A DNA stretch of 64,000 nucleotides, taken from assembly GCA_038045825.1 (NCBI GenBank), contig JBBSXJ010000003.1, positions 148 through 64,147 on the forward strand. The letters are read 5' to 3'. This DNA is from Nanobdellota archaeon (lineage in GTDB: Archaea > Nanobdellota > Nanobdellia > Pacearchaeales > GW2011-AR1). Within the stretch, counting starts at the first letter, position 1, and the number at the start of each line of letters is the position of its first letter. Positions 1 through 64,000 of this stretch are shown piece after piece. The translations under genes were made by a program, and so were the position numbers. The notes under the pieces were generated by a model. It made no database searches and was not told the DNA's origin. It worked only from the letters and a program-made list of their open reading frames with translations.

Positions 1-6
1 GAAGAT

Positions 7-55
7 CAGAAAATCTTCGGATTTTCTGTCTGTTCAACTTTAACAAGATTGAACA
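7..55. repeat. Two tandem inverted repeats (REP-like hairpins)
   Basis: CAGAAAATC-TTCG-GATTTTCTG (7-28, perfect 9-bp stem, C(UUCG)G loop), then TGTTCAA...TTGAACA (31-55). Confidence 0.7.
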
Positions 56-179
56 TATCAGAATTTTAATAAGGACTCACAAATTTTTGCTTATAATTTC
101 CTGCGTACGCGCGTCTATGATTTATCTATTCTTTATGATTAACCAAAAAACATAAATACTTTTGATTTGCCATTATTTC

Positions 180-371
180 ATGGAAAATGTAACTATTAGC
201 AAGAAGGCTTTGGCTGACTTAATCAGAATTAAAGAAGAATTTGATTTGATAGTTGAATCTCTTGAATTAATGAGTAATAAGGAATTTATGGAATCTCATA
301 AAAGATCTAAAGAGCAAATAAAGAATAGAGAATTTGCTAATTGGGATGATTTACAAAATTCTTCCAACTAA
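180..371 (+). CDS. Antitoxin, RelB-like partner of downstream RelE
   Basis: Small ORF ending ...NREFANWDDL that overlaps a RelE-like gene; ATG at 180 preferred over the track start at 162. Confidence 0.7.
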   Translation: MENVTISKKALADLIRIKEEFDLIVESLELMSNKEFMESHKRSKEQIKNREFANWDDLQNSSN

Positions 372-597
372 AGAATTTGAAAGAGACTTCAATAAATTAG
401 ATAAGTTTTTTCAAAATAGAATTACCAAGAAAATTGATGAAGTTGCTGAAAATCCAGAGAGATATAAGCATCTTCGTTACGATTTAATTGGAAGTTGCAG
501 ACTTAGAATAGGAAAGTTGAGAGTTACATATTCTTATGATGTAGATAAAAAAGAATTATATCTAGAGAATATTATTTTTGGGCATGATTATAAGTAA
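346..597 (+). CDS. RelE/ParE-family toxin
   Basis: YKILPTKEFERDFNKLD...RLRIGKLRVTY RelE pattern; overlaps the antitoxin; ATG at 346. Confidence 0.8.
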   Translation: MIYKILPTKEFERDFNKLDKFFQNRITKKIDEVAENPERYKHLRYDLIGSCRLRIGKLRVTYSYDVDKKELYLENIIFGHDYK

Positions 598-613
598 AGA
601 TGTAATTTTGATT

Positions 614-856
614 TTATTCCTGAGCTAACTTAGCTTCTAGGCCAAGTTCTCTGGCAATTTCAACAGCTATTTGATTAGCGTTTTCTTTAGTCGTATAAGG
701 TCCACACCTATACATGCTATACCCAATTGGACTCTTGCTAAGATCTGGTACAAATGTGTGATTACCTATTGTAATCTCAACCCGATAATTATCTGGAGGT
801 TCTGGGTCACCTCTTGCACCTTCATAATAACCCACTTTAATCTGAATATTGTTCAT
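614..856 (-). CDS. Hypothetical protein (80 aa)
   Basis: ORF fills the gap between flanking genes; no motif recognised. Confidence 0.5.
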   Translation of the reverse strand: MNNIQIKVGYYEGARGDPEPPDNYRVEITIGNHTFVPDLSKSPIGYSMYRCGPYTTKENANQIAVEIARELGLEAKLAQE

Positions 857-899
857 TATTTTAAATAAATTAAACTCTTTATAATTATTTAGATATTAA

Positions 900-1301
900 T
901 TATTTCTTGTTGGATTTTATAAAATAGAAGAATGTATAGAATAAAGCTAACAAAATTCCGATTGATAAAAAGATAGTTGTATATGTTCCTTGGTATTTTC
1001 TTGTCAATGCATATGCTACTGCAATTATTCCTGCTACGCTTATCAGACCACCCATATACTTGTTGCTTGCCATAATGAATCTGATCCAAACTAAGAATAA
1101 AGCCATAACTAAACCTATAATTATTCCGAATACTATTTGCACCCATCCGAAGTCTGCATTTGTTTTTATTTTAAGAAAATAAAAGAATAATTCTGCTAAT
1201 ATTACAAAAGAAATTGCTGTGATCGTTGTTAATTTATCTACCGCAAAGGTCTTATTATCCGAATCATCTTCATCTTCGTAATCATCTCTTTTTTGCGCCA
1301 T
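900..1301 (-). CDS. Membrane protein (about 4 TM)
   Basis: Hydrophobic helices; start MAQKRDDYEDED at 1301 avoids overlap with the upstream gene. Confidence 0.7.
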   Translation of the reverse strand: MAQKRDDYEDEDDSDNKTFAVDKLTTITAISFVILAELFFYFLKIKTNADFGWVQIVFGIIIGLVMALFLVWIRFIMASNKYMGGLISVAGIIAVAYALTRKYQGTYTTIFLSIGILLALFYTFFYFIKSNKK

Positions 1302-1323
1302 TATGTATTTTGATTTTGCTATT

Positions 1324-2001
1324 TTATATATCTTTAGAAGAAAATTTAATTTGTCTTCTATGTCTTGCCCATGCAAAAATAGCATATAATGAAGATCCAA
1401 GAATTCCAAAAGATAAATCAAATATTGTGTCGCGCAATGGATCAAGCAATAAATTGAATTTGTCAAGGCCAGTTATATCTCTTAGATATACTCCTTGTAA
1501 TTTCCAATTAAAGAATGAATCTAATACATATTCTAGTATTTCAAAAATTCCTAGAAATGCTACTACAGATAAAACTGTGAATGTTAGTTTCCATTTCATT
1601 GCTAGTTTAAGTTTGTTTACCATGAAAAATATAATAGAACAGAGAAGCATTGGAATAACAAAATGTTGTAATTTATCGTATGTGGGATATACAAAATATA
1701 ATGGACTCATCATTAAAGTTGAGACTCCTATTAAAAATATGAAAATATAGTGCTTTAGTTCCAATCTGACATCAAAAAGATGATCCACTAAATATGAAAC
1801 AAGAATTACTCCTAGAAATGTTGAATATCTTAATGTAATTGATGATGAGTCTTTGAATAAATATATTGCAACTAAAAGAAGAATTGATATGATTCCAACT
1901 ATCAAACGCTTGTGTCTGTAAGCTTTCTGAATCTCTTTTTTTATTTTATTTTTTAAGTAGGATCTTCTTGACTCTTTATTATTGACAATCTCTTTTTTCA
2001 T
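1324..2001 (-). CDS. Polytopic membrane protein (DUF2238-like)
   Basis: Several TM segments; YDKLQHF and FEILEY motifs resemble DUF2238-type proteins. Confidence 0.65.
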   Translation of the reverse strand: MKKEIVNNKESRRSYLKNKIKKEIQKAYRHKRLIVGIISILLLVAIYLFKDSSSITLRYSTFLGVILVSYLVDHLFDVRLELKHYIFIFLIGVSTLMMSPLYFVYPTYDKLQHFVIPMLLCSIIFFMVNKLKLAMKWKLTFTVLSVVAFLGIFEILEYVLDSFFNWKLQGVYLRDITGLDKFNLLLDPLRDTIFDLSFGILGSSLYAIFAWARHRRQIKFSSKDI

Positions 2002-2053
2002 CTGAAAATTAAAGATGCAATAGCTTTAAATATAGTTCTTTTTGTTATTTTTT

Positions 2054-2394
2054 GTGAGTCGGGCAGCTAACTCCGAAGGTGTCTTTCGATAGACAAGAGT
2101 TTTTATGAATTCTCCTTTGAGGAAGGTCCGGACATCGATAAAAGCGACTGCTTGAAAAGGCAGCTGTCGTGAGGCAAGAGCTCCGCAACAGAAACGAACC
2201 AACCTTTTAATTAAGGGAACGGATGAAACGCACTAATTGTGCATCGCACAATGGTGACTCCAACTCTCACGAGTTGAAGTGGCGCCTTCGCTGATGCAAC
2301 CACCAAAGCCGTGGGCTTAGAATGATGTTAGCACAAAGAGTTTGTCCTGAAAGGGAAACGATCTTTGACAGAATCTGGCCTATGCCTGACTCAC
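2054..2394 (+). ncRNA. rnpB: RNase P RNA
   Basis: P1 GTGAGTC/GACTCAC; P2 GCTAAC/GTTAGC; CR-I GAGGAAGGTCCGGAC (2119-2133) pairs with CR-V ACAGAATCTGGCCTA as P4 with bulged U and compensatory changes; CR-II ACAGAAA and CR-III TGAAACG present. Confidence 0.93.
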
Positions 2395-2454
2395 TTTATT
2401 TTACCATTATAAGATTTCTACTCTAGTTTATAATAACCTGGTCTGTCTAAATAA

Positions 2455-3207
2455 GTGGGTATAATCTTAACTTACGAAGATCTTCTAACTACTTACAAAA
2501 CTCGAACGCATCGAATAAGACACTTAAAAGATTACACTCATCTTTTTCCAATCAATGCAAATGAAACTTTAGCAGGTATTGTTGCAGATTTAATGGGAGA
2601 CGGCAATTTACAAAAAACTCCTGTTTGGAGAATTGATTTTACTTCTAAAGATTTAGAAGAATTAAAAAGATTTGAAACTGAAATGTTAAAAAATTTTAAC
2701 ATTAATGGAAAAATAAGGCCTTGCTCCACTAATAAATATCACACCTATAATATCGGATTTAATTGCGCTCCTGTTGCTCGCATTTTATATCTTGCAGGTG
2801 TTCCTGCTGGACAAAAAGTCTTACAAAAATTTGATTTACCAAACTGGATAAAAGAAGATAAAGACTATTTTAGAAGGTTTTGCCAAAGATTATTTACTTG
2901 TGAAGGAAGCATTAATTATGAGTTAGGGAGAAATCCTAGAGTCGGAATAAATATGTGGAAATGTGAAGAATATTTAAACCAGGGAAGAATTTTCTTTGAA
3001 GATATATCTGATTTAATGAAAAAATATTTTGATATAGACTCTAAGGTTAGTGTTGGAAGTTCAAAGAATTTAAGAAAAGATGGGATAATTACCAGACCAG
3101 TATACATACTAATACCATCTAAATCTACTTTAATATTTCATAAGAAAATTGGTTTTGAAGGGGAAAAACAGAATAGACTTTCTAATATTCTAAATACTAA
3201 AGTTTAA
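2455..3207 (+). CDS. Free-standing two-motif LAGLIDADG endonuclease-like protein
   Basis: Motifs LAGIVADLMGDGNL and RLFTCEGSI; no intein splicing residues at the termini; GTG start. Confidence 0.85.
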   Translation: MGIILTYEDLLTTYKTRTHRIRHLKDYTHLFPINANETLAGIVADLMGDGNLQKTPVWRIDFTSKDLEELKRFETEMLKNFNINGKIRPCSTNKYHTYNIGFNCAPVARILYLAGVPAGQKVLQKFDLPNWIKEDKDYFRRFCQRLFTCEGSINYELGRNPRVGINMWKCEEYLNQGRIFFEDISDLMKKYFDIDSKVSVGSSKNLRKDGIITRPVYILIPSKSTLIFHKKIGFEGEKQNRLSNILNTKV

Positions 3208-3233
3208 AACCGCTCTTTTTTATTGTGTTCTAT

Positions 3234-3305
3234 GGGCGGGTAACTCAGTGGGAGAGTACACGACTGAAGCTCGTGCTGCCGGGGGTTCGATTCCCTCTCC
3301 GCCCA
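3234..3305 (+). tRNA. tRNA-Phe(GAA), intronless, CCA not encoded
   Basis: Cloverleaf: GGGCGGG/TCCGCCC acceptor, ACTC/GAGT D stem, CACGA-CTGAAGC-TCGTG anticodon arm, GGGGG-TTCGATT-CCCTC T arm. Confidence 0.95.
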
Positions 3306-3749
3306 TTAATTAATAACAAAACCTGTTATTTGTGCATTAAGTGGTTTCCCAAAAACATAATCACAAGGCATTGCTGTGCCTTCTGCGTTTTCTATTATTG
3401 GTATAATGGAGAGCTGTTTATCATTTACACTTTCTAAATTAACTTCTTGAGAAATTGATTGTCCTGGATTTAGAACTAAATCTATTTTTTGAATATCTAT
3501 ATTATCTAGATCGTCTTTGATTTGTAAATTAAAACCTTTTATGACTTCGTTTCCAGTATTTGTTGCTTCAATAAAATAAACTCCCCATTCCTGATTTATT
3601 CCTGCTTCAAATGAAACTCTTTCACAGTATGGAGCAGGAGCAAGTTGAGCAATGAATTCATTGCTGGAATTGTATACTATGAATCCAATCGTAACTGTTA
3701 TTGCAATTAATATTACTGTAGCAATTATCGGCGAAACTCCTTTTCTCAC
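3306..3749 (-). CDS. Archaellin/type IV pilin N-terminal domain protein
   Basis: Class III signal peptide MRKG/VSPIIATVILIAITV. Confidence 0.8.
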   Translation of the reverse strand: MRKGVSPIIATVILIAITVTIGFIVYNSSNEFIAQLAPAPYCERVSFEAGINQEWGVYFIEATNTGNEVIKGFNLQIKDDLDNIDIQKIDLVLNPGQSISQEVNLESVNDKQLSIIPIIENAEGTAMPCDYVFGKPLNAQITGFVIN

Positions 3750-3801
3750 AGTCTAATTAAATTTTGGTAATATTTATAAACATCGGCTTGTTTTTCAGCA
3801 T

Positions 3802-4089
3802 ATGAAGAAAGAGATGATAGATAAAGAAACTAAGCATCACGATAATAGTTCTGGAGTTGTAGGAATTATTTTTGGAATAATGTCTATTCTTTCGGGGGCT
3901 CCTGGAATATTGCTTGGATTGATAGGCTTTTTCTTTTCATTAAACCAAAATAAGAAAGCTAAGAACAATTGGTCTAAGTGGGGAATGATACTTAATGTAG
4001 TAGGTTTTGTGCTTGGAATTGTTTTCGCAGTTTACATATCAGTTTATCTTAGCAACGTAGTTGCTGGTTTACAGGGAATACCTGGTTAA
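3802..4089 (+). CDS. Small membrane protein (DUF4190-like)
   Basis: Two TM segments; SSGVVGIIFGIMSIL...KWGMILNVVG pattern. Confidence 0.65.
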   Translation: MKKEMIDKETKHHDNSSGVVGIIFGIMSILSGAPGILLGLIGFFFSLNQNKKAKNNWSKWGMILNVVGFVLGIVFAVYISVYLSNVVAGLQGIPG

Positions 4090-4091
4090 TT

Positions 4092-4688
4092 ATGGTAAAC
4101 AAAAATAGAGAGGGAGCTTTGGAGCTTTCCATAGGTACTATTGTAGTCATTGTTATAGGGATGAGTATGCTTATTCTTGGTTTGGTTCTTGTCAGGACGA
4201 TATTTGCTGGTTCAACTCAAAGCATTGATAGTCTTAATGATCAAGTGCAAAGTGAAATTCTTGGTTTGTTTGGGGATGGAAATGGAAACCTTGTAATAAA
4301 ATTAGGTTCAGCTGATACTGCTAAGGTTAAACCTGGAAGCGATCCTTTCAAACTTGGAATAGGAGCAAGACATCCTGATGGACTTGCATTAACAGGAAGA
4401 GATAGTTTACAATACAAACTTACTCTTGCGGATGACAGCGATAACAACTGTTTAAGAATCTTGGGAAGGGAAAGAGCTGAAAATTTATTTATTACTAGAG
4501 TAAATACTTGGAATTCATTTGATGAATTTTCCGGCTCTACTGCTTTTGCATTAGTTCAAGTACAAGTTCCAAGTGGGACATCTAGATGCACTCAAAAAGT
4601 TAATGTTGATATGAAGCTTAAGGAATCTCAAACAGCAAGTGATGGAAAAGCATTCATATTAGAAGTTGCTAAAGAAGGAATTCTTTAA
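4092..4688 (+). CDS. Pilin-like protein with class III signal peptide
   Basis: NREG/ALELSIGTIVVIVIG N-terminus followed by a Cys-containing extracellular domain. Confidence 0.7.
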   Translation: MVNKNREGALELSIGTIVVIVIGMSMLILGLVLVRTIFAGSTQSIDSLNDQVQSEILGLFGDGNGNLVIKLGSADTAKVKPGSDPFKLGIGARHPDGLALTGRDSLQYKLTLADDSDNNCLRILGRERAENLFITRVNTWNSFDEFSGSTAFALVQVQVPSGTSRCTQKVNVDMKLKESQTASDGKAFILEVAKEGIL

Positions 4689-4733
4689 ATAATATTGTAA
4701 AAGGTTTATAAAAGTAAAACACTTCTATTTGAT

Positions 4734-6032
4734 ATGCAAAAGAAGGTTGAGTGGTATTTAGATTTTGTAGATCCAAGATATAAGCCTCGCAGTGATGAAT
4801 TAGTTGCTTTATTCTATTTTGAACCTGCTAAAGGTGTTCCAGTAAATGAGGCAATTGGAAGGATTGCATCTGAAAGCTCTACTGGAACTTGGACAACACT
4901 CTTTAAGATGCCTCCTAGAATGAGAAAATTAATGGCTCATCCATACCATCTAGATGGAAATTATGTTAAGGTTGCTTATCCATTAGATTTATGGGAGAAA
5001 GGAAATTTACCTCAATTATTAAGCGGTATTGGAGGAAATATATTTGGAATGAAAGCTCTTGATAATTTAAGATTGATGGATATTCATTTTCCTAAGAGTT
5101 ATTTGAAGAGTTTTCCGGGGCCAAGACATGGAATGCATGGAATAAGAAAAATGATGAATGTTTACAAACGCCCTATGTTGGGTGCTGTTCCTAAACCTAA
5201 AATTGGTTTTTCAGACGTAGAGCACGCTGAAATAGGATTTGAAACATGGATGGGTGGATTTGACTTTGTAAAAGATGATGAGAATTTAACATCCACGAGT
5301 TTTAACAATTTTGATAAGCGTGTTAAGTTACTTGCAAAAATGCGAGATAAGGCTGAGAAAGCAACTGGTGATACTAAAGATGCTTACATCAATATTACTG
5401 CTGAAACAGATGAAATGAAAAGACGCGCAAAATTACTTCATGATAATGGATTCAAACATGCAATGATTGATGTAGTGGTAGTTGGAAATTCAGGAGTGCA
5501 AACTCTTAGAAGAGTTCTGGGGGATTATGGTATGGCCATACATGCACATAGAGCTATGCATGCTATGTTTGACAAAAATCCAAAACATGGAATGTCAATG
5601 TACATGCTTGCTAAATTAATGAGAATGGCTGGAGTTGATCAAATACATGCTGGAACTTCTGTTGGAAAACTTGTTGGTACTGCTGAGGAAGTTAGAAACG
5701 TTTCTGACACTTTGCGAGAAGAAAGAGTTAGTGAGAAAAGAAATATTAGACTTGCACAAGACTGGCATGGATTGAAACAAGCATTTCCAGTTACATCTGG
5801 AGGATTACATCCAGGCCTTGTTCCAGACTTACTAAAAATATTTGGAGATGAATGTGTCATGTTAGTTTCTGGAGGGATACATGGACATCCCAAAGGAACT
5901 AGAGCTGGAGCAATGGCAACCAGGCAGGCAATTGACGCAATTCATGAAGGAGAAACATTGGAGAAACATGCTAAATTTAATCCTGAATTAAAGATGGCGC
6001 TGGATAAGTGGAGTCACTTAAGACCTGTTTAA
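4734..6032 (+). CDS. rbcL: RuBisCO large subunit, form III-type
   Basis: ESSTGT, GNIFG, KPKIG, DFVKDDE (carbamylated Lys), HAHRAMH, loop-6 GKL, SGG and GGIHGHP motifs all present; 432 aa. Confidence 0.95.
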   Translation: MQKKVEWYLDFVDPRYKPRSDELVALFYFEPAKGVPVNEAIGRIASESSTGTWTTLFKMPPRMRKLMAHPYHLDGNYVKVAYPLDLWEKGNLPQLLSGIGGNIFGMKALDNLRLMDIHFPKSYLKSFPGPRHGMHGIRKMMNVYKRPMLGAVPKPKIGFSDVEHAEIGFETWMGGFDFVKDDENLTSTSFNNFDKRVKLLAKMRDKAEKATGDTKDAYINITAETDEMKRRAKLLHDNGFKHAMIDVVVVGNSGVQTLRRVLGDYGMAIHAHRAMHAMFDKNPKHGMSMYMLAKLMRMAGVDQIHAGTSVGKLVGTAEEVRNVSDTLREERVSEKRNIRLAQDWHGLKQAFPVTSGGLHPGLVPDLLKIFGDECVMLVSGGIHGHPKGTRAGAMATRQAIDAIHEGETLEKHAKFNPELKMALDKWSHLRPV

Positions 6033-6287
6033 TTATTTAATATTTAATTTACTTTTGTATCTGTCGTCAAATAAATTATAAAAAGGAATTAAAAAATGCA
6101 TATAATCTTGACTTCTTGAAATATTTTCTATTCTACCTCTTTCTTCTAAGTTTGAACATTCATCTAAATATCTTCTAATCCTAGCACTTTCTACAAATAA
6201 ATTTAATGCAATTCCCATAATAGATGTTGCTCCTATTATTCTTAAAATATTAGCAGTTCTTCTAAATCTAGACATAATTTTCACCAC
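6033..6287 (-). CDS. Hypothetical protein (84 aa, one hydrophobic segment)
   Basis: Convergent with rbcL; no motif. Confidence 0.5.
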   Translation of the reverse strand: MVKIMSRFRRTANILRIIGATSIMGIALNLFVESARIRRYLDECSNLEERGRIENISRSQDYMHFLIPFYNLFDDRYKSKLNIK

Positions 6288-6346
6288 AAGAGTTTCTATT
6301 TAAGCATTATTACATAACTTAATATATCAAAATTCCATTTAATTTT

Positions 6347-6904
6347 ATGATTAATTACAAAAAATACAAGTGGTTCTTTACTAGAAGTGGAAAACTTGTT
6401 GTTGGAGGCAAAAATGCTGATAGTAATGATTCTTTATTGAATGAATTGAAGAAAATGCGCAAAGACTTGATAGTTATGCATACTAAAGCGCCTGGAAGTC
6501 CTTTCTGTGCTATTATTGCGCCTGTAAATGTTATTTCCAATGAAGATTTACATGAATGTGCTGTTTTTACTGGGTGTTTCTCTCGTGCTTGGAAAGAAGG
6601 AAAGTCTTCAGCTTCAGTTCATTCATTTAAATTAAGCCAGTTAAACAAAGAAAGTGATATGAAGGAAGGAAGCTGGAATGTGAAAGGACGCGTAAAAGAT
6701 TTTATTGTTAAGCTTGAACTTGTAATAACAAAACAGAATGGAATCGTTAGAGCTGTTCCTAAACAATCTGTAAGCGATCAAGAGATAATTGCGACTGCTG
6801 TTCCTGGGAAGATTGATAAGATTAAGGTTAAAACGGATAATTTAAAAGTCAACAAAGAGGAGCTTATCTCAGCATTACCTGCTGGAGGAGTTAAAATATC
6901 ATGA
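6347..6904 (+). CDS. NFACT RNA-binding domain protein (DUF814/Rqc2-related)
   Basis: KWFFTRSGKLVVGGKNADSND and VMHTKAPGSPF motifs. Confidence 0.85.
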   Translation: MINYKKYKWFFTRSGKLVVGGKNADSNDSLLNELKKMRKDLIVMHTKAPGSPFCAIIAPVNVISNEDLHECAVFTGCFSRAWKEGKSSASVHSFKLSQLNKESDMKEGSWNVKGRVKDFIVKLELVITKQNGIVRAVPKQSVSDQEIIATAVPGKIDKIKVKTDNLKVNKEELISALPAGGVKIS

Positions 6905-7146
6905 AATCAGATACACTATCATTTCAAATTGGAAAAAATGGTTTAACAAAAACTGGAATAGATCATTTAGCCAGTGCTTTCAAGACTAGAAGGGTGATTA
7001 AAGTTCAGCTTCTAAAGAGTGCTGTTTCAAGTCGTGAAAAAATAGAAGAAATTGCCCAGACTTTGATGAATGAACTACCTGGGAAATATAATTATAGAGT
7101 TATTGGATTTACAATAATTTTAATGAAAAGAAGTGCCAGAAATTGA
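6901..7146 (+). CDS. YhbY/CRM-domain RNA-binding protein
   Basis: FQIGKNGLT...IKVQLLK...VIGFTIIL; canonical position before rps19e. Confidence 0.85.
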   Translation: MKSDTLSFQIGKNGLTKTGIDHLASAFKTRRVIKVQLLKSAVSSREKIEEIAQTLMNELPGKYNYRVIGFTIILMKRSARN

Positions 7147-7364
7147 GAAGTGTTTATAATACCTCAAAATATATAGTGCTATTGTTAAACAATAACCATC
7201 TAATAAAAAATAAAGTGATATTCTAAGAAGATATGAAAGTTATGGGATTCCTTCTATTATGGGGATATGGTTACTGTGGACCTATTAAATAGAGATGTTC
7301 TTGATTAATTGATATAAAACTGTCAATAAGTAATCTTTATAAATGGTGTTTTTTAGTACCTTTC

Positions 7365-7775
7365 ATGAACGCTGTTAAGACTATTCAAGCTGGAAAATAT
7401 AATCATCTATTGGCAAATGAACTAAAAGAGCACAAGGAATTTCATGCTCCAGAATGGATTTTTTTTGTTAAAAGTGGAAGAGGAAAACAAAGACCTATTG
7501 AAGATGAAAACTTTTGGCACGGTAGAGCTGCAAGTATTCTAAGACAAATTTATTTGAGAGGAACAGTTGGCGTACAAAGACTTAGAACAAGATATGGAAA
7601 CAGAAAAGACAGAGGAAAACAACCTGCTCACTTTGCTCCTGCAAGTGGAAAAATAATAAGATTAATTTTACAGCAGGCTGAGAAAGCAGAGCTTTTAACA
7701 AAGAATGAAACTCAAAAGAAAGGAAGAATGCTTACTGAAAAGGGCAAGAAATTGCTTGAGAGTATAAAGGAATAA
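7365..7775 (+). CDS. rps19e: 30S ribosomal protein S19e
   Basis: PEWIFFVKSG...FWHGRAASILRQIY...LRTRYG. Confidence 0.95.
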   Translation: MNAVKTIQAGKYNHLLANELKEHKEFHAPEWIFFVKSGRGKQRPIEDENFWHGRAASILRQIYLRGTVGVQRLRTRYGNRKDRGKQPAHFAPASGKIIRLILQQAEKAELLTKNETQKKGRMLTEKGKKLLESIKE

Positions 7776-7776
7776 A

Positions 7777-7974
7777 ATGACACTATATCATAAAAAAATA
7801 GTTTTAGGCACACACACTCGCAGAACTAAGTGGGCTCCAGTTTGGGCTGTTGTTCGCAGATTTGGAAAAGGAAAGAGAGTTCATCCATCAGCAATTACTG
7901 CTATAAGAAGAAACTGGAGAAGAACAAAGTTGAAAATTAAACCGAGAAGAGCTACAAAGAGGCATTTAGGTTAA
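7777..7974 (+). CDS. rpl39e: 50S ribosomal protein L39e
   Basis: WAPVWAVVR...RRNWRRTKL. Confidence 0.92.
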   Translation: MTLYHKKIVLGTHTRRTKWAPVWAVVRRFGKGKRVHPSAITAIRRNWRRTKLKIKPRRATKRHLG

Positions 7975-7976
7975 AC

Positions 7977-8345
7977 ATGACAACTTACGAGCTGGTTGCG
8001 ACTAATCCTTATAGTTCTGGTGTTAACGACTCATTTATTAAAGCATTAGCTGCATGTTATGCAATAAGTCAGTCAGGCAATTATTTTGCTCCATCAGGCA
8101 TGAATTCAAAAGGGATTATTGAATTTGAAACTAATCTTGGAAATGGAGCTGTTACAATAATGGTTTCTCCTCTGAATGGAAGACTATCTATACTTACAGA
8201 TAAACCTGGTGATTTGAGAAGAGCGAGAATGGAAGCTGAAAGAACATTGTCATATGGATTCCTTAGATTGGAAGAGTTACCTGAATTTCTAACACATGGA
8301 GGTCAAAGAAGTAGTAGAGTGACTGCAGGGTCTCCCGAAGTATAA
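7977..8345 (+). CDS. Orphan protein inserted between rpl39e and rpl31e
   Basis: 122-aa ORF tightly packed in the ribosomal operon; no motif. Confidence 0.6.
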   Translation: MTTYELVATNPYSSGVNDSFIKALAACYAISQSGNYFAPSGMNSKGIIEFETNLGNGAVTIMVSPLNGRLSILTDKPGDLRRARMEAERTLSYGFLRLEELPEFLTHGGQRSSRVTAGSPEV

Positions 8346-8359
8346 CCTATTTGTATATA

Positions 8360-8905
8360 ATGGCTGAAACACAAACTAACAAACTTGAAAGAGAATATAC
8401 TATACCTCTTAGAAAGGAATGGACTAAAGTTCCTTCTTACAAGAGAACTGCTAAAGCTGTAAAAGCAATCAAAGAATTCATTGCTAAACATATGAAGGTT
8501 CCCAACAGAGATTTGAATTTAGTTAAAATTGATTCTTATTTGAATAATGAGGTTTGGTATAGAGGTTCTGCTACTCCTCCCGCTAGTGTTACTGTTAAAG
8601 CTATTAAGACTGGAGATGAGGTTAAAGTTACATTTGTTAGTGATCCTGAAAGAGTGAAATTTGCAAGACAAAGACATTCTAACAGAAATGTCAAAGTTAC
8701 TAAGACAGTAACTGCTCCCGAAGTTAAGAAAGAAGAAAAGACTGAAGAAGAAAAGAAAATTGAAAGTGAGAAAGAAAAATCGGCAGCTATTGCTAATGAG
8801 AAATTAGCTGAAGCTCAGGTCAAAGAACAGAAACATGTTGCTAAGGATAATATGGCGAATAAGAAAGCACCTATTCAAAGAAGAAGAACAATTGCTTCTA
8901 ATTAA
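8360..8905 (+). CDS. rpl31e: 50S ribosomal protein L31e with charged C-terminal extension
   Basis: EREYTIPLRK...KRTAKAVKAIKEFIAKHMK...LNNEVWYRG; ATG at 8360. Confidence 0.93.
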   Translation: MAETQTNKLEREYTIPLRKEWTKVPSYKRTAKAVKAIKEFIAKHMKVPNRDLNLVKIDSYLNNEVWYRGSATPPASVTVKAIKTGDEVKVTFVSDPERVKFARQRHSNRNVKVTKTVTAPEVKKEEKTEEEKKIESEKEKSAAIANEKLAEAQVKEQKHVAKDNMANKKAPIQRRRTIASN

Positions 8906-8909
8906 TCCT

Positions 8910-8932
8910 TTCGATTTCCGGCCCGCGCACCA
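8910..8932 (+). other. Isolated tRNA 3'-end fragment (possible att-site scar)
   Basis: TTCGATT-TCCGG-CCCGCGC-A-CCA reads as T loop, T-stem 3' strand, acceptor 3' strand, discriminator and CCA; no 5' half upstream. Confidence 0.6.
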
Positions 8933-9003
8933 TTTTAACGTCGATAAATATTTAGAACAATCTTAAAGTGTCAGTCCATGAATTCTCTCTTGGCTCCCAC
9001 GCC

Positions 9004-9846
9004 TTACTTCTTAATATCTAAAACTGCTACAACTGGATGATGGTCTGATGCTTTATTTGTCAAGGCATTTTGAATGACATAAGAATCTTTTACTTTTATA
9101 TCAGGCGAAGCAAAAATATAATCTATCCTTACTCCAGATCTTTTATCTTTGGATAGATAATCTGTAGGAATTGTATAATCAAAAGAGTGAGGATGGGCCG
9201 ATCTATAAGTATCTACTAGACCTACAGAAGTTAAAACTGGTACTGCTAATCTTTTTAGCCAACTATCTACAACAGCTTCTGGATATCTAACCTGGCCATG
9301 TAACCCCGCAATTAAATCTGCTCTTTCATATTTATCTTGAGGAGAAAGAGAATTAAAATCTCCAGCCAAAACATAAGGGTTTGAATGCCTAGCCAGTACT
9401 ACTTCTTTGAAATATTTCGCCTTATCTTCTTCAGATACTGAAGGATGTGGGTGTGCTACATCTAGCATTAGAGGCATACCTTTCAAATCAATTGTTGTTC
9501 TTACATGATTTTGCATTCCTCGTTCATTATTTTGCATAGAAGTTATGGGATATTTTGATAGTATTGCTGACCCCCATTCTGCATCTCCTCTTTTTGCAAA
9601 TCTATAATTTGCAAATCCAAACAATTTACCATAATCCATAAATATGCTTCCGCCTCCAGGCTTTTGAGCACCGTAACAAGCTTCTGTCAATACCAGAATA
9701 TCAGGATCTTCTTGTCTTACAACTTCTTGTGCAGCAGTCAATCTTTCATTTTCTGGTTTATGGTCAAGACTATGAAAACCGTGTAAAACGTTGTAATTCA
9801 TTACTTTTACTTGCATGTGCTTTCCAACTAAATCGTCTAAGCTCAT
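9004..9846 (-). CDS. Endonuclease/exonuclease/phosphatase (EEP) family protein
   Basis: NYNV, LTE, GDFN, RIDYIF and SDH catalytic motifs. Confidence 0.9.
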   Translation of the reverse strand: MSLDDLVGKHMQVKVMNYNVLHGFHSLDHKPENERLTAAQEVVRQEDPDILVLTEACYGAQKPGGGSIFMDYGKLFGFANYRFAKRGDAEWGSAILSKYPITSMQNNERGMQNHVRTTIDLKGMPLMLDVAHPHPSVSEEDKAKYFKEVVLARHSNPYVLAGDFNSLSPQDKYERADLIAGLHGQVRYPEAVVDSWLKRLAVPVLTSVGLVDTYRSAHPHSFDYTIPTDYLSKDKRSGVRIDYIFASPDIKVKDSYVIQNALTNKASDHHPVVAVLDIKK

Positions 9847-9940
9847 TAAAATTTTTAAAGTAGATGGCTTTTTAAGCTTTCTTTAATGTATAACTTATTA
9901 GTGGTTACAAAATACAAATGTTTAAAAATAAGGATATTTC

Positions 9941-11713
9941 TTGATTTTTATGAGTGTTAAAAGAGTAAAATCTCAATATGTAGCATCCGAAGTGAACATT
10001 GAAGGTAGAGGAGCCTTTGTTAAAATTGTAAGAGATGGGGATGATACTAGAGCACACTTAATACCTAGATCAACATACGATGGCCTAGTTAGTGTAATTG
10101 ATGAGACTAGACGCATAGCAAGAGACTCTCTTGGAAATTTTCCTGGCTATCTTCATGCTAACGATAGAGAGGATATGAGGGCATATCTACAGACAGGAGA
10201 TCTTCAATTAATAGGTGAAGCAAAATACGAAGAAAAGAAGGGAGATATTAGAGCTCTAAGAAGAGACTTTGAAAGATCTATAGCTCGTGCTGCTTATTTA
10301 AGAAACAGAGGGGTTCCACCAGTATTTTCTGAAGAATTTGAGTCGCCATCCCAATGGACTGACAATGAGGGAAATGCATATCATAGATTTCCTACAGTAG
10401 ATACTATAATTAATATTGTAACTAGAGAGAAAAGACCTGATAGACCAGACGGCAGATGGGGTTACTCTAATCCTGCAAGAATAGAAAATATTGAAAAATT
10501 TTCACAATATCTCTCAAGAGTGGATGAAGGAGCTCTCCAGGAACAGTTAGTGCAAGAAATTGATAGAATATATCACTTTTCAGATGCAAGTATAAGAGAA
10601 TATGTAATTGGTAGAACTCGTATGGCTTTAGATAATTTAAGAGCTAACCTTATGCCACTTGGTAAAGCTGAAAAAGTAAAGAAATACAATTCTTCTTCTG
10701 GTCGTTTTAAGAAAGCAATGGAAGAACCTTTTTGGTTTACTCATTTTGATAAAGATTCTGTTCAAGCAATTATGGGGGATTACTGGCAACACTTTGTTGC
10801 TAGAGGTCTAGATTCAGATGTTCCTTTTGTTGCTCAAGCTCAAGAAGTTGAGAAAGTTGCAAGATTATTCCCTCAATTTGTACCTACAGATCTCCCCGGT
10901 CTTGAAGTTCAAAGAGTTGCTAACAGGCGTACAAGAAGAAATCTTGAAGCTAAAGCTATGGATAAGTCTAGTAACTTTGGTAGACTGACGAGACAGTTTT
11001 ATGATGCTTGTGATGAAGAAACTGTTGGAATTCTAACTGAAGCTATTGGAAAAAGAGTTTATGGAAAAAATGAGCATGGAAGATTTAGAACTCGCGATCA
11101 GTTAAGAGATGCATTAAAAATGCCAGACAATGAAGGCGATAAAGAGCTTCATGAAAGATTGTTCGGAGAAGCTGCTACTCAAGTGGCTAAACGCATGGAT
11201 TTAAAGGAATTCTGCGAATTAGCAGGAAATGCTCATCAACATTTAGCAGGGGCAAGGCATGTTTGGCCTTATATTGAACAAAGAATCTCTTCCCAAACGT
11301 TTGGTAGAGAATTTAAAGATTATTGGTCTGCAAGAATTGATGATTCAACTTTTATCTTACCACCATCAAAAATAAGAGATGCTATGAGTATTGGTAAATT
11401 CGTGTTTAATGGTTTTGCAGAAGGTTTGGTGGAAGAAATTGGTTTAGCTTATGTTGGTCAACTTACTGATCAGAGAGTTGTCGAAGTTGTTAATAAGAGA
11501 CCTGCTCTTGAAAAAAGACCTAAAACAGAATTAGCACTTGCTCAAAGAATTAAATCTTTAGTTGATGGAAGAGGTCTCTCTGGCAAACCTATTAAATCAA
11601 TAATGGCGCAACTTGGAATTAAATCCTTACCAAAAACTTTTGAGAGATTCATAAGTGGTCAAACTCTTAGACCTGATCATAATGCAGGAAGATACGGGTA
11701 CAGACATTGGTAA
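9941..11713 (+). CDS. Large orphan protein (590 aa)
   Basis: Long uninterrupted ORF with an upstream TATA-like element (TTTAAAAA, about 9921); no family recognised. Confidence 0.75.
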   Translation: MIFMSVKRVKSQYVASEVNIEGRGAFVKIVRDGDDTRAHLIPRSTYDGLVSVIDETRRIARDSLGNFPGYLHANDREDMRAYLQTGDLQLIGEAKYEEKKGDIRALRRDFERSIARAAYLRNRGVPPVFSEEFESPSQWTDNEGNAYHRFPTVDTIINIVTREKRPDRPDGRWGYSNPARIENIEKFSQYLSRVDEGALQEQLVQEIDRIYHFSDASIREYVIGRTRMALDNLRANLMPLGKAEKVKKYNSSSGRFKKAMEEPFWFTHFDKDSVQAIMGDYWQHFVARGLDSDVPFVAQAQEVEKVARLFPQFVPTDLPGLEVQRVANRRTRRNLEAKAMDKSSNFGRLTRQFYDACDEETVGILTEAIGKRVYGKNEHGRFRTRDQLRDALKMPDNEGDKELHERLFGEAATQVAKRMDLKEFCELAGNAHQHLAGARHVWPYIEQRISSQTFGREFKDYWSARIDDSTFILPPSKIRDAMSIGKFVFNGFAEGLVEEIGLAYVGQLTDQRVVEVVNKRPALEKRPKTELALAQRIKSLVDGRGLSGKPIKSIMAQLGIKSLPKTFERFISGQTLRPDHNAGRYGYRHW

Positions 11714-11714
11714 A

Positions 11715-12040
11715 TTATTTCCTCAAATGACTCAGAATAGCTAAGATAGTTTCTTTAACTGTTTGATCTTTAGTATCAATTATAACCCCGTAATCAAAAG
11801 AACTAACTTTCTTATGAACTACTCTTGCAACGTCAGCACCATGAGTCTCTCCCCTTTCTTTATCTCTTTCAATACATACTTCTACTGGAGCTTTAAGGGT
11901 AAATACATAATGAGGATAATCTAGTCTTTGAATAAGATCATCAATTTGAGATTTCCAGTAAAAATTACCATCAAATATTGCTATTTTGTATCATTTATTA
12001 CAGATTTTGTAAGTTTTAATACAATTTAGTATTAATATCA
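11715..12040 (-). pseudogene. Degraded P-loop nucleotide kinase (C-terminal half)
   Basis: Start-less frame 11990-11715 reads YKIAIFDGNFYW...FTLKAPVEVCIERDKER...IIDTKDQTVKETILAI*; upstream is frameshifted and stopped, and no Walker A survives. Confidence 0.6.
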
Positions 12041-12166
12041 ATTATTAATAAACCATTCTGTATCTATATACAAACATTTTGTAACTATTAGTGCAAAATA
12101 GCATGGTTTGTGGTTTCTAATATAGAAAGATTTATATATCAATTGATAGTATTATCAATAGATACT

Positions 12167-12460
12167 ATGGAAGCCCAAGAACTAAAGAAAATGAAATTTA
12201 ACCTAAATGAAATTATCTCAAGAAGCCCTAGATTAGACACCGTAATCATGGTAGAACATTTCATTAAAGAACATAGTGGAGAATACAAAAAAACAGAATT
12301 ATTCAACAAACTTCCTAAAAAAATGATGTGGGGCACTTTTAATGTAATTTTACAATATTTGTGGGATAATAATAAGATTGGGATAGATAAAAATGATTAT
12401 GTGGTTTATATTTGGAATCCAGAGTTAGTAGAGAGACTTAAAAATAGAAAAGCATACTAA
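12167..12460 (+). CDS. Winged-helix-like putative antitoxin
   Basis: SPRLDTVIMVE...LPKKMMWGTFNVILQYL; directly upstream of a RelE-like toxin frame; ATG at 12167. Confidence 0.65.
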   Translation: MEAQELKKMKFNLNEIISRSPRLDTVIMVEHFIKEHSGEYKKTELFNKLPKKMMWGTFNVILQYLWDNNKIGIDKNDYVVYIWNPELVERLKNRKAY

Positions 12461-12465
12461 AAATT

Positions 12466-12801
12466 GTGTTGGGTAAACCTGCTAAAGAGATTAAATTTAT
12501 GGAGCGACATATAGAGGATGATTTTCTTTCATTACCTAATAATCACCTCATAAAAAAAGGAATTCAAAGAGCAATTATTAAGATAAAAGAAAATGTTTTT
12601 GTAGGAGAAAACATTCGTAAAGAACTAATCCCTAAAGAATATATTCAAAAATATTCGATAGATAACTTATAGTGGTATCCCTTACCAAATGCTTGGAGAT
12701 TAGTTTACTCAATCGCAACTGATAAATCAGAAGTTTTAGCAATAATCATAGAATATTTTGATCACAAAAATTATGCTAAAAGATTTGGTTACAAAACTTG
12801 A
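12466..12801 (+). pseudogene. RelE-like toxin interrupted by an in-frame TAG
   Basis: Frame continues past TAG (12670-12672): IDNL*WYPLPNAWRLVYSI...IEYFDHKNYAKRFGYKT* to TGA at 12801. Confidence 0.75.
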
Positions 12802-12807
12802 TTGGTT

Positions 12808-12840
12808 GCGCATGGAATTAAGATAAATTATATCATGCGC
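12808..12840. terminator. Inverted repeat between convergent toxin and histone genes
   Basis: GCGCATG-N19-CATGCGC. Confidence 0.4.
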
Positions 12841-12863
12841 GGGACAGCATTCTACATTTTGTT

Positions 12864-13037
12864 TTAAAGATCTCTTGCTTGAAGAGTTCTGCGACCATTT
12901 GCCTTCGCTCTTTCTGCTGCTTTATCTAAAAGTTCTTTGACTTTTTTGTTTAGAGCATCTGGAACTTCTCCTGCTACAGACATGTCAGGAACTGCTGACT
13001 TAATTTTACTTTTTATTACTAAGTCTATGTCTTCCAT
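12864..13037 (-). CDS. Minimal histone-fold protein (57 aa; not in ORF track)
   Basis: MEDIDLVIKSKIKSAVPDMSVAGEVPDALNKKVKELLDKAAERAKANGRRTLQARDL; histone RxTxxxxD motif; TATA TTTAAAT about 21-27 nt upstream of ATG. Confidence 0.85.
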   Translation of the reverse strand: MEDIDLVIKSKIKSAVPDMSVAGEVPDALNKKVKELLDKAAERAKANGRRTLQARDL

Positions 13038-13074
13038 AAGTTATGTTATATTTTGGGATTTAAATTACTTTTGA

Positions 13075-13329
13075 TTAAAATAAATAGTTTTTGAATACAA
13101 CATAACCATCTACAATTAGGCCAACTAATCCAATTAATAAAATTAGAAACCCCATCCAATCAGGCATTCTCTTTTTAGTTTTGACCATATATATCCCGGT
13201 GATAAATAAAAATACAAATCCAATGAAACCAAAGATATCAAAGAATTCTGCTTCTTTGCCTGAAGTTATTAAAATTAAAGCGAATATTATTGAGAAGATT
13301 ATTAATATTATTTGAGGAAATTTATTCAT
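13075..13329 (-). CDS. Small membrane protein (3 TM)
   Basis: Hydrophobic; directly downstream of lysS. Confidence 0.65.
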   Translation of the reverse strand: MNKFPQIILIIFSIIFALILITSGKEAEFFDIFGFIGFVFLFITGIYMVKTKKRMPDWMGFLILLIGLVGLIVDGYVVFKNYLF

Positions 13330-13330
13330 A

Positions 13331-15238
13331 TTATTTATATAATTTAAAGTGCTCTGTTAATCTTTCAACCGTTTTTTTAAGACCAAATACCAAAACTCCC
13401 AGATAATCTAATTCGTGGTGTTTTTTGCTTCGCGTAATTTCAATTACTTTCTTATCATTGGTTGTTTCTATCATTTCTCTAGTGAATGGAACAAAATCCA
13501 AGCCATTCTTTTGAGCTACTTCCATTAGGTCCAATAAATCTTTATTTGAATTAGCTTCTTTAATCATTATTGCATGTTGAATATTAAGCTTAATTTTACC
13601 ATCATCTTTGGTTAATATTGTGTCTTGCATGAATAAATCTCTTCCTTTTCTAGCTGCAAATGAGGAGGATAAGTGAGCAATTGTATTTAGTTCTTGCCAT
13701 CTTTCGAGCTTTGATCCTTTATTGAGAACTGCTACTGCTACTTTAGTTTCTGAATCTTTAACAGAAGATATATTTTCGGGGCGCATTAATGGAAAGATAA
13801 CTGTTTCTCTTAAAGGTTTTCCTTCAAAGAATGCAAATAATCTTTCTGATACTCCGAAGCCACATGTAGGGGGCATTCCATATTTTAGAGCTTCTACAAA
13901 ATCTTTATCATGTTCTTGAGCTTCTTTATCTCCTGCATCTTTCATTTCCTGTTGTATTACAAATCTTTCTTCTTGATCTATTGGGTCATTTAACTCAGAA
14001 TATCCATTTCCGACTTCACTTCCTCCCAAAATAATTTGGAATCTTTCTACTTTCCTTTCATCTTTTGGATCTCTTTTTGCTAGAGGAGAGACCTCAATAG
14101 GATGGCCAATTAAGAATGCAGGGCCAGATATTTTCTTTCTACAATATTTCCATAAGCTGTCCATTAGGTTTTGTTTTGATTGATTTGGTTCTACTACACC
14201 ATTAAGTTCTTTTAGTTTTTTCTCCATTTCTTTAACTGTAGCTTTAAAAATATCAATTCCAGTTTCATTCTTTACTTCATCAGCATAATCAATTTTTTTC
14301 CATGATTTTGAAAGATCAAAAGTATGATCTCCAATGGCAAATTTAGTTTTTCCGTAAACCTCTTTTGCTAACTTTTTGTACATTTCTTCTACTAAATCCA
14401 TTCCATCTTCATAATTTGCATAACCCCAATAGAATTCCATTTGAGTATAATCTTGTAAGTGTTCTGCATCCATTCCTTCGTTTCTGAATTGACGACCTAT
14501 CTCAAATGTTTTGTCAAAACCTGCTACCATTAAACGTTTTTGCCATAGTTCTCCCATTGATATTCTTAAAAATACATCCAAGTTTAGAGCATTATGATGT
14601 GTCTTGAAAGGTGTTGCTGCCGCTCCACCTGCTGAAGTCTCAAGAACTGGAGTTTCTACTTCTAGAAATCCTTTTTCTATTAAAAATTGCCTCATAGTAT
14701 TCCAGAACTTTGCTTTCCTAGAAAACATCGCTTTTGTTTCAGGATATGTTAAAATATCGAGATATCTTTTTCTTAATCTTTCTTCATCGTCTTTTAGACC
14801 ATGATGTTTATCTGGTAATGGTAAGATGGATTTTGTTAATATTGTTATTTTATTTGCAAGAACAGATAATTCTCCTCTTTCTGTTCTGATGATATTTCCA
14901 TCGACCCCTATAAAGTCCCCCGAATCAATCCATTTAGTAAATAATTCTTTTGTTGCTTCAGGCGTTGAACCGTGCTGTAATGTAACTTGTATTTTTCCTG
15001 AATCATCTTGAACAACTGCAAAAGCTATTTTACCAAAATCTCTGATGCTCATTATTCTACCTGCAATACTAACCTTACCGGATGCTTTTCCACCATTCTT
15101 TAGAGACTTGTGTTTTTCTATTAACTCCGAAGCGTAATGGGATCTTTCAAACTTATTAGGATAAGGATTAATCCCATTGGCCTTTAGCGCATGTAATTTC
15201 TTTAATCTTTCTTGAATAATTAGTTCTTCTCTACCCAT
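13331..15238 (-). CDS. lysS: Class II lysyl-tRNA synthetase with C-terminal DUF2000-like fusion
   Basis: OB-fold anticodon domain, motif 2 FRNEGMDAEH, YSELNDP, motif 3 GFGVSERL; about 140 extra C-terminal residues. Confidence 0.93.
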   Translation of the reverse strand: MGREELIIQERLKKLHALKANGINPYPNKFERSHYASELIEKHKSLKNGGKASGKVSIAGRIMSIRDFGKIAFAVVQDDSGKIQVTLQHGSTPEATKELFTKWIDSGDFIGVDGNIIRTERGELSVLANKITILTKSILPLPDKHHGLKDDEERLRKRYLDILTYPETKAMFSRKAKFWNTMRQFLIEKGFLEVETPVLETSAGGAAATPFKTHHNALNLDVFLRISMGELWQKRLMVAGFDKTFEIGRQFRNEGMDAEHLQDYTQMEFYWGYANYEDGMDLVEEMYKKLAKEVYGKTKFAIGDHTFDLSKSWKKIDYADEVKNETGIDIFKATVKEMEKKLKELNGVVEPNQSKQNLMDSLWKYCRKKISGPAFLIGHPIEVSPLAKRDPKDERKVERFQIILGGSEVGNGYSELNDPIDQEERFVIQQEMKDAGDKEAQEHDKDFVEALKYGMPPTCGFGVSERLFAFFEGKPLRETVIFPLMRPENISSVKDSETKVAVAVLNKGSKLERWQELNTIAHLSSSFAARKGRDLFMQDTILTKDDGKIKLNIQHAIMIKEANSNKDLLDLMEVAQKNGLDFVPFTREMIETTNDKKVIEITRSKKHHELDYLGVLVFGLKKTVERLTEHFKLYK

Positions 15239-15304
15239 TACAATAGTGGTTTAATGTGATTTATATGCGTTTTGATTATGCTTAAATCTTTCTTGAGAAA
15301 AAGA

Positions 15305-15312
15305 TTTAAATA
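15305..15312 (+). promoter_or_regulatory. Archaeal TATA box with upstream purine-rich BRE for the acidic micro-ORF
   Basis: GAGAAAAAGA-TTTAAATA, 22-29 nt before ATG 15334. Confidence 0.55.
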
Positions 15313-15333
15313 CTATTTTATTGAAATTAAAAC

Positions 15334-15417
15334 ATGGCAAAAGAGTTCGAAGAAAACGAATTTGAAGAAGATGCAGACGAAGATGAAGAAGAGGACGAAG
15401 AGGAAGAAGAAATTTAG
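15334..15417 (+). CDS. Hyperacidic micro-protein (27 aa; not in ORF track)
   Basis: MAKEFEENEFEEDADEDEEEDEEEEEI*; own promoter; fills the lysS-acyP gap. Confidence 0.6.
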   Translation: MAKEFEENEFEEDADEDEEEDEEEEEI

Positions 15418-15424
15418 TTAATAA

Positions 15425-15700
15425 CTAAAAATCCATTACTCTAAAATCCTTAAATCCTTGATATTTTTCTTCTTTTTCTTGTGTGCTTCTGATCATAGAA
15501 TGTTGGGGGCCTGTTTTACAGGCAATTAACATTGCAGTTACATCATCTATATTTCCTTCTACAAATATTTCTACTATTCCATCTCCTTTGTTTCTAACAA
15601 ATCCTTTTATTGAATATTTTTCTGCATTACCTTTAATAAAATTATTAAAGAAAACTGGTTGTATTGAACCTTGAATAGTTAATCTAACTGATTTTTTCAT
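15425..15700 (-). CDS. acyP: Acylphosphatase-fold protein with degenerate active site
   Basis: GFVRNKGDGIVEIFVEG and GPQHS motifs; canonical VQGVGFR reads IQPVFFN. Confidence 0.8.
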   Translation of the reverse strand: MKKSVRLTIQGSIQPVFFNNFIKGNAEKYSIKGFVRNKGDGIVEIFVEGNIDDVTAMLIACKTGPQHSMIRSTQEKEEKYQGFKDFRVMDF

Positions 15701-15727
15701 GTTTTTTCTTAGAGATTGAGGTTAATA

Positions 15728-16513
15728 TTATTTGCTATCTGGAAGTTTACCTACTAAATGGTCTACTCCATCTACTTTTGCAGATTGGGAAAAGCTTTCA
15801 TCAATGAGTCTTATGTGTGGGATGTTGTTCCAGTCTAATCCGAAAAGCTTTGTTGCTTGTTTATCCATGTCTAAAGGTTTTCCAGTTATAATGAATCCTT
15901 TATCTCCTGCATCTATTATTGCCAAATCAGGCATTTTGCACTTAAGGATATCATGGATCTGGTATTTTACTGGATGTTCTCTTAATTTCTTCTTTGTATT
16001 GGAGAAGAATCCTCTGTACTTGTATCCTGGGAAGGCTCCAAGCATTGTATCTAAAGAAGCTGATAATCCAAGTTCTGAATGCTCTCTAACTGGAGTAGCT
16101 GTGATTACAAAGCTGTTTAGAAGTATATCTGGGTAGTGTATAGATTTGAATCTTAAAAATTCTGGATTTTGGACCTCTACTGAGCTAGATTCGTTCAAGT
16201 CTATAAGACCGATGCTGTATTTCTCAGCAAGTCTAGTAAAACCTAGCTCATCAAAGAGATCTCTTGTTTCTGCACCATCACATCCTTCTGCCAGGATTAT
16301 ATCTGAACCAGGATTCTTGTTTGCCACTAAAAACTGAATCAACGGCTCAAGAAATTCTAGTTTTGTTGAATTTTGAGGTTGGCCTGGTACTAATTGTATT
16401 TTTACTACGATATTCTTATGTTTCTTTAATTCTTCATTTAACTTTATTAAGTTTAGAACTTTAGGGATTGTTTCATCATAAGACTTTAATCTGACTGCAA
16501 GACCTTTTACCAT
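15728..16513 (-). CDS. DUF362 family protein
   Basis: IILAEG...LIDLNE...SASLDTMLG...PDLAIIDA pattern. Confidence 0.7.
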   Translation of the reverse strand: MVKGLAVRLKSYDETIPKVLNLIKLNEELKKHKNIVVKIQLVPGQPQNSTKLEFLEPLIQFLVANKNPGSDIILAEGCDGAETRDLFDELGFTRLAEKYSIGLIDLNESSSVEVQNPEFLRFKSIHYPDILLNSFVITATPVREHSELGLSASLDTMLGAFPGYKYRGFFSNTKKKLREHPVKYQIHDILKCKMPDLAIIDAGDKGFIITGKPLDMDKQATKLFGLDWNNIPHIRLIDESFSQSAKVDGVDHLVGKLPDSK

Positions 16514-16563
16514 GAATAATTCTTAAGTCAAGAGTTTTTAACCATTATTGTGGTTTGATGCAT

Positions 16564-16911
16564 TTATTGATTATCTATTTTACCTGGATTTTTTATTTTA
16601 CCATATATGGCACCGATTAACATGCCCGTTAATATACTAACAATCAATGAAAGAAAATATCCTATAATAAGACCTATAATTAATTCTGAATGATTTGTTG
16701 CACCTAATCCAACTCCGAAACCAAATATTAGAGCCACGTATTGAGTAAGAGATAAAATAATTACTATCGGAGATAAAATATTGGCAAGATTTTGATTTAA
16801 TTCAAACAATATATGGTTAAAATTAATAATTGCCATTAAGAATAAAATTGGAAGTGAAATATATAGAGCGATTATAGCCCCTCTATACCAATAAGAATTA
16901 CTAAATTTCAT
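16564..16911 (-). CDS. Membrane protein
   Basis: Three hydrophobic segments. Confidence 0.6.
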   Translation of the reverse strand: MKFSNSYWYRGAIIALYISLPILFLMAIINFNHILFELNQNLANILSPIVIILSLTQYVALIFGFGVGLGATNHSELIIGLIIGYFLSLIVSILTGMLIGAIYGKIKNPGKIDNQ

Positions 16912-17510
16912 ATCCCCCTCCTATCTAATTCGTTGTTGACAATTGCAACTGTATGCGATGCAAAGTATTCTTTGTTTCCTATTGATACTGGAGTTGCTAA
17001 CTTCTTTAGGCGTTTATACTCCTTATCTGGCAATCCCCTATGATCTCCTAAAATGAAAACAGGATTATCATTTATTTTTGATTCCCTAATATCTTCTCCA
17101 TCTGGGTCTAGAACGAATATTTGTTTGCCTTCGTCTATAAGTTCATTTACAACTTCCATGAAATTTTTCTTTTCTATCCAGTAACCTGGAAATACTTCAT
17201 TTTTCATTCCTTGTTTATATTTGTAAAGCATCTTTTTGAGAGTGTCTTGAACATTCTTCTTACTCAAATATATTTTATCGACTCCTGTAATTCCTTCCAT
17301 TACTGGTTTTAACTCAAGATGTTTTACAGGATCAGGTGGTCCTGCAAATATTAAGTGGAGTTTGACATCTGTCCTCATTTTATGACTTAGGAAAAAAGCA
17401 GCTATTACTGAATGAATTGCTATATCTAATCGGCCAGATTTCATTAAGTCTTCTTTAATTGCATGTCCTGCTGTAGGAGCTGTCCTTGAATAGTAAATGA
17501 ATTCTCTCAT
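16908..17510 (-). CDS. trmY: tRNA (pseudouridine-54 N1)-methyltransferase, SPOUT family
   Basis: SGRLDI, FFLSHKMR, FILGDHRGL and VSIGNKEYFASH motifs. Confidence 0.88.
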   Translation of the reverse strand: MREFIYYSRTAPTAGHAIKEDLMKSGRLDIAIHSVIAAFFLSHKMRTDVKLHLIFAGPPDPVKHLELKPVMEGITGVDKIYLSKKNVQDTLKKMLYKYKQGMKNEVFPGYWIEKKNFMEVVNELIDEGKQIFVLDPDGEDIRESKINDNPVFILGDHRGLPDKEYKRLKKLATPVSIGNKEYFASHTVAIVNNELDRRGI

Positions 17511-17598
17511 GATAAATTAATGAAATTACGTGTTTTATAGTTTATCCTTCAGTTTAGAATGAGATATACTTTTAAAAAAGTCATTCTTACTTTAGTTT

Positions 17599-18186
17599 AT
17601 GGATGTTCAAGCAATTATCACTTCGTTGATTTATGACATCCCTGTAATTACTACATTTTTAGCAACCCTTATTTTTGGAGAAGAAGTTGTTATTATATTG
17701 GGCTTTATTTCGGGACTTGGTTTACTGCCATTATGGATATTGTTTGTCTTTGGTTTTATTGGAACACTATTATCTGATTTATTATGGTTTGTAGTTGGAA
17801 AGACTTTATTTAGGGAAAGAAAAAATCACTGGGCAATCCATACCCATTATCATAAATTTATGAGGCATGTCGATAGAATGGCAGCTAATAACATGTTCTT
17901 TGCTCTTTTTATAACAAGATTCTTTTATTTCTTTAGGCTTTTCGCTATAGTTCACCTTAGCAGACTTGGAATGCCATACCGAAGGTTCTTATTGTATGAG
18001 ATTCCAATTATTGGAGTTTGGCTTGTAATTTTTGTAGCTATTGGTTGGTTCTTTGGAAGTGCAGCTGTACAATATCTGGATGTTTTTGGAGGCCTACAGA
18101 AAATAATTGCTTCAATAGTTATTATTTTAGTTATGTCTTTGTTAATTAAATCACTCATCCGCAAAGTGTGGGAAAAAAACAATTAA
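17599..18186 (+). CDS. DedA/VTT family membrane protein
   Basis: FGEEVVI...GTLLSDLLWFVVG...FITRF pattern. Confidence 0.8.
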   Translation: MDVQAIITSLIYDIPVITTFLATLIFGEEVVIILGFISGLGLLPLWILFVFGFIGTLLSDLLWFVVGKTLFRERKNHWAIHTHYHKFMRHVDRMAANNMFFALFITRFFYFFRLFAIVHLSRLGMPYRRFLLYEIPIIGVWLVIFVAIGWFFGSAAVQYLDVFGGLQKIIASIVIILVMSLLIKSLIRKVWEKNN

Positions 18187-18228
18187 GTCCGCTTTTGTAG
18201 AAATTAAAAAATAAATAATTTGTTTATT

Positions 18229-19071
18229 TTAATTAAGTACAAACTCAGGTTTGGCCATTAAGTCTTTGGAATTTATGAATTCGTATACTCCTATGAACTT
18301 TTCATCTGAATAAACCACTACTTTTTCTCCTTTCTGTATTTTTTCACTTACTGGCTCTGATAAAAATGATTTAAATATTGGGGAACCAGTATATAATTTT
18401 TTTATAACATCTTTTCTTATTTTTATTGTAAGAAACATTTGATTTAATATTTCTCCTGAAATCAATACTTTTCTCAATGGTTCTTCATTACCTTTTTTGT
18501 ATTCTTTTATTATCTTATCAAATTCATACATTGTTATTGCAGTGCTTTCATCAAAGATGCCCGCTTTTGTTCTTCTTAGTTCAAGCATATGTGCACCACC
18601 TATTTTTTCTCCTAAATCACTGCAGAGTTTTCTAATGTATGTGCCTGCCTGAACTTGAGCCACAAATAAAAAATCTTTCTCTTTTTGCTCTAATATTTCA
18701 AATTTTTTTACTTCTCTTTCTCTGACTGCACGTTTTACACTTGATCTTACTGGGGGGAGTTGGTTTATTTTACCTATAAATTTTTCTGCTTCTTTTTGCA
18801 GGTCTTCTTTAGATATTTCTCTATGGACTCTGATTATGCCAACATAAGTTTTATCTTTGTTCATCAAATAAGGATTTAATCTGCAAGCCCTGTTTAATGC
18901 TACTGGTAAAACTCCTGAAACTTGCGGATCTAATGTTCCTAAATGGGAAGTTTTACTTAGTTTTAAAGATTTTTTTATATATTGAGAAACTGTGAAACTT
19001 GTAGGACCACTTGGTTTGTCTATGTTTATTATTCCAAACTGCAGTAATTCCTTGATTGACTTTTGATTCAT
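18229..19071 (-). CDS. truB: RNA pseudouridine synthase TruB/Cbf5
   Basis: IDKPSGPTS, HLGTLDP (catalytic Asp), GTYIRKL; PUA-like C-terminus. Confidence 0.92.
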   Translation of the reverse strand: MNQKSIKELLQFGIINIDKPSGPTSFTVSQYIKKSLKLSKTSHLGTLDPQVSGVLPVALNRACRLNPYLMNKDKTYVGIIRVHREISKEDLQKEAEKFIGKINQLPPVRSSVKRAVREREVKKFEILEQKEKDFLFVAQVQAGTYIRKLCSDLGEKIGGAHMLELRRTKAGIFDESTAITMYEFDKIIKEYKKGNEEPLRKVLISGEILNQMFLTIKIRKDVIKKLYTGSPIFKSFLSEPVSEKIQKGEKVVVYSDEKFIGVYEFINSKDLMAKPEFVLN

Positions 19072-19189
19072 GTTGTTGTAAAATTACTGCTGGTTTTAAG
19101 CCTTAAGGTTCTAACTGTTTTGAAGTTATCACAAGGGTATTAAATACCCTATTCTAATGTTTTTCATGAATAAAATGAAAGGAGGTATT

Positions 19190-20257
19190 ATGAAAAACAC
19201 AAATATAGTACTAACAGTTTTCCTTATAGCTACACTTTTAGTTTCTGCAATTGCAGGAGCAGTAGAAGTAGGAGATATAATTAGTGCGGATCCTAATGTT
19301 ATAAGTGCTGCATCAGTTGCTGCCTCAATAAGCGCTGTTGATGCCGTAGAAACAGAAATTGAAGTTGAAAATGAAGTTGAATTTAAGACTACAACAAAAA
19401 ATACAGTTTCTAAAGGACAAGGATGGATAGTAACTGAAAGCAAAGGTGCTTTAGCGGAAATCCTCTTTGTAAGCAAGGAAGGAACAACAGCTGATGGAAC
19501 TGCAACTAGTATTTCTAAAGGATGGTTTAGAGCTGGAAATATAAATCTTAAGCTTGAATCAACTGCAAATACTGAAACTACAAAGACTTTCCAAGTAACT
19601 GGAGGAGACGGTTCTGTAAAAGGAACATTGACTCTTACAAAAGGTCAGACTTACCAGACAGGTTTTGCTGTATGGAATGGGGATCTTGATATAATGGTTG
19701 GAGATAAACCGTTTGATGCAAAGGTTACTTTAGCAATTGAAGAGAAGAATAATAGAAAAGATCCTAATAGTGGTCGCGGAGGCTCTGGAAGTTCAACAGC
19801 TTCTGGAACATTAGTTCTTGGAGGCGAAAGCTTTACTCTTGAAGGAAAGACAAGTAGTGCCAAGAAACTCGAATTTAGAGTTATTGGATCAGATGGCGCT
19901 GTTGGAGAGTTAAATCTAGAAAGCAGAGATTCTGTAAATTATGCTGGGAAAATAGAAATTGAAGGAAAAGCCGGAAATGAAATCAAAGGAAAGGCAACTG
20001 CTCAATTGAAACGTGAAGTAAATACTTTATACGGACCTATAAAGATTGAGTTAGATGGTTCCTCTGCTGCAGACTTGGCTTTTATGGATGGAACTATCAA
20101 GATAGCATTAAGTGAAAAAGTTGCATCTGATAGCCCAGGAGAAAAAGACAAAGATGTTAACTCTGACTTAAGAAATGATGAGGATACAAGAGGAAGCAAT
20201 TCTGATTCTTCAGATAGAGGATTCTGGAAAAGATTCTTCAGCTTTTTCGGCAACTAA
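19190..20257 (+). CDS. Secreted beta-rich hypothetical protein
   Basis: GGAGGT SD at 19181-19186; signal peptide MKNTNIVLTVFLIATLLVSAIAGA. Confidence 0.75.
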   Translation: MKNTNIVLTVFLIATLLVSAIAGAVEVGDIISADPNVISAASVAASISAVDAVETEIEVENEVEFKTTTKNTVSKGQGWIVTESKGALAEILFVSKEGTTADGTATSISKGWFRAGNINLKLESTANTETTKTFQVTGGDGSVKGTLTLTKGQTYQTGFAVWNGDLDIMVGDKPFDAKVTLAIEEKNNRKDPNSGRGGSGSSTASGTLVLGGESFTLEGKTSSAKKLEFRVIGSDGAVGELNLESRDSVNYAGKIEIEGKAGNEIKGKATAQLKREVNTLYGPIKIELDGSSAADLAFMDGTIKIALSEKVASDSPGEKDKDVNSDLRNDEDTRGSNSDSSDRGFWKRFFSFFGN

Positions 20258-20295
20258 TCTTTATTTTTTTTATTTTTTATTTTTAGATTTTTTGG
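20258..20295 (+). terminator. T-rich archaeal terminator
   Basis: Successive oligo-T tracts after the stop codon. Confidence 0.5.
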
Positions 20296-20339
20296 AAGAG
20301 GTTAGAACTGCACTAATTTAGATTTTATCCCAGAGAACA

Positions 20340-20447
20340 TCAATTATATCTTTTTTGACTTTTTCCTTTTTTTGCTTTGAGCCAAGCATTATGGAGGTTT
20401 TCTAAAGAAAAAATAGAACTGTATAGATTGTTGTAAGTTATACTCAT
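20340..20447 (-). pseudogene. 5' stub of DGR reverse transcriptase (35 codons)
   Basis: MSITYNNLYSSIFSLENLHNAWLKAKKGKSQKRYN* matches the typical DGR-RT N-terminus (TYxNLYxxIxSxENLxxAxxKAxKGK); starts 23 nt after the TR. Confidence 0.75.
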
Positions 20448-20469
20448 TTTGAGTCTTGGTTGCCAAAGC

Positions 20470-20563
20470 TATTCCAAAAGAGTATCTGTTGTCGTTGAAC
20501 TCGTTCCAGTTGTTGCCGTTAAGGTTCAATCTGTCATCGTTCTCGTTCAAATCAGGAACTCTT
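20470..20563 (-). repeat. DGR template repeat (TR)
   Basis: 94 bp, 9 AAC codons; 71/94 identical to the VR, with 17 of 23 mismatches at TR adenines (hand alignment). Confidence 0.9.
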
Positions 20564-20778
20564 CATTAGCCACTTACTTGAAATTAAACCACCACAATTT
20601 CAGGTTTCGCTTTTTGCGCAATTGCTACTTGCTGTTATTGTTGAATATTATTGGCAAGTGACGTGTAGCCTCGGCAAGTGCTTTTAGCACTCCAAGACAG
20701 AATAATTAGAATTTATTGATTAAAAATGTTTCTTAAAAAAGTTCGCTATTTGTCTAAAAAGTTTTTTTGCGCGCGTTC

Positions 20779-20790
20779 GCACTGATGTGC
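20779..20790 (-). promoter_or_regulatory. Hairpin just downstream of the VR (candidate DGR cis element)
   Basis: GCAC-ATCA-GTGC a few nt after the target stop codon, followed by a GC-rich GAACGCGCGC. Confidence 0.45.
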
Positions 20791-20793
20791 TCA

Positions 20794-21474
20794 CTACTGA
20801 CGTACCCCAAAAGAGTGCCCGTTGACGTCCAAGTCGAACCAGTCGTAGCCGTTGAGGCCCAAACTGCTGACGTACTCGCTCAAATCAGGAACTCTTATTT
20901 GATTGTCTGTTCCCTTGCCTAAAGCCCAAATGTATCCCCTCTTACCTATTTGACCTTGAATTTGAGCTAGTTTCTTTCCTGCTTCTATGTCTCCAGTTAA
21001 AGCAATTGTAAAAGGATTTGCTTCAATTTGCTTTGCATCTTGCCAACCTGTTTCAAAACTATAAGGCAATGCTCTTATTGTTTCATCATTACTGAATCTT
21101 ACGCCATTTTTTGCATTTTTGCTTAATTTTGAGGTTAAACTCTTTTCATCCATTACTATTCTTCCATTTTCAACTTGAGGCATGTCTTGAACAATAACCA
21201 TATTTGGAACGTAAAGAATAGCTGTATTTCCAGATAAGTAGAATTTTCTTGAAGCTTGAACAACTTTATCTGCTCCTGTAATGCCTTGATTAAAATATGA
21301 TTGATGGGCTAAGTCTAGAACTTCTCTAAGGGTTGCTTGTCTAAAACCTTGTCCATAGTCTGCTTGTTTTAATTTATGAAAACTACCTGGACCAACTGGT
21401 GAATCTGCATACACTCTTCCAGCTGTTTCTATAGTTCCACCTGGAGGATTGTGCTTGAAGATTGATTTTTCCAT
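20794..21474 (-). CDS. DGR target (variable) protein, probable CLec-like fold
   Basis: C-terminal RVPDLSEYVSSLGLNGYDWFDLDVNGHSFGV is encoded by the VR. Confidence 0.85.
   Translation of the reverse strand: MEKSIFKHNPPGGTIETAGRVYADSPVGPGSFHKLKQADYGQGFRQATLREVLDLAHQSYFNQGITGADKVVQASRKFYLSGNTAILYVPNMVIVQDMPQVENGRIVMDEKSLTSKLSKNAKNGVRFSNDETIRALPYSFETGWQDAKQIEANPFTIALTGDIEAGKKLAQIQGQIGKRGYIWALGKGTDNQIRVPDLSEYVSSLGLNGYDWFDLDVNGHSFGVRQ
20803..20896 (-). repeat. DGR variable repeat (VR)
   Basis: Gap-free match to TR 20470-20563 at the 3' end of the target gene; locally GC-rich. Confidence 0.9.
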
Positions 21475-21606
21475 GATTTTTATACTAATAATGGGTTTTT
21501 AAGCTTTTCTATTGTAGTAACTAAGTAATAGTGAATATATCTATTAGACTGAAAATTCTTTAAATTTTATGGAATATATTAAAAAGATGAGAGGTGTTTG
21601 ATTTTT

Positions 21607-22038
21607 ATGTCAAATAAAGCAAAGGGCTCTCGTGCTGAACGCGAACTGCTTGATATCTTTACTGAAAATAGTTGGAAATGTGCTCGTGTTGCTGGATCTG
21701 GGACTAATGATAACACTTTTTGTGATCTAATTGCTGGAAAGAAAGGCAGAAAAGCTTATACAATTGAGGCAAAATCTTCTAAAAGCCCTCGAATATACAT
21801 TACTAAAAAACAAATTGAGGAATTTATCACATTCTCTGAAGTTATGGGTTTGACCCCTGTTGTTGCAGTACGTTTCAATAGAGAAGGATGGTTATTTATC
21901 AATCCATTTGATCCTGATCAGCTTGAAGATTCCGGAGTGAATTGGGTTGTTAATTTAAAAAATGCAAAAGAGAAGGGTAAGAAATTTGGACAGTTTTTTG
22001 AGACTCAATCTGAGGATATTATTTCAGATTCTTACTAA
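21607..22038 (+). CDS. hjc: Archaeal Holliday junction resolvase
   Basis: KGSRAERELL...RVAGSG...DLIAG...IEAKS. Confidence 0.92.
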   Translation: MSNKAKGSRAERELLDIFTENSWKCARVAGSGTNDNTFCDLIAGKKGRKAYTIEAKSSKSPRIYITKKQIEEFITFSEVMGLTPVVAVRFNREGWLFINPFDPDQLEDSGVNWVVNLKNAKEKGKKFGQFFETQSEDIISDSY

Positions 22039-22969
22039 TATACTCATAAGCTGAGAATGCTGCCGTGCAACCTTCTGCAACACCTGTAATTAATTGTTTG
22101 AATGGTTTGTCTGCGACATCTCCTGCTGCAAATACCCCTTCTACATTTGTTTCAGATGTTTTATGGTTGATTTCTATTTCGCCTTTTTGATTTGTTTTAA
22201 CTCCTAGAGTTTTTGCTAGGTCTGATAATATTATGTGACCTATTGCTACAAATACTCCTTGAAGTTCTAGCTCTTTACTTCCTTTGTAAGGTTTGTCTAG
22301 AATAACTTTTTCTACTACCTTATCTCCTTTTATTTCTATAATGTTTGTGTTGTTAATGATTTCTATCTTTTTGTTTTTCATAATTCTTTCGTAGTTTATT
22401 GGTTCTGGTCTTATTTTCTCCCCTCTATAAATTATGTAAACTTTCTTTGCATGTTCAGCGAGGACCATTGCGTCTTTTGCAGCACTGTCGCTTCCGCCAA
22501 CAACACATACCACCTTATTTTTAAATAATACAGCATCACATAAAGCACAAAATGCTAAACCACGATTTTCAAATTCTTTTGCACCTGGTACATCAAGTTT
22601 TTTCCACTTTGTTCCTGTTGCAAAAAGAATTGTTTTTCCTTTGTAATTATTTTCTGATGTTTTTACATTGAATATATTGCCTTCTTTCTTTACTGATTCT
22701 ACTTTTTCTTCTTTTAATGTAACTTCTGGATAAGACTGTGCATGTTCTCTAATTTTATCCGCTATTTCTGTTCCTGTTAGTCTTATGAATCCAGGGTAGT
22801 TTTCAACGACATTAGTTGTCGTGATTACTCCTCCAAGTGGAAGTTCTGTTCCGTGAGATGCCCCAAGACAAAGAGTTTTCAAGCCTAAACGCGCTCCGTA
22901 CATTGCAGCTGACATTCCTGCGCCTCCTGCACCAACTATAATAAAATCATAATCACTATTTTTAGCCAT
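22019..22969 (-). CDS. trxB: Thioredoxin reductase
   Basis: GAGGAG, CALCD redox motif, GGSDSA, GVFAAGD. Confidence 0.93.
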   Translation of the reverse strand: MAKNSDYDFIIVGAGGAGMSAAMYGARLGLKTLCLGASHGTELPLGGVITTTNVVENYPGFIRLTGTEIADKIREHAQSYPEVTLKEEKVESVKKEGNIFNVKTSENNYKGKTILFATGTKWKKLDVPGAKEFENRGLAFCALCDAVLFKNKVVCVVGGSDSAAKDAMVLAEHAKKVYIIYRGEKIRPEPINYERIMKNKKIEIINNTNIIEIKGDKVVEKVILDKPYKGSKELELQGVFVAIGHIILSDLAKTLGVKTNQKGEIEINHKTSETNVEGVFAAGDVADKPFKQLITGVAEGCTAAFSAYEYISKNLK

Positions 22970-23053
22970 TATTTATTTTGAACTTTAAGGATTATATAAA
23001 TTATAGGTTTGCTTCTGGTAAAATTATATAAGGTCTGTTTATTTTTAATTTAA

Positions 23054-23494
23054 ATGAATAAATGGATGATTTTATTGATTATTGCCTTATTCGTTGGATT
23101 AACTGTTTTCTTTTTGAATAAAGAAGATGGTGTTAACAAAGTCTGTTTTGATGAAGATTGCTTTGTTGTTGAAGTTGTAGATGATGACGAAAAAAGACAA
23201 AAAGGACTTATGTTTAGGGAAGAGCTTGATGAAAATGCTGGAATGTTGTTTATTTTTGAAAATGAGGGAAATTATCCATTTTGGATGAAGAATACTCTGA
23301 TTCCTCTTGATATGCTATGGATTGATTCTTCTGGAAAAATTGTAGATATAAAGGAAGCTGATCCTTGTGAGTCTGATCCTTGTGATGTAATTTATCATTC
23401 TGGCTCTGCTAAATATGTTTTAGAGATAAACAAGGGGTTGAGTGCTGCCCTTGGAATAGAAATAGGAGAAATTGCAGAATCTAAATTGATATGA
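23054..23494 (+). CDS. DUF192 family protein
   Basis: RQKGLMFRE...GMLFIF...FWMKNTLIPLD...YVLEIN. Confidence 0.9.
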   Translation: MNKWMILLIIALFVGLTVFFLNKEDGVNKVCFDEDCFVVEVVDDDEKRQKGLMFREELDENAGMLFIFENEGNYPFWMKNTLIPLDMLWIDSSGKIVDIKEADPCESDPCDVIYHSGSAKYVLEINKGLSAALGIEIGEIAESKLI

Positions 23495-24216
23495 ATAAGA
23501 AAGCTTCGTTTCTACTTGCAAGTATGATAACTCTAATTATTGCAGGAAATTATATTTTCTTTGCTGATGATGGGATTGTTAGAGAGAAAGTTGAGATTGT
23601 TCGTGTTTTAGATGGAGATACTGTTGAACTTGCTGATGGGAGAAAAGTAAGGCTTCTCAACATTAATACTCCTGAAAAAGGATTGTCTTATTCTACACTT
23701 GGAAAAGAGTACTTATCAGGATTCACTGAAGTTGAACTTGAAACTAAAGGACTTGATAAATATACAAGAACTCTTGGAAGGCTTTATTCTGGGGATTTAT
23801 ACTTGAATCTTGAAATTGTAAAACAAGGATTTGCTCATACATATTTAGTTGATGAAAGTGAAGAGAGATTGTTTAATAACGTTGAGGAATATGCTAGAGA
23901 AAATCAGCTTAATATCTGGGAAAGGTCTGAATTCTATGGTTGTTTGGATGTGGAAATAAATAAATACGATGAATACTTGTTAATAGAAGACTCATGTGGT
24001 GTCAATCTAGTTGGTTGGAGTGTAAAGGATGAAAGCACTAAGAGCTATGAATTTGAGAAAGATTTCGGAGAATTATTCAAATTGTATTCTTGGAAAGGAT
24101 CTGATGACTCTGAAAACATATATTGGGGAAGGGAAAATATATGGAATGATGATCACGATGAGATTTTCATTCGCGATAATAATGGTTTTCTTGCTTACTA
24201 TTATTCTTATGGATAA
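23491..24216 (+). CDS. Membrane-anchored thermonuclease (SNase) with lamin-tail-like C-terminal domain
   Basis: RVLDGDT, VRLLNINTPE, DKYTRTLGRLY; C-terminal IWNDDHDEIFIRD. Confidence 0.88.
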   Translation: MNKKASFLLASMITLIIAGNYIFFADDGIVREKVEIVRVLDGDTVELADGRKVRLLNINTPEKGLSYSTLGKEYLSGFTEVELETKGLDKYTRTLGRLYSGDLYLNLEIVKQGFAHTYLVDESEERLFNNVEEYARENQLNIWERSEFYGCLDVEINKYDEYLLIEDSCGVNLVGWSVKDESTKSYEFEKDFGELFKLYSWKGSDDSENIYWGRENIWNDDHDEIFIRDNNGFLAYYYSYG

Positions 24217-24844
24217 TTCTTCAGCTCTGCGGCTTAATGAAATTGAGGCTAACCCTGAAGGCACTGATTCTGGAAATGAGTGGATAGAGCTTTATTCGCA
24301 AGAGTCTGTTTCTCTTGATGGACACTTTTTGGAAAATGGAGATGGGGGAATTTACAACTTAAGTGGAAGCTTTAGCGGATATTTTGTTGTAACTTTTCCT
24401 GGACAGTGGATTGACAATACGAATGAAACAATATATCTAAAGTCTAGTGGAAATATAATTGATGAGATTGATCAATTTGCAGATAATAAAGTTGAAAAGA
24501 CATATAGCTTCTGCGATGACGAATGGGAATTTATCTCAGAAACTAAAAATGGTGAAAACTCATGTGCAAATAATGAAGAACCTCAAACAAACAATAATGA
24601 GAGTGGACAAACTGAAATCGAAGAACCAGCTGTAGCTGAAAACAAAACTAAAATAAATAAAATTGCCATTGTTCCTTCTACTGAAAAAATTATTCAGCAG
24701 ACTAAAATATCATTAAATAAAAATAATAATAATAAACCAACTGCTGAAATTACTAAAACATACAAGACTAGAATGAATGTGATATATTTCTTTATGGGTT
24801 TCTGTGTATTGCTAGTAGTACTTATTTCTTTAAGAAAGCTTTAA
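24158..24844 (+). CDS. Lamin-tail-domain surface protein
   Basis: LNEIEANPEGTDSGNEWIELY; signal peptide and C-terminal TM; ATG 24158 preferred. Confidence 0.75.
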   Translation: MRFSFAIIMVFLLTIILMDNSSALRLNEIEANPEGTDSGNEWIELYSQESVSLDGHFLENGDGGIYNLSGSFSGYFVVTFPGQWIDNTNETIYLKSSGNIIDEIDQFADNKVEKTYSFCDDEWEFISETKNGENSCANNEEPQTNNNESGQTEIEEPAVAENKTKINKIAIVPSTEKIIQQTKISLNKNNNNKPTAEITKTYKTRMNVIYFFMGFCVLLVVLISLRKL

Positions 24845-25272
24845 CATTGAGATATTACTAAAGTTTCTGGAAGACATTTATTTATAGAGGTGGCTATACT
24901 ATCTTGTAAGTTTACAACTTCTTGAGTATTAAGATAAACCTTTTTTCTGCCTTGTTCATCTATTATATTGCATGATCCACATGTCTGTCCGCAAGAGAAT
25001 GATTCTCCAATATAATTAATGTCTAAGTAAGATATTTTTTCTTCAATGCCTACATCTATGCTAAGTTCTACTTTTCCATCAGAGTTGACACATGCACTTA
25101 TTGCTTTTGATTTTTGAGATATACAGTCAACAGCAGGAGAAAGTTGATTTTCTAGACTATTTGAAAGGTCGCTTACATATCCCCATACTAATGAAATTGC
25201 CATTACACTCAAAGCCATTAGTAGAGTTACTTGAATTATTGAAGACATTCCTTTTTTGCTTAAATTGTACAT
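24841..25272 (-). CDS. Pilin-like protein
   Basis: KKG/MSSIIQVTLLMALSV class III signal. Confidence 0.7.
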   Translation of the reverse strand: MYNLSKKGMSSIIQVTLLMALSVMAISLVWGYVSDLSNSLENQLSPAVDCISQKSKAISACVNSDGKVELSIDVGIEEKISYLDINYIGESFSCGQTCGSCNIIDEQGRKKVYLNTQEVVNLQDSIATSINKCLPETLVISQC

Positions 25273-26345
25273 GCTGTTGCTCCTGCTTCTGCTGTATTTA
25301 TTGAACTTATTATTTGTCCATCAAAAGTTATATCAACTATTGGATTATTTTCATTCTTTTCTAAATATATTCTTAAAGGAACTTCTGCATTAACAAATGT
25401 TTCTCCATTTAATGTTTCGTCTGAAGAGATGTCTTGAGAATCTGTAAACAATAGATTAATATTACAAATATTTCCAAAGCAAAGAGGTCCTGCAAGACCC
25501 TTGTCTGGAATACATATATCTTGAAGGACATTATCTGTTACGACATTGAATCCATCTTCTAATTGGTATATATCAACGCCTAGAGCTTTTTTATTACAAG
25601 ATGAATCTAGAATTTGATTACCTGTTATAATAGATAAGTCTCTTGGTTTATTTTTATCTAGTATCTCTGATATCAATTTAGTGTTGTATATTCCGTAATT
25701 GTCTGTTACCAATGACCTCATTACACCAAGAGGGATTGAACGATAATGTGTTGCCGTAGAGCATTCTTGCTGACATGAGTCTATTTCTCCATCAAACTTA
25801 TCGCATGAAGAGACACAATTCTTTGAACCTTGAGGTATTTTTGCTCCGAGATATTCTTCTGCTAAATTGAATATATGACCTAGCTCGTGAATGAGTACGG
25901 AGTCTTCGTGAGCTTTATTTAGACTAACTATCTTTCCATATGCTGAGCTTCTTATCTGCTTTGAGTCTTCTTTTACTACAATCACATAATCATGTTCACA
26001 ATTCTTTGCTAAGTCTAGCACTTGATTATTATAACATAATATTGCTATATCTTTGTAATAATTGCATTCTACTTCTTCTTCCAGAACATTTACATTAAAA
26101 TAATTTCTATATGTTTTGTAAGGTTCTACTGTAAATAAATATTCTGTGTAGTATCTTGCATCTTCTTCAGAAGAAATAAACAACAAGTCAATTCTATCTT
26201 GTCCATTATATTCTATGTTTTTGCATTGTTCATTAATTTTTTCTGTTGGGGCCAGCGATGATTCTTGTTGAATATTAAGATAACTAAATACCAATATTAC
26301 TGCTAAAATTGGAATTGATGTAAATAAAAATGCTTTTGATTCCAT
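25260..26345 (-). CDS. Membrane-anchored zinc metallopeptidase (M64-like)
   Basis: IHELGHIFNLAEEY zinc motif; FLFTVEPYKTYRNYFNV region. Confidence 0.8.
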   Translation of the reverse strand: MESKAFLFTSIPILAVILVFSYLNIQQESSLAPTEKINEQCKNIEYNGQDRIDLLFISSEEDARYYTEYLFTVEPYKTYRNYFNVNVLEEEVECNYYKDIAILCYNNQVLDLAKNCEHDYVIVVKEDSKQIRSSAYGKIVSLNKAHEDSVLIHELGHIFNLAEEYLGAKIPQGSKNCVSSCDKFDGEIDSCQQECSTATHYRSIPLGVMRSLVTDNYGIYNTKLISEILDKNKPRDLSIITGNQILDSSCNKKALGVDIYQLEDGFNVVTDNVLQDICIPDKGLAGPLCFGNICNINLLFTDSQDISSDETLNGETFVNAEVPLRIYLEKNENNPIVDITFDGQIISSINTAEAGATACTI

Positions 26346-26470
26346 ATCTTGGTTAGAATATGTGTGCTTAAATAAATTGCTTATATTCGTTAGCTCATGA
26401 TATATGTCTTGATCTTACACATAGCCTTCTAGGAGTATATATTTATAAATTAAAGATTATCCTTTATTAT

Positions 26471-27010
26471 ATGAAGAGTCAAGTCAAGGTATTTTTTGTT
26501 TTGCTTTTGATTATAGGTCTTTTCATTTATTTTAATTGGAAAGACTTTATGCTTGAACCAACTAGACCTGAACAATATGAATGTGGTGATGAAGCCGAAA
26601 AGAATATTGTTTTAAAAAAAGGTGAAAAAATGAAACCAGTGCGGGGTCTTGGTTCAACTGAAGAATTAGCCTTACTAAATGCTAAAGCAGGCTGTATGGG
26701 GAATAGTGAGGGGATAGGTGGCTTAGCTGGATTAAAAATGGATGCTAAGGGCAATGTTAGATATCGATTCGTTGATTTTACCTGCGATAATGCTGTACGT
26801 CAATGCATAGGAGGCGGTGGCACTGGATGCGAAGATTATTTTTTCTCAGATATTTTTAATAGTGAGTCACATATTCTTTTCACTTGCGAGCAACCTTTTA
26901 AACTTGCAGAAGGTAGCTTCCTGGCAGATTGTAGTTGCGAAGTAACTCAAGATATAGCATTATATGCCACTTGGGGATGTACTGAGTGTGAATATCCTGA
27001 TGGAGAGTAA
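26471..27010 (+). CDS. Cys-rich exported protein (paralog of 34238-34822)
   Basis: N-terminal TM; C-terminal DCSC...WGCTEC. Confidence 0.7.
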   Translation: MKSQVKVFFVLLLIIGLFIYFNWKDFMLEPTRPEQYECGDEAEKNIVLKKGEKMKPVRGLGSTEELALLNAKAGCMGNSEGIGGLAGLKMDAKGNVRYRFVDFTCDNAVRQCIGGGGTGCEDYFFSDIFNSESHILFTCEQPFKLAEGSFLADCSCEVTQDIALYATWGCTECEYPDGE

Positions 27011-27122
27011 AATTGTGCAGAGCTTATTCTTCACAGTTATAAATAGATCATAGGGGTTTTATTCAAGATCCTTGTAAGACACTTGACAAAACATTTAAAA
27101 TGACTCTTCTTTTTTATTATGG

Positions 27123-27641
27123 ATGGTTACTTTAAAGGCTAAATTTATTATTGAAATTCTTGGAAGACCTGTTGAACATATAGAAAAGACACTTACAGAG
27201 CTTACAGATAAAATAGGAACTGAGAAAGGGGTTTCATTATTACACAAGGAAATTAATAAAGCAAAGAAAGTTGAGAAGACTGATAATCTTTGGACTGCTT
27301 TTGCAGACATAGACTTGAGTTTTGAGAGTCTTCCTATATTCATGAATATTGCAATAAATTATATGCCTGCCCATATTGAGGTATACGAACCAGACATGTT
27401 CAAGATGAATGCGTTTGAGATGAATGAGTTTGCCAACTTTGTAGTTCAAAAACTGCACAATTATGATGCATTAGCGAAAAGAATGATGGGGGAGCGAGAG
27501 ATATTGATAAGTAAACTTGAATATATACGCAAGGGTGGAAATCCTAAAGATGTTTTTGCTCCTCAACAACCTCAAGTTGTTCCTCAAGAACAAAAGACTG
27601 AAAATAAGAAAGAAACTAAGAAGAAGAAAAAGTCTAAATAG
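27123..27641 (+). CDS. Hypothetical protein
   Basis: Well-formed ORF with Lys-rich tail; no function recognised. Confidence 0.75.
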   Translation: MVTLKAKFIIEILGRPVEHIEKTLTELTDKIGTEKGVSLLHKEINKAKKVEKTDNLWTAFADIDLSFESLPIFMNIAINYMPAHIEVYEPDMFKMNAFEMNEFANFVVQKLHNYDALAKRMMGEREILISKLEYIRKGGNPKDVFAPQQPQVVPQEQKTENKKETKKKKKSK

Positions 27642-28818
27642 ACTTCTTAAGAATTGAATTTAGAGGTAAGTTTTTTGGACTTGGAAGTTTTGTTTTTCTA
27701 TACTTCATGAATATGAATGCTATTACTACTAAAACTATTCCGATGAAAATGTAAAATATCCATGAACTTGATGATGATTCTTCAGCAACATTACATGCGC
27801 CTATACAGCATGATCCGTCTAGAGTTTGAACATTCTGTCCTGAACAGACTTCAATTGCTGAACAGAATTTTCCCCCAAGTTCAGAACAATAATACTCAGG
27901 ATTTGAACTATTTGTAACCTTACTATCATCCAGAGTAAATGAAATTTGGAAAGATATATTTTCTATTGTTTCTGATTCTTTTGATATTAAGATAATCTCT
28001 GAAATGTTTGTGTTTGTATTTATAAGAGATATTGATATATTTACAGTCTCATTTGCTTCAATATTTATTGAACTGTTACTTAATGAGAATATTTCATTAT
28101 TATATACAAAATAAATTCCTTCAACCGTTTGTTGGCCATTGTTTTTTATAGAAATATCATAAGATTTGATAGAGTTTATTTTTAATGTCTCCCTTAGTAT
28201 TTTTGGATAAACTGTTAAGGATATTGGCTCTTCTGAAGGTTGAGAACTTGTAATAAATATTGGGACTTGATATTTTCCTATATTTGCTATGTAAAACCCT
28301 GATGGTTTTTGACCAATATTAAAATTAATGTTGTTAATTCCAGGATTTAATGTGATTGTAGTTTCTTCTGGGAAGTCAGAATTTATATTTTGAGATGAAT
28401 CAAGATTTGAGTCTATTGATATTGAGAAGTCTTCATTTGTGACTATAAATCCGGGATTTATTGAATAATCTGTCAAATTGCTTGTTACTTCAAATGTTTG
28501 ATTGAAATTTACTAATTGGTTCTGACCATTAACTGTTGTGGCTATATTATTTATGAAAAGAGTATAATTATTTGAGGTTGATGGAACTTGAGCATATAGA
28601 TAATATTTGTCTAATATTCTTCTTACATCATAATCAACTGCTATTGCAATATGAGCTCTTTTGAAAACAATATCTGTTCTTTCTATTGGCTCTAGTATAT
28701 TTCCTTGTATTTCTATAATCATTGTTTCAGAGCGTTGATATGATGGAAGCATTGTTGTGCTTATGGATGACACTAAAGGTAAAAATAATATAATAAACAA
28801 AAATAATATCTTCTTCAT
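27634..28818 (-). CDS. Surface protein with Cys-rich module and C-terminal TM
   Basis: Signal peptide, N-glycosylation sequons, CSELGGKFC...CCIGAC, TM. Confidence 0.75.
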   Translation of the reverse strand: MKKILFLFIILFLPLVSSISTTMLPSYQRSETMIIEIQGNILEPIERTDIVFKRAHIAIAVDYDVRRILDKYYLYAQVPSTSNNYTLFINNIATTVNGQNQLVNFNQTFEVTSNLTDYSINPGFIVTNEDFSISIDSNLDSSQNINSDFPEETTITLNPGINNINFNIGQKPSGFYIANIGKYQVPIFITSSQPSEEPISLTVYPKILRETLKINSIKSYDISIKNNGQQTVEGIYFVYNNEIFSLSNSSINIEANETVNISISLINTNTNISEIILISKESETIENISFQISFTLDDSKVTNSSNPEYYCSELGGKFCSAIEVCSGQNVQTLDGSCCIGACNVAEESSSSSWIFYIFIGIVLVVIAFIFMKYRKTKLPSPKNLPLNSILKKSI

Positions 28819-28819
28819 T

Positions 28820-30673
28820 TTACTTGCTCATTTCTTTGAGCTTTGCCATTGTTTCTTCCATTTCCTTGTCTTTACTGGATATAGGTCTTCTTACTGGTGG
28901 AGGAGATGATGGAGAAATAATTCTAGGCTGTGCTCTTGGGTAAGGCATTGGTCCTCTGAATGGGGGGAATGGAGGTCTTGTTCCTGGAGGAGATGGTCTT
29001 CCAGGGCCTGTTGATGGAGGCGATTTATTTCTTGACTTGAAAAGATTCATCTTTATTTTATTTCTGAATATTATTCCAACTACAACTAAAATTATCAATA
29101 TTATCAATAAGATCATCCATATTCCTAAGCCTGATGATTCTGAGGTTGTTTTTGTTTTGCAACAAACATTTCCTGTTGTAGGACATGTGAATAGTATTTG
29201 TTCTTCAGTATCAAGACATGAATTATCACATATTCCTCCAGCTGTTGTGCAGGCATTTGCTTGAGGAGCAGCTCCGCATGTTCCAAGACAACACGTTCCA
29301 TCAGATGATCTCTGAGTTGAACCAGAGCAAACCTCTCCTGTTAAACAGATTGTTCCGGATAATGCTGGACATGATTGTAATATAGGAGTTTTAGAACAAC
29401 ATGCTTTTGTTCCAGGACATAAATATTCATTCAGAATTTCTCCTTCTAATTGAGCACAATTGAATTCTGATGTGCAATAATATCCAGATGGCTCACAAGG
29501 ATCGGCTGAACCAGAACCGCCTGTTCCAGAACCTGTACCACCCACAGCCCTTGACCATCCAGCATAAAGAAGGAATCCTGTATCTCTTATATTGTCATTA
29601 TTCCAGCAACCAGCAGGAGTTGTTATTGTTTCGAAGTATGCCTTTGAATTAGTTTCTTCTACAGAGTTTGTTCCCTGTAAAGATAATATTGCTAGAGCAG
29701 AATCATAATATCTATTGTATGGGCTGTTTGGAGCCTGCCAGAACTTTGACTGTTGTTGCTGTTGAACTAATTCTGAATATTGATCCTGACCATCTGTTAA
29801 TATGTGGAGGAAGCTACTTGGAATGAATCTCTTGTTTGATTCTGACAAAGCAAGAAGATAAGGAAGATACTCACTTATTGATGCTCCTAATTTATCAAGA
29901 GCTATGGCAGCCCATAATGTTCCCTCGTAATCACATGATGTAGATGATGAAGTAAGACACTTAGAATTTATTTTTTCAGTTGTTGTTCCAAGAGCTGCTG
30001 TTGAGTGTGCTATTGGAGATACGTATAGTGTAGATGAACCTGTTCTTTGATATAGTGTTGATGTTGTAAAGTCTTTGTCGCATGATATTGTGTAGTTGTA
30101 ATCTATACATGTGTTAACAACGCGAAGCCAAAATCCTTCCTGAGCTATTGAGAGACATGATCCTGGATTTCCAGATATAGTCATATCTTCATTAATTGTT
30201 ATTGATCTTTGTTGTTCATTTGAATAAGATAAAGTACATTCAGAGGATTCATGGTTTTCAACATCTATTTCTATATACCATGTCAATTCAGTTGTGGCTT
30301 TACTCTTTGATAATATCCATGTTTTAATTTCATTAGTATTTCTTCCTATTCTATTGTATGCAAGCATTACTTGAGCTGTGTCTTTCAGAGGGTTAGAAGA
30401 TTCCTGCCAGTGATTTCCGGAAACTATTTTGCTTTCTATTACTGAAGTTAATTTTGAATTTCCTCCTAAAGCTAAAACTCCAAAGACTGCTTCTTGAAGA
30501 GAAATTGAATTTTGAGCTTTTGATTCAACTTGAGATTGCAGACATTGATATGCTTTAGAGATGACATTTGTACTTCCAGAAGTTGGAGGATTATTTGTTG
30601 ATGCGTTCTGAGCAAGAGCAAATGACAGGAAAAATATAGTTAATAAAATAATTACAACACTCTTTTTTTGCAT
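28820..30673 (-). CDS. Surface protein with Cys-rich repeats, TM and Pro-rich cytoplasmic tail
   Basis: Signal peptide; three six-Cys modules; TM; PPGTRPPFPPFRGP tail. Confidence 0.8.
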   Translation of the reverse strand: MQKKSVVIILLTIFFLSFALAQNASTNNPPTSGSTNVISKAYQCLQSQVESKAQNSISLQEAVFGVLALGGNSKLTSVIESKIVSGNHWQESSNPLKDTAQVMLAYNRIGRNTNEIKTWILSKSKATTELTWYIEIDVENHESSECTLSYSNEQQRSITINEDMTISGNPGSCLSIAQEGFWLRVVNTCIDYNYTISCDKDFTTSTLYQRTGSSTLYVSPIAHSTAALGTTTEKINSKCLTSSSTSCDYEGTLWAAIALDKLGASISEYLPYLLALSESNKRFIPSSFLHILTDGQDQYSELVQQQQQSKFWQAPNSPYNRYYDSALAILSLQGTNSVEETNSKAYFETITTPAGCWNNDNIRDTGFLLYAGWSRAVGGTGSGTGGSGSADPCEPSGYYCTSEFNCAQLEGEILNEYLCPGTKACCSKTPILQSCPALSGTICLTGEVCSGSTQRSSDGTCCLGTCGAAPQANACTTAGGICDNSCLDTEEQILFTCPTTGNVCCKTKTTSESSGLGIWMILLIILIILVVVGIIFRNKIKMNLFKSRNKSPPSTGPGRPSPPGTRPPFPPFRGPMPYPRAQPRIISPSSPPPVRRPISSKDKEMEETMAKLKEMSK

Positions 30674-30763
30674 AGACTACTGGAGGAGAAAGTGTTTATA
30701 AAGATTCTTAAAAGAAACTGTTAGAAGGGTAATGTTTAAAATTAAAGAGGTTCTTAGGCTTTC

Positions 30764-33700
30764 ATGTTAAGAAAGAGGAATATATTATTTGTAAGTATAT
30801 TGCTTTTTGTATTTATAACTTTTGTAAATGCTTCTTTGCTTGATGACAGTGATTTTGGAGATATTACAAATGGAACATTTTATAGAACATTTTACAATTT
30901 CAGCGGGTTTGTTCAACTAAATGCTTCTCAGACATCTGGTAATTTTTCTAGTAGAATATTTGATGTTGGAATAAACTCGACTTGGAATAATATTTCATGG
31001 ACAACCGAACTATGTTATGGATGTGAGCTTTCTAATAATGGAATTTTAGAGTCTGGAAATTTTGTAAGTCCTCTTAATATGGCTGGAAATGTTTTGCTTT
31101 TGCATATGAATGAATTAAGTGGAAATATAACCGATTACTCTGAATATAATAATACTGGGAGAGCTACTTTGTTTGAAGGCCCAGAGTATGGTGCTCAAGG
31201 AAAGTTTAATACAAGTTTGGACTTTGAGACTGGAACTGGATCTAATGGAGAATTTATCAACTTTTCAAATCCTTCTCACCTGAGTAATTTTGGAAGTCAT
31301 TTAACTCTTGAAGCTTGGATAAGACCTGAAAGTTTTCCATCTGATCCAACAATAATAGACAAAGGACCTTCATTGATATCTTTTTTTGTGTCTTCTGGTG
31401 CAATTAATGTTTTGACATTTATACTTGACACTAGCTCTGGGACTGCTACCACTTATTCTGCAAGTACTGATATGAATGCAAATGAATGGTATCATCTTGT
31501 AGCAACATATAATGGCTCACAAGTTAGGCTTTACGTTGACGGAGCTCTTGATGGTACTCCTACTGCAAGAACTGGAACTGTTTCTACAAATAACCTTGAC
31601 TTTGTTGTGGGCTCTGGTTGGAGTGGAACAAATCCTAATGGATTCCCCTTTGATGGTTTAATTGATGAAGTTGCAGTATATAACAGGTCTTTGAGTGCAC
31701 AAGAAATTCAAGACAGATATCTACGCGGAATATCTAAATTAAACTTAAGTGTAAGAAGTTGTGATGATGCTTCTTGTTCTGGTGAAAGTTATTCTAGAAT
31801 AAATGGAACCTCTTCACAAAGTCTTAACTTGAACAGTAATAGATATTTTCAATATAAGTTTGATTTTAGTACTGAAGATGTTGATTATACTCCTAAATTG
31901 TATAATGTGAGTATAGGCTATTTGACTACTAATTCTCATCCTATATTAAATATAACTCATCCAAGAAACAATTCGAATTATAGCTCTTTGCAGACATCTA
32001 TTAATTATACAGTATTTGATGTTGATCTAGATAGTTGTTGGTATTCTATTGATTCTGGAGTTATAAATGAGACGATTGTTTGTGGAGAAAATGTTACTGA
32101 GCTGTCAAGTGGACAGGGAAATAACTTATGGAGAGTTTATGCTAATGATAGCACTGGATCTGAAAGTTCAAGCTCTGTATCTTTCTTTGTTGATAGTGTC
32201 GGACCTACTATAGATATTGTTTTACCTGTTAATAATTCATTACTTACAAATACCACAGTTTTTGTAAATTATACTGTTTTTGATTCGGGAGTTGGAATTA
32301 GTAGATGTTGGTGGACAAATTCTTCTGGAGCAGTTAATAACACAATTACTTGCGGAACAAACTTCTCTTTTGTAGGAAATCAAGGAACTAATTTTGTCAA
32401 AATTTATGCTAATGATACATTTGGAAACCTTGGAAGTTCAACAAATACTTTTGTAATAAACACTCAAGCTCCATCAATTAATATTTTCTCTCCTATTGCA
32501 GGTTCAGTTATTGGAAGTCTTAGTGGTTTAAATTTAAATTTCAGTGCTGTAGACCCAGCATTACAAAGTTGTTGGTACACATTGACTGAAGGATTTTCTA
32601 ATTTCACAATTCCAGGCTGTCAGAATACAACATTTAATGTAAATAGTGATGGATTATATGAGATTTTTGTCTATGCCAATGATAGTACTGGAAATGTTGG
32701 ATTTGATTCAAATATATTTACAGTAAGTGTTAATGCTCCATCAATAAACCCTACAAGTCCAATAGATAGTTATTTTGGATTTTCAGCTTCTCAAAAAATT
32801 GATTTTGTTTATACCCCGTCTGATTTAGATTTGCAGACTTGTAGTTTATGGACAAATTCTACGGGATTGTATCAATTGAATCAAACTAACTATACTGTTA
32901 TTTCAGGACAGGATAATTCTTTCTCTTTGAATATGAGTAATGCAAATGAAGGATCATATTCATGGGCAGTCCAATGTAATGATACTTTAGGACATAATTC
33001 AATTACTGGGAACCAAACATTTTACATCGATAAAACTAAACCTAATGTTACAGTAATTGAGCCTAATGGAATTTATGCCAGTCTAACTAATATCCCTATA
33101 AGTTTAACTTATACTGATGCTAGCCCTGTTCAGTGCTTCTATAATGTAACATTTGCAGCGACAGGAAATGTGGTTATAGGAAACCCAAACCCCGAATTAG
33201 TAGACTGTGCTACAACTACGTTTACTTTAGACACTGAGTCAAGTTACTTCTTGTGGGTGAGTGTAAATGATTCTGCTGGAAACACTAATACAACTCGTAA
33301 AAGCTTTACAATAGAAGTTCCTTCATCTTCTGGAGGCGGAGGAGGCTCTTCAGGAGGGAGTGGTGGAAGCTCTGGAGAAGGTGGTGGTAGCGTAAGCTTA
33401 AGACAATCATTTAGTGCTGAACCTCAAGAAATAGATTCTTTAAGAATAAGAAGAGGAGAATCTGAATCTATAGAGTTGCCTGTAAAAAATAATGGATTAA
33501 GGTTTTTGAACAGTTGCCTGTTTACGGCTAATGCTGGAGTATCTGATTGGGTTTCTGGACAAGATGTTTACTCTTTAAGTCCTGGAGAAACAGTAGACTA
33601 TATATTTTCAGTTAATATTCCGATAGATGCGGAAATAGGAGACTATTTTGTTACACTTGGAGTAAACTGCCAAGAAATTAATTCAAGTTTCACCTATCAG

Positions 33701-34201
33701 ATAGAAGTTATTGGAGGAGAGTTTGAATTAAACATACTTGAATCTGAAAGAATAGGCACTAAACTGAAAGTTAGTTATTCAATCGAAAACTTTGCTCTTG
33801 AAAATAAAGAATTGAATATCAATTACAAATTTATTGACTCTAATAATGAAATAGCGTCTGAAGGTCCATTTAGCTCTGTAAGTTTACTTGCAGATGAAAG
33901 AAAAGAGATTGAAAGTGAATTTGAGTTACCTAAAAACTCAATAGGAGATTATATATTAATAATTGAAGCTTCTGATGGTCTTGATATTAATCAAAAACAA
34001 CAAGCAGTTAGATTGACTACTGGAGGAATATCTGGTTTTGCAATATCAGATAATAATCTTAGAACTATTGCATGGTTTGGAATAGTCGTTTTACTTTTAT
34101 CTGGAATGTTCATAGTAATTAAGATAATAAGGAATCAACTTGCAATAAGAAAAGCCAGTCAACAAGTTGAAAGACAATTTATTACTATTGATTTGAAATA
34201 G
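30764..34201 (+). CDS. Large LamG/Ig-like domain surface glycoprotein (1145 aa)
   Basis: LamG motifs TLEAWIRP, WYHLVATYNG, FDGLIDEV; repeated YANDxxG Ig-like modules; Gly-Ser linker; C-terminal TM. Confidence 0.85.
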   Translation: MLRKRNILFVSILLFVFITFVNASLLDDSDFGDITNGTFYRTFYNFSGFVQLNASQTSGNFSSRIFDVGINSTWNNISWTTELCYGCELSNNGILESGNFVSPLNMAGNVLLLHMNELSGNITDYSEYNNTGRATLFEGPEYGAQGKFNTSLDFETGTGSNGEFINFSNPSHLSNFGSHLTLEAWIRPESFPSDPTIIDKGPSLISFFVSSGAINVLTFILDTSSGTATTYSASTDMNANEWYHLVATYNGSQVRLYVDGALDGTPTARTGTVSTNNLDFVVGSGWSGTNPNGFPFDGLIDEVAVYNRSLSAQEIQDRYLRGISKLNLSVRSCDDASCSGESYSRINGTSSQSLNLNSNRYFQYKFDFSTEDVDYTPKLYNVSIGYLTTNSHPILNITHPRNNSNYSSLQTSINYTVFDVDLDSCWYSIDSGVINETIVCGENVTELSSGQGNNLWRVYANDSTGSESSSSVSFFVDSVGPTIDIVLPVNNSLLTNTTVFVNYTVFDSGVGISRCWWTNSSGAVNNTITCGTNFSFVGNQGTNFVKIYANDTFGNLGSSTNTFVINTQAPSINIFSPIAGSVIGSLSGLNLNFSAVDPALQSCWYTLTEGFSNFTIPGCQNTTFNVNSDGLYEIFVYANDSTGNVGFDSNIFTVSVNAPSINPTSPIDSYFGFSASQKIDFVYTPSDLDLQTCSLWTNSTGLYQLNQTNYTVISGQDNSFSLNMSNANEGSYSWAVQCNDTLGHNSITGNQTFYIDKTKPNVTVIEPNGIYASLTNIPISLTYTDASPVQCFYNVTFAATGNVVIGNPNPELVDCATTTFTLDTESSYFLWVSVNDSAGNTNTTRKSFTIEVPSSSGGGGGSSGGSGGSSGEGGGSVSLRQSFSAEPQEIDSLRIRRGESESIELPVKNNGLRFLNSCLFTANAGVSDWVSGQDVYSLSPGETVDYIFSVNIPIDAEIGDYFVTLGVNCQEINSSFTYQIEVIGGEFELNILESERIGTKLKVSYSIENFALENKELNINYKFIDSNNEIASEGPFSSVSLLADERKEIESEFELPKNSIGDYILIIEASDGLDINQKQQAVRLTTGGISGFAISDNNLRTIAWFGIVVLLLSGMFIVIKIIRNQLAIRKASQQVERQFITIDLK

Positions 34202-34237
34202 ATTAACCAAAATATATATTTTAAATTTTATTGTTGC

Positions 34238-34822
34238 ATGAATAAGATGGTTTTTGGAAAGAATGCTTTCGTTTATCTTGCCATTTCTCTTTTAGTAATT
34301 ATGTTTGTTGGAGGATATTTTGCTTCTTCTAGTCAAAAAGATCTTTTATCTCTAGGACCTCTCGGAGAAGCAACTACTGGACAAATACAGCTTTCATGTG
34401 GAGATTTTGATATTGGGTGGGTTAATATTCCTAAACAGGAAGAAAAATATTCTCATTTTTATAAAGATGAATATGATCAAGGTGAACTTTTTGCATTGCC
34501 TGAATGGCTTGCTATAGAATATGCGCAACAAGAATGTCTTGATAAAATTCTCGGTCAAGCTAGAGATTCAAGAGGGAATGCCTTAAAATATTATAGCTGT
34601 AGTCAGGCGGTAAATGTATGTTTGGCAAATGGAGGGGCTGGATGTGAATATTTCAGAAATTTAATTGATATAGGGCGTGAGCCACATATTGCTTATGATT
34701 GTTCTTCTAGTGTTGTGCAAGGAGGAGTGCAAGTTGATTGCACCTGTATCCTAGAAGAGTCTAGACTTAGAGCGGAATGGGGATGTAGTGGTTGCGATTT
34801 GCCAGCTCAAACAGGGATATAG
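34238..34822 (+). CDS. Cys-rich exported protein (paralog of 26471-27010)
   Basis: N-terminal TM; C-terminal DCTC...WGCSGC. Confidence 0.7.
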   Translation: MNKMVFGKNAFVYLAISLLVIMFVGGYFASSSQKDLLSLGPLGEATTGQIQLSCGDFDIGWVNIPKQEEKYSHFYKDEYDQGELFALPEWLAIEYAQQECLDKILGQARDSRGNALKYYSCSQAVNVCLANGGAGCEYFRNLIDIGREPHIAYDCSSSVVQGGVQVDCTCILEESRLRAEWGCSGCDLPAQTGI

Positions 34823-34823
34823 A

Positions 34824-36407
34824 TTAATTGGTCTTCTTTCTTAGTTTTCTTGATACTTCCACTAACGGGTTCTTTGCATCTGGAACTTTGTCTATTATTT
34901 TTAGGTCTTTGTAAAAACTATCATTGCTATAATTAGGTGGAAGGATTTTCTTTTTTTGTTTAAAATGCCAGTCTAACTGGGATTTGACATAGCCCTCTTT
35001 TAGAGGAGGGTCGTTTTTCTTATTCCAATCATTAATCTTTTGAGATACATAATCATCAGGATAATTCAAACATCTAAGAAAAGTTAAAAGAACAAATAGA
35101 CCTCTTTTTCTTCCTTCCTGTAATCCTTTTAAAAGCTTCTTTATTGATTGAGGATACATTTCTTCTGTGACACCTGTGTAATCTGCAACATATTCTTCAG
35201 ATATTCTTCTCTTTTCTTCTTTTGGTTGATTTGCAGATTTCCAATTCAGAGATGTCTCAAGTAAATATTGTGCTTCATTCTCTTTTGCTTGTTTATAGAA
35301 ATGTTTTATTATTATTTTTAGAGGATTTGCATTTGCTGGAGTGAAAGATAGTATTTCTTCTTTATCTAAGACTACGCTAGAAAGAGAAGTTTTTTCATGA
35401 AGAGAATAAGGCATTCTGAATAAATGGCGGGGAGCTACCAATACTAAATCCAGAGGAGCTATGTCTTCTGTTTTGATATCTTCTTTAAATTCATTTGCTA
35501 TTAAACTATTTCTTGATTCTTTGGATTCTTGAATTTTATTTCTTGAAATAGGGATTATATTTTGATTCAAACTTAATTTTGTTTTACAGTTATTACAAAA
35601 TAAGTAATCTTCGTTTATTCTTTTAACTTCTAAAAAACCTGAACAACTTTCATCCATACATTTTAATTTTTTCTTAGTCACTTTAAAATCAGGTCTACTG
35701 TAAAGATTATTACATTTCTCACAAGCAAACTCTACGAAATTAGTTTTATTTACATGATTATTGCAGTTTGGACATTGTATAGATACTAAATCTTCTTTAG
35801 AAAGATTCATTCTTTCTTTAACAGCCTCAAAGTTTATTCCTTGTTCTTTTAGTTTTAAACTAAATTGAGGTTTTATTTTTTGCATTAGGAATTCAACTAT
35901 CGCTCTAGGCCACTCAGGAAACATATCTTTTGTTTTTAATCCTATAAACTCAGAAGGAAATGCGCTTGAAGGAACTATTATATGCAGGCCCTTTGAGCCT
36001 GAAAATTTTACACCATAGCTATTTATTCCAAAATTTTCCAATTCATTTACCAATAAAAGAGCAGCTATTTTAGAATAATCGAGGAATGGGGAGTCTATGT
36101 CTATCAAAAGATCCCATGATTTTCTGTTTTCTGACATTTCTTTCTGAGTCATGTCAGAGTTTATTGCTAATGGGTCATTCCATATTTCTTCAGAAGCATG
36201 AAATGATGTTGCTCCTTTATTGACAAGACCCATTATGTCCGAATTATATTGTAATGTATCTGGTCTTTTCCCAAAAGATTCAAAGTATCTAGGAACTACT
36301 TCTCTGTCCTTTGCAAAAAATAGTAATGCTTCCTGAACTTTTGGATTTGAATAATATAATCTGGTTATTGATCTTATCCTTTTTTCCTTTTCAGATACTT
36401 CTTCCAT
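34824..36407 (-). CDS. Fused DNA primase PriS-PriL (DPANN type)
   Basis: PriS motifs WDLLIDID, KFSGSKGLH, HLFRMPYSLH; C-terminal PriL/PriX-like GRKRGLFVLLTFL...LPPN. Confidence 0.88.
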   Translation of the reverse strand: MEEVSEKEKRIRSITRLYYSNPKVQEALLFFAKDREVVPRYFESFGKRPDTLQYNSDIMGLVNKGATSFHASEEIWNDPLAINSDMTQKEMSENRKSWDLLIDIDSPFLDYSKIAALLLVNELENFGINSYGVKFSGSKGLHIIVPSSAFPSEFIGLKTKDMFPEWPRAIVEFLMQKIKPQFSLKLKEQGINFEAVKERMNLSKEDLVSIQCPNCNNHVNKTNFVEFACEKCNNLYSRPDFKVTKKKLKCMDESCSGFLEVKRINEDYLFCNNCKTKLSLNQNIIPISRNKIQESKESRNSLIANEFKEDIKTEDIAPLDLVLVAPRHLFRMPYSLHEKTSLSSVVLDKEEILSFTPANANPLKIIIKHFYKQAKENEAQYLLETSLNWKSANQPKEEKRRISEEYVADYTGVTEEMYPQSIKKLLKGLQEGRKRGLFVLLTFLRCLNYPDDYVSQKINDWNKKNDPPLKEGYVKSQLDWHFKQKKKILPPNYSNDSFYKDLKIIDKVPDAKNPLVEVSRKLRKKTN

Positions 36408-36484
36408 AATGTTTTGGTATATGTCAGATTTATATGAATTGTGTTATTTCTGAAAACAAATGAATTTAAATAAATAAGATAATT

Positions 36485-36961
36485 ATGTCATTTATGAGTA
36501 AGCTGGTGATTGGAATTATTGTTATTGTAGTTGTCGTTGGTATTTTTGCTCTTTTCATGAGTGATCAACCTAATTTAGCTCCTAGAACTATTAAACCTGC
36601 ATTACCTGATTTGACAACTAGCACTTCAATAATTAATGTTTTAAACAATAGCTTTAATGGTTCTGTACAATATTTAGTTAATTATACTGTAAATTATGCA
36701 AATATTGGAAATGTTTCAGCCTCTAATATAACTGCACGCAATGGACATTCTATTGTATGTGCTGGTGGAGGTGGGACTGGTGGAGGTGGAGGCGGTTTTA
36801 CAATTCCTGTATTGAATCCAAATCAAGTTCTTGCATTCCAGCTTTCGATTACTGCCTTTTGTAATGGTTTGTGGACATCACATACGAACATAGATCTTCC
36901 AAACAATATAGCTGAATCAAACGAGAATAATAATAATGCAACAGTATCGGTTACAATATAA
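36485..36961 (+). CDS. CARDB-domain exported protein
   Basis: PDLT...NIGN...IAESNENNN CARDB signature. Confidence 0.8.
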   Translation: MSFMSKLVIGIIVIVVVVGIFALFMSDQPNLAPRTIKPALPDLTTSTSIINVLNNSFNGSVQYLVNYTVNYANIGNVSASNITARNGHSIVCAGGGGTGGGGGGFTIPVLNPNQVLAFQLSITAFCNGLWTSHTNIDLPNNIAESNENNNNATVSVTI

Positions 36962-36997
36962 TCCAAGCACCATAATACTTAAAAGTAAAATGCTGTC

Positions 36998-37735
36998 TTG
37001 AGTGATATGAAGCTGAAATTAGAAGATCCTAGAATTCTAGCGCATTTGATAAGTATAATATCTGAATTAGTTACCGAAGTTAGGATAAAGGTTACTAAAG
37101 AAGGTATGAGTTTGACTGCTCTTGATCCTGCTAATGTTGCTATGTGTTATTTTAACATCCCATCTGATTTATTTTCAGAGTTTGTTGTTGATAATGATGA
37201 GACTCTGGGAGTTAACTTGGAGAACTTGAATTCTATTATGCGTAGAGTTAAAATGGGTAGTTCATTGATTATTGAAAGAGAAGAAAGTTCGTTAAAAATA
37301 ATTATTAATGATAAAATAAAAAGAGAATTTTCTCTTGCTTTGATAGAAGTTGAAGGTGATGACAAACAAATGCCAGCGTGGGAATTTAAGAGTGTTATCA
37401 AGCTGGATGCTCAGGCTTTTGTTGATGCAATAGAAGATTGTGCAGTTGTTGCAGACGCCTGTACTTTTATAGCACAGCCCGATAAATTTATTATTGAATC
37501 TAGTAATTTGCACTCAGCTAAAACTGAATTTTCAAGCGATGAGGCGCAGATATTCTCTGATGCAAGCTCTGCAAGATTTTCACTTGAATATCTTAGTAAA
37601 TTTGTAAAGGGTGCTAAGATTGCTAACCGTGCAGAGATTAACTTTTCAGACAATCATCCAATGAGACTTAACTTCCCGAGTGGTAAGGTAATGCTTTCAT
37701 TTGTGCTTGCACCTAGAGTAGAACAGGACGACTGA
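36998..37735 (+). CDS. pcn: PCNA sliding clamp
   Basis: ALDPANVAM, FSLEYL, FSDNHPMRL, FVLAPRVE. Confidence 0.95.
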   Translation: MSDMKLKLEDPRILAHLISIISELVTEVRIKVTKEGMSLTALDPANVAMCYFNIPSDLFSEFVVDNDETLGVNLENLNSIMRRVKMGSSLIIEREESSLKIIINDKIKREFSLALIEVEGDDKQMPAWEFKSVIKLDAQAFVDAIEDCAVVADACTFIAQPDKFIIESSNLHSAKTEFSSDEAQIFSDASSARFSLEYLSKFVKGAKIANRAEINFSDNHPMRLNFPSGKVMLSFVLAPRVEQDD

Positions 37736-37738
37736 CAA

Positions 37739-38236
37739 TTATTTTCTTTGATTTATTTCATCTAATATTCTACCATAAAGTTCAGGAGATATTCTAAAAC
37801 CTAATGAAATTAACCTCGAAAGATTTCTTTTAAATTCTATTTTATTAATTATTTTTTTATGATATGCTTTTAATAAAACATACAAAGTCCCTTTTACGTT
37901 TAGTCCAAGACTCTCAGCAATTGTTCTTGCAGTAGCATCATCGATTAATAATAACTTTATTTTCAGCTCATTTGATAATTCTATTGCTTCAGATTCGCCA
38001 ATATCAATTTCATGATAAATCTCATTATTTTTATCAAAATTTACTTTTTTTACTTCAATCCATCCATCTTTTACTGCCTTTTCTATGGCTCTGGAATCTA
38101 CGAATCCTTGCCCTTGTATAACAGACTCATTATAAACTGCCTCTGGGATAAATATTTTATCAAAAAGTCTTTTTAATAATTCCAACTTCCCAAGTTTTGC
38201 CAAATACAATAATGGACTCGTATTTGAAACAATCAT
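37739..38236 (-). CDS. PIN-domain toxin, DUF3368 family
   Basis: IVSNTSPLLYL...IDIGESEAI...LLLIDD. Confidence 0.88.
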   Translation of the reverse strand: MIVSNTSPLLYLAKLGKLELLKRLFDKIFIPEAVYNESVIQGQGFVDSRAIEKAVKDGWIEVKKVNFDKNNEIYHEIDIGESEAIELSNELKIKLLLIDDATARTIAESLGLNVKGTLYVLLKAYHKKIINKIEFKRNLSRLISLGFRISPELYGRILDEINQRK

Positions 38237-38237
38237 A

Positions 38238-38543
38238 CTACTCTTTTAGTCCCTTTAAATCTTCTTCCAGTTCTCTAATTCCATAAGGCATTGCAATCTT
38301 TCTTTCCGCAACTATTTCCATCATTTCCCATAAAGAAATCTCTGCTAGCCTTGCTGCCTTGGCTATAGAGACTTTTCTTCGAGTATAAAGCAATAGTGCT
38401 TCTTGAAGCTTTTTTTCTTTTATTCCAATAATAATAAAGTCCCTTATTAGCTTAGACTTATCAGTATCTTTAAGGGATGCTAGTTTTTCAAGCTCTTTAT
38501 CTAAATCGACACTTAAACGTATAGTAGTTAGTTTTTCTTTCAT
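38238..38543 (-). CDS. UPF0175 family antitoxin with RHH-like N-terminus
   Basis: VSIAKAARLAEIS; upstream of the DUF3368 gene. Confidence 0.85.
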   Translation of the reverse strand: MKEKLTTIRLSVDLDKELEKLASLKDTDKSKLIRDFIIIGIKEKKLQEALLLYTRRKVSIAKAARLAEISLWEMMEIVAERKIAMPYGIRELEEDLKGLKE

Positions 38544-38668
38544 AATACAAAATACATCTCTTGTATTATTTAAATCTTTCCATGTTAAATATTTTCGTTA
38601 ATTAGATCGCAAGAAGATTATTCTTAACAAAGAGTATAAAAACAAACTTTCATGTCTATAATATAGGC

Positions 38669-39508
38669 ATGATGAAAAAAACTTTGAAAAATAGAAGTGG
38701 TTTTTTGCACGAAGAAAGTTCTACTGGGAGTATCAAGAACTTTTACGTGGATAAAAAAGGGCAGGTTACTATTTTTGTTATTATTGCATTAATTATTGTA
38801 GCAGTTATATTTGTTGTAATGTTAATTAACAAAGGAAGTGTTTCATTAAGAGAGCAGGATTTTGACAATCCAGAGGTTTATTTGAGTGCATGTATAAATG
38901 AAAGAGCAAGGATTATTTTAGATAATATGCTTGATAATGGAGGATTGCTTTCTACTCAAGATAAAGTTTTATACAATACAAGGGAAATTTCATATTTATG
39001 TAAGAACATAAATAATTTTGAGCCATGTATAAATCAATTCCCTCTTTATGTTAAAAATATTGAAAATGAATTTGATGAAGCAATACAGGCTGACGCAGAA
39101 CAATGTTTTTCTTCACTTCTTTCCGAGTTGGAGAGTAGAAATTACGAAGTCTCAAGTTCTGGAAATGTAAATGTTGAATCAAAATTGAAGCCCGAAGTTG
39201 TTGAGATTTCTTTTGAGAATGAAATTACTATAAGCAAGTCTGGAGAATCTAGGAAGTTTTCAAGATTTGATACTTTTGTGTTTACAAAGATACAGAGTAT
39301 AGGATTTGTTATAAATGAGATTTTAACTCAGGAAGCGAAGTGGTGTTATTTCAGCAATGATGGTTTTATGATTCTTTATCCTGAGTATGATATAAGAGTC
39401 TACATGATGGAAGATACAACAAAGATTTATACTGTTAGAAATAAGAAAACAGATGAGAGTGTGCAGTTCGCTACAAGGGGGTGCGCTTTGCCTGCAGGAT
39501 GGTTTTAA
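38669..39508 (+). CDS. Pilin-like protein (KGQ class III signal)
   Basis: KKG/QVTIFVIIALIIV; paralog of 43745-44497. Confidence 0.75.
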   Translation: MMKKTLKNRSGFLHEESSTGSIKNFYVDKKGQVTIFVIIALIIVAVIFVVMLINKGSVSLREQDFDNPEVYLSACINERARIILDNMLDNGGLLSTQDKVLYNTREISYLCKNINNFEPCINQFPLYVKNIENEFDEAIQADAEQCFSSLLSELESRNYEVSSSGNVNVESKLKPEVVEISFENEITISKSGESRKFSRFDTFVFTKIQSIGFVINEILTQEAKWCYFSNDGFMILYPEYDIRVYMMEDTTKIYTVRNKKTDESVQFATRGCALPAGWF

Positions 39509-42500
39509 CTAAAAAGAATATAGCTTTTTTTGAAATAATTTTGATACTTACAAGCGGAGTTGCTTTTGCATATTTAACTGGACAAACAAATTCTTTAATT
39601 GAGACACTTCCAATTGAGTCTAAGGAAAGTAAATTTATCTCTTTTATTAGAGAAAAAGCTCTTAATTATTTGTCTCATGGTCTTGTTTCTGCGCAGACTG
39701 GAATTCAAACGTGTTTGATTAATAATGATGGAAGTTATTGTCAAGAATATCCTTCTAATGTCTGTAATTCTGAATGTGCTACTCAAGGAGGCTGTTTTCC
39801 TGGAAGAAGAGTTGATTTTGCACCTTGCCAATTGGGAACATGTCTTGATACTGAATTAGGTTTATGCAGTTCTGGATCACCCAGAGCTTCTTGTGAAAAT
39901 GATGAGGGGGTTTGGTCCGCTCAAAATCCTGAGTGCAACAGAGGATGTTGTTTGATAGCTCCTGATGGAAGCGGAGGAGCTAGCCAAGCTAAACTAACTA
40001 CGAACCGGGAATGTAATAATCTTGAGCAGACTTTAGGAGTACTAGTAGAATGGGACTCTCAAACAACTGGAGAAGTACAATGCTTGCAAAAAGTAAGAAC
40101 TCAAAGAGAAGGTGCCTGCGTACTAGCTCCTTCTGATAATGAAATTTTGAATAATTGTGAATTCACTACAGAAGTGAGATGTGCTACAAGAGGAGGAGAT
40201 TTTTATTCTGGTCAGCTCTGCACTAATTCTCAATTAAATACAAAATGTGAGATGACTGAAAATGCGCAATGTTTTGATGGTAAAGATGGATTGTATTTTG
40301 TAGATAGTTGTAACCCTCCTAATAGAGCCAATATTTATGATTACCAAAAAAGAAACAATAATGCTTACTGGCAGAGCGTTGTTCCATTTGAACAAATATG
40401 CACTTTATCTAGAAATAACCAAGGAGAAATAACAAATGAACAGAGCTGTGGAAACTGCGACTATTTGGCAGGAAGTATTTGTGGAACAGTAAGGGGAAGT
40501 ATTGACACTAATCCTTCAAACAATGGACAGTATGTTTGCAGAGATTTATATTGTGTGGATGAAAGTGGAGAAAGAAAAGAACATGGAGAAAGCTGGTGTG
40601 CTTTTGATTCATGGACAGGTTTAGATGGACAGCCTGGAACAAATGAAGAACGCGCGGTAGATGTCCCTGGAAGCAGACAATATAAAAAATTATGCTTTGA
40701 AGGAGAAATAAGATTGGAACCTTGTGCAGAATATAGAAACGGACTCTGTGTTGAAGAAGAAGTAAGAGAAGATTTTACTAATGCTCAATGTAGAACAAAC
40801 ACTGGTGCTTTATGCACAGCCTATAATAAAAATGCTGATGAGCTCTCTAAATGTGAAGAATCGCCTGATTGTTATTTGAAACATGTCGAAATTGATAAAT
40901 TCAAGTTTGATGTTTGTGTTCCTAAATACCCACCTGGGCTTGAACTGGCTGATGAGCCTCAGCCAGATTCAGAATCTATATGCAAGGCTGCAACGCAGAC
41001 TTGCACATATTATGAAAAAAAGAACATAGAAGGAAGGTGGACTTGTAGAATAAACTGTGAATGTAAAGATGCAAAATTTGCGGAAACAATGAATAATCTA
41101 TGCATATCTCTTGGAGACTGTGGAAGCAAGGTTAATTTGGCAGGGGAATTAGGAGATGGATATTCAGTTTCTGGAGATAGACAACCAAGCATATCTGATT
41201 CTTATATTGAAGAATTGAAAAAATATATAGTACCTAAACCTGGGCAGAAAGTTGATGGATTTACTCAAGAACAAATTGAAGCTGCTACAGGATTAGATTT
41301 TAGTTTAGATCCTGATAAATTAAATGCACGAATAGCTCAACTTGGACTTGGTGCTGGAGTCGCTGTTGCTGTACAGACTGGGACAGCTTTAGCCCCTTCT
41401 ACTTTTGCAGTTCAAGGTTGGGGAGGAGTATTCAATGCAGCATTAGTAGGAGCTGGAATAGGTTATATTTTAGGATTAACTTTTGGATTGGAAGGAGATG
41501 ACTTAACTACTGCAGTTATTATCGGTGCTACTGTAGGTATTGGATATGCAGTGTTAGCTACATATGTTCCAACTCTTGCTGTTGCTCCTGTTGTTGGATG
41601 GATTGCAGCTATTATTATCTTAGTTGTAGTTGCAATTCTTCAAGTTGCTGGTGTTGGTGAATATCGTGAGAAACATGTAACTTTCAATTGTCTGCCTTGG
41701 CAGCCTCCTTCTGGAGGAACTAACTGTGATAAGTGTGATGATCTCGGAATAGAGTGTACTGCTTACAAATGCGCATCTCTTGGAAAAACTTGTCAATTAC
41801 TTAATCCAGAAACTGTGAATGAAGCTTGTGTTAATATTAATCCAAATGATGTGAGTGCTCCAGATATTTCATTTAACGCAACATCTATTCCTCAAGGATA
41901 CACTTTTGTTGAGTCAGATAATGGGGTTGAAATAAGAAGTTCTACTTCTGATTGGTCTATACAAGAGTATACTGCAGTTACTTTTGGAATTGTTACAAAT
42001 GAACCTAGCCAGTGTAAGATATCTGCAGTCAGACCTGAAAATGGGTATGATGAAATGGAAGATACTTACTTTGATAGTTCTTTGAATGCTTATGTTTCTG
42101 CTCATACAGATAACAGAGCTATGGAGAGTCTAGATAATCTTGATGTTCCAGGAGTAAATTCTGATCCTTCAAGAAGAGGAGATTACAACTTGTATATTCT
42201 ATGTCAGGATAAAAGCGGAAATGATAATGATGTAGAATATAATATAAGATTTAAGATATCTCCTGCAAATGATATACAACCTCCTCTAATAACAAGGTAT
42301 ATTCCTGAAAGCCCTGGAGTTACAGGATTAAACTCTCAGAGCTTTAATTTGAGATTTTATACAGATGAACCTGCGACTTGTAGGTTTAGTTCATTAGATG
42401 TGAATTATGAAATAATGGAAAATCTTGCATTGTGTAATAATGATTTAACTCAGTCAACTTTGAATGGATGGTTGTGTAATGCTATATTACCTATAACTGC

Positions 42501-43176
42501 TGATGAAAATACTTACTATTTCAGATGTGCTGACCAACCTTGGCTTGGAGAGGATGTACAGCAGACAGGAATTACTCTTGGAACTGGAAGAAATGCAAAC
42601 ACTCAAAGTATAACTTATTCTGTAAGAAGAACTACTACTCCTTTAACAATTTCATCTGTGACTCCTAATGGTGCAACTATTCTTTCAGCAACTGAACCTG
42701 TTTCAGTAAATCTTGAAGTGGTTACTGCTGGAGGTATTGAGTCTGGTGAAGCTTTCTGTAAATATTCATTTAGTGGAAATCAATATACTGATTTTGCAAC
42801 TACAAGTTTGAGTAATCATAGACAGACATTTACTACTTTATTCTCTGGAAATTATGATATAAGATTGAATTGTACAGATAGAGCTGGAAATAGTGCTGAA
42901 GGAAACTCGCTGTTTACTATTCAAGTTGATAATGTAGGGCCATTAATAACAAGACTCTACAATTCAGGAAATTCATTAACTGTTATAACTAATGAAGCAT
43001 CTGCTTGTGAATATTCTTTAGATTCTTGTGCATTTGAGTTTGAATCTGGAATTGCTCTTTCTGGAGCTGGAAAGGTTCACACAATGCCTTATCAGAATGG
43101 AAACATTTACAAAATAAAATGCAGAGATAGCTTTGAAAATGTTGGATCTTGTTTGACAGTTAGCGGTGGTTATTGA
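39499..43176 (+). CDS. Giant Cys-rich surface protein with central Gly/Ala hydrophobic region
   Basis: About 1225 aa, dozens of Cys; N-half resembles 44494-46077 and C-half resembles 47879-50200. Confidence 0.85.
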   Translation: MVLTKKNIAFFEIILILTSGVAFAYLTGQTNSLIETLPIESKESKFISFIREKALNYLSHGLVSAQTGIQTCLINNDGSYCQEYPSNVCNSECATQGGCFPGRRVDFAPCQLGTCLDTELGLCSSGSPRASCENDEGVWSAQNPECNRGCCLIAPDGSGGASQAKLTTNRECNNLEQTLGVLVEWDSQTTGEVQCLQKVRTQREGACVLAPSDNEILNNCEFTTEVRCATRGGDFYSGQLCTNSQLNTKCEMTENAQCFDGKDGLYFVDSCNPPNRANIYDYQKRNNNAYWQSVVPFEQICTLSRNNQGEITNEQSCGNCDYLAGSICGTVRGSIDTNPSNNGQYVCRDLYCVDESGERKEHGESWCAFDSWTGLDGQPGTNEERAVDVPGSRQYKKLCFEGEIRLEPCAEYRNGLCVEEEVREDFTNAQCRTNTGALCTAYNKNADELSKCEESPDCYLKHVEIDKFKFDVCVPKYPPGLELADEPQPDSESICKAATQTCTYYEKKNIEGRWTCRINCECKDAKFAETMNNLCISLGDCGSKVNLAGELGDGYSVSGDRQPSISDSYIEELKKYIVPKPGQKVDGFTQEQIEAATGLDFSLDPDKLNARIAQLGLGAGVAVAVQTGTALAPSTFAVQGWGGVFNAALVGAGIGYILGLTFGLEGDDLTTAVIIGATVGIGYAVLATYVPTLAVAPVVGWIAAIIILVVVAILQVAGVGEYREKHVTFNCLPWQPPSGGTNCDKCDDLGIECTAYKCASLGKTCQLLNPETVNEACVNINPNDVSAPDISFNATSIPQGYTFVESDNGVEIRSSTSDWSIQEYTAVTFGIVTNEPSQCKISAVRPENGYDEMEDTYFDSSLNAYVSAHTDNRAMESLDNLDVPGVNSDPSRRGDYNLYILCQDKSGNDNDVEYNIRFKISPANDIQPPLITRYIPESPGVTGLNSQSFNLRFYTDEPATCRFSSLDVNYEIMENLALCNNDLTQSTLNGWLCNAILPITADENTYYFRCADQPWLGEDVQQTGITLGTGRNANTQSITYSVRRTTTPLTISSVTPNGATILSATEPVSVNLEVVTAGGIESGEAFCKYSFSGNQYTDFATTSLSNHRQTFTTLFSGNYDIRLNCTDRAGNSAEGNSLFTIQVDNVGPLITRLYNSGNSLTVITNEASACEYSLDSCAFEFESGIALSGAGKVHTMPYQNGNIYKIKCRDSFENVGSCLTVSGGY

Positions 43177-43677
43177 ATGACTCAAGGATTAATCAAACTA
43201 TTAAAAGAAATAGATATTGTTAACAGAAAAAATGTATCTCTAAGGGCAGGTCAACCAAGTAATTATTATTTTGATGTGAAAAAATCATATGGACGACCAG
43301 ATGTCCTAACAAGTATGGGAAAAGCAATGATTAGAACTATGGATGAAGGCATTACATGTGTTGCTGCTAAAGGATATGGTGGAATTCCACTTGCAACAGC
43401 CATTTCAATTCTAGGAAGAATACCTCTAAGTATAGTTAGAGATGGTGCTCAGAAACACGGGTTAGGAAAACATATTGAGGGTTACATTCCAACAGAAAGA
43501 GACATGGTCGCTATTGTTGATGATGTTCTTACAAGTGGTGGAAGTATTCGAGAAGTAGAAGAGATTGTTTTGGCTGCCGGTGCAAGAATTCAAGGAGCAT
43601 ATATAGTAGTTAGAAGAAACGATATAAAAATGAATTTTCCTGTAAAATATTTAATTGATGGAAAGGATTTGCTTTGA
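43177..43677 (+). CDS. pyrE: Orotate phosphoribosyltransferase-like PRTase
   Basis: SNYYFDVK, GGIPLA, KHG and PRPP motif VDDVLTSGGS. Confidence 0.8.
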   Translation: MTQGLIKLLKEIDIVNRKNVSLRAGQPSNYYFDVKKSYGRPDVLTSMGKAMIRTMDEGITCVAAKGYGGIPLATAISILGRIPLSIVRDGAQKHGLGKHIEGYIPTERDMVAIVDDVLTSGGSIREVEEIVLAAGARIQGAYIVVRRNDIKMNFPVKYLIDGKDLL

Positions 43678-43744
43678 TTACAATAAAAAATTGCCAATGA
43701 AAATTCAAGCAATTATTTATAAACAAAAAATATCTTAAAGATTA

Positions 43745-44497
43745 ATGATAAAAGAGAGGTCTGGACAAGTAACTCTATTTGTTATACTTGCTTTGATTAT
43801 TGTCGGAGTTGTTATAGTTATTTTCGCTTTCCCTTCCGCAAATGTTTTTTCATCTGAATTAAACCCTTCAAGTTATTTGAGAAGTTGTATTGAACCTGAG
43901 ATTGAGATAATAAAAAATACACTTAGTGTACAAGGAGGATATACAGCACCTAGTAATTATGCAATGTATAAAGATTTGAAATTGCAATATCTTTGTTATA
44001 CTTCAGATTATTATGTGCCTTGCATGGTTCAACAACCTCTTCTGCTTAAGCATATTCAGGATGAAATGGTAAGACATATCGAGCCTAGAGCTAAACAATG
44101 TTTTGAGGATTTGAAAGATCAATATGAATCTAGAGGATATGAAGTTAATTCAGGGCCGAGCGAAATTTTAGTAGGAATTGTTCCTGGAAATATAAATGTT
44201 GAATTTTTAGCTCCAGTGACATTGAGAAAAGAAGATACTCAAACATTCAATAAATTCTCAGTTGGAATTGCATCTGAATGGTATACTTTGATAAATACTG
44301 CTGTAAATATTATACAATATGAATCGACTTTTGGAGACTCAGAAACAAGTTTATATATTTCTTATTACCCTGGATTAACAATTGATAAAACAAGACGTGA
44401 TGATGGAAGCACAATTTATCAGTTAAGAGATGTCACAACTGGAGATGAATTTGCTTTCGCAACTCGTAGTCTTGTATGGCCTCAAGGATTCGCATGA
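43745..44497 (+). CDS. Pilin-like protein (SGQ class III signal)
   Basis: RSG/QVTLFVILALII; C-terminal FAFATR matches VQFATR in 38669. Confidence 0.75.
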   Translation: MIKERSGQVTLFVILALIIVGVVIVIFAFPSANVFSSELNPSSYLRSCIEPEIEIIKNTLSVQGGYTAPSNYAMYKDLKLQYLCYTSDYYVPCMVQQPLLLKHIQDEMVRHIEPRAKQCFEDLKDQYESRGYEVNSGPSEILVGIVPGNINVEFLAPVTLRKEDTQTFNKFSVGIASEWYTLINTAVNIIQYESTFGDSETSLYISYYPGLTIDKTRRDDGSTIYQLRDVTTGDEFAFATRSLVWPQGFA

Positions 44498-46077
44498 ACA
44501 ATAAAAGAATGATTTTAACTTTTGCAATAGTTTTGTTAGCTTTTGCTGGAATTGTTATTGCGCAACAGACTGGAACACCTAATAATCCAAATGTTGGAAG
44601 TCAATTATCGACTGTTTGTTGTGAACAAACAAACTCAGGAGCATTTTGTCAGAACGTTCCTGCAAGTGAATGCAGACCTGAAAGTCAGCAAGTACCTACA
44701 TCATGTGAATCTACGAGTTATTGCAAGGCTGGAACATGTTATGATTCAACTGAAGGGACATGTCTTGATAATACTCCTCAATTAGTTTGTAATTCGAATG
44801 GGGGTGTATGGAGTGAAGAGGAACCTCCTCAATGTGCTTTGGGTTGTTGCGTTCTAGGAGATCAAGCTGCTTATGTCTCCCTTGTAAGATGTAAAAGATT
44901 GAGTTCTTATTTGGGGTTGGAGACTAATTATGATACCACAGTTACTAGTGAACTTGCATGTATAGAAAAAGTTCAACAGCAGGAGACTGGAGCTTGTGTT
45001 TATGAATTTGAATTTGAGAAAACATGTAAATTTGGAACAAGAGCTGAATGTAATACTCGGACAGGAAATGCTTCTCTTGTTGGAGGAACATTTTACTCAG
45101 GTAAATTATGTTCTGCTGAAGAGTTAGGAACTATTTGTGGACAGAGCACTAAAACAACTTGTATAGATGGAAAAGACGGTGTATATTTTGTAGATACTTG
45201 TGGAAATCCTGCTAATATTTATGATTCTTCTAAACTTGAAGATCAAATTTATTGGAGTGATGTAATAAATGTAGATAATTCATGTAATCCTGCTAGTGCT
45301 AATGCAGGAAGCTCATCATGTGGAAATTGCAATTATCTTCAGGGAAGCATTTGTAGAAGCGAAGATGATTCAGGAGGAAACCCAACATATGGAGATTACA
45401 TATGTGCTGATTTGAATTGTAAGACTACTCAAAATGGAGAGAGTCATAGACATGGAGAAAGTTGGTGTGTTAATAATGATGCAGGAGGAAATGGAATGTC
45501 AGATAATTCTGTAGGAAGCAGATTTTACAAACATATTTGTATAAATGGAGAAGAAGTTTTGGAGCAGTGTGAAGACTTTAGAGCTGAGGAGTGTATATCT
45601 CAAGAGATTAACGGATTCTCACAAGCTGCTTGCAAAGTTAATAGATGGCAGGATTGTATGAATCAGCAAGACAAAGAATCATGTGAAAATGAAGATGTAA
45701 GAGATTGTAGATGGGAGGAAGGTACAATATTGCAAGGATTATCAAATAGTTCTCAAATAACAGTTACAGGAACTTGTTTTCCTCAGAACAAACCAGGATT
45801 TAATTTCTGGGAAGATACTGAAGCATCAAAAATATGTGCATTAGCTAGTGAGACTTGTATAGTTAAGTTTGAAGAAGATTTATTCGGAGGACAACAAAAA
45901 ATAAAATCTGGACAAGAATGTTGGGATAGAAATAAAGATGGAGTAAGTGATGGTTGGGTTAGGAAGAAACTAGCAGTTTGTAGTATGATTGGAGATTGTG
46001 GAAATGGAATTAACTGGGCCGGTCATGAAGGAAGTGGTGGCTATACTCTTCTTCTGGACAATGAGAATGTAAACTGA
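44494..46077 (+). CDS. Secreted Cys-rich protein
   Basis: Signal peptide; DGKDGVYFVDTC, SCGNCNYLQGSIC and HGESWC shared with 39499. Confidence 0.85.
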   Translation: MNNKRMILTFAIVLLAFAGIVIAQQTGTPNNPNVGSQLSTVCCEQTNSGAFCQNVPASECRPESQQVPTSCESTSYCKAGTCYDSTEGTCLDNTPQLVCNSNGGVWSEEEPPQCALGCCVLGDQAAYVSLVRCKRLSSYLGLETNYDTTVTSELACIEKVQQQETGACVYEFEFEKTCKFGTRAECNTRTGNASLVGGTFYSGKLCSAEELGTICGQSTKTTCIDGKDGVYFVDTCGNPANIYDSSKLEDQIYWSDVINVDNSCNPASANAGSSSCGNCNYLQGSICRSEDDSGGNPTYGDYICADLNCKTTQNGESHRHGESWCVNNDAGGNGMSDNSVGSRFYKHICINGEEVLEQCEDFRAEECISQEINGFSQAACKVNRWQDCMNQQDKESCENEDVRDCRWEEGTILQGLSNSSQITVTGTCFPQNKPGFNFWEDTEASKICALASETCIVKFEEDLFGGQQKIKSGQECWDRNKDGVSDGWVRKKLAVCSMIGDCGNGINWAGHEGSGGYTLLLDNENVN

Positions 46078-46109
46078 AGTCTTATAAATAATAAATTGTT
46101 ATTCTTTTT

Positions 46110-47120
46110 ATGAATTATGTTCTAATACTGCCCCTTGCAATTAGTTTGATTGTTGTTCTAACTCTCATGCCATGGTGGATACGCAAGGTAAAATCTGTGG
46201 GATTAGTATGGGATGATATGAATAAGATAAAAAGTGAGAAAGTTTCTGGCTCTGGTGGATTGATTGTTTTACTCGCTTTCTTGCTTAGTGTTTTAAGTTA
46301 TGTTGCATATAGAGTCTTCATACTCGAGAGTGAAAATGGATTTTTGCTTGAAATATTTGTTATTCTGACAATGGTGACTTTCATGGGATTTGTAGGATTT
46401 ATAGATGATTTATTTGGATGGCGCAAAGGAGGATTATCAGCGCGTTCAAGAATCTTAATTACCATATTTGGAGCAATCCCTTTAATTGCAATAAAAGCAG
46501 GAGATAGTGTAACTAATCTTCCACTTCTTGGATTAGTTGATTTAGGATTAATTTACCCTTTGTTATTTATACCTCTAGGGGTTGTTGCTACTACAACCAC
46601 TTTTAACATGCTTGCAGGATTTAATGGTCTTGAAGCAGGACAAGGAATAATATTGCTTTCGGGGCTTGCTTTTGTTTCTTATCTAACAGGAAGTGCTTGG
46701 CTTGCATTTGTATGTTTATGTATGGTTCTTGCACTATTGGGTTTCTTTGTGTATAATAAATTCCCTGCACGCGCTTTTCCAGGAGATGTAATGACTTATT
46801 CAATTGGAGTGATGATAGCTGCCGTCGCTATTCTGGGAAACTTTGAGAAACTAGCAGTTTTCTTTTACATCCCTTATATTATCGAAGTCATATTAAAATC
46901 ACGAGGTGGATTGAAAAAAAGTTCATTCGGTAAACCGATGAAAGACGGAGCTCTTGATAATCAGTACAATAAAATATATAGTTTGAATCATTTGTCTATT
47001 TCTGTTTTGAAAAAAATTGGAATAAAATCAACTGAAGAAAATGCAGTTAAAATGATTTGGGGCTTTCAGTTATTTATAGTAATTTTAGGGATATTCTTAT
47101 CCAGAGAAACCCTTTTCTAA
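46110..47120 (+). CDS. Glycosyltransferase family 4 (AglH/GPT-like polyprenyl-P GlcNAc-1-P transferase)
   Basis: GFIDDL, FNMLAGFNGLE, YNKFPARAFPGD. Confidence 0.9.
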   Translation: MNYVLILPLAISLIVVLTLMPWWIRKVKSVGLVWDDMNKIKSEKVSGSGGLIVLLAFLLSVLSYVAYRVFILESENGFLLEIFVILTMVTFMGFVGFIDDLFGWRKGGLSARSRILITIFGAIPLIAIKAGDSVTNLPLLGLVDLGLIYPLLFIPLGVVATTTTFNMLAGFNGLEAGQGIILLSGLAFVSYLTGSAWLAFVCLCMVLALLGFFVYNKFPARAFPGDVMTYSIGVMIAAVAILGNFEKLAVFFYIPYIIEVILKSRGGLKKSSFGKPMKDGALDNQYNKIYSLNHLSISVLKKIGIKSTEENAVKMIWGFQLFIVILGIFLSRETLF

Positions 47121-47194
47121 ATCATTATACTTTTGTAACTATTGAGTAACAGAAAAGCTTAAATATTCGTTTAATCTTAGAATTATATCTTAAA

Positions 47195-47812
47195 ATGGTA
47201 TCTAGGGCTAAAAATCTAGGATTGGTGAGTGTGATCTTAGGGGCTTCTATCGTTTCTGGTTGTGCTGGTTTAAATAATAATAGTCTTTTAGGTATAAGTC
47301 TCAGTGCTTTAGGAGTTCGTAAAGGTAATCCTGTTGCTCAGGTTATTGGAGGACAATTATCTCAATATGGCTCCGCTCAAGCTGGAGCAAGTAATACTAA
47401 TGTTTATGTTAACGGAAATGGTTCTGGAAATTCTAACGCTCCGAGATGGGATATTTTCACATGTACTGCATATAATGATTTTAACAATGATGGAACAAGG
47501 GATCCAGATAAAGAAGTTATTGGTAAGAATAAAACAGAATTCTTTGTAGGCGATACTGTGAGATATGTTGCGGTAATTTATAATTGTAAAGGTAGAACTC
47601 TTAGTATCTTTGGACAGGACAAGCCTGGAGTTGCACCTAGAAAATTTTCAGAAATCATTGTAGATAGTGATGCTAAAATATATAACTCTAGTAACTTGAA
47701 ACTTGATATTCCTGCTAGCTGGTATGCTTACTGGACTCTTGATGGTGTTAAAATTGGAGAGCATAGAATAAATGTCAGAGAAGATCCTGCCAGTCAATTT
47801 GTTCAAAAATAA
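47195..47812 (+). CDS. Orphan putative lipoprotein
   Basis: Lipobox-like IVSGC; DFNNDG Ca-binding-like loop; own TATA (AAAAGCTTAAA, about 47153). Confidence 0.65.
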   Translation: MVSRAKNLGLVSVILGASIVSGCAGLNNNSLLGISLSALGVRKGNPVAQVIGGQLSQYGSAQAGASNTNVYVNGNGSGNSNAPRWDIFTCTAYNDFNNDGTRDPDKEVIGKNKTEFFVGDTVRYVAVIYNCKGRTLSIFGQDKPGVAPRKFSEIIVDSDAKIYNSSNLKLDIPASWYAYWTLDGVKIGEHRINVREDPASQFVQK

Positions 47813-47878
47813 TTTGTTATACTAATATTTAAGGTAAAATTGGGGAATGTTTATAAACAATTATTCCATTAGAGATTT

Positions 47879-57773: not shown

Positions 57774-58400
57774 TTATAAAATTCTTTTTGATTTTTTATG
57801 AAGATATATATAAACTGATATTGCAATTAATACTACTATAACAATTATCCATGTAAGAGATGAAATCATTGAATCTATAGACGATTGATTATCTCCATAT
57901 AACATTCCTAAGTAAATAAGTAAAGCTCCCCATATACCTGCTCCTAATCCTGTGAATAAACAGAATCTACCTAAATTCATTTTGTAGAATCCTGCTGGAA
58001 GAGAAATAAAAGATCTTATTCCAGGAACAAGTCTTCCAAAGAATGTTGTTATCTCCCCATGTTTTTTGAAAGATTCTTCTGATTTTAATAATTCTTCTTC
58101 TTTTATGAAGAATACTCTTTTATATTTTAATAACAGTTTGTTTACTGCTTTTCTTCCCAGATAATAAGCCATATAATAATTTATTAGAGCTCCCAATATG
58201 CTTCCAGCAATGGCCATTACAAGTACGATGAAGTAAGACATCTCTCCTCTGGCTACTAGAACTCCTGCTGGAGGAAGTATAAGCTCTGTAGGAAATGGAA
58301 TTATTGTGCTTTCTATAGTCATTCCAATAAAAATTCCAAAATATCCTAGATGGGATACTAAATTTACTAGAAAATTAATTGTTTCTATAATGAAGCTCAT
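57774..58400 (-). CDS. DedA family protein
   Basis: ESTIIPFPTE, FFGRLVPGIRSFISLPAG. Confidence 0.9.
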   Translation of the reverse strand: MSFIIETINFLVNLVSHLGYFGIFIGMTIESTIIPFPTELILPPAGVLVARGEMSYFIVLVMAIAGSILGALINYYMAYYLGRKAVNKLLLKYKRVFFIKEEELLKSEESFKKHGEITTFFGRLVPGIRSFISLPAGFYKMNLGRFCLFTGLGAGIWGALLIYLGMLYGDNQSSIDSMISSLTWIIVIVVLIAISVYIYLHKKSKRIL

Positions 58401-58984
58401 TTTTTACCTTTGATATCTTTTATTAATAATTTTATATCGCTGTAAATAGGTATCTCATTTACTTTAAAGATTAATACATTGCTAAACCATAATACTATTA
58501 CAAGAACTGTACTTCCAAAATACCATGAGGCTTCATGAGCTATATTGAATATTTCATAATTCTTGCTCGCAAAGAACATAGCAAACGCGAATATTCTTGC
58601 AACGTTTAATATAAGAAACAAGCTGAAGAGGAATATAATGCTCTTAATTCTCTTATTTAAGGGCATTGGAGTGCTTAAATTAAGTATTAACAGTAAATAA
58701 TATGCTGATCCTGCAACACATGCAGGTATTATGCTTGCAAAGAATTCTTTGAAGAATATTGTGGTATTCATACATGCTATATTCTCAAGAAATGTTCCTT
58801 CGAAGAAATCACAAGTATTAGTGTGGGTGCCTTGAAGAAGACTAGCATCGCCTGAAAGACCTATAAGCCAAAATACAGGATAAATTGTTAATGGTGTGAA
58901 TATCAAATAAAAAATAAGTAGATTGCCTAAGCCAAACAATAAAAGTAAAATGTATCTAGATATCAATGAAACATGTGTTTGCAT
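58397..58984 (-). CDS. Archaeosortase/exosortase family protein (pacearchaeosortase-like)
   Basis: IIPACVAG (Cys), LNVARI (Arg), NIAHE (His) in a polytopic membrane protein. Confidence 0.8.
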   Translation of the reverse strand: MQTHVSLISRYILLLLFGLGNLLIFYLIFTPLTIYPVFWLIGLSGDASLLQGTHTNTCDFFEGTFLENIACMNTTIFFKEFFASIIPACVAGSAYYLLLILNLSTPMPLNKRIKSIIFLFSLFLILNVARIFAFAMFFASKNYEIFNIAHEASWYFGSTVLVIVLWFSNVLIFKVNEIPIYSDIKLLIKDIKGKK

Positions 58985-59020
58985 AATCTAATAAAGAATT
59001 AAAGCTTAAAAAGTGTCTGA

Positions 59021-61087
59021 TTATCTGCGAGACATTCTTACTGCAACTACAATTATCAATATTATTAATATAATATTAATTGCTGCAATTATCCAGATTA
59101 GTGAGCCTTCAGAGTTAAATATATTTTTAACATTTGAAGCTGCTAATTCAACTTCAATTTCTTGTACTTGAACTCTTCCATCTTCAGATACTTGTAAGTC
59201 AAATGATTGCATTCCTTCAGCGTCTTCATTAACTATCATAGTCAATGTAACTTCTTCGCTTTCTCCTGCGTCAACTGATATTGTTTGAGGTGATATGTCT
59301 GTCAATTCAGCCCATTCAGAATATCCGCGAGCGCTTATGCTGAATTCAGCATCTTCGTCTCCAGTATTTGTGATTGTAGCAACAATTACTAGTTCTTCTC
59401 CAGCTTTAGCATCTGAAGCAAGATCAGCATCAATAGCTATGTTTGTCAATCCACCTGAAGGATTTCCAATATTACCAGTGCAACCTAGAACTTCTATTGA
59501 GTATTCTGTTGCTTCATCAGCTTCTTGATCATAAGATCCATCATCATAATCATATTCTGTTATGAACTCAAGTACATAGTTTCCGCTTCTAGCTGTTGCA
59601 GGAATAGTCATTGAGAAGTCAAGAGTTTCGTCTTCTCCTTGGTCTAAATCAGATGTTATTTCTCTTACTACATTGATTCCAAGGTCATTATTTAATACTG
59701 TTATTCTTACTCTTTCTTCATCGTCTTCTCCAACGTTGAATACTTTGAATTGTCCTGAAACTGTTTGACCACATGTAAGTTGAGTGTCTAATTCTATTTC
59801 ATCAACAATAACAAAACGACCTTCATCGTTTGTTTGTTCAACTGATATTGTTTGGTAAAAATCATTGTTAAGATTGTTTGAAGTGTCTACGCAGTCTCTT
59901 GATTGGCCAGCGTCTTCGTCATAAACTTTAACTGCAAGCTTGTAATCTCCTGAGTCTAAGTCTGCTGGAACTTTGAATTCCCAACTAACTGTTTCTTCGT
60001 TGTCTTCGTCAATGCTTATTTCAATTTGTTCTTCGTCTTCTCTTGAGTCTCCAAGGAATGTTAATTCGTCTGAGACGTCATTTCCAGATGAGTCAAATAA
60101 TCCAAGAACTGCAACTACATCTACTTCATCATCTTGGTTGTTATTCTGAATATCTATTTCAACTTCAATTTCGTCAAGTAATTCCCATTCAGTGTCTTCT
60201 CCTTCTCCAGTGTTGGAAAAGTCTATTCCTTCAATTGTAAGGTTTGTTGTAATGCTTTGTCCTGCTGAACAGAATGTTTTTCTTACTTTGAAGTTTCCAG
60301 ATGCAACTTGATTTCCAGATTCTGCTCTGAAATTTATTGTGTTTTCTCCGAATTTAAGTCCTGTCAATCCAGGTCTTGCTTGTACTATCTGATTTTGTCC
60401 ACCAGATAATGAGAAAGATGATGGTGAGAATATTACTCCTGAAATAGGGTTTGTTGTTTCAGACATTGTAACTGTGTTGAATGTTGTTGAACCTGTGTTT
60501 GATATTGTTATTGTGGCATTTTGATTTACATTTACAGCTGCAGATGATGATGATGCTGTAAGATTAGAAGATAGAGTTATAGCTGTTCCTTCAAGTTTAA
60601 CGTCATCTATTCTGCATAGTTCTTGTCCTGAATTTGTAACACATTCAAATCTTATCTTGAAGTTAGCATTATTATTTGCTAGAGCTGTGTTAATGTTTGT
60701 AATTGTTTCTGTTACGAATGCCGAATTTGTTGCTCCAGTATATGTAGCAACTTGTAAAAATGTTGTTCCGTCATATGAAACTAATACTCTCAACTCATCC
60801 CCTGCTTCAAATAAGTTATTGTTAGAATCTACTAATTGCCTAGCGAATGATAAAATTATGCTATTGAATCCTGTTGTTGAAGCTGTTCTTGTTCCTGTTG
60901 ATGTAGTTCCCCCTGATACGCTTGCAGATTCTAGATATCCTGATGTAAGTGACCATGATCCAGGTGTCCAAGCTCCAGGAACTGTAGTAAAGTCATCTAG
61001 GAATATTGTAGCTGCACTTGTAAGTGAAAGGGATAGAACTGCTAATGTAATAAATACAAACAATGAAGCTAATTTTGCAAATTTCAT
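59021..61087 (-). CDS. Putative S-layer/surface glycoprotein, likely sortase substrate
   Basis: Signal peptide from ATG 61087, acidic Ig-like domains, C-terminal TM plus basic tail (IVVAVRMSRR); adjacent to the sortase gene. Confidence 0.8.
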   Translation of the reverse strand: MKFAKLASLFVFITLAVLSLSLTSAATIFLDDFTTVPGAWTPGSWSLTSGYLESASVSGGTTSTGTRTASTTGFNSIILSFARQLVDSNNNLFEAGDELRVLVSYDGTTFLQVATYTGATNSAFVTETITNINTALANNNANFKIRFECVTNSGQELCRIDDVKLEGTAITLSSNLTASSSSAAVNVNQNATITISNTGSTTFNTVTMSETTNPISGVIFSPSSFSLSGGQNQIVQARPGLTGLKFGENTINFRAESGNQVASGNFKVRKTFCSAGQSITTNLTIEGIDFSNTGEGEDTEWELLDEIEVEIDIQNNNQDDEVDVVAVLGLFDSSGNDVSDELTFLGDSREDEEQIEISIDEDNEETVSWEFKVPADLDSGDYKLAVKVYDEDAGQSRDCVDTSNNLNNDFYQTISVEQTNDEGRFVIVDEIELDTQLTCGQTVSGQFKVFNVGEDDEERVRITVLNNDLGINVVREITSDLDQGEDETLDFSMTIPATARSGNYVLEFITEYDYDDGSYDQEADEATEYSIEVLGCTGNIGNPSGGLTNIAIDADLASDAKAGEELVIVATITNTGDEDAEFSISARGYSEWAELTDISPQTISVDAGESEEVTLTMIVNEDAEGMQSFDLQVSEDGRVQVQEIEVELAASNVKNIFNSEGSLIWIIAAINIILIILIIVVAVRMSRR

Positions 61088-61208
61088 TTTATGTTGAAAA
61101 TCAGCAAGAATGAGGCTATATAAATATTTCGGTGTTAAACGAACTCTTACCATATTTATTACTCTGATATTAAGAAAAATTTATATGGTCAATTGTATAT
61201 AATAGTAT

Positions 61209-61583
61209 ATGGCGATAAGGTCAAGAGAAAATGTTTTAAGCGCTTGGGCTTTTCTTATAGGGATAGTTCTTGCTTTGATGGGGGGAATGATTAGCGCTAT
61301 ATTTGGAGACCTTAATCCTATTGTTCTTGGATTCTTGTTAATGCTAGGGTTAGTAATTGGATTTATTGGGGTATCTCCTAATGATATAAGTAAGTTCATG
61401 ACGTCTTCTGTTTCTTTAGTAATAGTTAGCTTTGCAGGAAGTGCTGGGGTAAGAAACATAGAATTCCTTAGTTGGGAGGTAGGTAATATAGTATCATCTA
61501 CTCTTGGGGCATTATTGGTATTGTTAGTTCCTGCAACAATTGTTGTAGCAACAAGAAACTTATTCTCTATATCTCAAGGTTGA
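61209..61583 (+). CDS. Small membrane protein (4 TM)
   Basis: Hydrophobic throughout. Confidence 0.7.
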   Translation: MAIRSRENVLSAWAFLIGIVLALMGGMISAIFGDLNPIVLGFLLMLGLVIGFIGVSPNDISKFMTSSVSLVIVSFAGSAGVRNIEFLSWEVGNIVSSTLGALLVLLVPATIVVATRNLFSISQG

Positions 61584-61776
61584 CTAAATCTTGATTTGTC
61601 ATAACCTTCTGCCCTTCTTCCAAGCGCGTAATGTTGCGCATTTTCGTCTTCCGCTAAATTAATACATATTCTTCCGTCTTTGAACTCAATAGCTCATAGA
61701 CCCAATAAATCTTGGTCTTCTTTCGGGATTTTCTACTTCCATTAAAAAATCTAAAATAGTCTGTTCTTAGACCTAA

Positions 61777-62166
61777 CTACATTAAAGAATCTTCTTTTGG
61801 ATTTGCAGGAGCAGATTGTCCTGTTGGTCCCCTATATATCTCAGCAAAGTCTGGAGAAGCAATTATTGCTTGGTCTCCGAAACCAGCAATTGAGCCTTCC
61901 ATTGCATCAACTGTTTTCTTTATCTTAGTCAATGCTCTCTTTAATTCAATAATATCTTTACTCTTTAATTTTCTTATATCTATAAAAGCAATTGTATATC
62001 CTTCTCTAAGAGCAGTAAGAATTTCATTTATATCATCATACTTTGTTAAAGTAAATTGACGAATCTTTATTTTTTCCTTACGAGCCTTTGTTTGATTTAA
62101 ATCAAGTTCTACGTAATCATCTGAAGGTTGAGATTTATTGAAAACCCCTTTGAAACCAAACACCAT
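61777..62166 (-). CDS. sepF: Cell division protein SepF
   Basis: LREGYTIAFIDIR...LKRALTKIKKTVDAMEGSIAG. Confidence 0.85.
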   Translation of the reverse strand: MVFGFKGVFNKSQPSDDYVELDLNQTKARKEKIKIRQFTLTKYDDINEILTALREGYTIAFIDIRKLKSKDIIELKRALTKIKKTVDAMEGSIAGFGDQAIIASPDFAEIYRGPTGQSAPANPKEDSLM

Positions 62167-62226
62167 ATTGTCTGATAAATTGTTCAGTATATAAATATTA
62201 TCGTATTAAGAAATAGATTATAGCTC

Positions 62227-62571
62227 TTACTTCTCCGACGAAGATTTCTTTTCAAGAATATTTTTTATTTCTGACTGAAGCTCCATAGCTCTTGATTCTA
62301 TTGACTTCTCTTGCTTTTCTATTGAAGAATTTCTTAATTCAAGCAGTTTTTTCTTCTCTTCAAGTTCAGATAATGTTTTATTTTTATCAACAGATACAAT
62401 AATTGAACCAACCATCTTGTAAACTGAATCTTTTGTTTTATTTATTTCAGAAACTGCATTTGAAGTCTCACTCAGTTCAATAGATATATTCTGCTTCTGC
62501 ATTAATAAGGATTGTAAGTTTTGCTCTAGAATTTGTAAATCCTGTATCTTCTGCCTTGCTTTTTCATCCAT
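62227..62571 (-). CDS. pfdB: Prefoldin beta subunit
   Basis: Coiled coils flanking VYKMVGSIIV; after rpoP. Confidence 0.88.
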   Translation of the reverse strand: MDEKARQKIQDLQILEQNLQSLLMQKQNISIELSETSNAVSEINKTKDSVYKMVGSIIVSVDKNKTLSELEEKKKLLELRNSSIEKQEKSIESRAMELQSEIKNILEKKSSSEK

Positions 62572-62572
62572 A

Positions 62573-62710
62573 TTAAATTGCCTTTATCTTAACAACATGC
62601 GTTCTAGGCTTGTAGAATATTTTAGAATTGCAATTAGGACAATTGAATACCTTATCAAGAACTTTGCTTGTTAAAGGTTTAGTGCATCTGAAGCATTTGT
62701 ATTGAGCCAT
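62573..62710 (-). CDS. rpoP: RNA polymerase subunit P (Rpo12; 45 aa, not in ORF track)
   Basis: MAQYKCFRCTKPLTSKVLDKVFNCPNCNSKIFYKPRTHVVKIKAI; between rpl37ae and pfdB. Confidence 0.92.
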   Translation of the reverse strand: MAQYKCFRCTKPLTSKVLDKVFNCPNCNSKIFYKPRTHVVKIKAI

Positions 62711-62740
62711 GTTTAGTTTTGTATTTTTGTATTTTTAAGT

Positions 62741-62959
62741 TTATTTATTTAGTACGTATGCGTGACCTGCGAATTGAACTCCGCATTTTTCACAGTGCCA
62801 TATTCCTGCAGCCTGTCTTTTTACTCCTGGTTTCTTGCAGTGAGGACAAACTTGTTTTTTTCTTTGAAGTGATTCAACAGCGTTCAATCTGTTTCTTAAA
62901 TATGTGCCATATCCTGCGCCAAAACGGCCAGCTGCTTTTACTTTTTTTGTTTTAACCAT
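62741..62959 (-). CDS. rpl37ae: 50S ribosomal protein L37Ae
   Basis: AGRFGAGYG...CPHC...GIWHCEKC. Confidence 0.95.
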   Translation of the reverse strand: MVKTKKVKAAGRFGAGYGTYLRNRLNAVESLQRKKQVCPHCKKPGVKRQAAGIWHCEKCGVQFAGHAYVLNK

Positions 62960-63218
62960 AAATGTGATTGAGAAAGTGGGTTTTTAAATTATTCGTACAA
63001 AGATTAGGTTAAATCGACAGGTTCCATTGATGCAAGATAGTCTTCTACTTCTTCTTTAATATCTGCGAGCGGTTGTTTAACCGAAACAAAAATTGGGTGA
63101 GATTGATCTGAAAAGATTGATTTGTATAACTCAACTTCTTTTGAGCTTTACCATCGTATTGATTTAGAAAAGTGTGTTTAAAAGAATTCTGGTTTGTTTT
63201 GGAATATTATTTATAAAA

Positions 63219-63292
63219 TGGGGCTGCGCGGATTTGAACCGCGGTCTCGAAGTCCCAAACCTCGGATACTAACCAAGCTATACTACAGCCCC
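63219..63292 (-). tRNA. tRNA-Pro(UGG), intronless, CCA not encoded
   Basis: GGGGCTG/CAGCCCC acceptor, CGAGG-TTTGGGA-CTTCG anticodon arm, CGCGG-TTCAAAT-CCGCG T arm. Confidence 0.95.
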
Positions 63293-63939
63293 ATTCCTGC
63301 TCTTACCGGTTTTATTTCGTTAATAAATCTTGCCACTTCATTTTTTCTATAGAGGCAAACATTTCTTTTATTAGATTTTGCAAAATGATATCCTAAACTT
63401 AAGGCTAATTCTTTAAAATCAAAAAGTAATTTTCTATTAAAATTTGTGAATTTAACATATTTTTGTTTTTCTCTTTTACAAATATATACACATCCATCCG
63501 TATCTATTAGTCCTTTTATGCATCTTTTTGTATATTCTTCATTTTCTTTTACCCATTCTGGAAATGAGATTTGATTGACTATTTTATCCCCTCTTAATAA
63601 TCCTATTTTAATTAATTCTTCAACTAATTCTTTATTATAACAATACAGATATGCTTGATTAGTATCTTTGTAAATCTCCTCTCTAAGATGAATTCCAAAA
63701 ATATCATAAAATAAATCTTTAAGGTAATTAAGATAATCTTTCTCCCTTTTATCACAACATATTCTTATTCGGTTTCTATAAATATTTCCATCTCCTAACA
63801 TTATACCAATCAATTCCGCAATCAAATTTCCTTTTTTATCAAAATCTGGCAAGCTATATTCCTCAGATGCCGCATATCTCCCGAGATTATCTTTGTAATT
63901 TAATTTGATTTCTAATAAGTTAAAATTTTTATTAAACAT
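63283..63939 (-). CDS. Free-standing two-motif LAGLIDADG endonuclease-like protein
   Basis: LIGIMLGDGNI and KGLIDTDGCV; stop codon lies inside tRNA-Pro. Confidence 0.85.
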   Translation of the reverse strand: MFNKNFNLLEIKLNYKDNLGRYAASEEYSLPDFDKKGNLIAELIGIMLGDGNIYRNRIRICCDKREKDYLNYLKDLFYDIFGIHLREEIYKDTNQAYLYCYNKELVEELIKIGLLRGDKIVNQISFPEWVKENEEYTKRCIKGLIDTDGCVYICKREKQKYVKFTNFNRKLLFDFKELALSLGYHFAKSNKRNVCLYRKNEVARFINEIKPVRAGMGL

Positions 63940-64000
63940 TTTTTCTATTTTACCTAAATGATCTTGATTAATCGTTTTATTTTTATTAAGTATATTTTTT

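Follow-up and report, generated by a model that had tools for sequence, protein, structure and literature searches.

An archaeal RNase P RNA with a probable captured tRNA-gene-associated element at the P13/P14 site

Introduction

RNase P RNA, the ribozyme that trims tRNAs, serves as a model for the growth and shrinkage of ancient ribozymes, and its type M form occurs in Methanococci and Archaeoglobus. According to the textbook description, archaeal type A RNAs contain P16, P17 and P6 and have no P13 or P14, and type M RNAs have no P8 (PMC4919922). A 2026 survey reports that P16/P17/P6 have been lost independently in many archaeal lineages, and it treats P19 as an ancestral feature (PMC12974513). 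Its main text lists archaeal expansions at P12 and P3 only, at the tips of both, and presents P14 as a bacterial addition (PMC12974513).

Here we describe an RNase P RNA gene located within the window, which is the whole 64,000-nt stretch of DNA that was analysed and to which all coordinates given without a contig label refer. The RNA carries an archaeal core and an additional pair of hairpins at the site where bacterial P13 and P14 emerge. These hairpins are probably a captured copy of an element that is dispersed through the genomes of the genus. All relatives used for comparison are metagenome-assembled genomes. Within the genus set the present genome is labelled G000, and congeners carry other G numbers.

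Identification of the gene and its host

The RNase P RNA gene spans positions 2054-2394 on the forward strand (341 nt), as do all parts of the RNA described below. Its identity, which the original prediction had assigned by hand folding, is established by full-length Infernal matches to both Rfam models, with E values of about 1e-22. The archaeal model RF00373 aligns over its full length (model positions 1-288; 77.8 bits, E = 2.7e-22), and a permissive cmscan of positions 1950-2500 aligns the bacterial type A model RF00010 to 2055-2397 at the same locus (model positions 1-367; 76.5 bits, E = 1.8e-23). The predicted ends also proved exact, given that P1 pairs 2054-2064 with 2384-2394. No second RNase P RNA match is present anywhere in the 0.84-Mb, 16-contig genome, and the gene is thus a single copy.

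Both scores fall below the Rfam gathering scores, which are 84 bits for RF00373 and 100 bits for RF00010, and a scan of the window at gathering threshold reports no RNase P RNA. The archaeal gathering score is passed by 28 of 40 relatives, the best of which reach 180 bits, and the bacterial one by none of 41. The shortfall on RF00373 is due to the insert and to the short P12, both described below. Because the bacterial model aligns the insert as P13 and P14, it draws level with the archaeal model, and it wins the Rfam clan competition at this locus. With both cut-offs missed and the bacterial model winning, annotation pipelines will miss or mislabel genes of this kind.

These features of the scores also speak for a bacterial (CPR) origin of the gene, a possibility raised by the first cmscan. 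However, for congeners without the insert the archaeal model yields 123-134 bits and the bacterial model just 58-77 bits, and the contig and genus carry archaeal rRNA and marker genes. Specifically, three congeners have the 3' end of an archaeal 23S rRNA upstream of this gene, at a distance of 1.1 kb (346, 196 and 110 bits), Hjc and Cbf5 are encoded within the window, and the ribosomal operon of the genome is of the archaeal type, with SUI1. Furthermore, all conserved regions and P4 are intact in the only copy of the gene, and P18 and the L15 GGU motif are missing. A bacterial origin is therefore all but ruled out, and the host is a Pacearchaeota (DPANN) archaeon.

The sequence TTTAAATATA at 2025-2034, read directly from the DNA, resembles an archaeal TATA box and lies about 25 nt upstream of the RNA 5' end, a position that suggests a promoter element. 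Immediately after position 2394, the T-rich run TTTATTTT (2395-2402) likely serves as a transcription stop.

Several other features of the neighbourhood and of the wider genome were recorded. An ORF of 250 amino acids with a LAGLIDADG_3 match (E = 5e-7) occupies 2455-3207 on the forward strand, between the RNase P RNA, which ends 60 nt before it, and tRNA-Phe (3233-3306). It appears to be free-standing, with no evident intron surrounding it, and has a 90% identical homologue in the same position in congener G001 and a 28% identical paralogue at C1:20878-21543. An Rfam match to RT-16 RNA is found, in an archaeon, at 20561-20697 on the reverse strand (73.9 bits against a cut-off of 50), and its neighbours are unassigned ORFs, Hjc, Cbf5 and a thioredoxin-reductase-like gene. 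In congener G012 (L047, 1-717), the 23S rRNA 3' region upstream of the RNase P gene contains a 406-nt insertion near position 2690 of the archaeal LSU model, which is probably an rRNA intron or intervening sequence. ARAGORN reports a tRNA-Glu with a 101-nt intron at position 41 and a tRNA-Tyr with an 84-nt intron (C4:237570-237745 and C5:344-500), and tRNA introns of these lengths are unusually long for such a small genome.

Secondary structure of the archaeal core

Infernal alignments, with base pairs read from the sequence, locate P1-P5, P7-P11 and all five conserved regions (CR-I to CR-V). The RNA opens with the 5' strands of P1 (2054-2064) and P2 (2066-2071), which pair with 2384-2394 and 2327-2332, respectively. 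P3 (2074-2079 with 2114-2119) is branched into P3a (2080-2095) and P3b (2096-2113), and its loop holds a 35-39 nt insert relative to the model. In an alignment inspected by eye, the two sub-hairpins show compensatory changes across the genus and family (GUCU/AGAC, GUCA/UGAC and GACA/UGUC; AGAGUU/AAUUCU and ACAAU/AUUGU). The segment 2120-2136 comprises CR-I with the P4 5' strand (GAGGAAGGUCCGG) and the P5 5' strand (CAUC, 2133-2136). P4 pairs with 2375-2381, where the usual A-U pair is replaced by G-C (GG..CC).

The P7 5' strand (2143-2147) is followed by the P8 hairpin (2148-2163) and by the P9 hairpin with its GUGA loop (2164-2178). P8 is supported by a compensatory change, CUGCU/GGCAG here and CUUCC/GGAAG in congener G007. 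The original prediction had placed P5 (CAUC/GAUG), P7 (AGCGA/UCGCU), P8 (CUGC/GCAG) and P9 (GUGA loop) correctly. The 5' strands of P10 (2179-2180) and P11 (2184-2187) and CR-II (ACAGAAACGA) occupy 2179-2198, as mapped from the archaeal-model alignment of relatives. Comparison with relatives reveals a shortened, 24-nt P12 (2199-2222): from the CR-II motif to the CR-III motif, the interval containing P12 measures 29 nt here versus 58 nt in most relatives. CR-III (AUGAAACG, 2223-2230) is kept as GAUGAAAC in nearly all relatives. After the insert, alignments and fold place the 3' strands of P11 (2281-2284), P10 (2286-2287), P7 (2288-2292) and P5 (2293-2296).

P15 is a plain 4-bp hairpin, CCAC (2300-2303) with GUGG (2311-2314), closed by a 7-nt loop. 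It covaries in 28 relatives (CCAC/GUGG, CCGC/GCGG, GUGC/GCAC and GUUCC/GGAAC), with 11-13 sequences changed on both sides per pair. Next come CR-IV (GCUUAGAAUGAUG) and the P2 3' strand (2327-2332), which together span 2315-2332, and GCUUAG is an invariant single-stranded CR-IV among relatives. The P15 first proposed, AAGCC/GGCUU, is thus a chance complement that conflicts with both the covarying helix and the invariant CR-IV. Its companion claim, that P16, P17 and P6 are absent, is borne out. Neither Rfam model finds these helices or the GGU loop for CCA, as 4 nt stand in place of 41 bacterial or 34-39 archaeal model positions, and relatives are alike in this respect. A bare P15 hairpin is normal for the whole order. 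CCA is encoded in only 6 of the 36 tRNA genes of the genome, which fits the missing L15 loop.

Between the 3' strands of P2 and P4 lies a P19 hairpin (2334-2367) of approximately 13 bp with a GAAA tetraloop (2349-2352). Every relative has an insert at the P19 position, and all 11 of the predicted pairs show compensatory changes. CR-V with the P4 3' strand (ACAGAAUCUGGCCUA) and the P1 3' strand complete the RNA (2368-2394). None of the 24 P18 positions of the bacterial model is filled. P19, the branched P3 and the shortened P12 were absent from the helix set originally proposed. The loss of P16/P17/P6 and the presence of P19 are real features of this RNA, but they are already published for other archaea (PMC12974513).

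The two-hairpin insert after CR-III

The distance from CR-III to GCAA is 65 nt here versus 15 nt in most relatives, and the extra 50 nt correspond to positions 2231-2280. Hairpin 1 (2231-2256) occupies the P13 position and consists of a CACUA/UGGUG base, one bulged A, a UUGUGC/GCACAA helix and an AUC loop. Hairpin 2 (2257-2280) occupies the P14 position and pairs ACU-C-CAACUC with GAGUUG-A-AGU around a conserved C.A mismatch, with a UCAC loop. Both are present in the minimum-energy fold of 2179-2292 (z = -2.2), and the RF00010 alignment scores them as P13 and P14.

The hairpins AUUGUGC/GCACAAU and CAACUC/GAGUUG of the original prediction are therefore real, as judged from this fold and from 23 aligned copies of the element described below, in which the pairs covary. 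The proposal that CACU/AGUG closes the whole insert did not hold. Covariation instead backs CAC (2231-2233) with GUG (2254-2256) as the base of hairpin 1, with pair types UA/CG and AU/GC/CG among copies. Overall, the observation was real and mostly accurate, with the P15 register and the insert closure as its two details overturned by covariation. Since the AUC and UCAC loops are not of the GNRA type, nothing indicates a docking role for the insert in this genome.

A dispersed element with the same architecture

Short-word BLAST and a motif scan identify six copies of the two-hairpin element in this genome: the one in the RNase P gene, one directly 3' of tRNA-Gly (C4:166455-166519), one beside tRNA-Met (C7:43-91), and three diverged copies. 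The motif scan detects no copy in the ribosomal operon. The signature hairpin CTMCAAYT..ARTTGAAGT gives 28 matches in 13 of the 17 genus genomes, compared with a single match for a reversed-pattern control. An order-wide scan finds it in 7 of 201 genomes, five of which belong to this genus. We designate this element type b. It consists of a variable hairpin 1 and a conserved hairpin 2 (ACUCCAAYU..ARUUGAAGU), the latter being the family signature used for the pattern scans, and the pattern is the same inside and outside RNase P.

Both hairpins are maintained in the 23 aligned copies, in which 81% of cells are paired, versus 69% in shuffles (0 of 500 reach the observed value) and 19-43% when partners are slid. 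Nine of the ten pairs of hairpin 1 change on both sides, and hairpin 2 has 98% of its cells paired, with two compensatory pairs. The mean folding energy of the copies is -16.5 kcal/mol, versus -9.5 kcal/mol for shuffles.

Most copies in the genus (25 of 28) lie outside RNase P, some of them in genomes whose RNase P RNA has no insert. When the distinct copies outside RNase P are considered, 17 of 22 are located no more than 125 nt from a tRNA gene. The tRNA-linked copies are flanked by 18-42 nt direct repeats of the tRNA 3' end, whereas the RNase P copy has no flanking duplication. Their typical layout is a tRNA, a few nucleotides, an inverted copy of the T-loop/T-stem (GGAAUCGAAG), the element, and then the 18-42 nt duplicate of the tRNA 3' end, which begins at T-loop position 58. 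Loci with this arrangement include C4:166384-166540 and C7:1-200 in this genome and L056, L057, L058, L062 and L077 elsewhere. Certain genomes instead have the element within a tRNA gene copy, in antisense orientation, where it separates the T-loop from the T-stem. The RNase P flank GGAUGAAACG, which is CR-III, resembles the usual flank GGAAUCGAAG, and the archaeal model aligns the 3' end of the element, GUUGAAGU, to CR-III. A resemblance of CR-III to the target of the element is therefore plausible, if unproven.

Possible carriers and routes were also considered. Viral contigs yield 79 pattern matches where approximately 140 are expected by chance according to a hand estimate, and none has the family hairpin 1 or a complementary stem. 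Known viruses were thus rejected as carriers, their matches being at chance level. Retro-insertion through a reverse transcriptase beside the RT-16 RNA was likewise rejected, as no reverse-transcriptase gene is nearby. Among the matches listed by a metagenome scan for further RNase P genes with the element, only two sequences, both G007-like, were recovered.

A sub-family of the element and a separate repeat family were also noted. The three diverged copies in this genome (C1:35750-35815, C4:182900-182963 and C4:234430-234494) are nearly identical to each other and form a sub-family (..CUACAACUUCUUUGAAGUUGAAGU) that sits inside a longer repeat with shared flanks (..UCAAGACUUCGAU and CAUCCAAAAAUCGAGCACCAAUCA..). 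Congener G012 has 13 copies, distributed over 11 contigs, of the 18-nt palindromic hairpin GAAATTCTCTAAAATTTC or a one-base variant, which constitute a separate, genome-specific family.

Distribution and history of the site

Within the genus, the type b element is found in the RNase P RNA of only G000, G007 and G004. Congeners G008, G009, G010 and G016 have no insert, and G001, G002, G006, G011, G012 and G014 carry a different module of 40 nt, which we call type a. Hairpin 1 of type a is constant (GAAAUUC-GNNA-GAAUUUC) and hairpin 2 covaries, mostly with a GAAA loop. We considered whether type a is also a dispersed element, but no exact copy of its hairpin was found outside RNase P genes, and looser matches are at control level. 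Because its signature hairpin is confined to RNase P genes, not every module is demonstrably mobile.

From P4 to CR-III, the G004 RNA is 91% identical to that of insert-free G016 and only 60% identical to that of G000. G000 and G007 share the short P12, and G004 combines a full P12 with the element. The 102-nt segment made up of the short P12 and the element is 99% identical between G000 and G007, whereas the rest of the RNA is 86% identical, which is no closer than to other species. These identities indicate at least two events in which an RNase P gene received the module, by insertion or by exchange with another RNase P gene. Thus, at least two of the acquisitions among the three species that carry the element in RNase P RNA appear to be independent.

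The P4-P5 18-mer is shared by 56 named Pacearchaeota-type RNase P RNAs. A two-hairpin insert follows CR-III in 22 of them, and the other 34 are insert-free. Among the inserts, 5 are type a, 2 are type b and 15 belong to other classes, many with GNRA-type loops, and the first hairpin of the commonest other class covaries. In the sister family f4, 13 of 20 RNAs have inserts at the same site. Four of the f4 RNAs (L114, L122, L113 and L126) carry a AAAAUCnnnnGAUUUU hairpin module both at the P12 tip and after CR-III of a single RNA, which suggests modular duplication or insertion inside one RNA.

Given that about 40% of related species have some other two-hairpin module there, the site after CR-III is a recurrent expansion point, analogous to bacterial P13/P14 and not inherited from it. 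This result bears on the idea, also part of the original prediction, that the RNA represents a DPANN subtype with P13/P14-like helices. The host is indeed a DPANN archaeon of the Pacearchaeota and two helices do occupy the P13/P14 position, but the RNA is not a fixed subtype, as RNAs with and without an insert are interspersed among the species of a single genus, and the inserts fall into at least three sequence classes that are unrelated to each other.

In congener G006 (L016), about 85 nt are additionally inserted into the RNase P RNA between P5 and P7, and they contain a CUACAACUU motif and long hairpins. A second site of RNase P RNA has therefore been colonised in that species.

Protein subunits of the holoenzyme

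Six-frame Pfam searches of the 17 genus genomes reveal weak Pop5 matches in 6 and weak Rpp30 matches in 10, as well as one marginal Rpp21, whereas Rpp29 is detected in none of the 17. The present genome carries orthologues of the Pop5-like (C1:47826-48092) and Rpp30-like (C4:248803-249210) genes, with scores below the Pfam cut-offs, and Rpp21 was not detected in it. The same method finds Rpp29 in 114 of 151 genomes of a phylum sample but in none of the four family members included there, the other three of which are 98-100% complete. Across the family, Rpp29 was found in 0 of 20 genomes.

A class-specific Rpp29 profile matches nothing among all ORFs of this genome, and in its ribosomal operon the conserved position where Rpp29 is usually encoded, between SUI1 and S17 (C3:84877-85699), is empty. 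Relocation of Rpp29 within the operon was rejected, because its two unassigned ORFs have no match in Pfam or PDB; of these, C3:82133-82492 is an orphan, and the other lies at C3:86117-86458. Rpp29, and probably Rpp21, are thus undetectable in the family, and judging from sequence searches the lineage may have a reduced RNase P protein set alongside an intact specificity domain. Extreme divergence of Rpp29 may instead account for these results. Partial RNase P protein sets have been noted in other archaea (PMC4919917). The findings suggest a variant holoenzyme that is worth reconstituting.

Origin of the insert

We favour, with a probability of roughly 0.7, a model wherein this is an archaeal-core RNase P RNA whose positions 2231-2280 are a captured copy of the dispersed tRNA-gene-associated element rather than inherited P13/P14. 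A small two-hairpin element, scattered through the genus genomes mostly beside tRNA genes with duplicated tRNA 3' ends, would have landed in the RNase P gene at the junction from which P13 and P14 emerge in bacteria. This junction would be a permissive, outward-facing site, which related species fill with other two-hairpin modules. The RNA would act as the catalytic subunit of an archaeal ribonucleoprotein RNase P, with a type M-like catalytic domain that retains P19 but has no CCA-binding loop. Its specificity domain would retain the CR-II/CR-III tRNA-elbow module, with a short P12 and the captured element projecting from the junction. The enzyme is presumably a ribonucleoprotein with divergent Pop5 and Rpp30 that does not recognise the tRNA 3'-CCA end. 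In principle, the direction of copying could be reversed, from RNase P to the other sites.

The two helices might alternatively have arisen in place as a functional, lineage-specific, P13/P14-like expansion that stabilises the specificity domain, such that the look-alikes elsewhere are secondary copies or coincidence. Such a history would be in keeping with the many relatives in which two-hairpin modules occupy the site and show compensatory changes and GNRA-type loops (type a, class c and family f4), and with the restriction of the type a signature hairpin to RNase P genes. Moreover, with Rpp29 and Rpp21 undetectable in the family, a need for RNA-based stabilisation could have been created. 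We nonetheless consider an origin in place quite improbable, because most type b copies in the genus lie outside RNase P and near tRNA genes, and some reside in genomes whose RNase P RNA is insert-free. The pattern of a variable hairpin 1 and a constant hairpin 2 is also alike in both settings, and G004 gained the insert on an RNA that is 91% identical to one without it.

Deleting 2231-2280 restores GAUGAAACGGGCGCC, as found in insert-free relatives, and the same outcome would result if the insert were an intervening sequence removed from the transcript, either as an intron cut by the tRNA-splicing endonuclease or through rRNA-style processing, to leave an ordinary Pacearchaeota RNase P RNA. 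The element does interrupt tRNA genes at the T-loop/T-stem junction in G004 and L069, where its exact removal restores a normal T-arm, and archaeal introns do occur at such tRNA positions. However, a hand analysis of both possible arrangements found no bulge-helix-bulge motif (3-nt bulge, 4-bp helix, 3-nt bulge) at the borders in either the RNase P gene or the G004 tRNA. The 4-bp central helix cannot form at 2230/2231 and 2280/2281, nor in the interrupted L069 tRNA, and a bulge-helix-bulge intron was rejected on these grounds. Furthermore, splicing would not be needed at most of the tRNA-linked copies, because each of these has an intact duplicated tRNA end next to it. Removal of the insert from the transcript therefore seems very unlikely to us. 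The absence of this motif at the borders, the covariation of neighbouring module classes and the peripheral location of the site together suggest that the mature RNA retains the insert, which is presumably transcribed, as a peripheral extension of the specificity domain, where it would be tolerated or mildly stabilising.

Capture of the dispersed element can be extended into a more speculative scenario, in which a lineage without Rpp21 and Rpp29 is regaining RNA-based support at the P13/P14 site through the capture of mobile hairpins. The copy in the window would then be a recent arrival from a family that targets tRNA genes and enters T-loop-like sequences. We view this scenario as unlikely, although if true it would offer a live example of how expansion segments originate in ancient ribozymes, with RNA taking a role back from protein. 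Within an archaeal order, two-hairpin modules have filled the P13/P14 site repeatedly. For one of these modules the donor, a dispersed element tied to tRNA genes, is visible, which provides a concrete and testable mechanism for the birth of an expansion segment.

Comparison with known systems

The original prediction that this helix set fits neither archaeal type is upheld when the types are taken as defined in PMC4919922. In common with archaeal type A (RF00373), the RNA has P1-P5, P7-P12 including P8, and CR-I to CR-V, and is missing P18. The genome also encodes putative archaeal Pop5-like and Rpp30-like proteins. The archaeal core, comprising CR-I to CR-V, the P4 pseudoknot and P1/P2/P3/P5/P7/P9/P10-11, is complete. 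The RNA differs from type A in its reduced P12, its two-hairpin module after CR-III and its score of 77.8 bits, below the cut-off of 84. In place of a P15-P16-P17 arm with a P6 pseudoknot it has a P15 that covaries as a closed hairpin, and two hairpins fill the P13/P14 site, which is vacant in type A.

The resemblance to type M lies in the simple P15 hairpin without P16, the P6 pseudoknot or a CCA-binding loop, and in tRNA genes that mostly do not encode CCA (6 of 36 with CCA here). However, P8 is present (2148-2163) and covaries. The lineage is also unrelated to type M, and the loss of these elements is thus independent, as described for many archaeal lineages (PMC12974513).

The element itself is reminiscent of Rickettsia palindromic elements, REP/MITE-like repeats and bacterial rRNA intervening sequences, which are likewise short, structured, dispersed repeats with a patchy distribution in close relatives. 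As with such hairpin repeats and intervening sequences, it is tolerated at a surface site of an essential structured-RNA gene. No transposase or recombinase was identified, and no copies were found in viral contigs. It is set apart by its strong association with tRNA gene 3' ends, apparent target duplications of 18-42 nt at the tRNA-linked copies, an inverted T-arm copy and the lack of terminal inverted repeats.

Bacterial type A P13/P14 (ES5.3 in PMC12974513) shares with the insert its site, between CR-III and the 3' strand of P11, and its two-hairpin layout, and the GNRA-type loops of the bacterial docking helices are matched in related species. The RNA as a whole is not of bacterial type A, given a score of 76.5 bits against a cut-off of 100, the missing P18 and P16/P17, and an archaeal host. 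The insert also differs from the bacterial helices in its patchy occurrence among close relatives, the several unrelated classes found at the site and its apparent source in a dispersed element. The relation is one of analogy rather than homology. Without the insert, the helix set is a published reduction; the new part is an archaeal expansion at the P13/P14 site with an identifiable donor element.

What the first reader, a model, noticed from the sequence alone, without database searches (positions are those of the whole stretch)
2455..3305. Free-standing LAGLIDADG gene wedged between rnpB and tRNA-Phe
Seen: a two-motif LAGLIDADG ORF with acidic residues at both motif positions and no intron or intein context, ending 26 nt before tRNA-Phe on the same strand. 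The only other LAGLIDADG in 64 kb has the same arrangement before tRNA-Pro. Inference: a family of free-standing homing endonucleases or domesticated DNA-binding proteins that targets the region 5' of tRNA genes.
Basis: partly seen in the sequence, partly recalled or inferred. Interest (0 to 1): 0.6.

Follow-up and report, generated by a model that had tools for sequence, protein, structure and literature searches.

The report
Selfish nuclease genes docked on tRNA promoters
Two stand-alone LAGLIDADG DNA-cutting enzyme genes in this tiny DPANN archaeon each sit directly in front of one particular tRNA gene, overlapping its promoter. They belong to a large, apparently undescribed set of families in which each branch is tied to one tRNA and behaves like a mobile selfish gene.

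Summary
ORF 2455-3207 (+) is an intact two-motif LAGLIDADG protein. It lies between RNase P RNA (2055-2397) and tRNA-Phe (3234-3305). Its stop codon sits inside the tRNA's TATA box.

The second LAGLIDADG ORF (63283 to beyond 64000, -) reads 10 nt into tRNA-Pro and stops at the tRNA's U8-A9-G10.

The genome's six other LAGLIDADG domains are all inteins. Background adjacency to a tRNA is 11 of 611 ORFs.

In 80 metagenomic homologues of the first gene, tRNA-Phe is the neighbour in at least 67 loci. Most of the other 13 lack the flank needed to tell.

A tree of 42 free-standing relatives splits exactly by neighbouring tRNA type (Phe, Pro, Gln, Glu, Gly).

In the genus, the rnpB-tRNA-Phe slot is empty, holds unrelated ORFs, or holds a different LAGLIDADG. 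Only 2 of 17 genomes carry this gene. Its synonymous divergence is less than half that of its flanks, and dN/dS is 0.08.

Best reading (0.7): active free-standing homing endonucleases, each dedicated to one tRNA gene.

No cleavage has been shown and the target site is unknown.

I found no paper describing this. Earlier agents in this scan noted the same phenomenon on other DNA.

The parts
2055..2397 (+). RNase P RNA (rnpB), the upstream border of the slot
   Evidence: cmscan gives 76.5 bits, E 5e-23, full-length match to RNaseP_bact_a, below the gathering score. Orthologues in congeners match RF00373 archaeal RNase P at 87-123 bits. The order rnpB, then slot, then tRNA-Phe is conserved in the genus.
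2427..2436 (+). TATA-like box (TTTATAATAA) of the endonuclease gene itself, 28 nt before the GTG start; implies a leaderless mRNA
   Evidence: Sequence read. Homologues carry TTTAAAA starting at -29 from their ATG. Protein genes of this genome in general show the same peak at -30/-29, so this is an ordinary own promoter. It is inferred, with no transcript data.
2455..3207 (+). Free-standing two-domain LAGLIDADG endonuclease gene (250 aa), the tRNA-Phe-linked family
   Evidence: Pfam LAGLIDADG_3 at 30.3 bits. D49 and E150 are invariant in 31 homologues. The AlphaFold2 model has pLDDT 93.5 and pTM 0.91. The best Foldseek matches are VMA-intein endonuclease domains, I-WcaI, WhiA, I-Tsp061I, PI-PfuI and I-DmoI. 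dN/dS against the G001 orthologue is 0.08.
3203..3209 (+). TATA box (TTTAAAA) of tRNA-Phe; the endonuclease stop codon TAA (3205-3207) lies inside it
   Evidence: It lies 24 nt before tRNA position 1. That is the same spacing as the TATA heptamer of 31 of the genome's 41 tRNA genes, whose mode is -32..-29. The same TTTAAAACCGCTC motif precedes tRNA-Phe in congeners G007 and G010, which lack the gene.
3234..3305 (+). tRNA-Phe(GAA), intron-less, the constant partner of this endonuclease family
   Evidence: Rfam 62.1 bits; ARAGORN. The alleles next to the gene (G000, G001) differ from four endonuclease-less congeners by G10A plus C25U, a compensatory D-stem pair, and by one variable-loop change.
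63283..64000 (-). Second free-standing LAGLIDADG endonuclease gene (tRNA-Pro-linked clade), cut at its 5' end by the window border
   Evidence: Pfam LAGLIDADG_3 at 44.6 bits. Motifs are LIGIMLGDGNI and LIDTDGCV. Orthologues at 54-57 % identity in G098, G126, G239 and G004 all abut tRNA-Pro(UGG). The true start is about 95 nt beyond the window, giving 270 aa.
63219..63292 (-). tRNA-Pro(UGG); its nt 1-10 encode the last codons and the TAG stop of the endonuclease ORF
   Evidence: Rfam 57.7 bits. Sequence read: the stop TAG is U8-A9-G10. The last ~50 nt of the ORF are nearly identical between G000 and G004, although the proteins are only 56 % identical.

Best explanation
Both genes are free-standing single-chain LAGLIDADG homing endonuclease genes, selfish mobile genes. 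Each is specialised on one tRNA gene, and it has settled on that gene's promoter-proximal 5' flank.

Shown here:
- The fold and the catalytic residues are intact.
- Each protein clade is tied to one tRNA isoacceptor.
- The ORF ends in the tRNA's TATA box (Phe) or reads through the promoter into tRNA nt 8-16 (Pro, Gln, Glu, Gly).
- The gene is present or absent among close relatives at the same site.
- Its synonymous divergence is lower than that of its flanks.

Inferred:
- The enzyme cuts endonuclease-less copies of 'its' tRNA locus, in or next to the 5' part of the tRNA gene.
- Double-strand-break repair then copies the endonuclease gene together with the adjacent promoter and tRNA 5' part (co-conversion).
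- The carrier allele is immune because its target is altered. Candidate alterations are the insertion itself, base changes such as G10A/C25U in tRNA-Phe here, or, in other lineages, a small intron near the tRNA's 5' end.
- The endonuclease is transcribed from its own leaderless promoter.
- The tRNA keeps a promoter that is now overlapped by the ORF's 3' end. This makes the insertion harmless to the host and makes its deletion risky.
For: - Fold and active site: Pfam hits, D49 and E150 invariant, confident model matching I-DmoI, I-Tsp061I and intein endonuclease domains.
- Specific linkage: tRNA-Phe is next to the gene in at least 67 of 80 metagenomic loci, in three different orientations (46 tandem, 18 divergent, 3 convergent). 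Linkage is therefore kept through rearrangements.
- Clade matches tRNA type: the tree of 42 proteins needs the minimum of 5 label changes, against a shuffled mean of 24.4, and 0 of 200 shuffles are as low.
- Empty and alternative alleles in the genus.
- Rarity: only 2 of 41 relatives searched hold the Phe-type gene.
- Younger than its surroundings: G000 vs G001 nucleotide identity is 89.5 % in the gene against 70-76 % in the flanks and 75 % in rnpB. dS is 0.50 against 1.09-1.52 in four flanking genes, and dN/dS is 0.08. G007 has the closer rnpB (88.6 %) yet lacks the gene.
- The gene tree mixes genera and families within clades.
- No intron, intein or integrase context.
- Promoter overlap.
Against: - No cleavage activity and no target site have been shown.
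- For tRNA-Pro, an endonuclease-less allele (G014) is 95 % identical to the carrier tRNA. It differs at only one of the first 40 nt. So immunity cannot be explained by the tRNA sequence alone there.
- The G10A/C25U difference could be shared ancestry of G000 and G001 and unrelated to immunity.
- dS values near 1-1.5 are close to saturation, and selection on overlapping signals could lower dS locally.
- Strong purifying selection is also what a domesticated host protein would show.
- The fold search also returns WhiA, a non-catalytic LAGLIDADG transcription factor.
- MAGs are incomplete (70-91 %), so absences are 'not found', apart from the sequenced empty sites.
Confidence: 0.7

Rival explanations
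1. Domesticated LAGLIDADG DNA-binding proteins (WhiA-like) that bind at or near the tRNA promoter they overlap and tune transcription of that tRNA, with no homing any more.
For: - dN/dS is 0.08.
- The family is conserved at 40-65 % identity over more than 100 members of constant length.
- WhiA is among the best structural matches.
- The ORF's 3' end and the tRNA promoter physically overlap.
- Each clade stays with one tRNA.
Against: - Both catalytic acidic residues are invariant. To my knowledge WhiA has lost them; this was not tested here.
- The gene was found in only 2 of 17 genomes of the genus, and congeners run the same tRNA-Phe promoter without it.
- dS is lower than in the flanks, and the tree crosses genera.
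- A different LAGLIDADG lineage occupies the same slot in G002, G004 and G014.
Confidence: 0.15
2. The endonuclease ORF lies in the 5' leader of the pre-tRNA. The tRNA promoter drives one transcript, and RNase P releases the tRNA. The leader would then play the role that an intron or intein plays for other homing endonucleases.
For: - In the Pro/Gln/Glu/Gly family, the ORF overlaps the tRNA by 10-16 nt, with no terminator in between.
- Only 11 of 30 such loci keep a strict TATA heptamer at the canonical distance inside the ORF.
Against: - In this window, tRNA-Phe keeps a canonical TTTAAAA exactly 24 nt upstream, as the genome's other tRNAs do.
- The family-wide KHLK and KQxxLK codons spell that TATA box.
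- The endonuclease has its own TATA at the standard leaderless distance.
- The 18 loci with divergent orientation cannot be leader-encoded.
Confidence: 0.08
3. Remnant of a larger integrative element that used the tRNA gene as its attachment site, or plain inherited synteny with no functional link.
For: tRNA genes are classic integration sites. Sugahara et al. 2012 (PMC3293823) describe a recombinase-bearing element that disrupts an archaeal tRNA gene.
Against: - The insert is a single gene with no integrase or recombinase.
- It sits at the 5' promoter side.
- There is no duplicated tRNA segment upstream of either gene.
- Linkage persists in three orientations and in unrelated flanking contexts.
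- Chance adjacency is 1.8 %.
Confidence: 0.04

Closest known systems
Phage T4 SegB and other free-standing phage homing endonucleases ('intronless homing'; Brok-Volchanskaya et al. 2008, PMC2330249)
   Same: A free-standing endonuclease gene embedded among tRNA genes. SegB's recognition site includes a conserved tRNA motif. It drives preferred inheritance of itself plus neighbouring tRNA DNA into relatives that lack it (abstract read). The presence/absence pattern and the co-conversion logic match.
   Different: SegB is a GIY-YIG enzyme in a phage and works in co-infections. Here the enzymes are LAGLIDADG, in cellular DPANN archaeal chromosomes. They are fused onto the tRNA promoter, each clade is dedicated to one isoacceptor, and cleavage is untested.
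Collaborative or trans homing (free-standing nuclease beside an ORF-less intron: F-CphI/psbA, mobE/I-TevIII; PMC2790892 for mobE)
   Same: In more than 20 related tRNA-Phe loci, the tRNA next to the endonuclease seems to carry a small insert at acceptor position 3/4 or 4/5. In G002, G004 and G014, a tRNA-Phe with two introns sits behind another LAGLIDADG. An intron could be the immunity determinant.
   Different: In this window neither tRNA has an intron. The introns are archaeal protein-spliced ones and not group I. I did not verify a bulge-helix-bulge motif. The F-CphI comparison rests on my own knowledge, not on a paper read here.
I-DmoI / I-Tsp061I (archaeal rRNA-intron-encoded single-chain LAGLIDADG endonucleases) and intein endonuclease domains
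   Same: The same two-domain single-chain fold and the same acidic pair at the ends of the LAGLIDADG helices (Foldseek E 1e-8 to 3e-11).
   Different: 12-20 % identity. This gene is not inside an intron or intein. It has a 36-residue N-terminal extension. Its own promoter and its position on a tRNA promoter also differ.
WhiA (bacterial LAGLIDADG-derived transcription factor)
   Same: A structural match (8dy9, 3hyi). A free-standing LAGLIDADG scaffold that acts at promoters.
   Different: WhiA lacks the catalytic acidic residues and carries a C-terminal HTH domain (my own knowledge). Here D49 and E150 are invariant, and the Pfam WhiA_N score is 12.1 bits against a cut-off of 23.4.

Membership tests
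LAGLIDADG homing endonuclease superfamily (single-chain, two-motif type) | Two LAGLIDADG helices, each ending in a conserved acidic residue | tested here: met
   LAGIVADLMGDG (D49) and FTCEG (E150) are invariant in 31 homologues. The second gene has GIMLGDG and LIDTDG.
LAGLIDADG homing endonuclease superfamily (single-chain, two-motif type) | Profile match above the curated threshold | tested here: met
   PF14528 at 30.3 and 44.6 bits against a cut-off of 22.5.
LAGLIDADG homing endonuclease superfamily (single-chain, two-motif type) | Two alpha-beta-beta-alpha-beta-beta-alpha domains packed through the LAGLIDADG helices | tested here: met
   AlphaFold2 pLDDT 93.5. Foldseek probability 1.00 to I-DmoI, I-Tsp061I, PI-PfuI and I-SceI.
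LAGLIDADG homing endonuclease superfamily (single-chain, two-motif type) | Site-specific double-strand cleavage of a long target | not testable with these tools
   Needs purified protein and endonuclease-less alleles as substrate.
Free-standing homing endonuclease genes (seg/mob type, 'intronless homing') | Not inside an intron or intein; own expression signals | tested here: met
   The tRNA is intact and the ORF stands alone. Own TATA at -28. The genome's inteins are elsewhere.
Free-standing homing endonuclease genes (seg/mob type, 'intronless homing') | Close relatives carry the same locus without the gene | tested here: met
   The slot is empty in G010 and G006, and other contents fill it in G007 and G008. 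tRNA-Pro lacks the gene in 11 of 13 congeners.
Free-standing homing endonuclease genes (seg/mob type, 'intronless homing') | Signs of lateral spread with co-conversion of flanking DNA | tested here: inconclusive
   A block of high identity runs from about 2400 to 3305. It includes the tRNA with its G10A/C25U pair, and dS is 0.50 against 1.1-1.5. The tree crosses genera. This is only one pair of carriers in the genus, and dS is near saturation in the flanks.
Free-standing homing endonuclease genes (seg/mob type, 'intronless homing') | Target site in the endonuclease-less allele, altered in the carrier | not testable with these tools
   The target is unknown. Candidate differences are listed.
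Archaeal intron-encoded LAGLIDADG (I-DmoI type) | ORF lies inside a bulge-helix-bulge intron of an rRNA or tRNA gene | tested here: not met
   The ORF lies wholly 5' of a complete tRNA that has 7 of 7 acceptor pairs. No tRNA fragment lies upstream of it.
WhiA-like domesticated LAGLIDADG regulators | Loss of catalytic acidic residues; WhiA_N profile match | tested here: not met
   The acidic residues are invariant. WhiA_N scores 12.1 bits against a cut-off of 23.4.

The most novel reading that the evidence does not exclude
These endonucleases are the selective force and the vehicle behind odd archaeal tRNA gene structures. On this reading, cutting pressure on the 5' part of a tRNA gene favours alleles broken up by small non-canonical introns. 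Examples are position 3/4 in many tRNA-Phe genes next to this family, two introns around the anticodon loop behind another LAGLIDADG in G002/G004/G014, and D-arm inserts in Pro, Gln and Glu tRNAs. Nuclease and intron would then spread together, an archaeal counterpart of collaborative homing. That would offer a route to intron-encoded endonucleases, multi-intron tRNA genes and split tRNA genes.
Probability: 0.3. Interest if true: 0.85.

Novelty: new variant of a known kind. Interest (0 to 1): 0.72.

Why it matters
Free-standing homing endonucleases are known mainly from phages. LAGLIDADG enzymes are known mainly from introns and inteins. This locus shows a third habitat in cellular archaea, the promoter-proximal flank of tRNA genes.

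The reading frame is written over the tRNA's TATA box and sometimes over its first 10-16 bases. Separate protein clades are dedicated to separate isoacceptors.

Three consequences follow:
- It yields a ready set of natural, probably very specific nucleases whose targets can be guessed from their neighbours.
- It explains many 'hypothetical proteins' next to tRNA genes in DPANN genomes. 81 of 251 genomes of this order have a relative of the second gene.
- It makes a long-standing idea testable: that mobile elements shaped intron-bearing and fragmented archaeal tRNA genes.

A PD-(D/E)XK-like ORF elsewhere in the same genome has the same stop-in-tRNA layout. This hints that the niche is used by more than one nuclease fold.

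Tried and rejected
- Leader hypothesis (ORF inside the pre-tRNA leader). Set aside for this window because tRNA-Phe keeps a canonical TATA 24 nt upstream.
- Special 'tRNA-type' promoter in front of the endonuclease. The TATA at -29 turned out to be the general leaderless-gene pattern of this genome, so it carries no special meaning.
blastn-short of the tRNA region against the DNA upstream of both genes gave only chance 7-9-mers.
- Hidden giant intron (exon 1 upstream of the ORF). Rejected, because the window's tRNA-Phe and tRNA-Pro acceptor stems are complete.
- Viral carriers. No relative was found in IMG/VR.
- The genome contigs pattern scan returned only the G001 orthologue. It was too strict to be informative.
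- Sequence search of solved structures gave only weak intein hits (E 5e-4). The fold search was needed.
- A strict TATA count inside the second family's ORFs supports an embedded promoter in only 11 of 30 loci. That point stays open for that family.
- The order-wide tRNA-Phe BLAST was too coarse to score intron presence against endonuclease presence. I drew no statistic from it.
- RNA folds of the putative small-intron tRNAs pair the upstream GGG(G) with the 3' acceptor strand, but I could not confirm a bulge-helix-bulge motif.

Full report
**What is at the site**

- The window holds an RNase P RNA at 2055-2397 (+). It scores 76.5 bits, E 5e-23, below the gathering score of the bacterial class A model. 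Orthologues in congeners reach the archaeal RNase P threshold.
- A 250-aa ORF follows at 2455-3207 (+).
- tRNA-Phe(GAA) follows at 3234-3305.
- An archaeal pilin-like gene lies on the other strand.
- The ORF matches Pfam LAGLIDADG_3 above threshold. Its motifs are LAGIVADLMGDG and FTCEG.
- In an alignment of 31 homologues, D45, D49, G50, C149 and E150 are invariant.
- An AlphaFold2 model from that alignment is confident, with pLDDT 93.5 and pTM 0.91. Foldseek places it with VMA-intein endonuclease domains, I-WcaI, I-Tsp061I, PI-PfuI, I-DmoI and I-SceI, and also with WhiA.
- The organism is a DPANN archaeon. The congener G001 is recorded as a 'Nanoarchaeota archaeon' MAG. Named homologues come from Pacearchaeota and Woesearchaeota.

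**The second gene**

- ORF 63283-63939 (-) is also LAGLIDADG_3 (44.6 bits). It is only 22 % identical to the first.
- Its TAG stop is nt 8-10 of tRNA-Pro(UGG), which spans 63292-63219.
- Orthologues show that the real start (MKRFLINN..., 270 aa) lies about 95 nt beyond the window's end.

**Is it more than chance?**

- The genome (836 kb, 16 contigs, 41 tRNAs by ARAGORN) has LAGLIDADG domains at eight loci. Six of them are inteins, in SMC, ribonucleotide reductase, MCM, RadA, FttA and RtcB.
- So there are exactly two free-standing genes, and both lie 5' of a tRNA on the same strand.
- Only 11 of 611 ORFs of 150 aa or more end within -20..+60 nt of a same-strand tRNA.

**The tRNA-Phe-linked family**

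- A search of 5.8 billion proteins gave at least 100 homologues of about 250 aa at 39-65 % identity.
- A metagenome scan fetched 80 loci. A tRNA-Phe profile (nhmmer) found tRNA-Phe next to the gene as follows:
  - 46 loci in tandem, with the tRNA downstream on the same strand and a gap of -39 to +213 nt, mostly 0-70;
  - 18 loci divergent, with the tRNA's 5' end facing the gene's start at 80-370 nt;
  - 3 loci convergent.
- Of the 13 loci without a hit, 8 have no downstream DNA and 3 show weak split hits.
- Linkage that survives three orientations and unrelated outer flanks points to a functional tie to tRNA-Phe. Inherited gene order alone would not give this.

**The wider family**

- 81 of 251 genomes of the order have a relative of the second gene at E <= 1e-6, with up to seven copies in one genome.
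- In about 36 of 40 fetched loci, the ORF ends 10-16 nt inside a same-strand tRNA. The stop is U8-A9-G10 or nt 13-15.
- Anticodon reading gives Pro(UGG) for all five close orthologues, and Gln, Glu or Gly for the others.
- A maximum-likelihood tree of 42 proteins separates exactly by neighbouring tRNA. Six labels need 5 changes, which is the minimum. Shuffled labels average 24.4, and 0 of 200 shuffles are as low.
- One caveat applies. The last few residues of these ORFs are encoded by the tRNA itself, which can add a little to the clustering.
- Inside clades, genera and families are mixed. For example, G004 of this genus groups with G126 of another genus and not with G000.

**Overlap with the tRNA promoter**

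- In this genome, 31 of 41 tRNA genes have a TATA heptamer starting at -32..-29.
- tRNA-Phe has TTTAAAA at 3203-3209, 24 nt before position 1. The endonuclease's TAA stop (3205-3207) lies inside it.
- Across the Phe family, the conserved C-terminal motif KQxxLK is spelled ...AGCTTAAAAGC..., which is the tRNA's TATA box.
- Across the other family, KHLK is spelled AAACATTTAAAAAG, 24 nt before the tRNA. The frame then runs on into the tRNA. A strict TATA heptamer at the right place is present in only 11 of those 30 loci.
- The endonuclease itself has a TATA 28-29 nt before its start. That is the general leaderless pattern of this genome.
- So the tRNA in this window most likely keeps its own promoter, and the endonuclease is a separate unit written over it. 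These are sequence inferences, and no transcript data were available.

**Mobility**

- In the genus, rnpB followed by tRNA-Phe is conserved. The slot between them varies:

| Genomes | Content of the slot |
|---|---|
| G010, G006 | empty (68 and about 115 nt) |
| G000, G001 | this gene |
| G007 | unrelated 195-aa ORF on the other strand |
| G008 | 98-aa ORF |
| G002, G004, G014 | a different 209-aa LAGLIDADG, followed by a tRNA-Phe with two introns around the anticodon loop |

- G000 and G001 are 70-76 % identical in the flanks and in rnpB, but 89.5 % identical in the gene and 98.6 % in the tRNA.
- dS is 0.50 in the gene against 1.09-1.52 in four flanking genes, and dN/dS is 0.08.
- G007 has the closer rnpB (88.6 %) yet lacks the gene.
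- The two carrier tRNA-Phe alleles share G10A plus C25U, a compensatory D-stem pair, and one variable-loop change. These are absent from four endonuclease-less congeners. This may be co-converted immunity, or it may only be shared ancestry.
- tRNA-Pro(UGG) lacks the gene in 11 of 13 congeners.
- One endonuclease-less tRNA-Pro allele (G014) is 95 % identical to the carrier's tRNA. For that clade, the tRNA sequence alone cannot give immunity.

**Related observations outside the window**

- In more than 20 Phe-family loci, tRNA positions 1-3/4 do not pair. A GGG(G/A) lies 13-35 nt upstream, and a conserved ...ACC-ATAA precedes the rest of the tRNA.
- Folds pair that upstream GGG with the 3' acceptor strand. 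I read this as a small non-canonical intron at 3/4 or 4/5, but I did not verify a splicing motif.
- The window's own tRNAs have no intron.

**Comparison with what is known**

- The closest functional analogue is T4 SegB, a GIY-YIG enzyme in a tRNA cluster (PMC2330249). Other close analogues are free-standing phage endonucleases, including those that cooperate with ORF-less introns (PMC2790892).
- The fold is that of I-DmoI-type enzymes, but the intron or intein context is missing.
- Three literature searches found no paper on tRNA-linked free-standing LAGLIDADG genes in archaea.
- Earlier agents of this scan reported the same phenomenon on other genomes: e1-3182072 (tRNA-Phe), e1-4995245 (the general family), e1-4727760 (initiator tRNA) and e1-4945926 (a tRNA-Pro cassette with duplicated 5' segments).
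- I reproduced the tRNA-Phe linkage independently. I did not find the duplicated-segment layout here.

**Verdict**

- The most likely reading (0.7) is active, mobile, free-standing homing endonucleases dedicated to single tRNA genes.
- The main rival (0.15) is a domesticated promoter-binding protein.
- Cleavage, target site and transcript structure remain untested.

Noticed in passing
G000 contig C6 (locus L171:668-1747, minus strand), outside the window: A 360-aa ORF made of repeated HTH-like modules plus a C-terminal Mrr_cat/PD-(D/E)XK-like domain (20.8 bits, cut-off 21). It ends 10 nt inside tRNA-Arg(CCU), and its TAG stop is U8-A9-G10. This is the same layout as the LAGLIDADG genes but on a different nuclease fold.
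   Followed up: partly
L029, L027, L028 (G002, G004, G014), downstream of rnpB: tRNA-Phe with two inserts flanking the anticodon loop (gene span about 148 nt), preceded by a 209-aa LAGLIDADG of a separate clade. ARAGORN mis-types it as Asn or Thr.
   Followed up: partly
L043-L065 and other metagenomic loci of the tRNA-Phe-linked family: The tRNA-Phe 5' acceptor nt 1-3/4 are displaced 13-35 nt upstream (a putative small intron at 3/4 or 4/5, ending ...ACC-ATAA). Between the endonuclease stop and that point lies a conserved stretch (GGGAGTGTC ... GAGCTCAATGGGGA) that resembles a tRNA acceptor plus D-arm. It may be a decayed duplicate of the tRNA's 5' part. Unexplained.
   Followed up: partly
window 20561-20697 (-): Match to Rfam RT-16 RNA (73.9 bits, gathering score 50). 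No reverse transcriptase is evident nearby: the flanking ORFs 19157-20257 (+) and 20794-21474 (-) have no Pfam match.
   Followed up: partly
G000 contigs C1, C4, C5 (L165-L170), outside the window: Six intein-bearing genes in an 836-kb genome: SMC, ribonucleotide reductase (apparently two inteins), MCM, RadA, FttA/aCPSF1 and the tRNA ligase RtcB.
   Followed up: yes
G063:C1 ~98.0-98.8 kb, G257:C9 ~16.0-16.7 kb, G159:C35 ~7.4-8.1 kb, G235:C26 ~20.3-21.0 kb: Further LAGLIDADG ORFs with 240-260-aa frames lie convergent with tRNA-Phe, on its 3' side. This suggests yet another lineage around the same tRNA. It was seen only by comparing the coordinates.
   Followed up: no
L022:1820-2407 (G007) and L025:2068-2364 (G008): The same rnpB-tRNA-Phe slot holds unrelated small ORFs in other congeners: a 195-aa ORF with an HESTH motif on the opposite strand, and a 98-aa ORF. 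The slot looks like a general hot spot for insertions.
   Followed up: partly
window 3306-3749 (-): A 147-aa protein with an archaeal class III (pilin/archaellin-type) signal sequence (MRKGVSPIIATVILIAITV) and no Pfam match. It is conserved next to tRNA-Phe across the genus.
   Followed up: no

Follow-up and report, generated by a model that had tools for sequence, protein, structure and literature searches.

Results

The target gene, VR and TR

The window analysed here, a stretch of 64,000 nucleotides with a G+C content of about 33%, lies on contig C3 of a groundwater archaeon's genome (G000) of 836,590 bp in 16 contigs that is estimated to be 89.6% complete. It carries a DGR locus near which the archaeal markers Hjc and Cbf5 are encoded. 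All DGR parts are on the minus strand, in the order target gene with VR, IMH, hairpin, putative promoter, RT-16, TR with IMH*, and RT stub. The RT stub, TR unit, gap elements and mismatches described in an earlier note on this DNA were each present where that note had placed them.

The target gene (20794-21474) is an open frame of 226 aa. Its product had no match in Pfam or NCBIfam and none among PDB sequences in a profile search; a representative library contained 306 homologues at E <= 1e-3. Homologues are found in groundwater MAGs of Pacearchaeota, Woesearchaeota and Nanoarchaeota. An AF2 model built with 69 sequences reached a pLDDT of 95.3 (an earlier one from 7 sequences, at 39.7, was useless), and its sole significant PDB fold match in Foldseek was 5IOO_A (E 1.5e-4, probability 1.00, TM 0.53/0.57, 13% identity), which is AvpA, a Nanoarchaeota DGR variable protein with a C-type-lectin fold. 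On this model the target is predicted to be an AvpA-like variable protein with a C-type-lectin fold and its variable residues on the C-terminal face. In the family alignment A4, for which the target protein was the starting point, four residues are nearly invariant, and the target has all of them. The genome also encodes a paralogue outside the window (G000:C1:31483-32190, corresponding to L052:1357-2064, minus strand) of 235 aa, with 33% identity over residues 1-176, whose C-terminus looks VR-like yet which has no TR partner genome-wide.

The VR (core 20807-20896, or 20803-20896 with its 3' IMH edge) encodes the last 31 residues of the target. Its repeat partner (core 20474-20563, or 20470-20563 with the 3' IMH* edge) lies 333 nt downstream, the two forming a direct repeat of 90 nt that is 77% identical. 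This downstream copy is the TR, because it is AAC-rich and 15 of the 21 mismatches fall at its adenines. The other six are T>C, G>A, T>C, G>C, C>G and T>C, and two further A>G differences in the IMH region, immediately beyond the 3' end of the core, make the adenine share 17/23 when the IMH edge is counted. The IMH, TGGGGT (20804-20809), stands at the 3' end of the VR and is invariant in L053, L054 and L055; the IMH*, TGGAAT (20471-20476), stands at the 3' end of the TR inside a clade-wide GGAATAGC box that is kept in 13 of 14 aligned cassettes. Nanoarchaeota DGRs have been reported with this same pair, TGGGGT/TGGAAT (PMC4372165). We consider the VR/TR pair to be far beyond chance, since the TR is the VR's only partner in the whole genome, the VR is C-terminal, target homologues vary exactly where the TR has AAC codons, and the IMH/IMH* pair is in place. 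No second TR or VR was found in a genome-wide search.

Elements between VR and TR, and the RT-16 leader

The gap between VR and TR measures about 240 nt. Three nucleotides after the target stop is the hairpin GCAC-ATCA-GTGC (20779-20790), at the site expected for a DGR target-site hairpin. Its GCAC/GTGC stem is kept in L054 and L055, the two nearest homologous loci whose sequence reaches this far, the loop being different in L055 and carrying a 54-nt insert in L054. Further along are two A/T-rich boxes, AGCGAACTTTTTTAAG and AAACATTTTTAAT (20718-20748), which are conserved in the same two homologues and lie 20-50 nt upstream of RT-16; a TATA-like GAAACATTTTTAAT occupies 20731-20718. The nearer box is centred about 24 nt before the RT-16 5' end, a position like that of an archaeal TATA box, and we regard the boxes as a putative archaeal promoter.

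RT-16 RNA (Rfam RF03019; 20561-20697) forms the 5' leader of the TR and is a full-length match to the model (positions 1-158) at 73.9 bits, against a gathering score of 50. The hairpin AGTGC-TAAAA-GCACT at 20691-20677 is its first stem and no loose element; the TATA-like box and the first hairpin of the earlier note are there as it gave them. Of the core pairs, 19/20 are formed in the window, compared with 17-20 in 14 cassettes of relatives, 7 of them with a full-length RT. Of 20 related DGR loci, 15 have RT-16 (61-98 bits), and so do 23 of 61 related genomes; 22 of these genomes also have an RT, the only exception being G000, where RT-16 adjoins the RT stub alone. Its 3' end falls 0-15 nt from the first TR base in all nine cassettes measured (e.g., L018:3591-3754, L022:1011-1176 and L036:978-1175). 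The motifs RT-1 to RT-19 were described near RT genes with their role unassigned, RT-10 alone being tied to a DGR (Weinberg et al. 2017, PMC5737381), and our literature search found no paper linking RT-16 by name to DGRs or retroelements.

RT-16, the TR, the IMH* and the promoter boxes have no clear decay, and either the loss of the RT was fairly recent or these parts decay slowly.

The RT stub and its junction

The RT frame opens with an ATG at 20447, 27 nt past the TR, and after 35 codons (MSITYNNLYSSIFSLENLHNAWLKAKKGKSQKRYN) reaches a TGA at 20342-20340. This stub (20340-20447) covers the N-terminal helix region only, and the catalytic motifs are absent. In tblastn it matches the first 31-34 residues of 18 RT genes in relatives at 45-62% identity, and a profile of RT N-termini matches it at E 9.5e-12. 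Judged by these matches the 35-codon frame is the true N-terminus of a DGR RT, confirming the earlier reading of a truncated RT. The RT is 339-360 aa long in intact relatives; about 90% of the gene is therefore gone, all catalytic motifs included. Of the features of a functional DGR, the cassette has the VR at the target 3' end with IMH/IMH* and a downstream hairpin, as well as a TR and VR that differ for the most part at TR adenines, and lacks a DGR-clade RT with catalytic motifs.

At the far edge of the deletion is a complete convergent gene on the plus strand (19157-20257) for a secreted or membrane protein of 366 aa. Its stop at 20255-20257 is 82 nt from that of the stub, in agreement with the roughly 80 nt given previously. 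The protein is 58% identical over its full length, C-terminus included, to the product of a 371-aa gene of L015, and the gene was therefore untouched by the deletion. In the L015 genome the target gene has a different position relative to Cbf5 and Hjc than in the window, and the Cbf5 pseudouridine synthase gene there (L015:3589-5940) carries an intein with a LAGLIDADG domain, which the window's Cbf5 (18229-19071, 280 aa) has not.

The junction itself (20258-20339) holds a possible decayed continuation of the RT and the oligo-T terminator region of the convergent gene. A T-rich tract following the convergent stop (20257-20293) matches dozens of contigs of other organisms with 2-5 mismatches and a high summed depth, and is probably a generic archaeal oligo-T terminator. 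We looked for an RT remnant past codon 36 and could not demonstrate one: profile and DNA alignments run on co-linearly through three in-frame stops, the stub's own and two more, with an L-x2-NL pattern, and at -0.3 bits in nhmmer this is not significant. Retention of the stub as a cis-acting RNA element was rejected, as synonymous-codon identity over the first 50 RT codons (0.50-0.52) was no different from that in the rest of the gene (0.44-0.61).

No RT or Avd elsewhere in the genome

A PF00078 search of G000 returned nothing at E <= 1; applied to 61 relatives it recovered an RT in 25, among them 9 of the 16 within the same genus. When 16 RTs from relatives were run against G000 by tblastn, the stub alone was recovered. 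The search for an intact RT or Avd and for further TR copies that the earlier note had proposed was thus negative by PF00078, PF05635, tblastn and repeat search. As the genome is 89.6% complete and relatives' RT loci are often on short contigs, an RT left unbinned is possible. One candidate for such an RT was a 26-kb contig with an RT and a TR-like 34-mer, whose sequence is absent from G000. It was rejected as belonging to the same organism when its depth did not track the genome over four runs (26, 41, 16.5 and 17.7, versus 23, 31.6, about 3-5 and about 2.4).

For Avd the picture is different from that in the earlier note, which had taken it to be lost. PF05635 (Avd-like) is absent from G000 and was found in only 5 of the 61 relatives, compared with the 25 that have an RT; where it was seen with an adjacent RT, in G026 and G049, the RT was of a different type. 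One layout is common to seven cassettes of this RT clade whose RT frames are full or open (L018, L022, L024, L026, L029, L036 and L059), namely target, VR, 325-470 nt, TR, 20-39 nt and RT, with no Avd and with housekeeping genes directly after the RT. Because intact members of the clade also lack Avd, its absence is ancestral and not part of the damage. The VR-TR gap of about 230 nt in the earlier note is close to our measurement, and as a sign of a lost Avd it fails, since intact relatives are spaced alike.

The truncated junction in independent assemblies

The cassette is matched at 100% identity by a Logan unitig of 4,843 nt, which occurs in two runs at depths of 23 and 31.6, and the same identity holds over 4,681 nt for the ENA contig Hain_H41_01um_R3_1197 (32 kb, coverage 27). 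Low-depth pieces from two more runs, of a second study, cover 20208-20358 and 20287-20469 and so span the junction. In the assemblies and contigs that cover the junction we found no joint or loose end leading into RT sequence; loose ends at 20257-20293 belong to the T-rich terminator-like tract common to many organisms. The truncated junction is real and no assembly artefact. MAG, Logan and ENA agree on it, and the reading of decay thereby withstood, at the level of contigs, the assembly collapse that the earlier note had named as its refutation.

Every dataset that covers the VR, namely five runs of two studies (X1, X2, X3, X5 and X6) and the ENA assembly, has it in identical form; these data consist of contigs, which would miss rare alleles. 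The check for VR variation thus favours the frozen branch of the earlier note as far as contigs of six datasets can tell, low-level variation being invisible in them.

Mismatches and decay among relatives

Six of the 21 TR/VR mismatches in the window are at positions other than adenine, compared with 1/100 in seven relatives with an intact RT (Fisher p 9e-5), which bears out the earlier suggestion of drift. The corresponding counts are 4/84 in cassettes with a split RT, 2/40 in other stub cassettes (p 0.016 against the window), and 3/13 (L068) and 6/16 (L081) in two fully RT-less cassettes of relatives. We polarised the six sites with seven outgroup VRs: the VR accounts for three changes (G>A, G>C and C>G) and the TR for two to three (C>T twice, and an A>T where the outgroups are hypervariable). 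Homing would erase differences of this kind, and no homing event can therefore have occurred since they arose. CPR and DPANN DGRs, however, often contain several non-A differences (Wu et al., PMC5758913), and by themselves such mismatches are thus no proof of inactivity. Together, the mismatches and the contig identity of the VR make strong evidence that it is frozen; the evidence is not final, because contigs may hide rare variants and non-A differences are common in these DGRs.

Relatives have lost their RTs to differing extents. In several (L038, L040, L046, L049/L082 and L064) frameshifts have split the RT into two frames, and the TR/VR mismatches are still almost all at A. Other relatives retain orthologues of the target (43-66% identity) whose VR-like ends fit the window's TR, with differences mostly at A sites; neither TR nor RT was found within 6-10 kb of those in L012, L015 and L009/L017 or within about 1.5 kb of those in L042 and L043, and G016, one of these genomes, has no RT at all. 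Decay is recurrent in the lineage, with every stage from intact cassette to lone target represented, and on these comparisons the window holds an intermediate stage.

Two further cassettes, L068 (G026:C4:13325-16535) and L081 (G030:C15:232854-236063), consist of target, VR, RT-16 and TR with no RT within 1.5 kb downstream. Their RT-16 sequences are 79% identical and their downstream genes differ, so the two losses may be independent.

Discussion

The best explanation of the locus is that it is the remnant of an Avd-less DGR, of a type known from DPANN archaea, and we think it likely that the cassette is a dead DGR whose variable-protein gene is frozen yet intact. Between the two readings offered in the earlier note, a frozen DGR and a satellite served in trans, it is the former that our data support best; the latter found no positive support here.

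The history that we propose starts from the layout that relatives still have in full: a target with C-terminal VR, IMH, hairpin, promoter, RT-16, and TR with IMH*, followed after about 27 nt by an RT of about 340 aa. A deletion, as the sequence shows, took everything beyond about codon 35 of the RT, catalytic motifs included, and put the stub beside the terminator of the convergent, housekeeping-type gene. Mutagenic homing would then have stopped because, in a genome without an RT, the TR RNA would no longer be copied into mutagenised cDNA. The VR would have been fixed at its last state, and VR and TR would afterwards have diverged by ordinary point mutation, with some three changes each, while the target gene may have been held under selection as a fixed lectin-like binding protein.

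A rather unlikely alternative is that the cassette is a non-autonomous satellite, its promoter, RT-16 and TR still transcribed, with an RT elsewhere that copies the TR and diversifies the VR; that RT could sit in the 10% of the genome that was not recovered, or a co-resident element could carry it. We keep trans service under consideration because the RNA part looks intact, RT-16 being full-length with 19/20 core pairs, and because RT-poor cassettes of this kind turn up repeatedly in relatives with an RT at another locus. L084 (G037:C2:6311-9493) has RT-16, TR and an RT stub of about 42 codons, with 10/10 mismatches at A and an RT elsewhere in its genome, and L083 (G036:C9:15052-18204) has RT-16, TR, two VRs and an RT stub of about 100 aa, 28/30 of its mismatches being at A, and lies 6.5 kb from an intact DGR. 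These two could be very recent truncations or true satellites. When the RT-16 of such possible satellites was compared with that of the resident cassette, no consistent pattern of resemblance emerged. Work cited in PMC5758913 indicates, moreover, that DGR components can work in trans in the Bordetella system. The window, however, differs from these stub cassettes in its excess of non-A mismatches, no RT was found in G000, and the VR is invariant over six datasets at the level of contigs. The one RT contig that came up as a candidate in these samples differs in abundance profile, and the first 50 RT codons have no excess of synonymous conservation that would explain retention of the stub as an RNA element.

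A broader form of the idea, which we hold to be quite unlikely, is that RT-16 and the TR are self-contained RNA modules that outlive their own RT, as non-autonomous cassettes copied by the RT of another cassette or replicon. Were it true, the window cassette, L083, L084, L068 and L081 would make up a recurrent class of satellite DGRs in Pacearchaeota, in which RT-16 would act as the handle for recruiting a foreign RT and would define the 5' limit of the cDNA.

It should also be considered that the deletion could be one allele in a polymorphic population, in which a minority of cells keep the full RT and still diversify. Contig-level data are blind to rare alleles, and one X5 contig of 230 nt at a depth of 4.7 matches 20597-20718 without a difference and continues below 20597 as unrelated sequence, so that a strain variant and a chimeric unitig are both conceivable. 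The truncated form was nevertheless found in every assembly and contig covering the junction, with no joint or loose end into an RT, and we judge such a polymorphism to be very improbable. That an assembler collapsed or skipped the RT is barely credible: DGR repeats do often break assemblies, and for the closest homologues (L053 to L055) the contig breaks off soon after the VR, but three independent assemblies (MAG, Logan and ENA) are the same at every base over 4.7 kb, and the deletion edge lies outside any repeat.

Taking the cassette as a dead DGR, we see in it a system caught midway in decay, for which relatives supply the remaining stages: from an intact cassette to a split RT, to an RT stub with template RNA as in the window, to no RT, and to the target gene alone. 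This series can be used to ask how targeted hypermutation is turned off and what becomes of a frozen binding protein. Placing RT-16 as a TR-abutting leader in a clade of Avd-less archaeal DGRs also suggests roles for it that can be tested, such as binding of the RT or stopping of cDNA synthesis.

Relation to known systems

RT-less partial DGRs of Nanoarchaeota have been known since 2015, and the locus itself is no new kind of system. What is added here is that the lack of Avd is native, that non-A mismatches rise stepwise with loss of the RT, and that RT-16 abuts the TR as its leader. The precedents are partial, RT-less Nanoarchaeota DGRs in DUSEL4 single-cell genomes (Paul et al. 2015, PMC4372165), which resemble the window in their DPANN host, adenine-mutated VR, cis elements with TGGGGT/TGGAAT, and absence of an RT, and which were given the same pair of interpretations, as fossils or as targets diversified from elsewhere. 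A VR search in that study yielded two partial DGRs made up of target, VR and cis elements and nothing else, and that paper also lists one cassette missing the RT ORF alone. In contrast, the window has kept its TR, the RT-16 leader and a 35-codon RT stub, which show how the RT was lost. Its hairpin is also just after the stop codon, whereas that of PMC4372165 is inside the gene.

Of the Pacearchaeota and Woesearchaeota relatives whose target-TR-RT DGRs are intact, L018 (contig CAZSNJ010000028.1) is a close counterpart, with a target of the same family (37% identity), RT-16 abutting the TR, no Avd, a VR-to-TR spacing of 330 nt against 333 nt in the window, and the same TR-to-RT gap of 27 nt. It differs in that its RT is open for about 135 aa to the contig end and all 19/19 of its mismatches are at A, while the window has a stub and 6/21 mismatches elsewhere. 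The RT-16 motif as published (RF03019, PMC5737381) is like that in the window in being a full-length match above the gathering score beside an RT gene or remnant; it is given no function in that paper, and in the nine cassettes measured here it ends 0-15 nt from the first TR base.

The DGR of Bordetella phage BPP-1 (mtd-avd-TR-brt) shares with the window adenine-specific transfer from TR to VR, IMH and IMH*, a hairpin after the VR, and a target with a C-type-lectin fold. Unlike BPP-1, the window has no Avd and no RT, and the RT stub starts just 27 nt beyond the TR. Structured RNA is likewise differently placed, being 5' of the TR in the window and in the TR-RT spacer in BPP-1.

What the first reader, a model, noticed from the sequence alone, without database searches (positions are those of the whole stretch)
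63219..63939. LAGLIDADG gene borrows its stop codon from inside tRNA-Pro
Seen: the ORF ends ...ATG GGG CTG TAG, where GGGGCTGTAG is nucleotides 1-10 of tRNA-Pro. Inference: if co-transcribed, RNase P cleavage at tRNA +1 would strip the stop codon and leave a non-stop mRNA. tRNA maturation would then limit expression of a potentially toxic nuclease, and the ORF's dependence on the tRNA suggests insertion right at its 5' edge.
Basis: partly seen in the sequence, partly recalled or inferred. Interest (0 to 1): 0.6.

Follow-up and report, generated by a model that had tools for sequence, protein, structure and literature searches.

The report
Endonuclease cassette that rebuilt tRNA-Pro gene
A selfish DNA-cutting-enzyme gene inserted into the only proline tRNA gene found in this tiny groundwater archaeon and brought a spare front end and probably a promoter for that tRNA, which is why the enzyme's stop codon lies inside the tRNA; this way of settling in a genome is widespread and I found no published description of it.

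Summary
Confirmed. On the minus strand a LAGLIDADG ORF ends ATG GGG CTG TAG, and the TAG is nucleotides 8-10 of tRNA-Pro(UGG) (63219-63292).

- **The gene:** It has an N-terminal HTH and an I-DmoI-like double LAGLIDADG core with both catalytic Asp.
- **The overlap is a family trait:** all 24 mapped relatives lie directly 5' of tRNA-Pro, about 20 of them after rpl11, and stop inside or beyond the tRNA. Sister clades do the same at tRNA-Gln and Val.
- **Patchy presence:** same-genus genomes have the empty site (rpl11, promoter, tRNA-Pro). Only 6 of 301 genomes of the order carry the gene.
- **Insertion point:** a decayed copy of tRNA-Pro nt 5-27 lies upstream of the ORF, here and in 8 of 18 relatives. 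The cassette therefore entered the tRNA gene near nt 27.
- **What it carries:** a replacement tRNA front end and a TATA-like box (TTTATTAA, fixed at DNA level in 17 of 18 loci) inside its last codons. The stop codon belongs to the cassette's own tRNA piece.
- **The RNase P 'non-stop' idea:** still possible, since RNase P RNA is present, but untested; the tRNA probably has its own promoter.

This scan reported similar cassettes on other DNA. I found no publication.

The parts
63283..64000 (-). HTH-LAGLIDADG homing-endonuclease ORF. The C-terminal 238 codons and the stop lie in the window. The full ORF has 270 codons, and its ATG lies 95 nt beyond the window end (L001 2310-2308 on the minus strand, G000:C3:64242).
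   Evidence: Pfam LAGLIDADG_3 scores 43.8 bits against a cut-off of 22.5. The AF2 model has pLDDT 91.8. Foldseek top hits are the TliVMA intein endonuclease, I-Tsp061I and I-DmoI.
63787..63813 (-). LAGLIDADG motif 1 (LIGIMLGDG, residues 95-103; catalytic Asp102).
   Evidence: G101, D102 and G103 are invariant in 40 family members.
63493..63519 (-). LAGLIDADG motif 2 (IKGLIDTDG, residues 193-201; catalytic Asp200).
   Evidence: D198, T199 and G201 are invariant; D200 is present in at least 90% of members.
63320..63327 (-). TATA-like box TTTATTAA at -35 to -28 from tRNA +1, formed by codons Phe257-Ile258-Asn259. It is the probable cassette-borne promoter of tRNA-Pro.
   Evidence: The position matches this genome's tRNA promoter boxes. 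TTTATTAA is present in 17 of 18 family loci. The Ile codon is ATT in 17 of 18 loci against 44% elsewhere (binomial 9.5e-6). A control TATA-like site at Asp-Phe-Lys drifts freely. The PWM score is only 2.2.
63283..63292 (-). 10-nt overlap of ORF and tRNA. The stop codon TAG (63285-63283) is tRNA U8-A9-G10.
63219..63292 (-). tRNA-Pro(UGG), 74 nt, no intron, no encoded CCA. It is the only tRNA-Pro that ARAGORN finds in the 836-kb assembly. Its first ~27 nt are inferred to be cassette-borne.
63215..63218 (-). TTTT directly after the discriminator base. It is the likely shared transcription stop for the tRNA and any read-through ORF transcript.
   Evidence: Sequence. The terminator role is inferred from general knowledge of oligo-T termination in archaea.

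Best explanation
The ORF is a free-standing, probably active homing endonuclease gene with an N-terminal HTH and a monomeric double LAGLIDADG core. It belongs to a clade specific for the tRNA-Pro gene that follows rpl11 in Pacearchaeota/Woesearchaeota-type DPANN archaea.

It is one part of a compact cassette that entered the tRNA-Pro gene near nt 27. The displaced native front end (nt ~5-27, with a different D-arm) survives as a decayed stump between rpl11 and the ORF. The old tRNA promoter region now lies in front of the endonuclease gene.

At its 3' end the cassette carries replacements for what it displaced. These are a TATA-like box (TTTATTAA), written into the codons of the protein's last helix, and a new tRNA front end (nt 1 to ~27). 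The reading frame runs through both and stops at the first in-frame stop, which is the conserved U8-A9-G10.

- **Shown:** the overlap; the fold and catalytic residues; empty sites in close relatives; the patchy distribution; the fixed position in the family; the DNA-level conservation of the box; and the stump.
- **Inferred:** endonuclease activity and its target; that the box is the working tRNA promoter; that the new front end makes the rebuilt gene immune; and which promoter drives the ORF.
For: - **Family geometry.** Relatives in same-genus and same-order genomes end inside tRNA-Pro, tRNA-Gln or tRNA-Val. Protein C-termini in 120 homologues are tRNA-Pro translations...GAVG, GAMG, GVVV, GMGL, or whole-tRNA read-through ...GSNP.... 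In 24 mapped loci the stop ends at tRNA nt 10 (6 loci), nt 15 (11 loci) or later (7 loci).
- **Synteny.** The order rpl11-ORF-tRNA-Pro-rpl37ae holds in about 20 named MAGs.
- **Empty sites.** Twelve same-genus genomes have rpl11, about 50-60 nt with a TTTATATA promoter, then tRNA-Pro. The G000 left flank matches them up to ...AAGAACAAA(G)TTTAT and then breaks.
- **Patchiness.** The gene is in 2 of 17 genomes of the genus and in 6 of 301 genomes of the order, each in a different genus, one with an in-frame TGA.
- **Decoupling from the host.** G000 and G004 share 91% of L11 but only 51-58% of the endonuclease. Across other hosts the G000 endonuclease identity stays at 45-58% while L11 identity ranges over 42-68%.
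- **Stump.** ATGTGGAGTAACTCAGGTATCCT, 33 nt upstream of the ATG, matches tRNA-Pro nt 5-27 of another allele type (z 6.4 against one allele; p 0.049 after correction for a 42-allele panel). It does not match G000's own tRNA front end (z -1.0). Stumps reach p<=0.05 in 9 of 19 loci; 6 of these 9 end within 10 nt of the ATG.
- **Enzyme.** Pfam, AF2 and Foldseek results, and both catalytic Asp are conserved.
- **Promoter.**
Against: - There is no biochemical or RNA evidence at all.
- The G000 stump is short and decayed, and only borderline after panel correction (p 0.049).
- The internal box scores 2.2 on this genome's own tRNA-promoter matrix, where true promoters have a median of 9.2. A random 7-position window reaches 2.2 in 9% of trials.
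- G014 has an empty site with a native promoter, yet its tRNA-Pro is 95% identical to G000's, including the same D-arm. The 'new' front end is therefore not exclusive to carriers, and the immunity idea is unproven.
- Endonuclease and L11 identities are still weakly correlated across hosts (Spearman 0.39). Some vertical descent is therefore mixed in.
Confidence: 0.7

Rival explanations
1. First reader's model. The ORF and tRNA are one transcript. RNase P cleavage at tRNA +1 removes the stop codon, and tRNA maturation thereby throttles a toxic nuclease. The overlap is selected for this purpose.
For: There is no room for a terminator between the ORF and the tRNA, so any ORF transcript must run into the tRNA. 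A divergent RNase P RNA is present at window 2055-2397. In all 24 mapped family loci the stop lies at or after tRNA nt 10, so +1 cleavage would always strip it. The internal box is weak by the genome's own matrix.
Against: The stop position is not conserved: nt 10, 15, 21-35, or after the whole tRNA. A few homologues appear, from their C-terminal peptides alone, to end before the tRNA. This looks like a frame running into the first available stop, and two of three frames meet TAG within tRNA nt 8-15. TTTATTAA is fixed at DNA level at promoter distance. That points to independent tRNA transcription. With coupled transcription and translation, the first ribosomes could terminate before the tRNA folds (inference). 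No RNA data exist.
Confidence: 0.15
2. Simple insertion just upstream of an untouched tRNA. The element landed between the TATA box and tRNA +1, carries no tRNA sequence, and its frame merely reads on into the host tRNA. The stump-like string is chance.
For: Homology with empty sites resumes at tRNA +1 and breaks within the old TATA box. The G000 stump is borderline after panel correction. G014's empty allele has the same tRNA front end.
Against: Clear stumps that include the acceptor strand occur in relatives: L035 (z 8.3), L041 (z 6.5), L044 (z 5.5). Several stumps end within 10 nt of the ATG. Clades are specific for one tRNA identity. That specificity is hard to explain if only generic promoter or leader DNA were recognised.
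Confidence: 0.12
3. A domesticated LAGLIDADG protein, either a WhiA-like regulator or a maturase, that serves tRNA-Pro or the neighbouring ribosomal-protein genes.
For: It has an HTH as well as a LAGLIDADG core, and WhiA appears among the structural matches. Its position next to rpl11 and tRNA-Pro is fixed.
Against: Both catalytic Asp are conserved, whereas WhiA lacks them (general knowledge). The gene is found in only 6 of 301 genomes of the order and 2 of 17 of the genus. Close relatives manage with the empty site. Decaying copies exist.
Confidence: 0.05

Closest known systems
Fungal mitochondrial mobile ORFs (mORFs) that form gene hybrids (atp6 of Allomyces macrogynus; atp6, atp9, cox2, nad3 of Glomus; PMC3630166, read)
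   Same: A free-standing LAGLIDADG or GIY-YIG endonuclease ORF inserts into a host gene. It brings a foreign copy of the displaced gene end, which keeps the gene working, and leaves the native end beside it as a diverging duplicate. The ORF can be in phase with the host gene and lack its own stop.
   Different: In fungi the 3' end of a protein gene is replaced. Here the 5' third of a tRNA gene and its promoter are replaced, so the element sits upstream. The ORF overlaps an RNA gene rather than being fused in frame to a protein. The hosts here are archaea.
Phage T4 SegB, a free-standing GIY-YIG homing endonuclease in the tRNA gene cluster (PMC2330249, abstract read)
   Same: A free-standing endonuclease gene lies among tRNA genes, its recognition site includes conserved tRNA gene sequence, and it spreads together with the flanking tRNA DNA.
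   Different: SegB has a different fold. It recognises the T-arm motif common to many tRNAs, does not overlap a tRNA, and does not rebuild one. It is a phage element, not a cellular one.
I-DmoI, I-Tsp061I and archaeal intein endonucleases (TliVMA, PI-PfuI)
   Same: They have the same monomeric double-LAGLIDADG fold and are the best structural matches. They are archaeal.
   Different: Those enzymes are protected inside rRNA introns or inteins that are spliced out. This gene has no intron or intein, carries an extra N-terminal HTH, and keeps the host gene working by replacing its front end.
Integrase-type elements that integrate into tRNA genes and carry a copy of the displaced tRNA end (general knowledge, not tested here)
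   Same: The logic is the same: target a conserved tRNA gene and restore it with an element-borne segment.
   Different: Those elements use tyrosine recombinases, usually at the tRNA 3' end, and are kilobases long with many genes. This is a single-gene cassette of about 0.85 kb at the 5' end, presumably spread by double-strand-break repair.

Membership tests
LAGLIDADG homing endonucleases (monomeric, two-motif) | Two LAGLIDADG motifs, each with its catalytic acidic residue | tested here: met
   LIGIMLGDG and IKGLIDTDG. D102 is invariant and D200 is present in at least 90% of 40 members.
LAGLIDADG homing endonucleases (monomeric, two-motif) | Profile match and the two-domain alpha-beta-beta-alpha-beta-beta-alpha fold | tested here: met
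   Pfam PF14528 scores 43.8 bits against a cut-off of 22.5. The AF2 model has pLDDT 91.8. Foldseek probability is 1.00 to TliVMA, I-Tsp061I and I-DmoI.
LAGLIDADG homing endonucleases (monomeric, two-motif) | Present or absent at one fixed genomic site, with a sporadic distribution | tested here: met
   Empty sites occur in 12 same-genus genomes. The gene is in 6 of 301 genomes of the order. The rpl11/tRNA-Pro site is the same in about 20 MAGs.
LAGLIDADG homing endonucleases (monomeric, two-motif) | Site-specific cleavage of the empty allele, followed by copying of the gene into it | not testable with these tools
   This needs purified protein and a genetic cross or a repair assay.
Intron- or intein-encoded homing endonucleases | The ORF lies inside a self-splicing intron, a BHB intron or an intein of the host gene | tested here: not met
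   The downstream tRNA is complete (nt 1-73), and the upstream piece is a redundant decayed copy, not an exon. No intron family was found in the Rfam scan of 60000-64000.
Mobile ORFs with gene-end replacement (mORF type) | The displaced native gene segment persists next to the element | tested here: met
   G000 has a stump of nt 5-27 (z 6.4 against one allele; panel-corrected p 0.049). Nine of 19 family loci reach p<=0.05.
Mobile ORFs with gene-end replacement (mORF type) | The inserted segment is of foreign origin and differs from the native one | tested here: inconclusive
   The stump matches another D-arm type and not G000's own front end. However, the same front end occurs in the empty allele of G014.
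WhiA-like domesticated LAGLIDADG regulators | Catalytic residues lost, and the gene universally kept in the lineage | tested here: not met
   The catalytic Asp are kept. The gene is in 2 of 17 genomes of the genus and 6 of 301 of the order.

The most novel reading that the evidence does not exclude
A general 'front-end replacement' way of homing, not described in the papers I could search, operates in DPANN archaea and, according to earlier notes of this scan, in CPR bacteria. Single-gene nuclease cassettes cut a tRNA gene near the D-arm/anticodon-stem junction and capture the tRNA's native promoter for themselves. They hand the tRNA a new promoter hidden in their own last codons and a variant or intron-bearing front end that resists recutting. 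If true, these elements would be a main driver of D-arm variation and odd-position introns in the tRNAs of these organisms. Their expression could also be capped by RNase P cutting off the stop codon.
Probability: 0.3. Interest if true: 0.8.

Novelty: new variant of a known kind. Interest (0 to 1): 0.62.

Why it matters
Homing endonucleases are thought to survive mainly by hiding in introns or inteins that splice themselves out. This cassette shows a third strategy in cellular genomes: cut an essential RNA gene, then rebuild it with element-borne parts, promoter included.

- **Annotation.** It explains why nuclease ORFs in DPANN MAGs so often 'overlap' tRNA genes, so the overlaps are not annotation errors.
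- **tRNA evolution.** It offers a concrete source of D-arm variants, stumps and unusual introns in tRNA genes.
- **Overlapping codes.** It gives a natural case where a protein helix, a TATA box and a tRNA acceptor stem are written in overlapping DNA.
- **Enzyme discovery.** The enzymes are a large pool of compact nucleases with long recognition sites. There are 771 cluster representatives at E<=1e-10, and their likely targets, specific tRNA genes, can be read from context.

Tried and rejected
- **RNA evidence.** No RNA holder is listed for this DNA, so expression, transcript ends and RNase P cleavage could not be examined.
- **Strain polymorphism.** I laid DNA contigs of four groundwater runs to look for a same-strain empty allele. 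The joints found (1494 to 3054 and 1507 to 2742) come from other organisms at 85-95% likeness. I do not use them as evidence of polymorphism within the strain.
- **Promoter matrix.** The internal box scores low (2.2), so I do not claim it as a promoter on score alone. The stronger TATA-like match at -128 (GATTTTAAAGAA, 7.9) was rejected as a conserved element because its codons drift freely across the family.
- **Stump against G000's own tRNA.** This gave nothing (z -1.0). The stump appeared only against other tRNA-Pro allele types.
- **G004 stump.** G004's filled allele has a 248-nt spacer with no detectable stump.
- **ARAGORN with the intron option.** It missed many plain tRNAs in the loci. 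I mapped tRNA ends by T-loop and acceptor pairing instead. Six of the 33 loci screened could not be mapped, and two further ORFs ran off the end of their locus.
- **Sequence search of solved structures.** It gave only weak intein hits (E 0.003), so the fold search was needed.
- **Literature.** Five full-text searches found no description of LAGLIDADG genes docked on archaeal tRNA genes. The library lacks most subscription journals.

Full report
**1.
On the minus strand the frame ends ...GGA ATG GGG CTG TAG at window 63300-63283. Infernal places tRNA-Pro(UGG) at 63292-63219 with 57.7 bits, and ARAGORN agrees. The stop codon is therefore U8-A9-G10 of the tRNA, and the two genes share 10 nt.

In the whole genome (836 kb, 16 contigs, 32% G+C) the ORF has 270 codons. 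Its ATG lies 95 nt beyond the window. A 657-nt contig from another sample of the same study bridges the junction with one mismatch.

**2. The protein.**
- Pfam LAGLIDADG_3 scores 43.8 bits against a cut-off of 22.5.
- An AlphaFold model built on 40 relatives has mean pLDDT 91.8. It shows a small N-terminal helical (HTH-like) domain, a flexible linker and two alpha-beta-beta-alpha-beta-beta-alpha halves.
- Foldseek finds the TliVMA intein endonuclease, I-Tsp061I, I-DmoI and PI-PfuI, and more distantly WhiA.
- Both catalytic aspartates are kept: D102 is invariant and D200 is present in at least 90% of members.
- The superfamily is large, with 1614 cluster representatives at E<=1e-3, 771 at <=1e-10 and 18 at <=1e-30.

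**3. The overlap is a property of the family.**
In 40 related genomes, homologues lie directly 5' of tRNA genes on the same strand and stop inside them. This holds for tRNA-Pro in G004, tRNA-Gln in five loci and tRNA-Val in two.

The 120 closest database proteins (45-65% identity, from Pacearchaeota, Woesearchaeota and Nanoarchaeota MAGs) end in peptides that are translations of the tRNA-Pro 5' end. Examples are ...GAVG, GAMG, GVVV and GMGL. Some run through the whole tRNA and end ...GSNP..PI.

In named genomes the gene order rpl11, ORF, tRNA-Pro, rpl37ae recurs in about 20 MAGs. Where I could map the tRNA by T-loop and acceptor pairing (24 distinct loci), the stop ends as follows:

| Stop ends at | Loci |
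|---|---|
| tRNA nt 10 | 6 |
| tRNA nt 15 | 11 |
| nt 21-35, or after the whole tRNA | 7 |

Two of the three frames entering this tRNA meet TAG within nt 8-15. A frame without its own stop is therefore closed almost automatically.

Within G000, only 3 of 37 tRNAs are reached by a long same-strand frame, and all three frames are nuclease-like.

**4. It is an insertion, and a sporadic one.**
- Twelve genomes of the same genus have the empty site. There rpl11 ends in ...AAGAAATAA, followed by 50-60 nt that contain a TTTATATA promoter, and then tRNA-Pro.
- The G000 left flank aligns with these up to ...AAGAACAAA(G)TTTAT and then diverges.
- Only G000 and G004 of 17 genomes in the genus carry the gene.
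- In an even sample of the order, 6 of 301 genomes carry it. Each is in a different genus, and one copy has an in-frame TGA.
- G000 and G004 share 91% of L11 but only 51-58% of the endonuclease. Against hosts whose L11 identity ranges over 42-68%, the endonuclease identity stays at 45-58%. Overall the two identities correlate only weakly (Spearman 0.39).

This pattern fits repeated invasion and loss.

**5. Where it went in.**
The 97-nt spacer between rpl11 and the ATG contains ATGTGGAGTAACTCAGGTATCCT. This matches nt 5-27 of tRNA-Pro alleles with the ...ATGGGGTAG..TGGTAGCCT front end. The match scores z 6.4 against one allele and p 0.049 when the null also takes the best of a 42-allele panel. 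It does not match G000's own front end, GTAGTATAGCTTGGTTAGTATC (z -1.0).

Such stumps reach p<=0.05 in 9 of 19 family loci. Six of these 9 end within 10 nt of the start codon, and they extend to tRNA nt 20-27. Some include the acceptor strand (L035 z 8.3, L041 z 6.5).

The cassette therefore entered the tRNA gene near nt 27. It carries a complete new front end, and the native one is left upstream to decay. This mirrors the fungal mitochondrial mobile ORFs that replace the 3' end of atp6, atp9, cox2 or nad3 (PMC3630166).

The 'borrowed' stop codon is thus part of the mobile unit itself. It also follows that the native tRNA promoter region now precedes the endonuclease gene, although which start site is used is only inferred.

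**6. The tRNA's promoter.**
Nearly all tRNA genes of G000 have a box RNNTTTAAAANN that starts 31-37 nt before the tRNA, so their leaders are short. tRNA-Pro has TTTATTAA at -35 to -28, inside codons Phe257-Ile258-Asn259 of the last helix.

- On the genome's own matrix this box scores only 2.2, where true promoters have a median of 9.2. A random window reaches 2.2 in 9% of trials.
- Even so, the same eight bases stand at -32 to -36 in 17 of 18 family loci that are only about 50% identical as proteins.
- The Ile codon there is ATT in 17 of 18 loci, against 44% ATT elsewhere in these genes (binomial 9.5e-6; relatedness is ignored).
- A better-scoring TATA-like string at Asp-Phe-Lys, at -128, drifts freely.

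Something at the DNA level constrains this box. A cassette-borne tRNA promoter is the simplest reading.

**7. The RNase P idea.**
A divergent RNase P RNA is present at window 2055-2397. It scores 77.8 bits on RF00373 and 76.5 bits on RF00010, both below the curated cut-offs, with E about 1e-22.

There is no terminator between ORF and tRNA, and TTTT follows the tRNA. ORF transcripts therefore should carry the tRNA, and cleavage at +1 would remove the stop.

Against a selected regulatory role:
- the stop position varies across the family;
- two of three frames meet a stop automatically;
- the tRNA probably has its own promoter.

No RNA runs hold this DNA. I give this reading 0.15.

**8. Immunity and target (inference).**
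Clades are faithful to one tRNA identity (Pro, Gln, Val and others). Recognition must therefore include tRNA-specific sequence, probably around the entry point.

A rebuilt tRNA would restore that site unless its front end differs. In G000 the new D-arm does differ from the stump. Eleven of 24 carrier tRNA-Pro genes are 92-152 nt long, and some have an insert right after nt 21.

The empty allele of G014, however, shares G000's front end behind a native promoter. The idea therefore remains open. Repair that copies only the front end, without the ORF, would explain G014.

**9. Novelty.**
Five full-text searches found no description of this arrangement. The nearest archaeal paper concerns LAGLIDADG genes inside rRNA group I introns (PMC6125680). 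T4 SegB is the closest tRNA-linked free-standing case (PMC2330249).

Earlier notes of this scan report similar cassettes in many DPANN and CPR genomes. I re-derived the stump and replacement model here on independent loci.

Noticed in passing
window 2055-2397 (+): RNase P RNA candidate. It scores 77.8 bits on RF00373 (cut-off 84) and 76.5 bits on RF00010 (cut-off 100), with E about 1e-22. It is divergent enough to fall below both curated cut-offs.
   Followed up: partly
window 2455-3207 (+), with tRNA-Phe at 3234-3305 (+): A second, distant LAGLIDADG_3 ORF (250 aa, Pfam E 5e-7). It ends 25 nt before tRNA-Phe and starts about 60 nt after the RNase P RNA. It may be another tRNA-docked cassette. 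I did not look for a stump.
   Followed up: partly
L137 (G000:C6) 665-1747 (-): A 360-aa ORF with a winged-HTH and a weak Mrr/PD-(D/E)XK nuclease match (E 4e-4). It also stops at nt 8-10, of an intron-containing tRNA-Arg(CCU). The docking geometry is the same but the nuclease fold is different.
   Followed up: partly
L138 (G000:C4:39500-41200), about 1245-1454 (+), before tRNA-Val(GAC) at 1455: About 210 nt upstream of tRNA-Val align at DNA level with the 3' end of the intact Val-type endonuclease ORF of G008, including its ...YYQKPFY...FKTA tail. It is a truncated remnant of a lost cassette.
   Followed up: partly
L001 2408-3154 (-), just beyond the window end: Ribosomal protein L11 has 248 aa here, with an Ala/Lys/Glu-rich C-terminal extension of about 85 residues. 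The ...KKK-stop ending is shared by relatives.
   Followed up: no
G000, all tRNA genes: The tRNA promoter boxes start 31-37 nt before the mature 5' end. This implies very short or nearly absent leaders, although an RNase P RNA is present.
   Followed up: no
L027, L030, L033, L035, L036, L041, L047, L049-L051, L057: Eleven of 24 endonuclease-linked tRNA-Pro genes are 92-152 nt long. Some have an insert directly after nt 21 in the D-loop, an unusual intron position. ARAGORN misses or mislabels several of them.
   Followed up: partly
G293:C40:5630-6277: A Pro-type copy with an in-frame TGA and a missing N-terminus. It is a decaying member.
   Followed up: no
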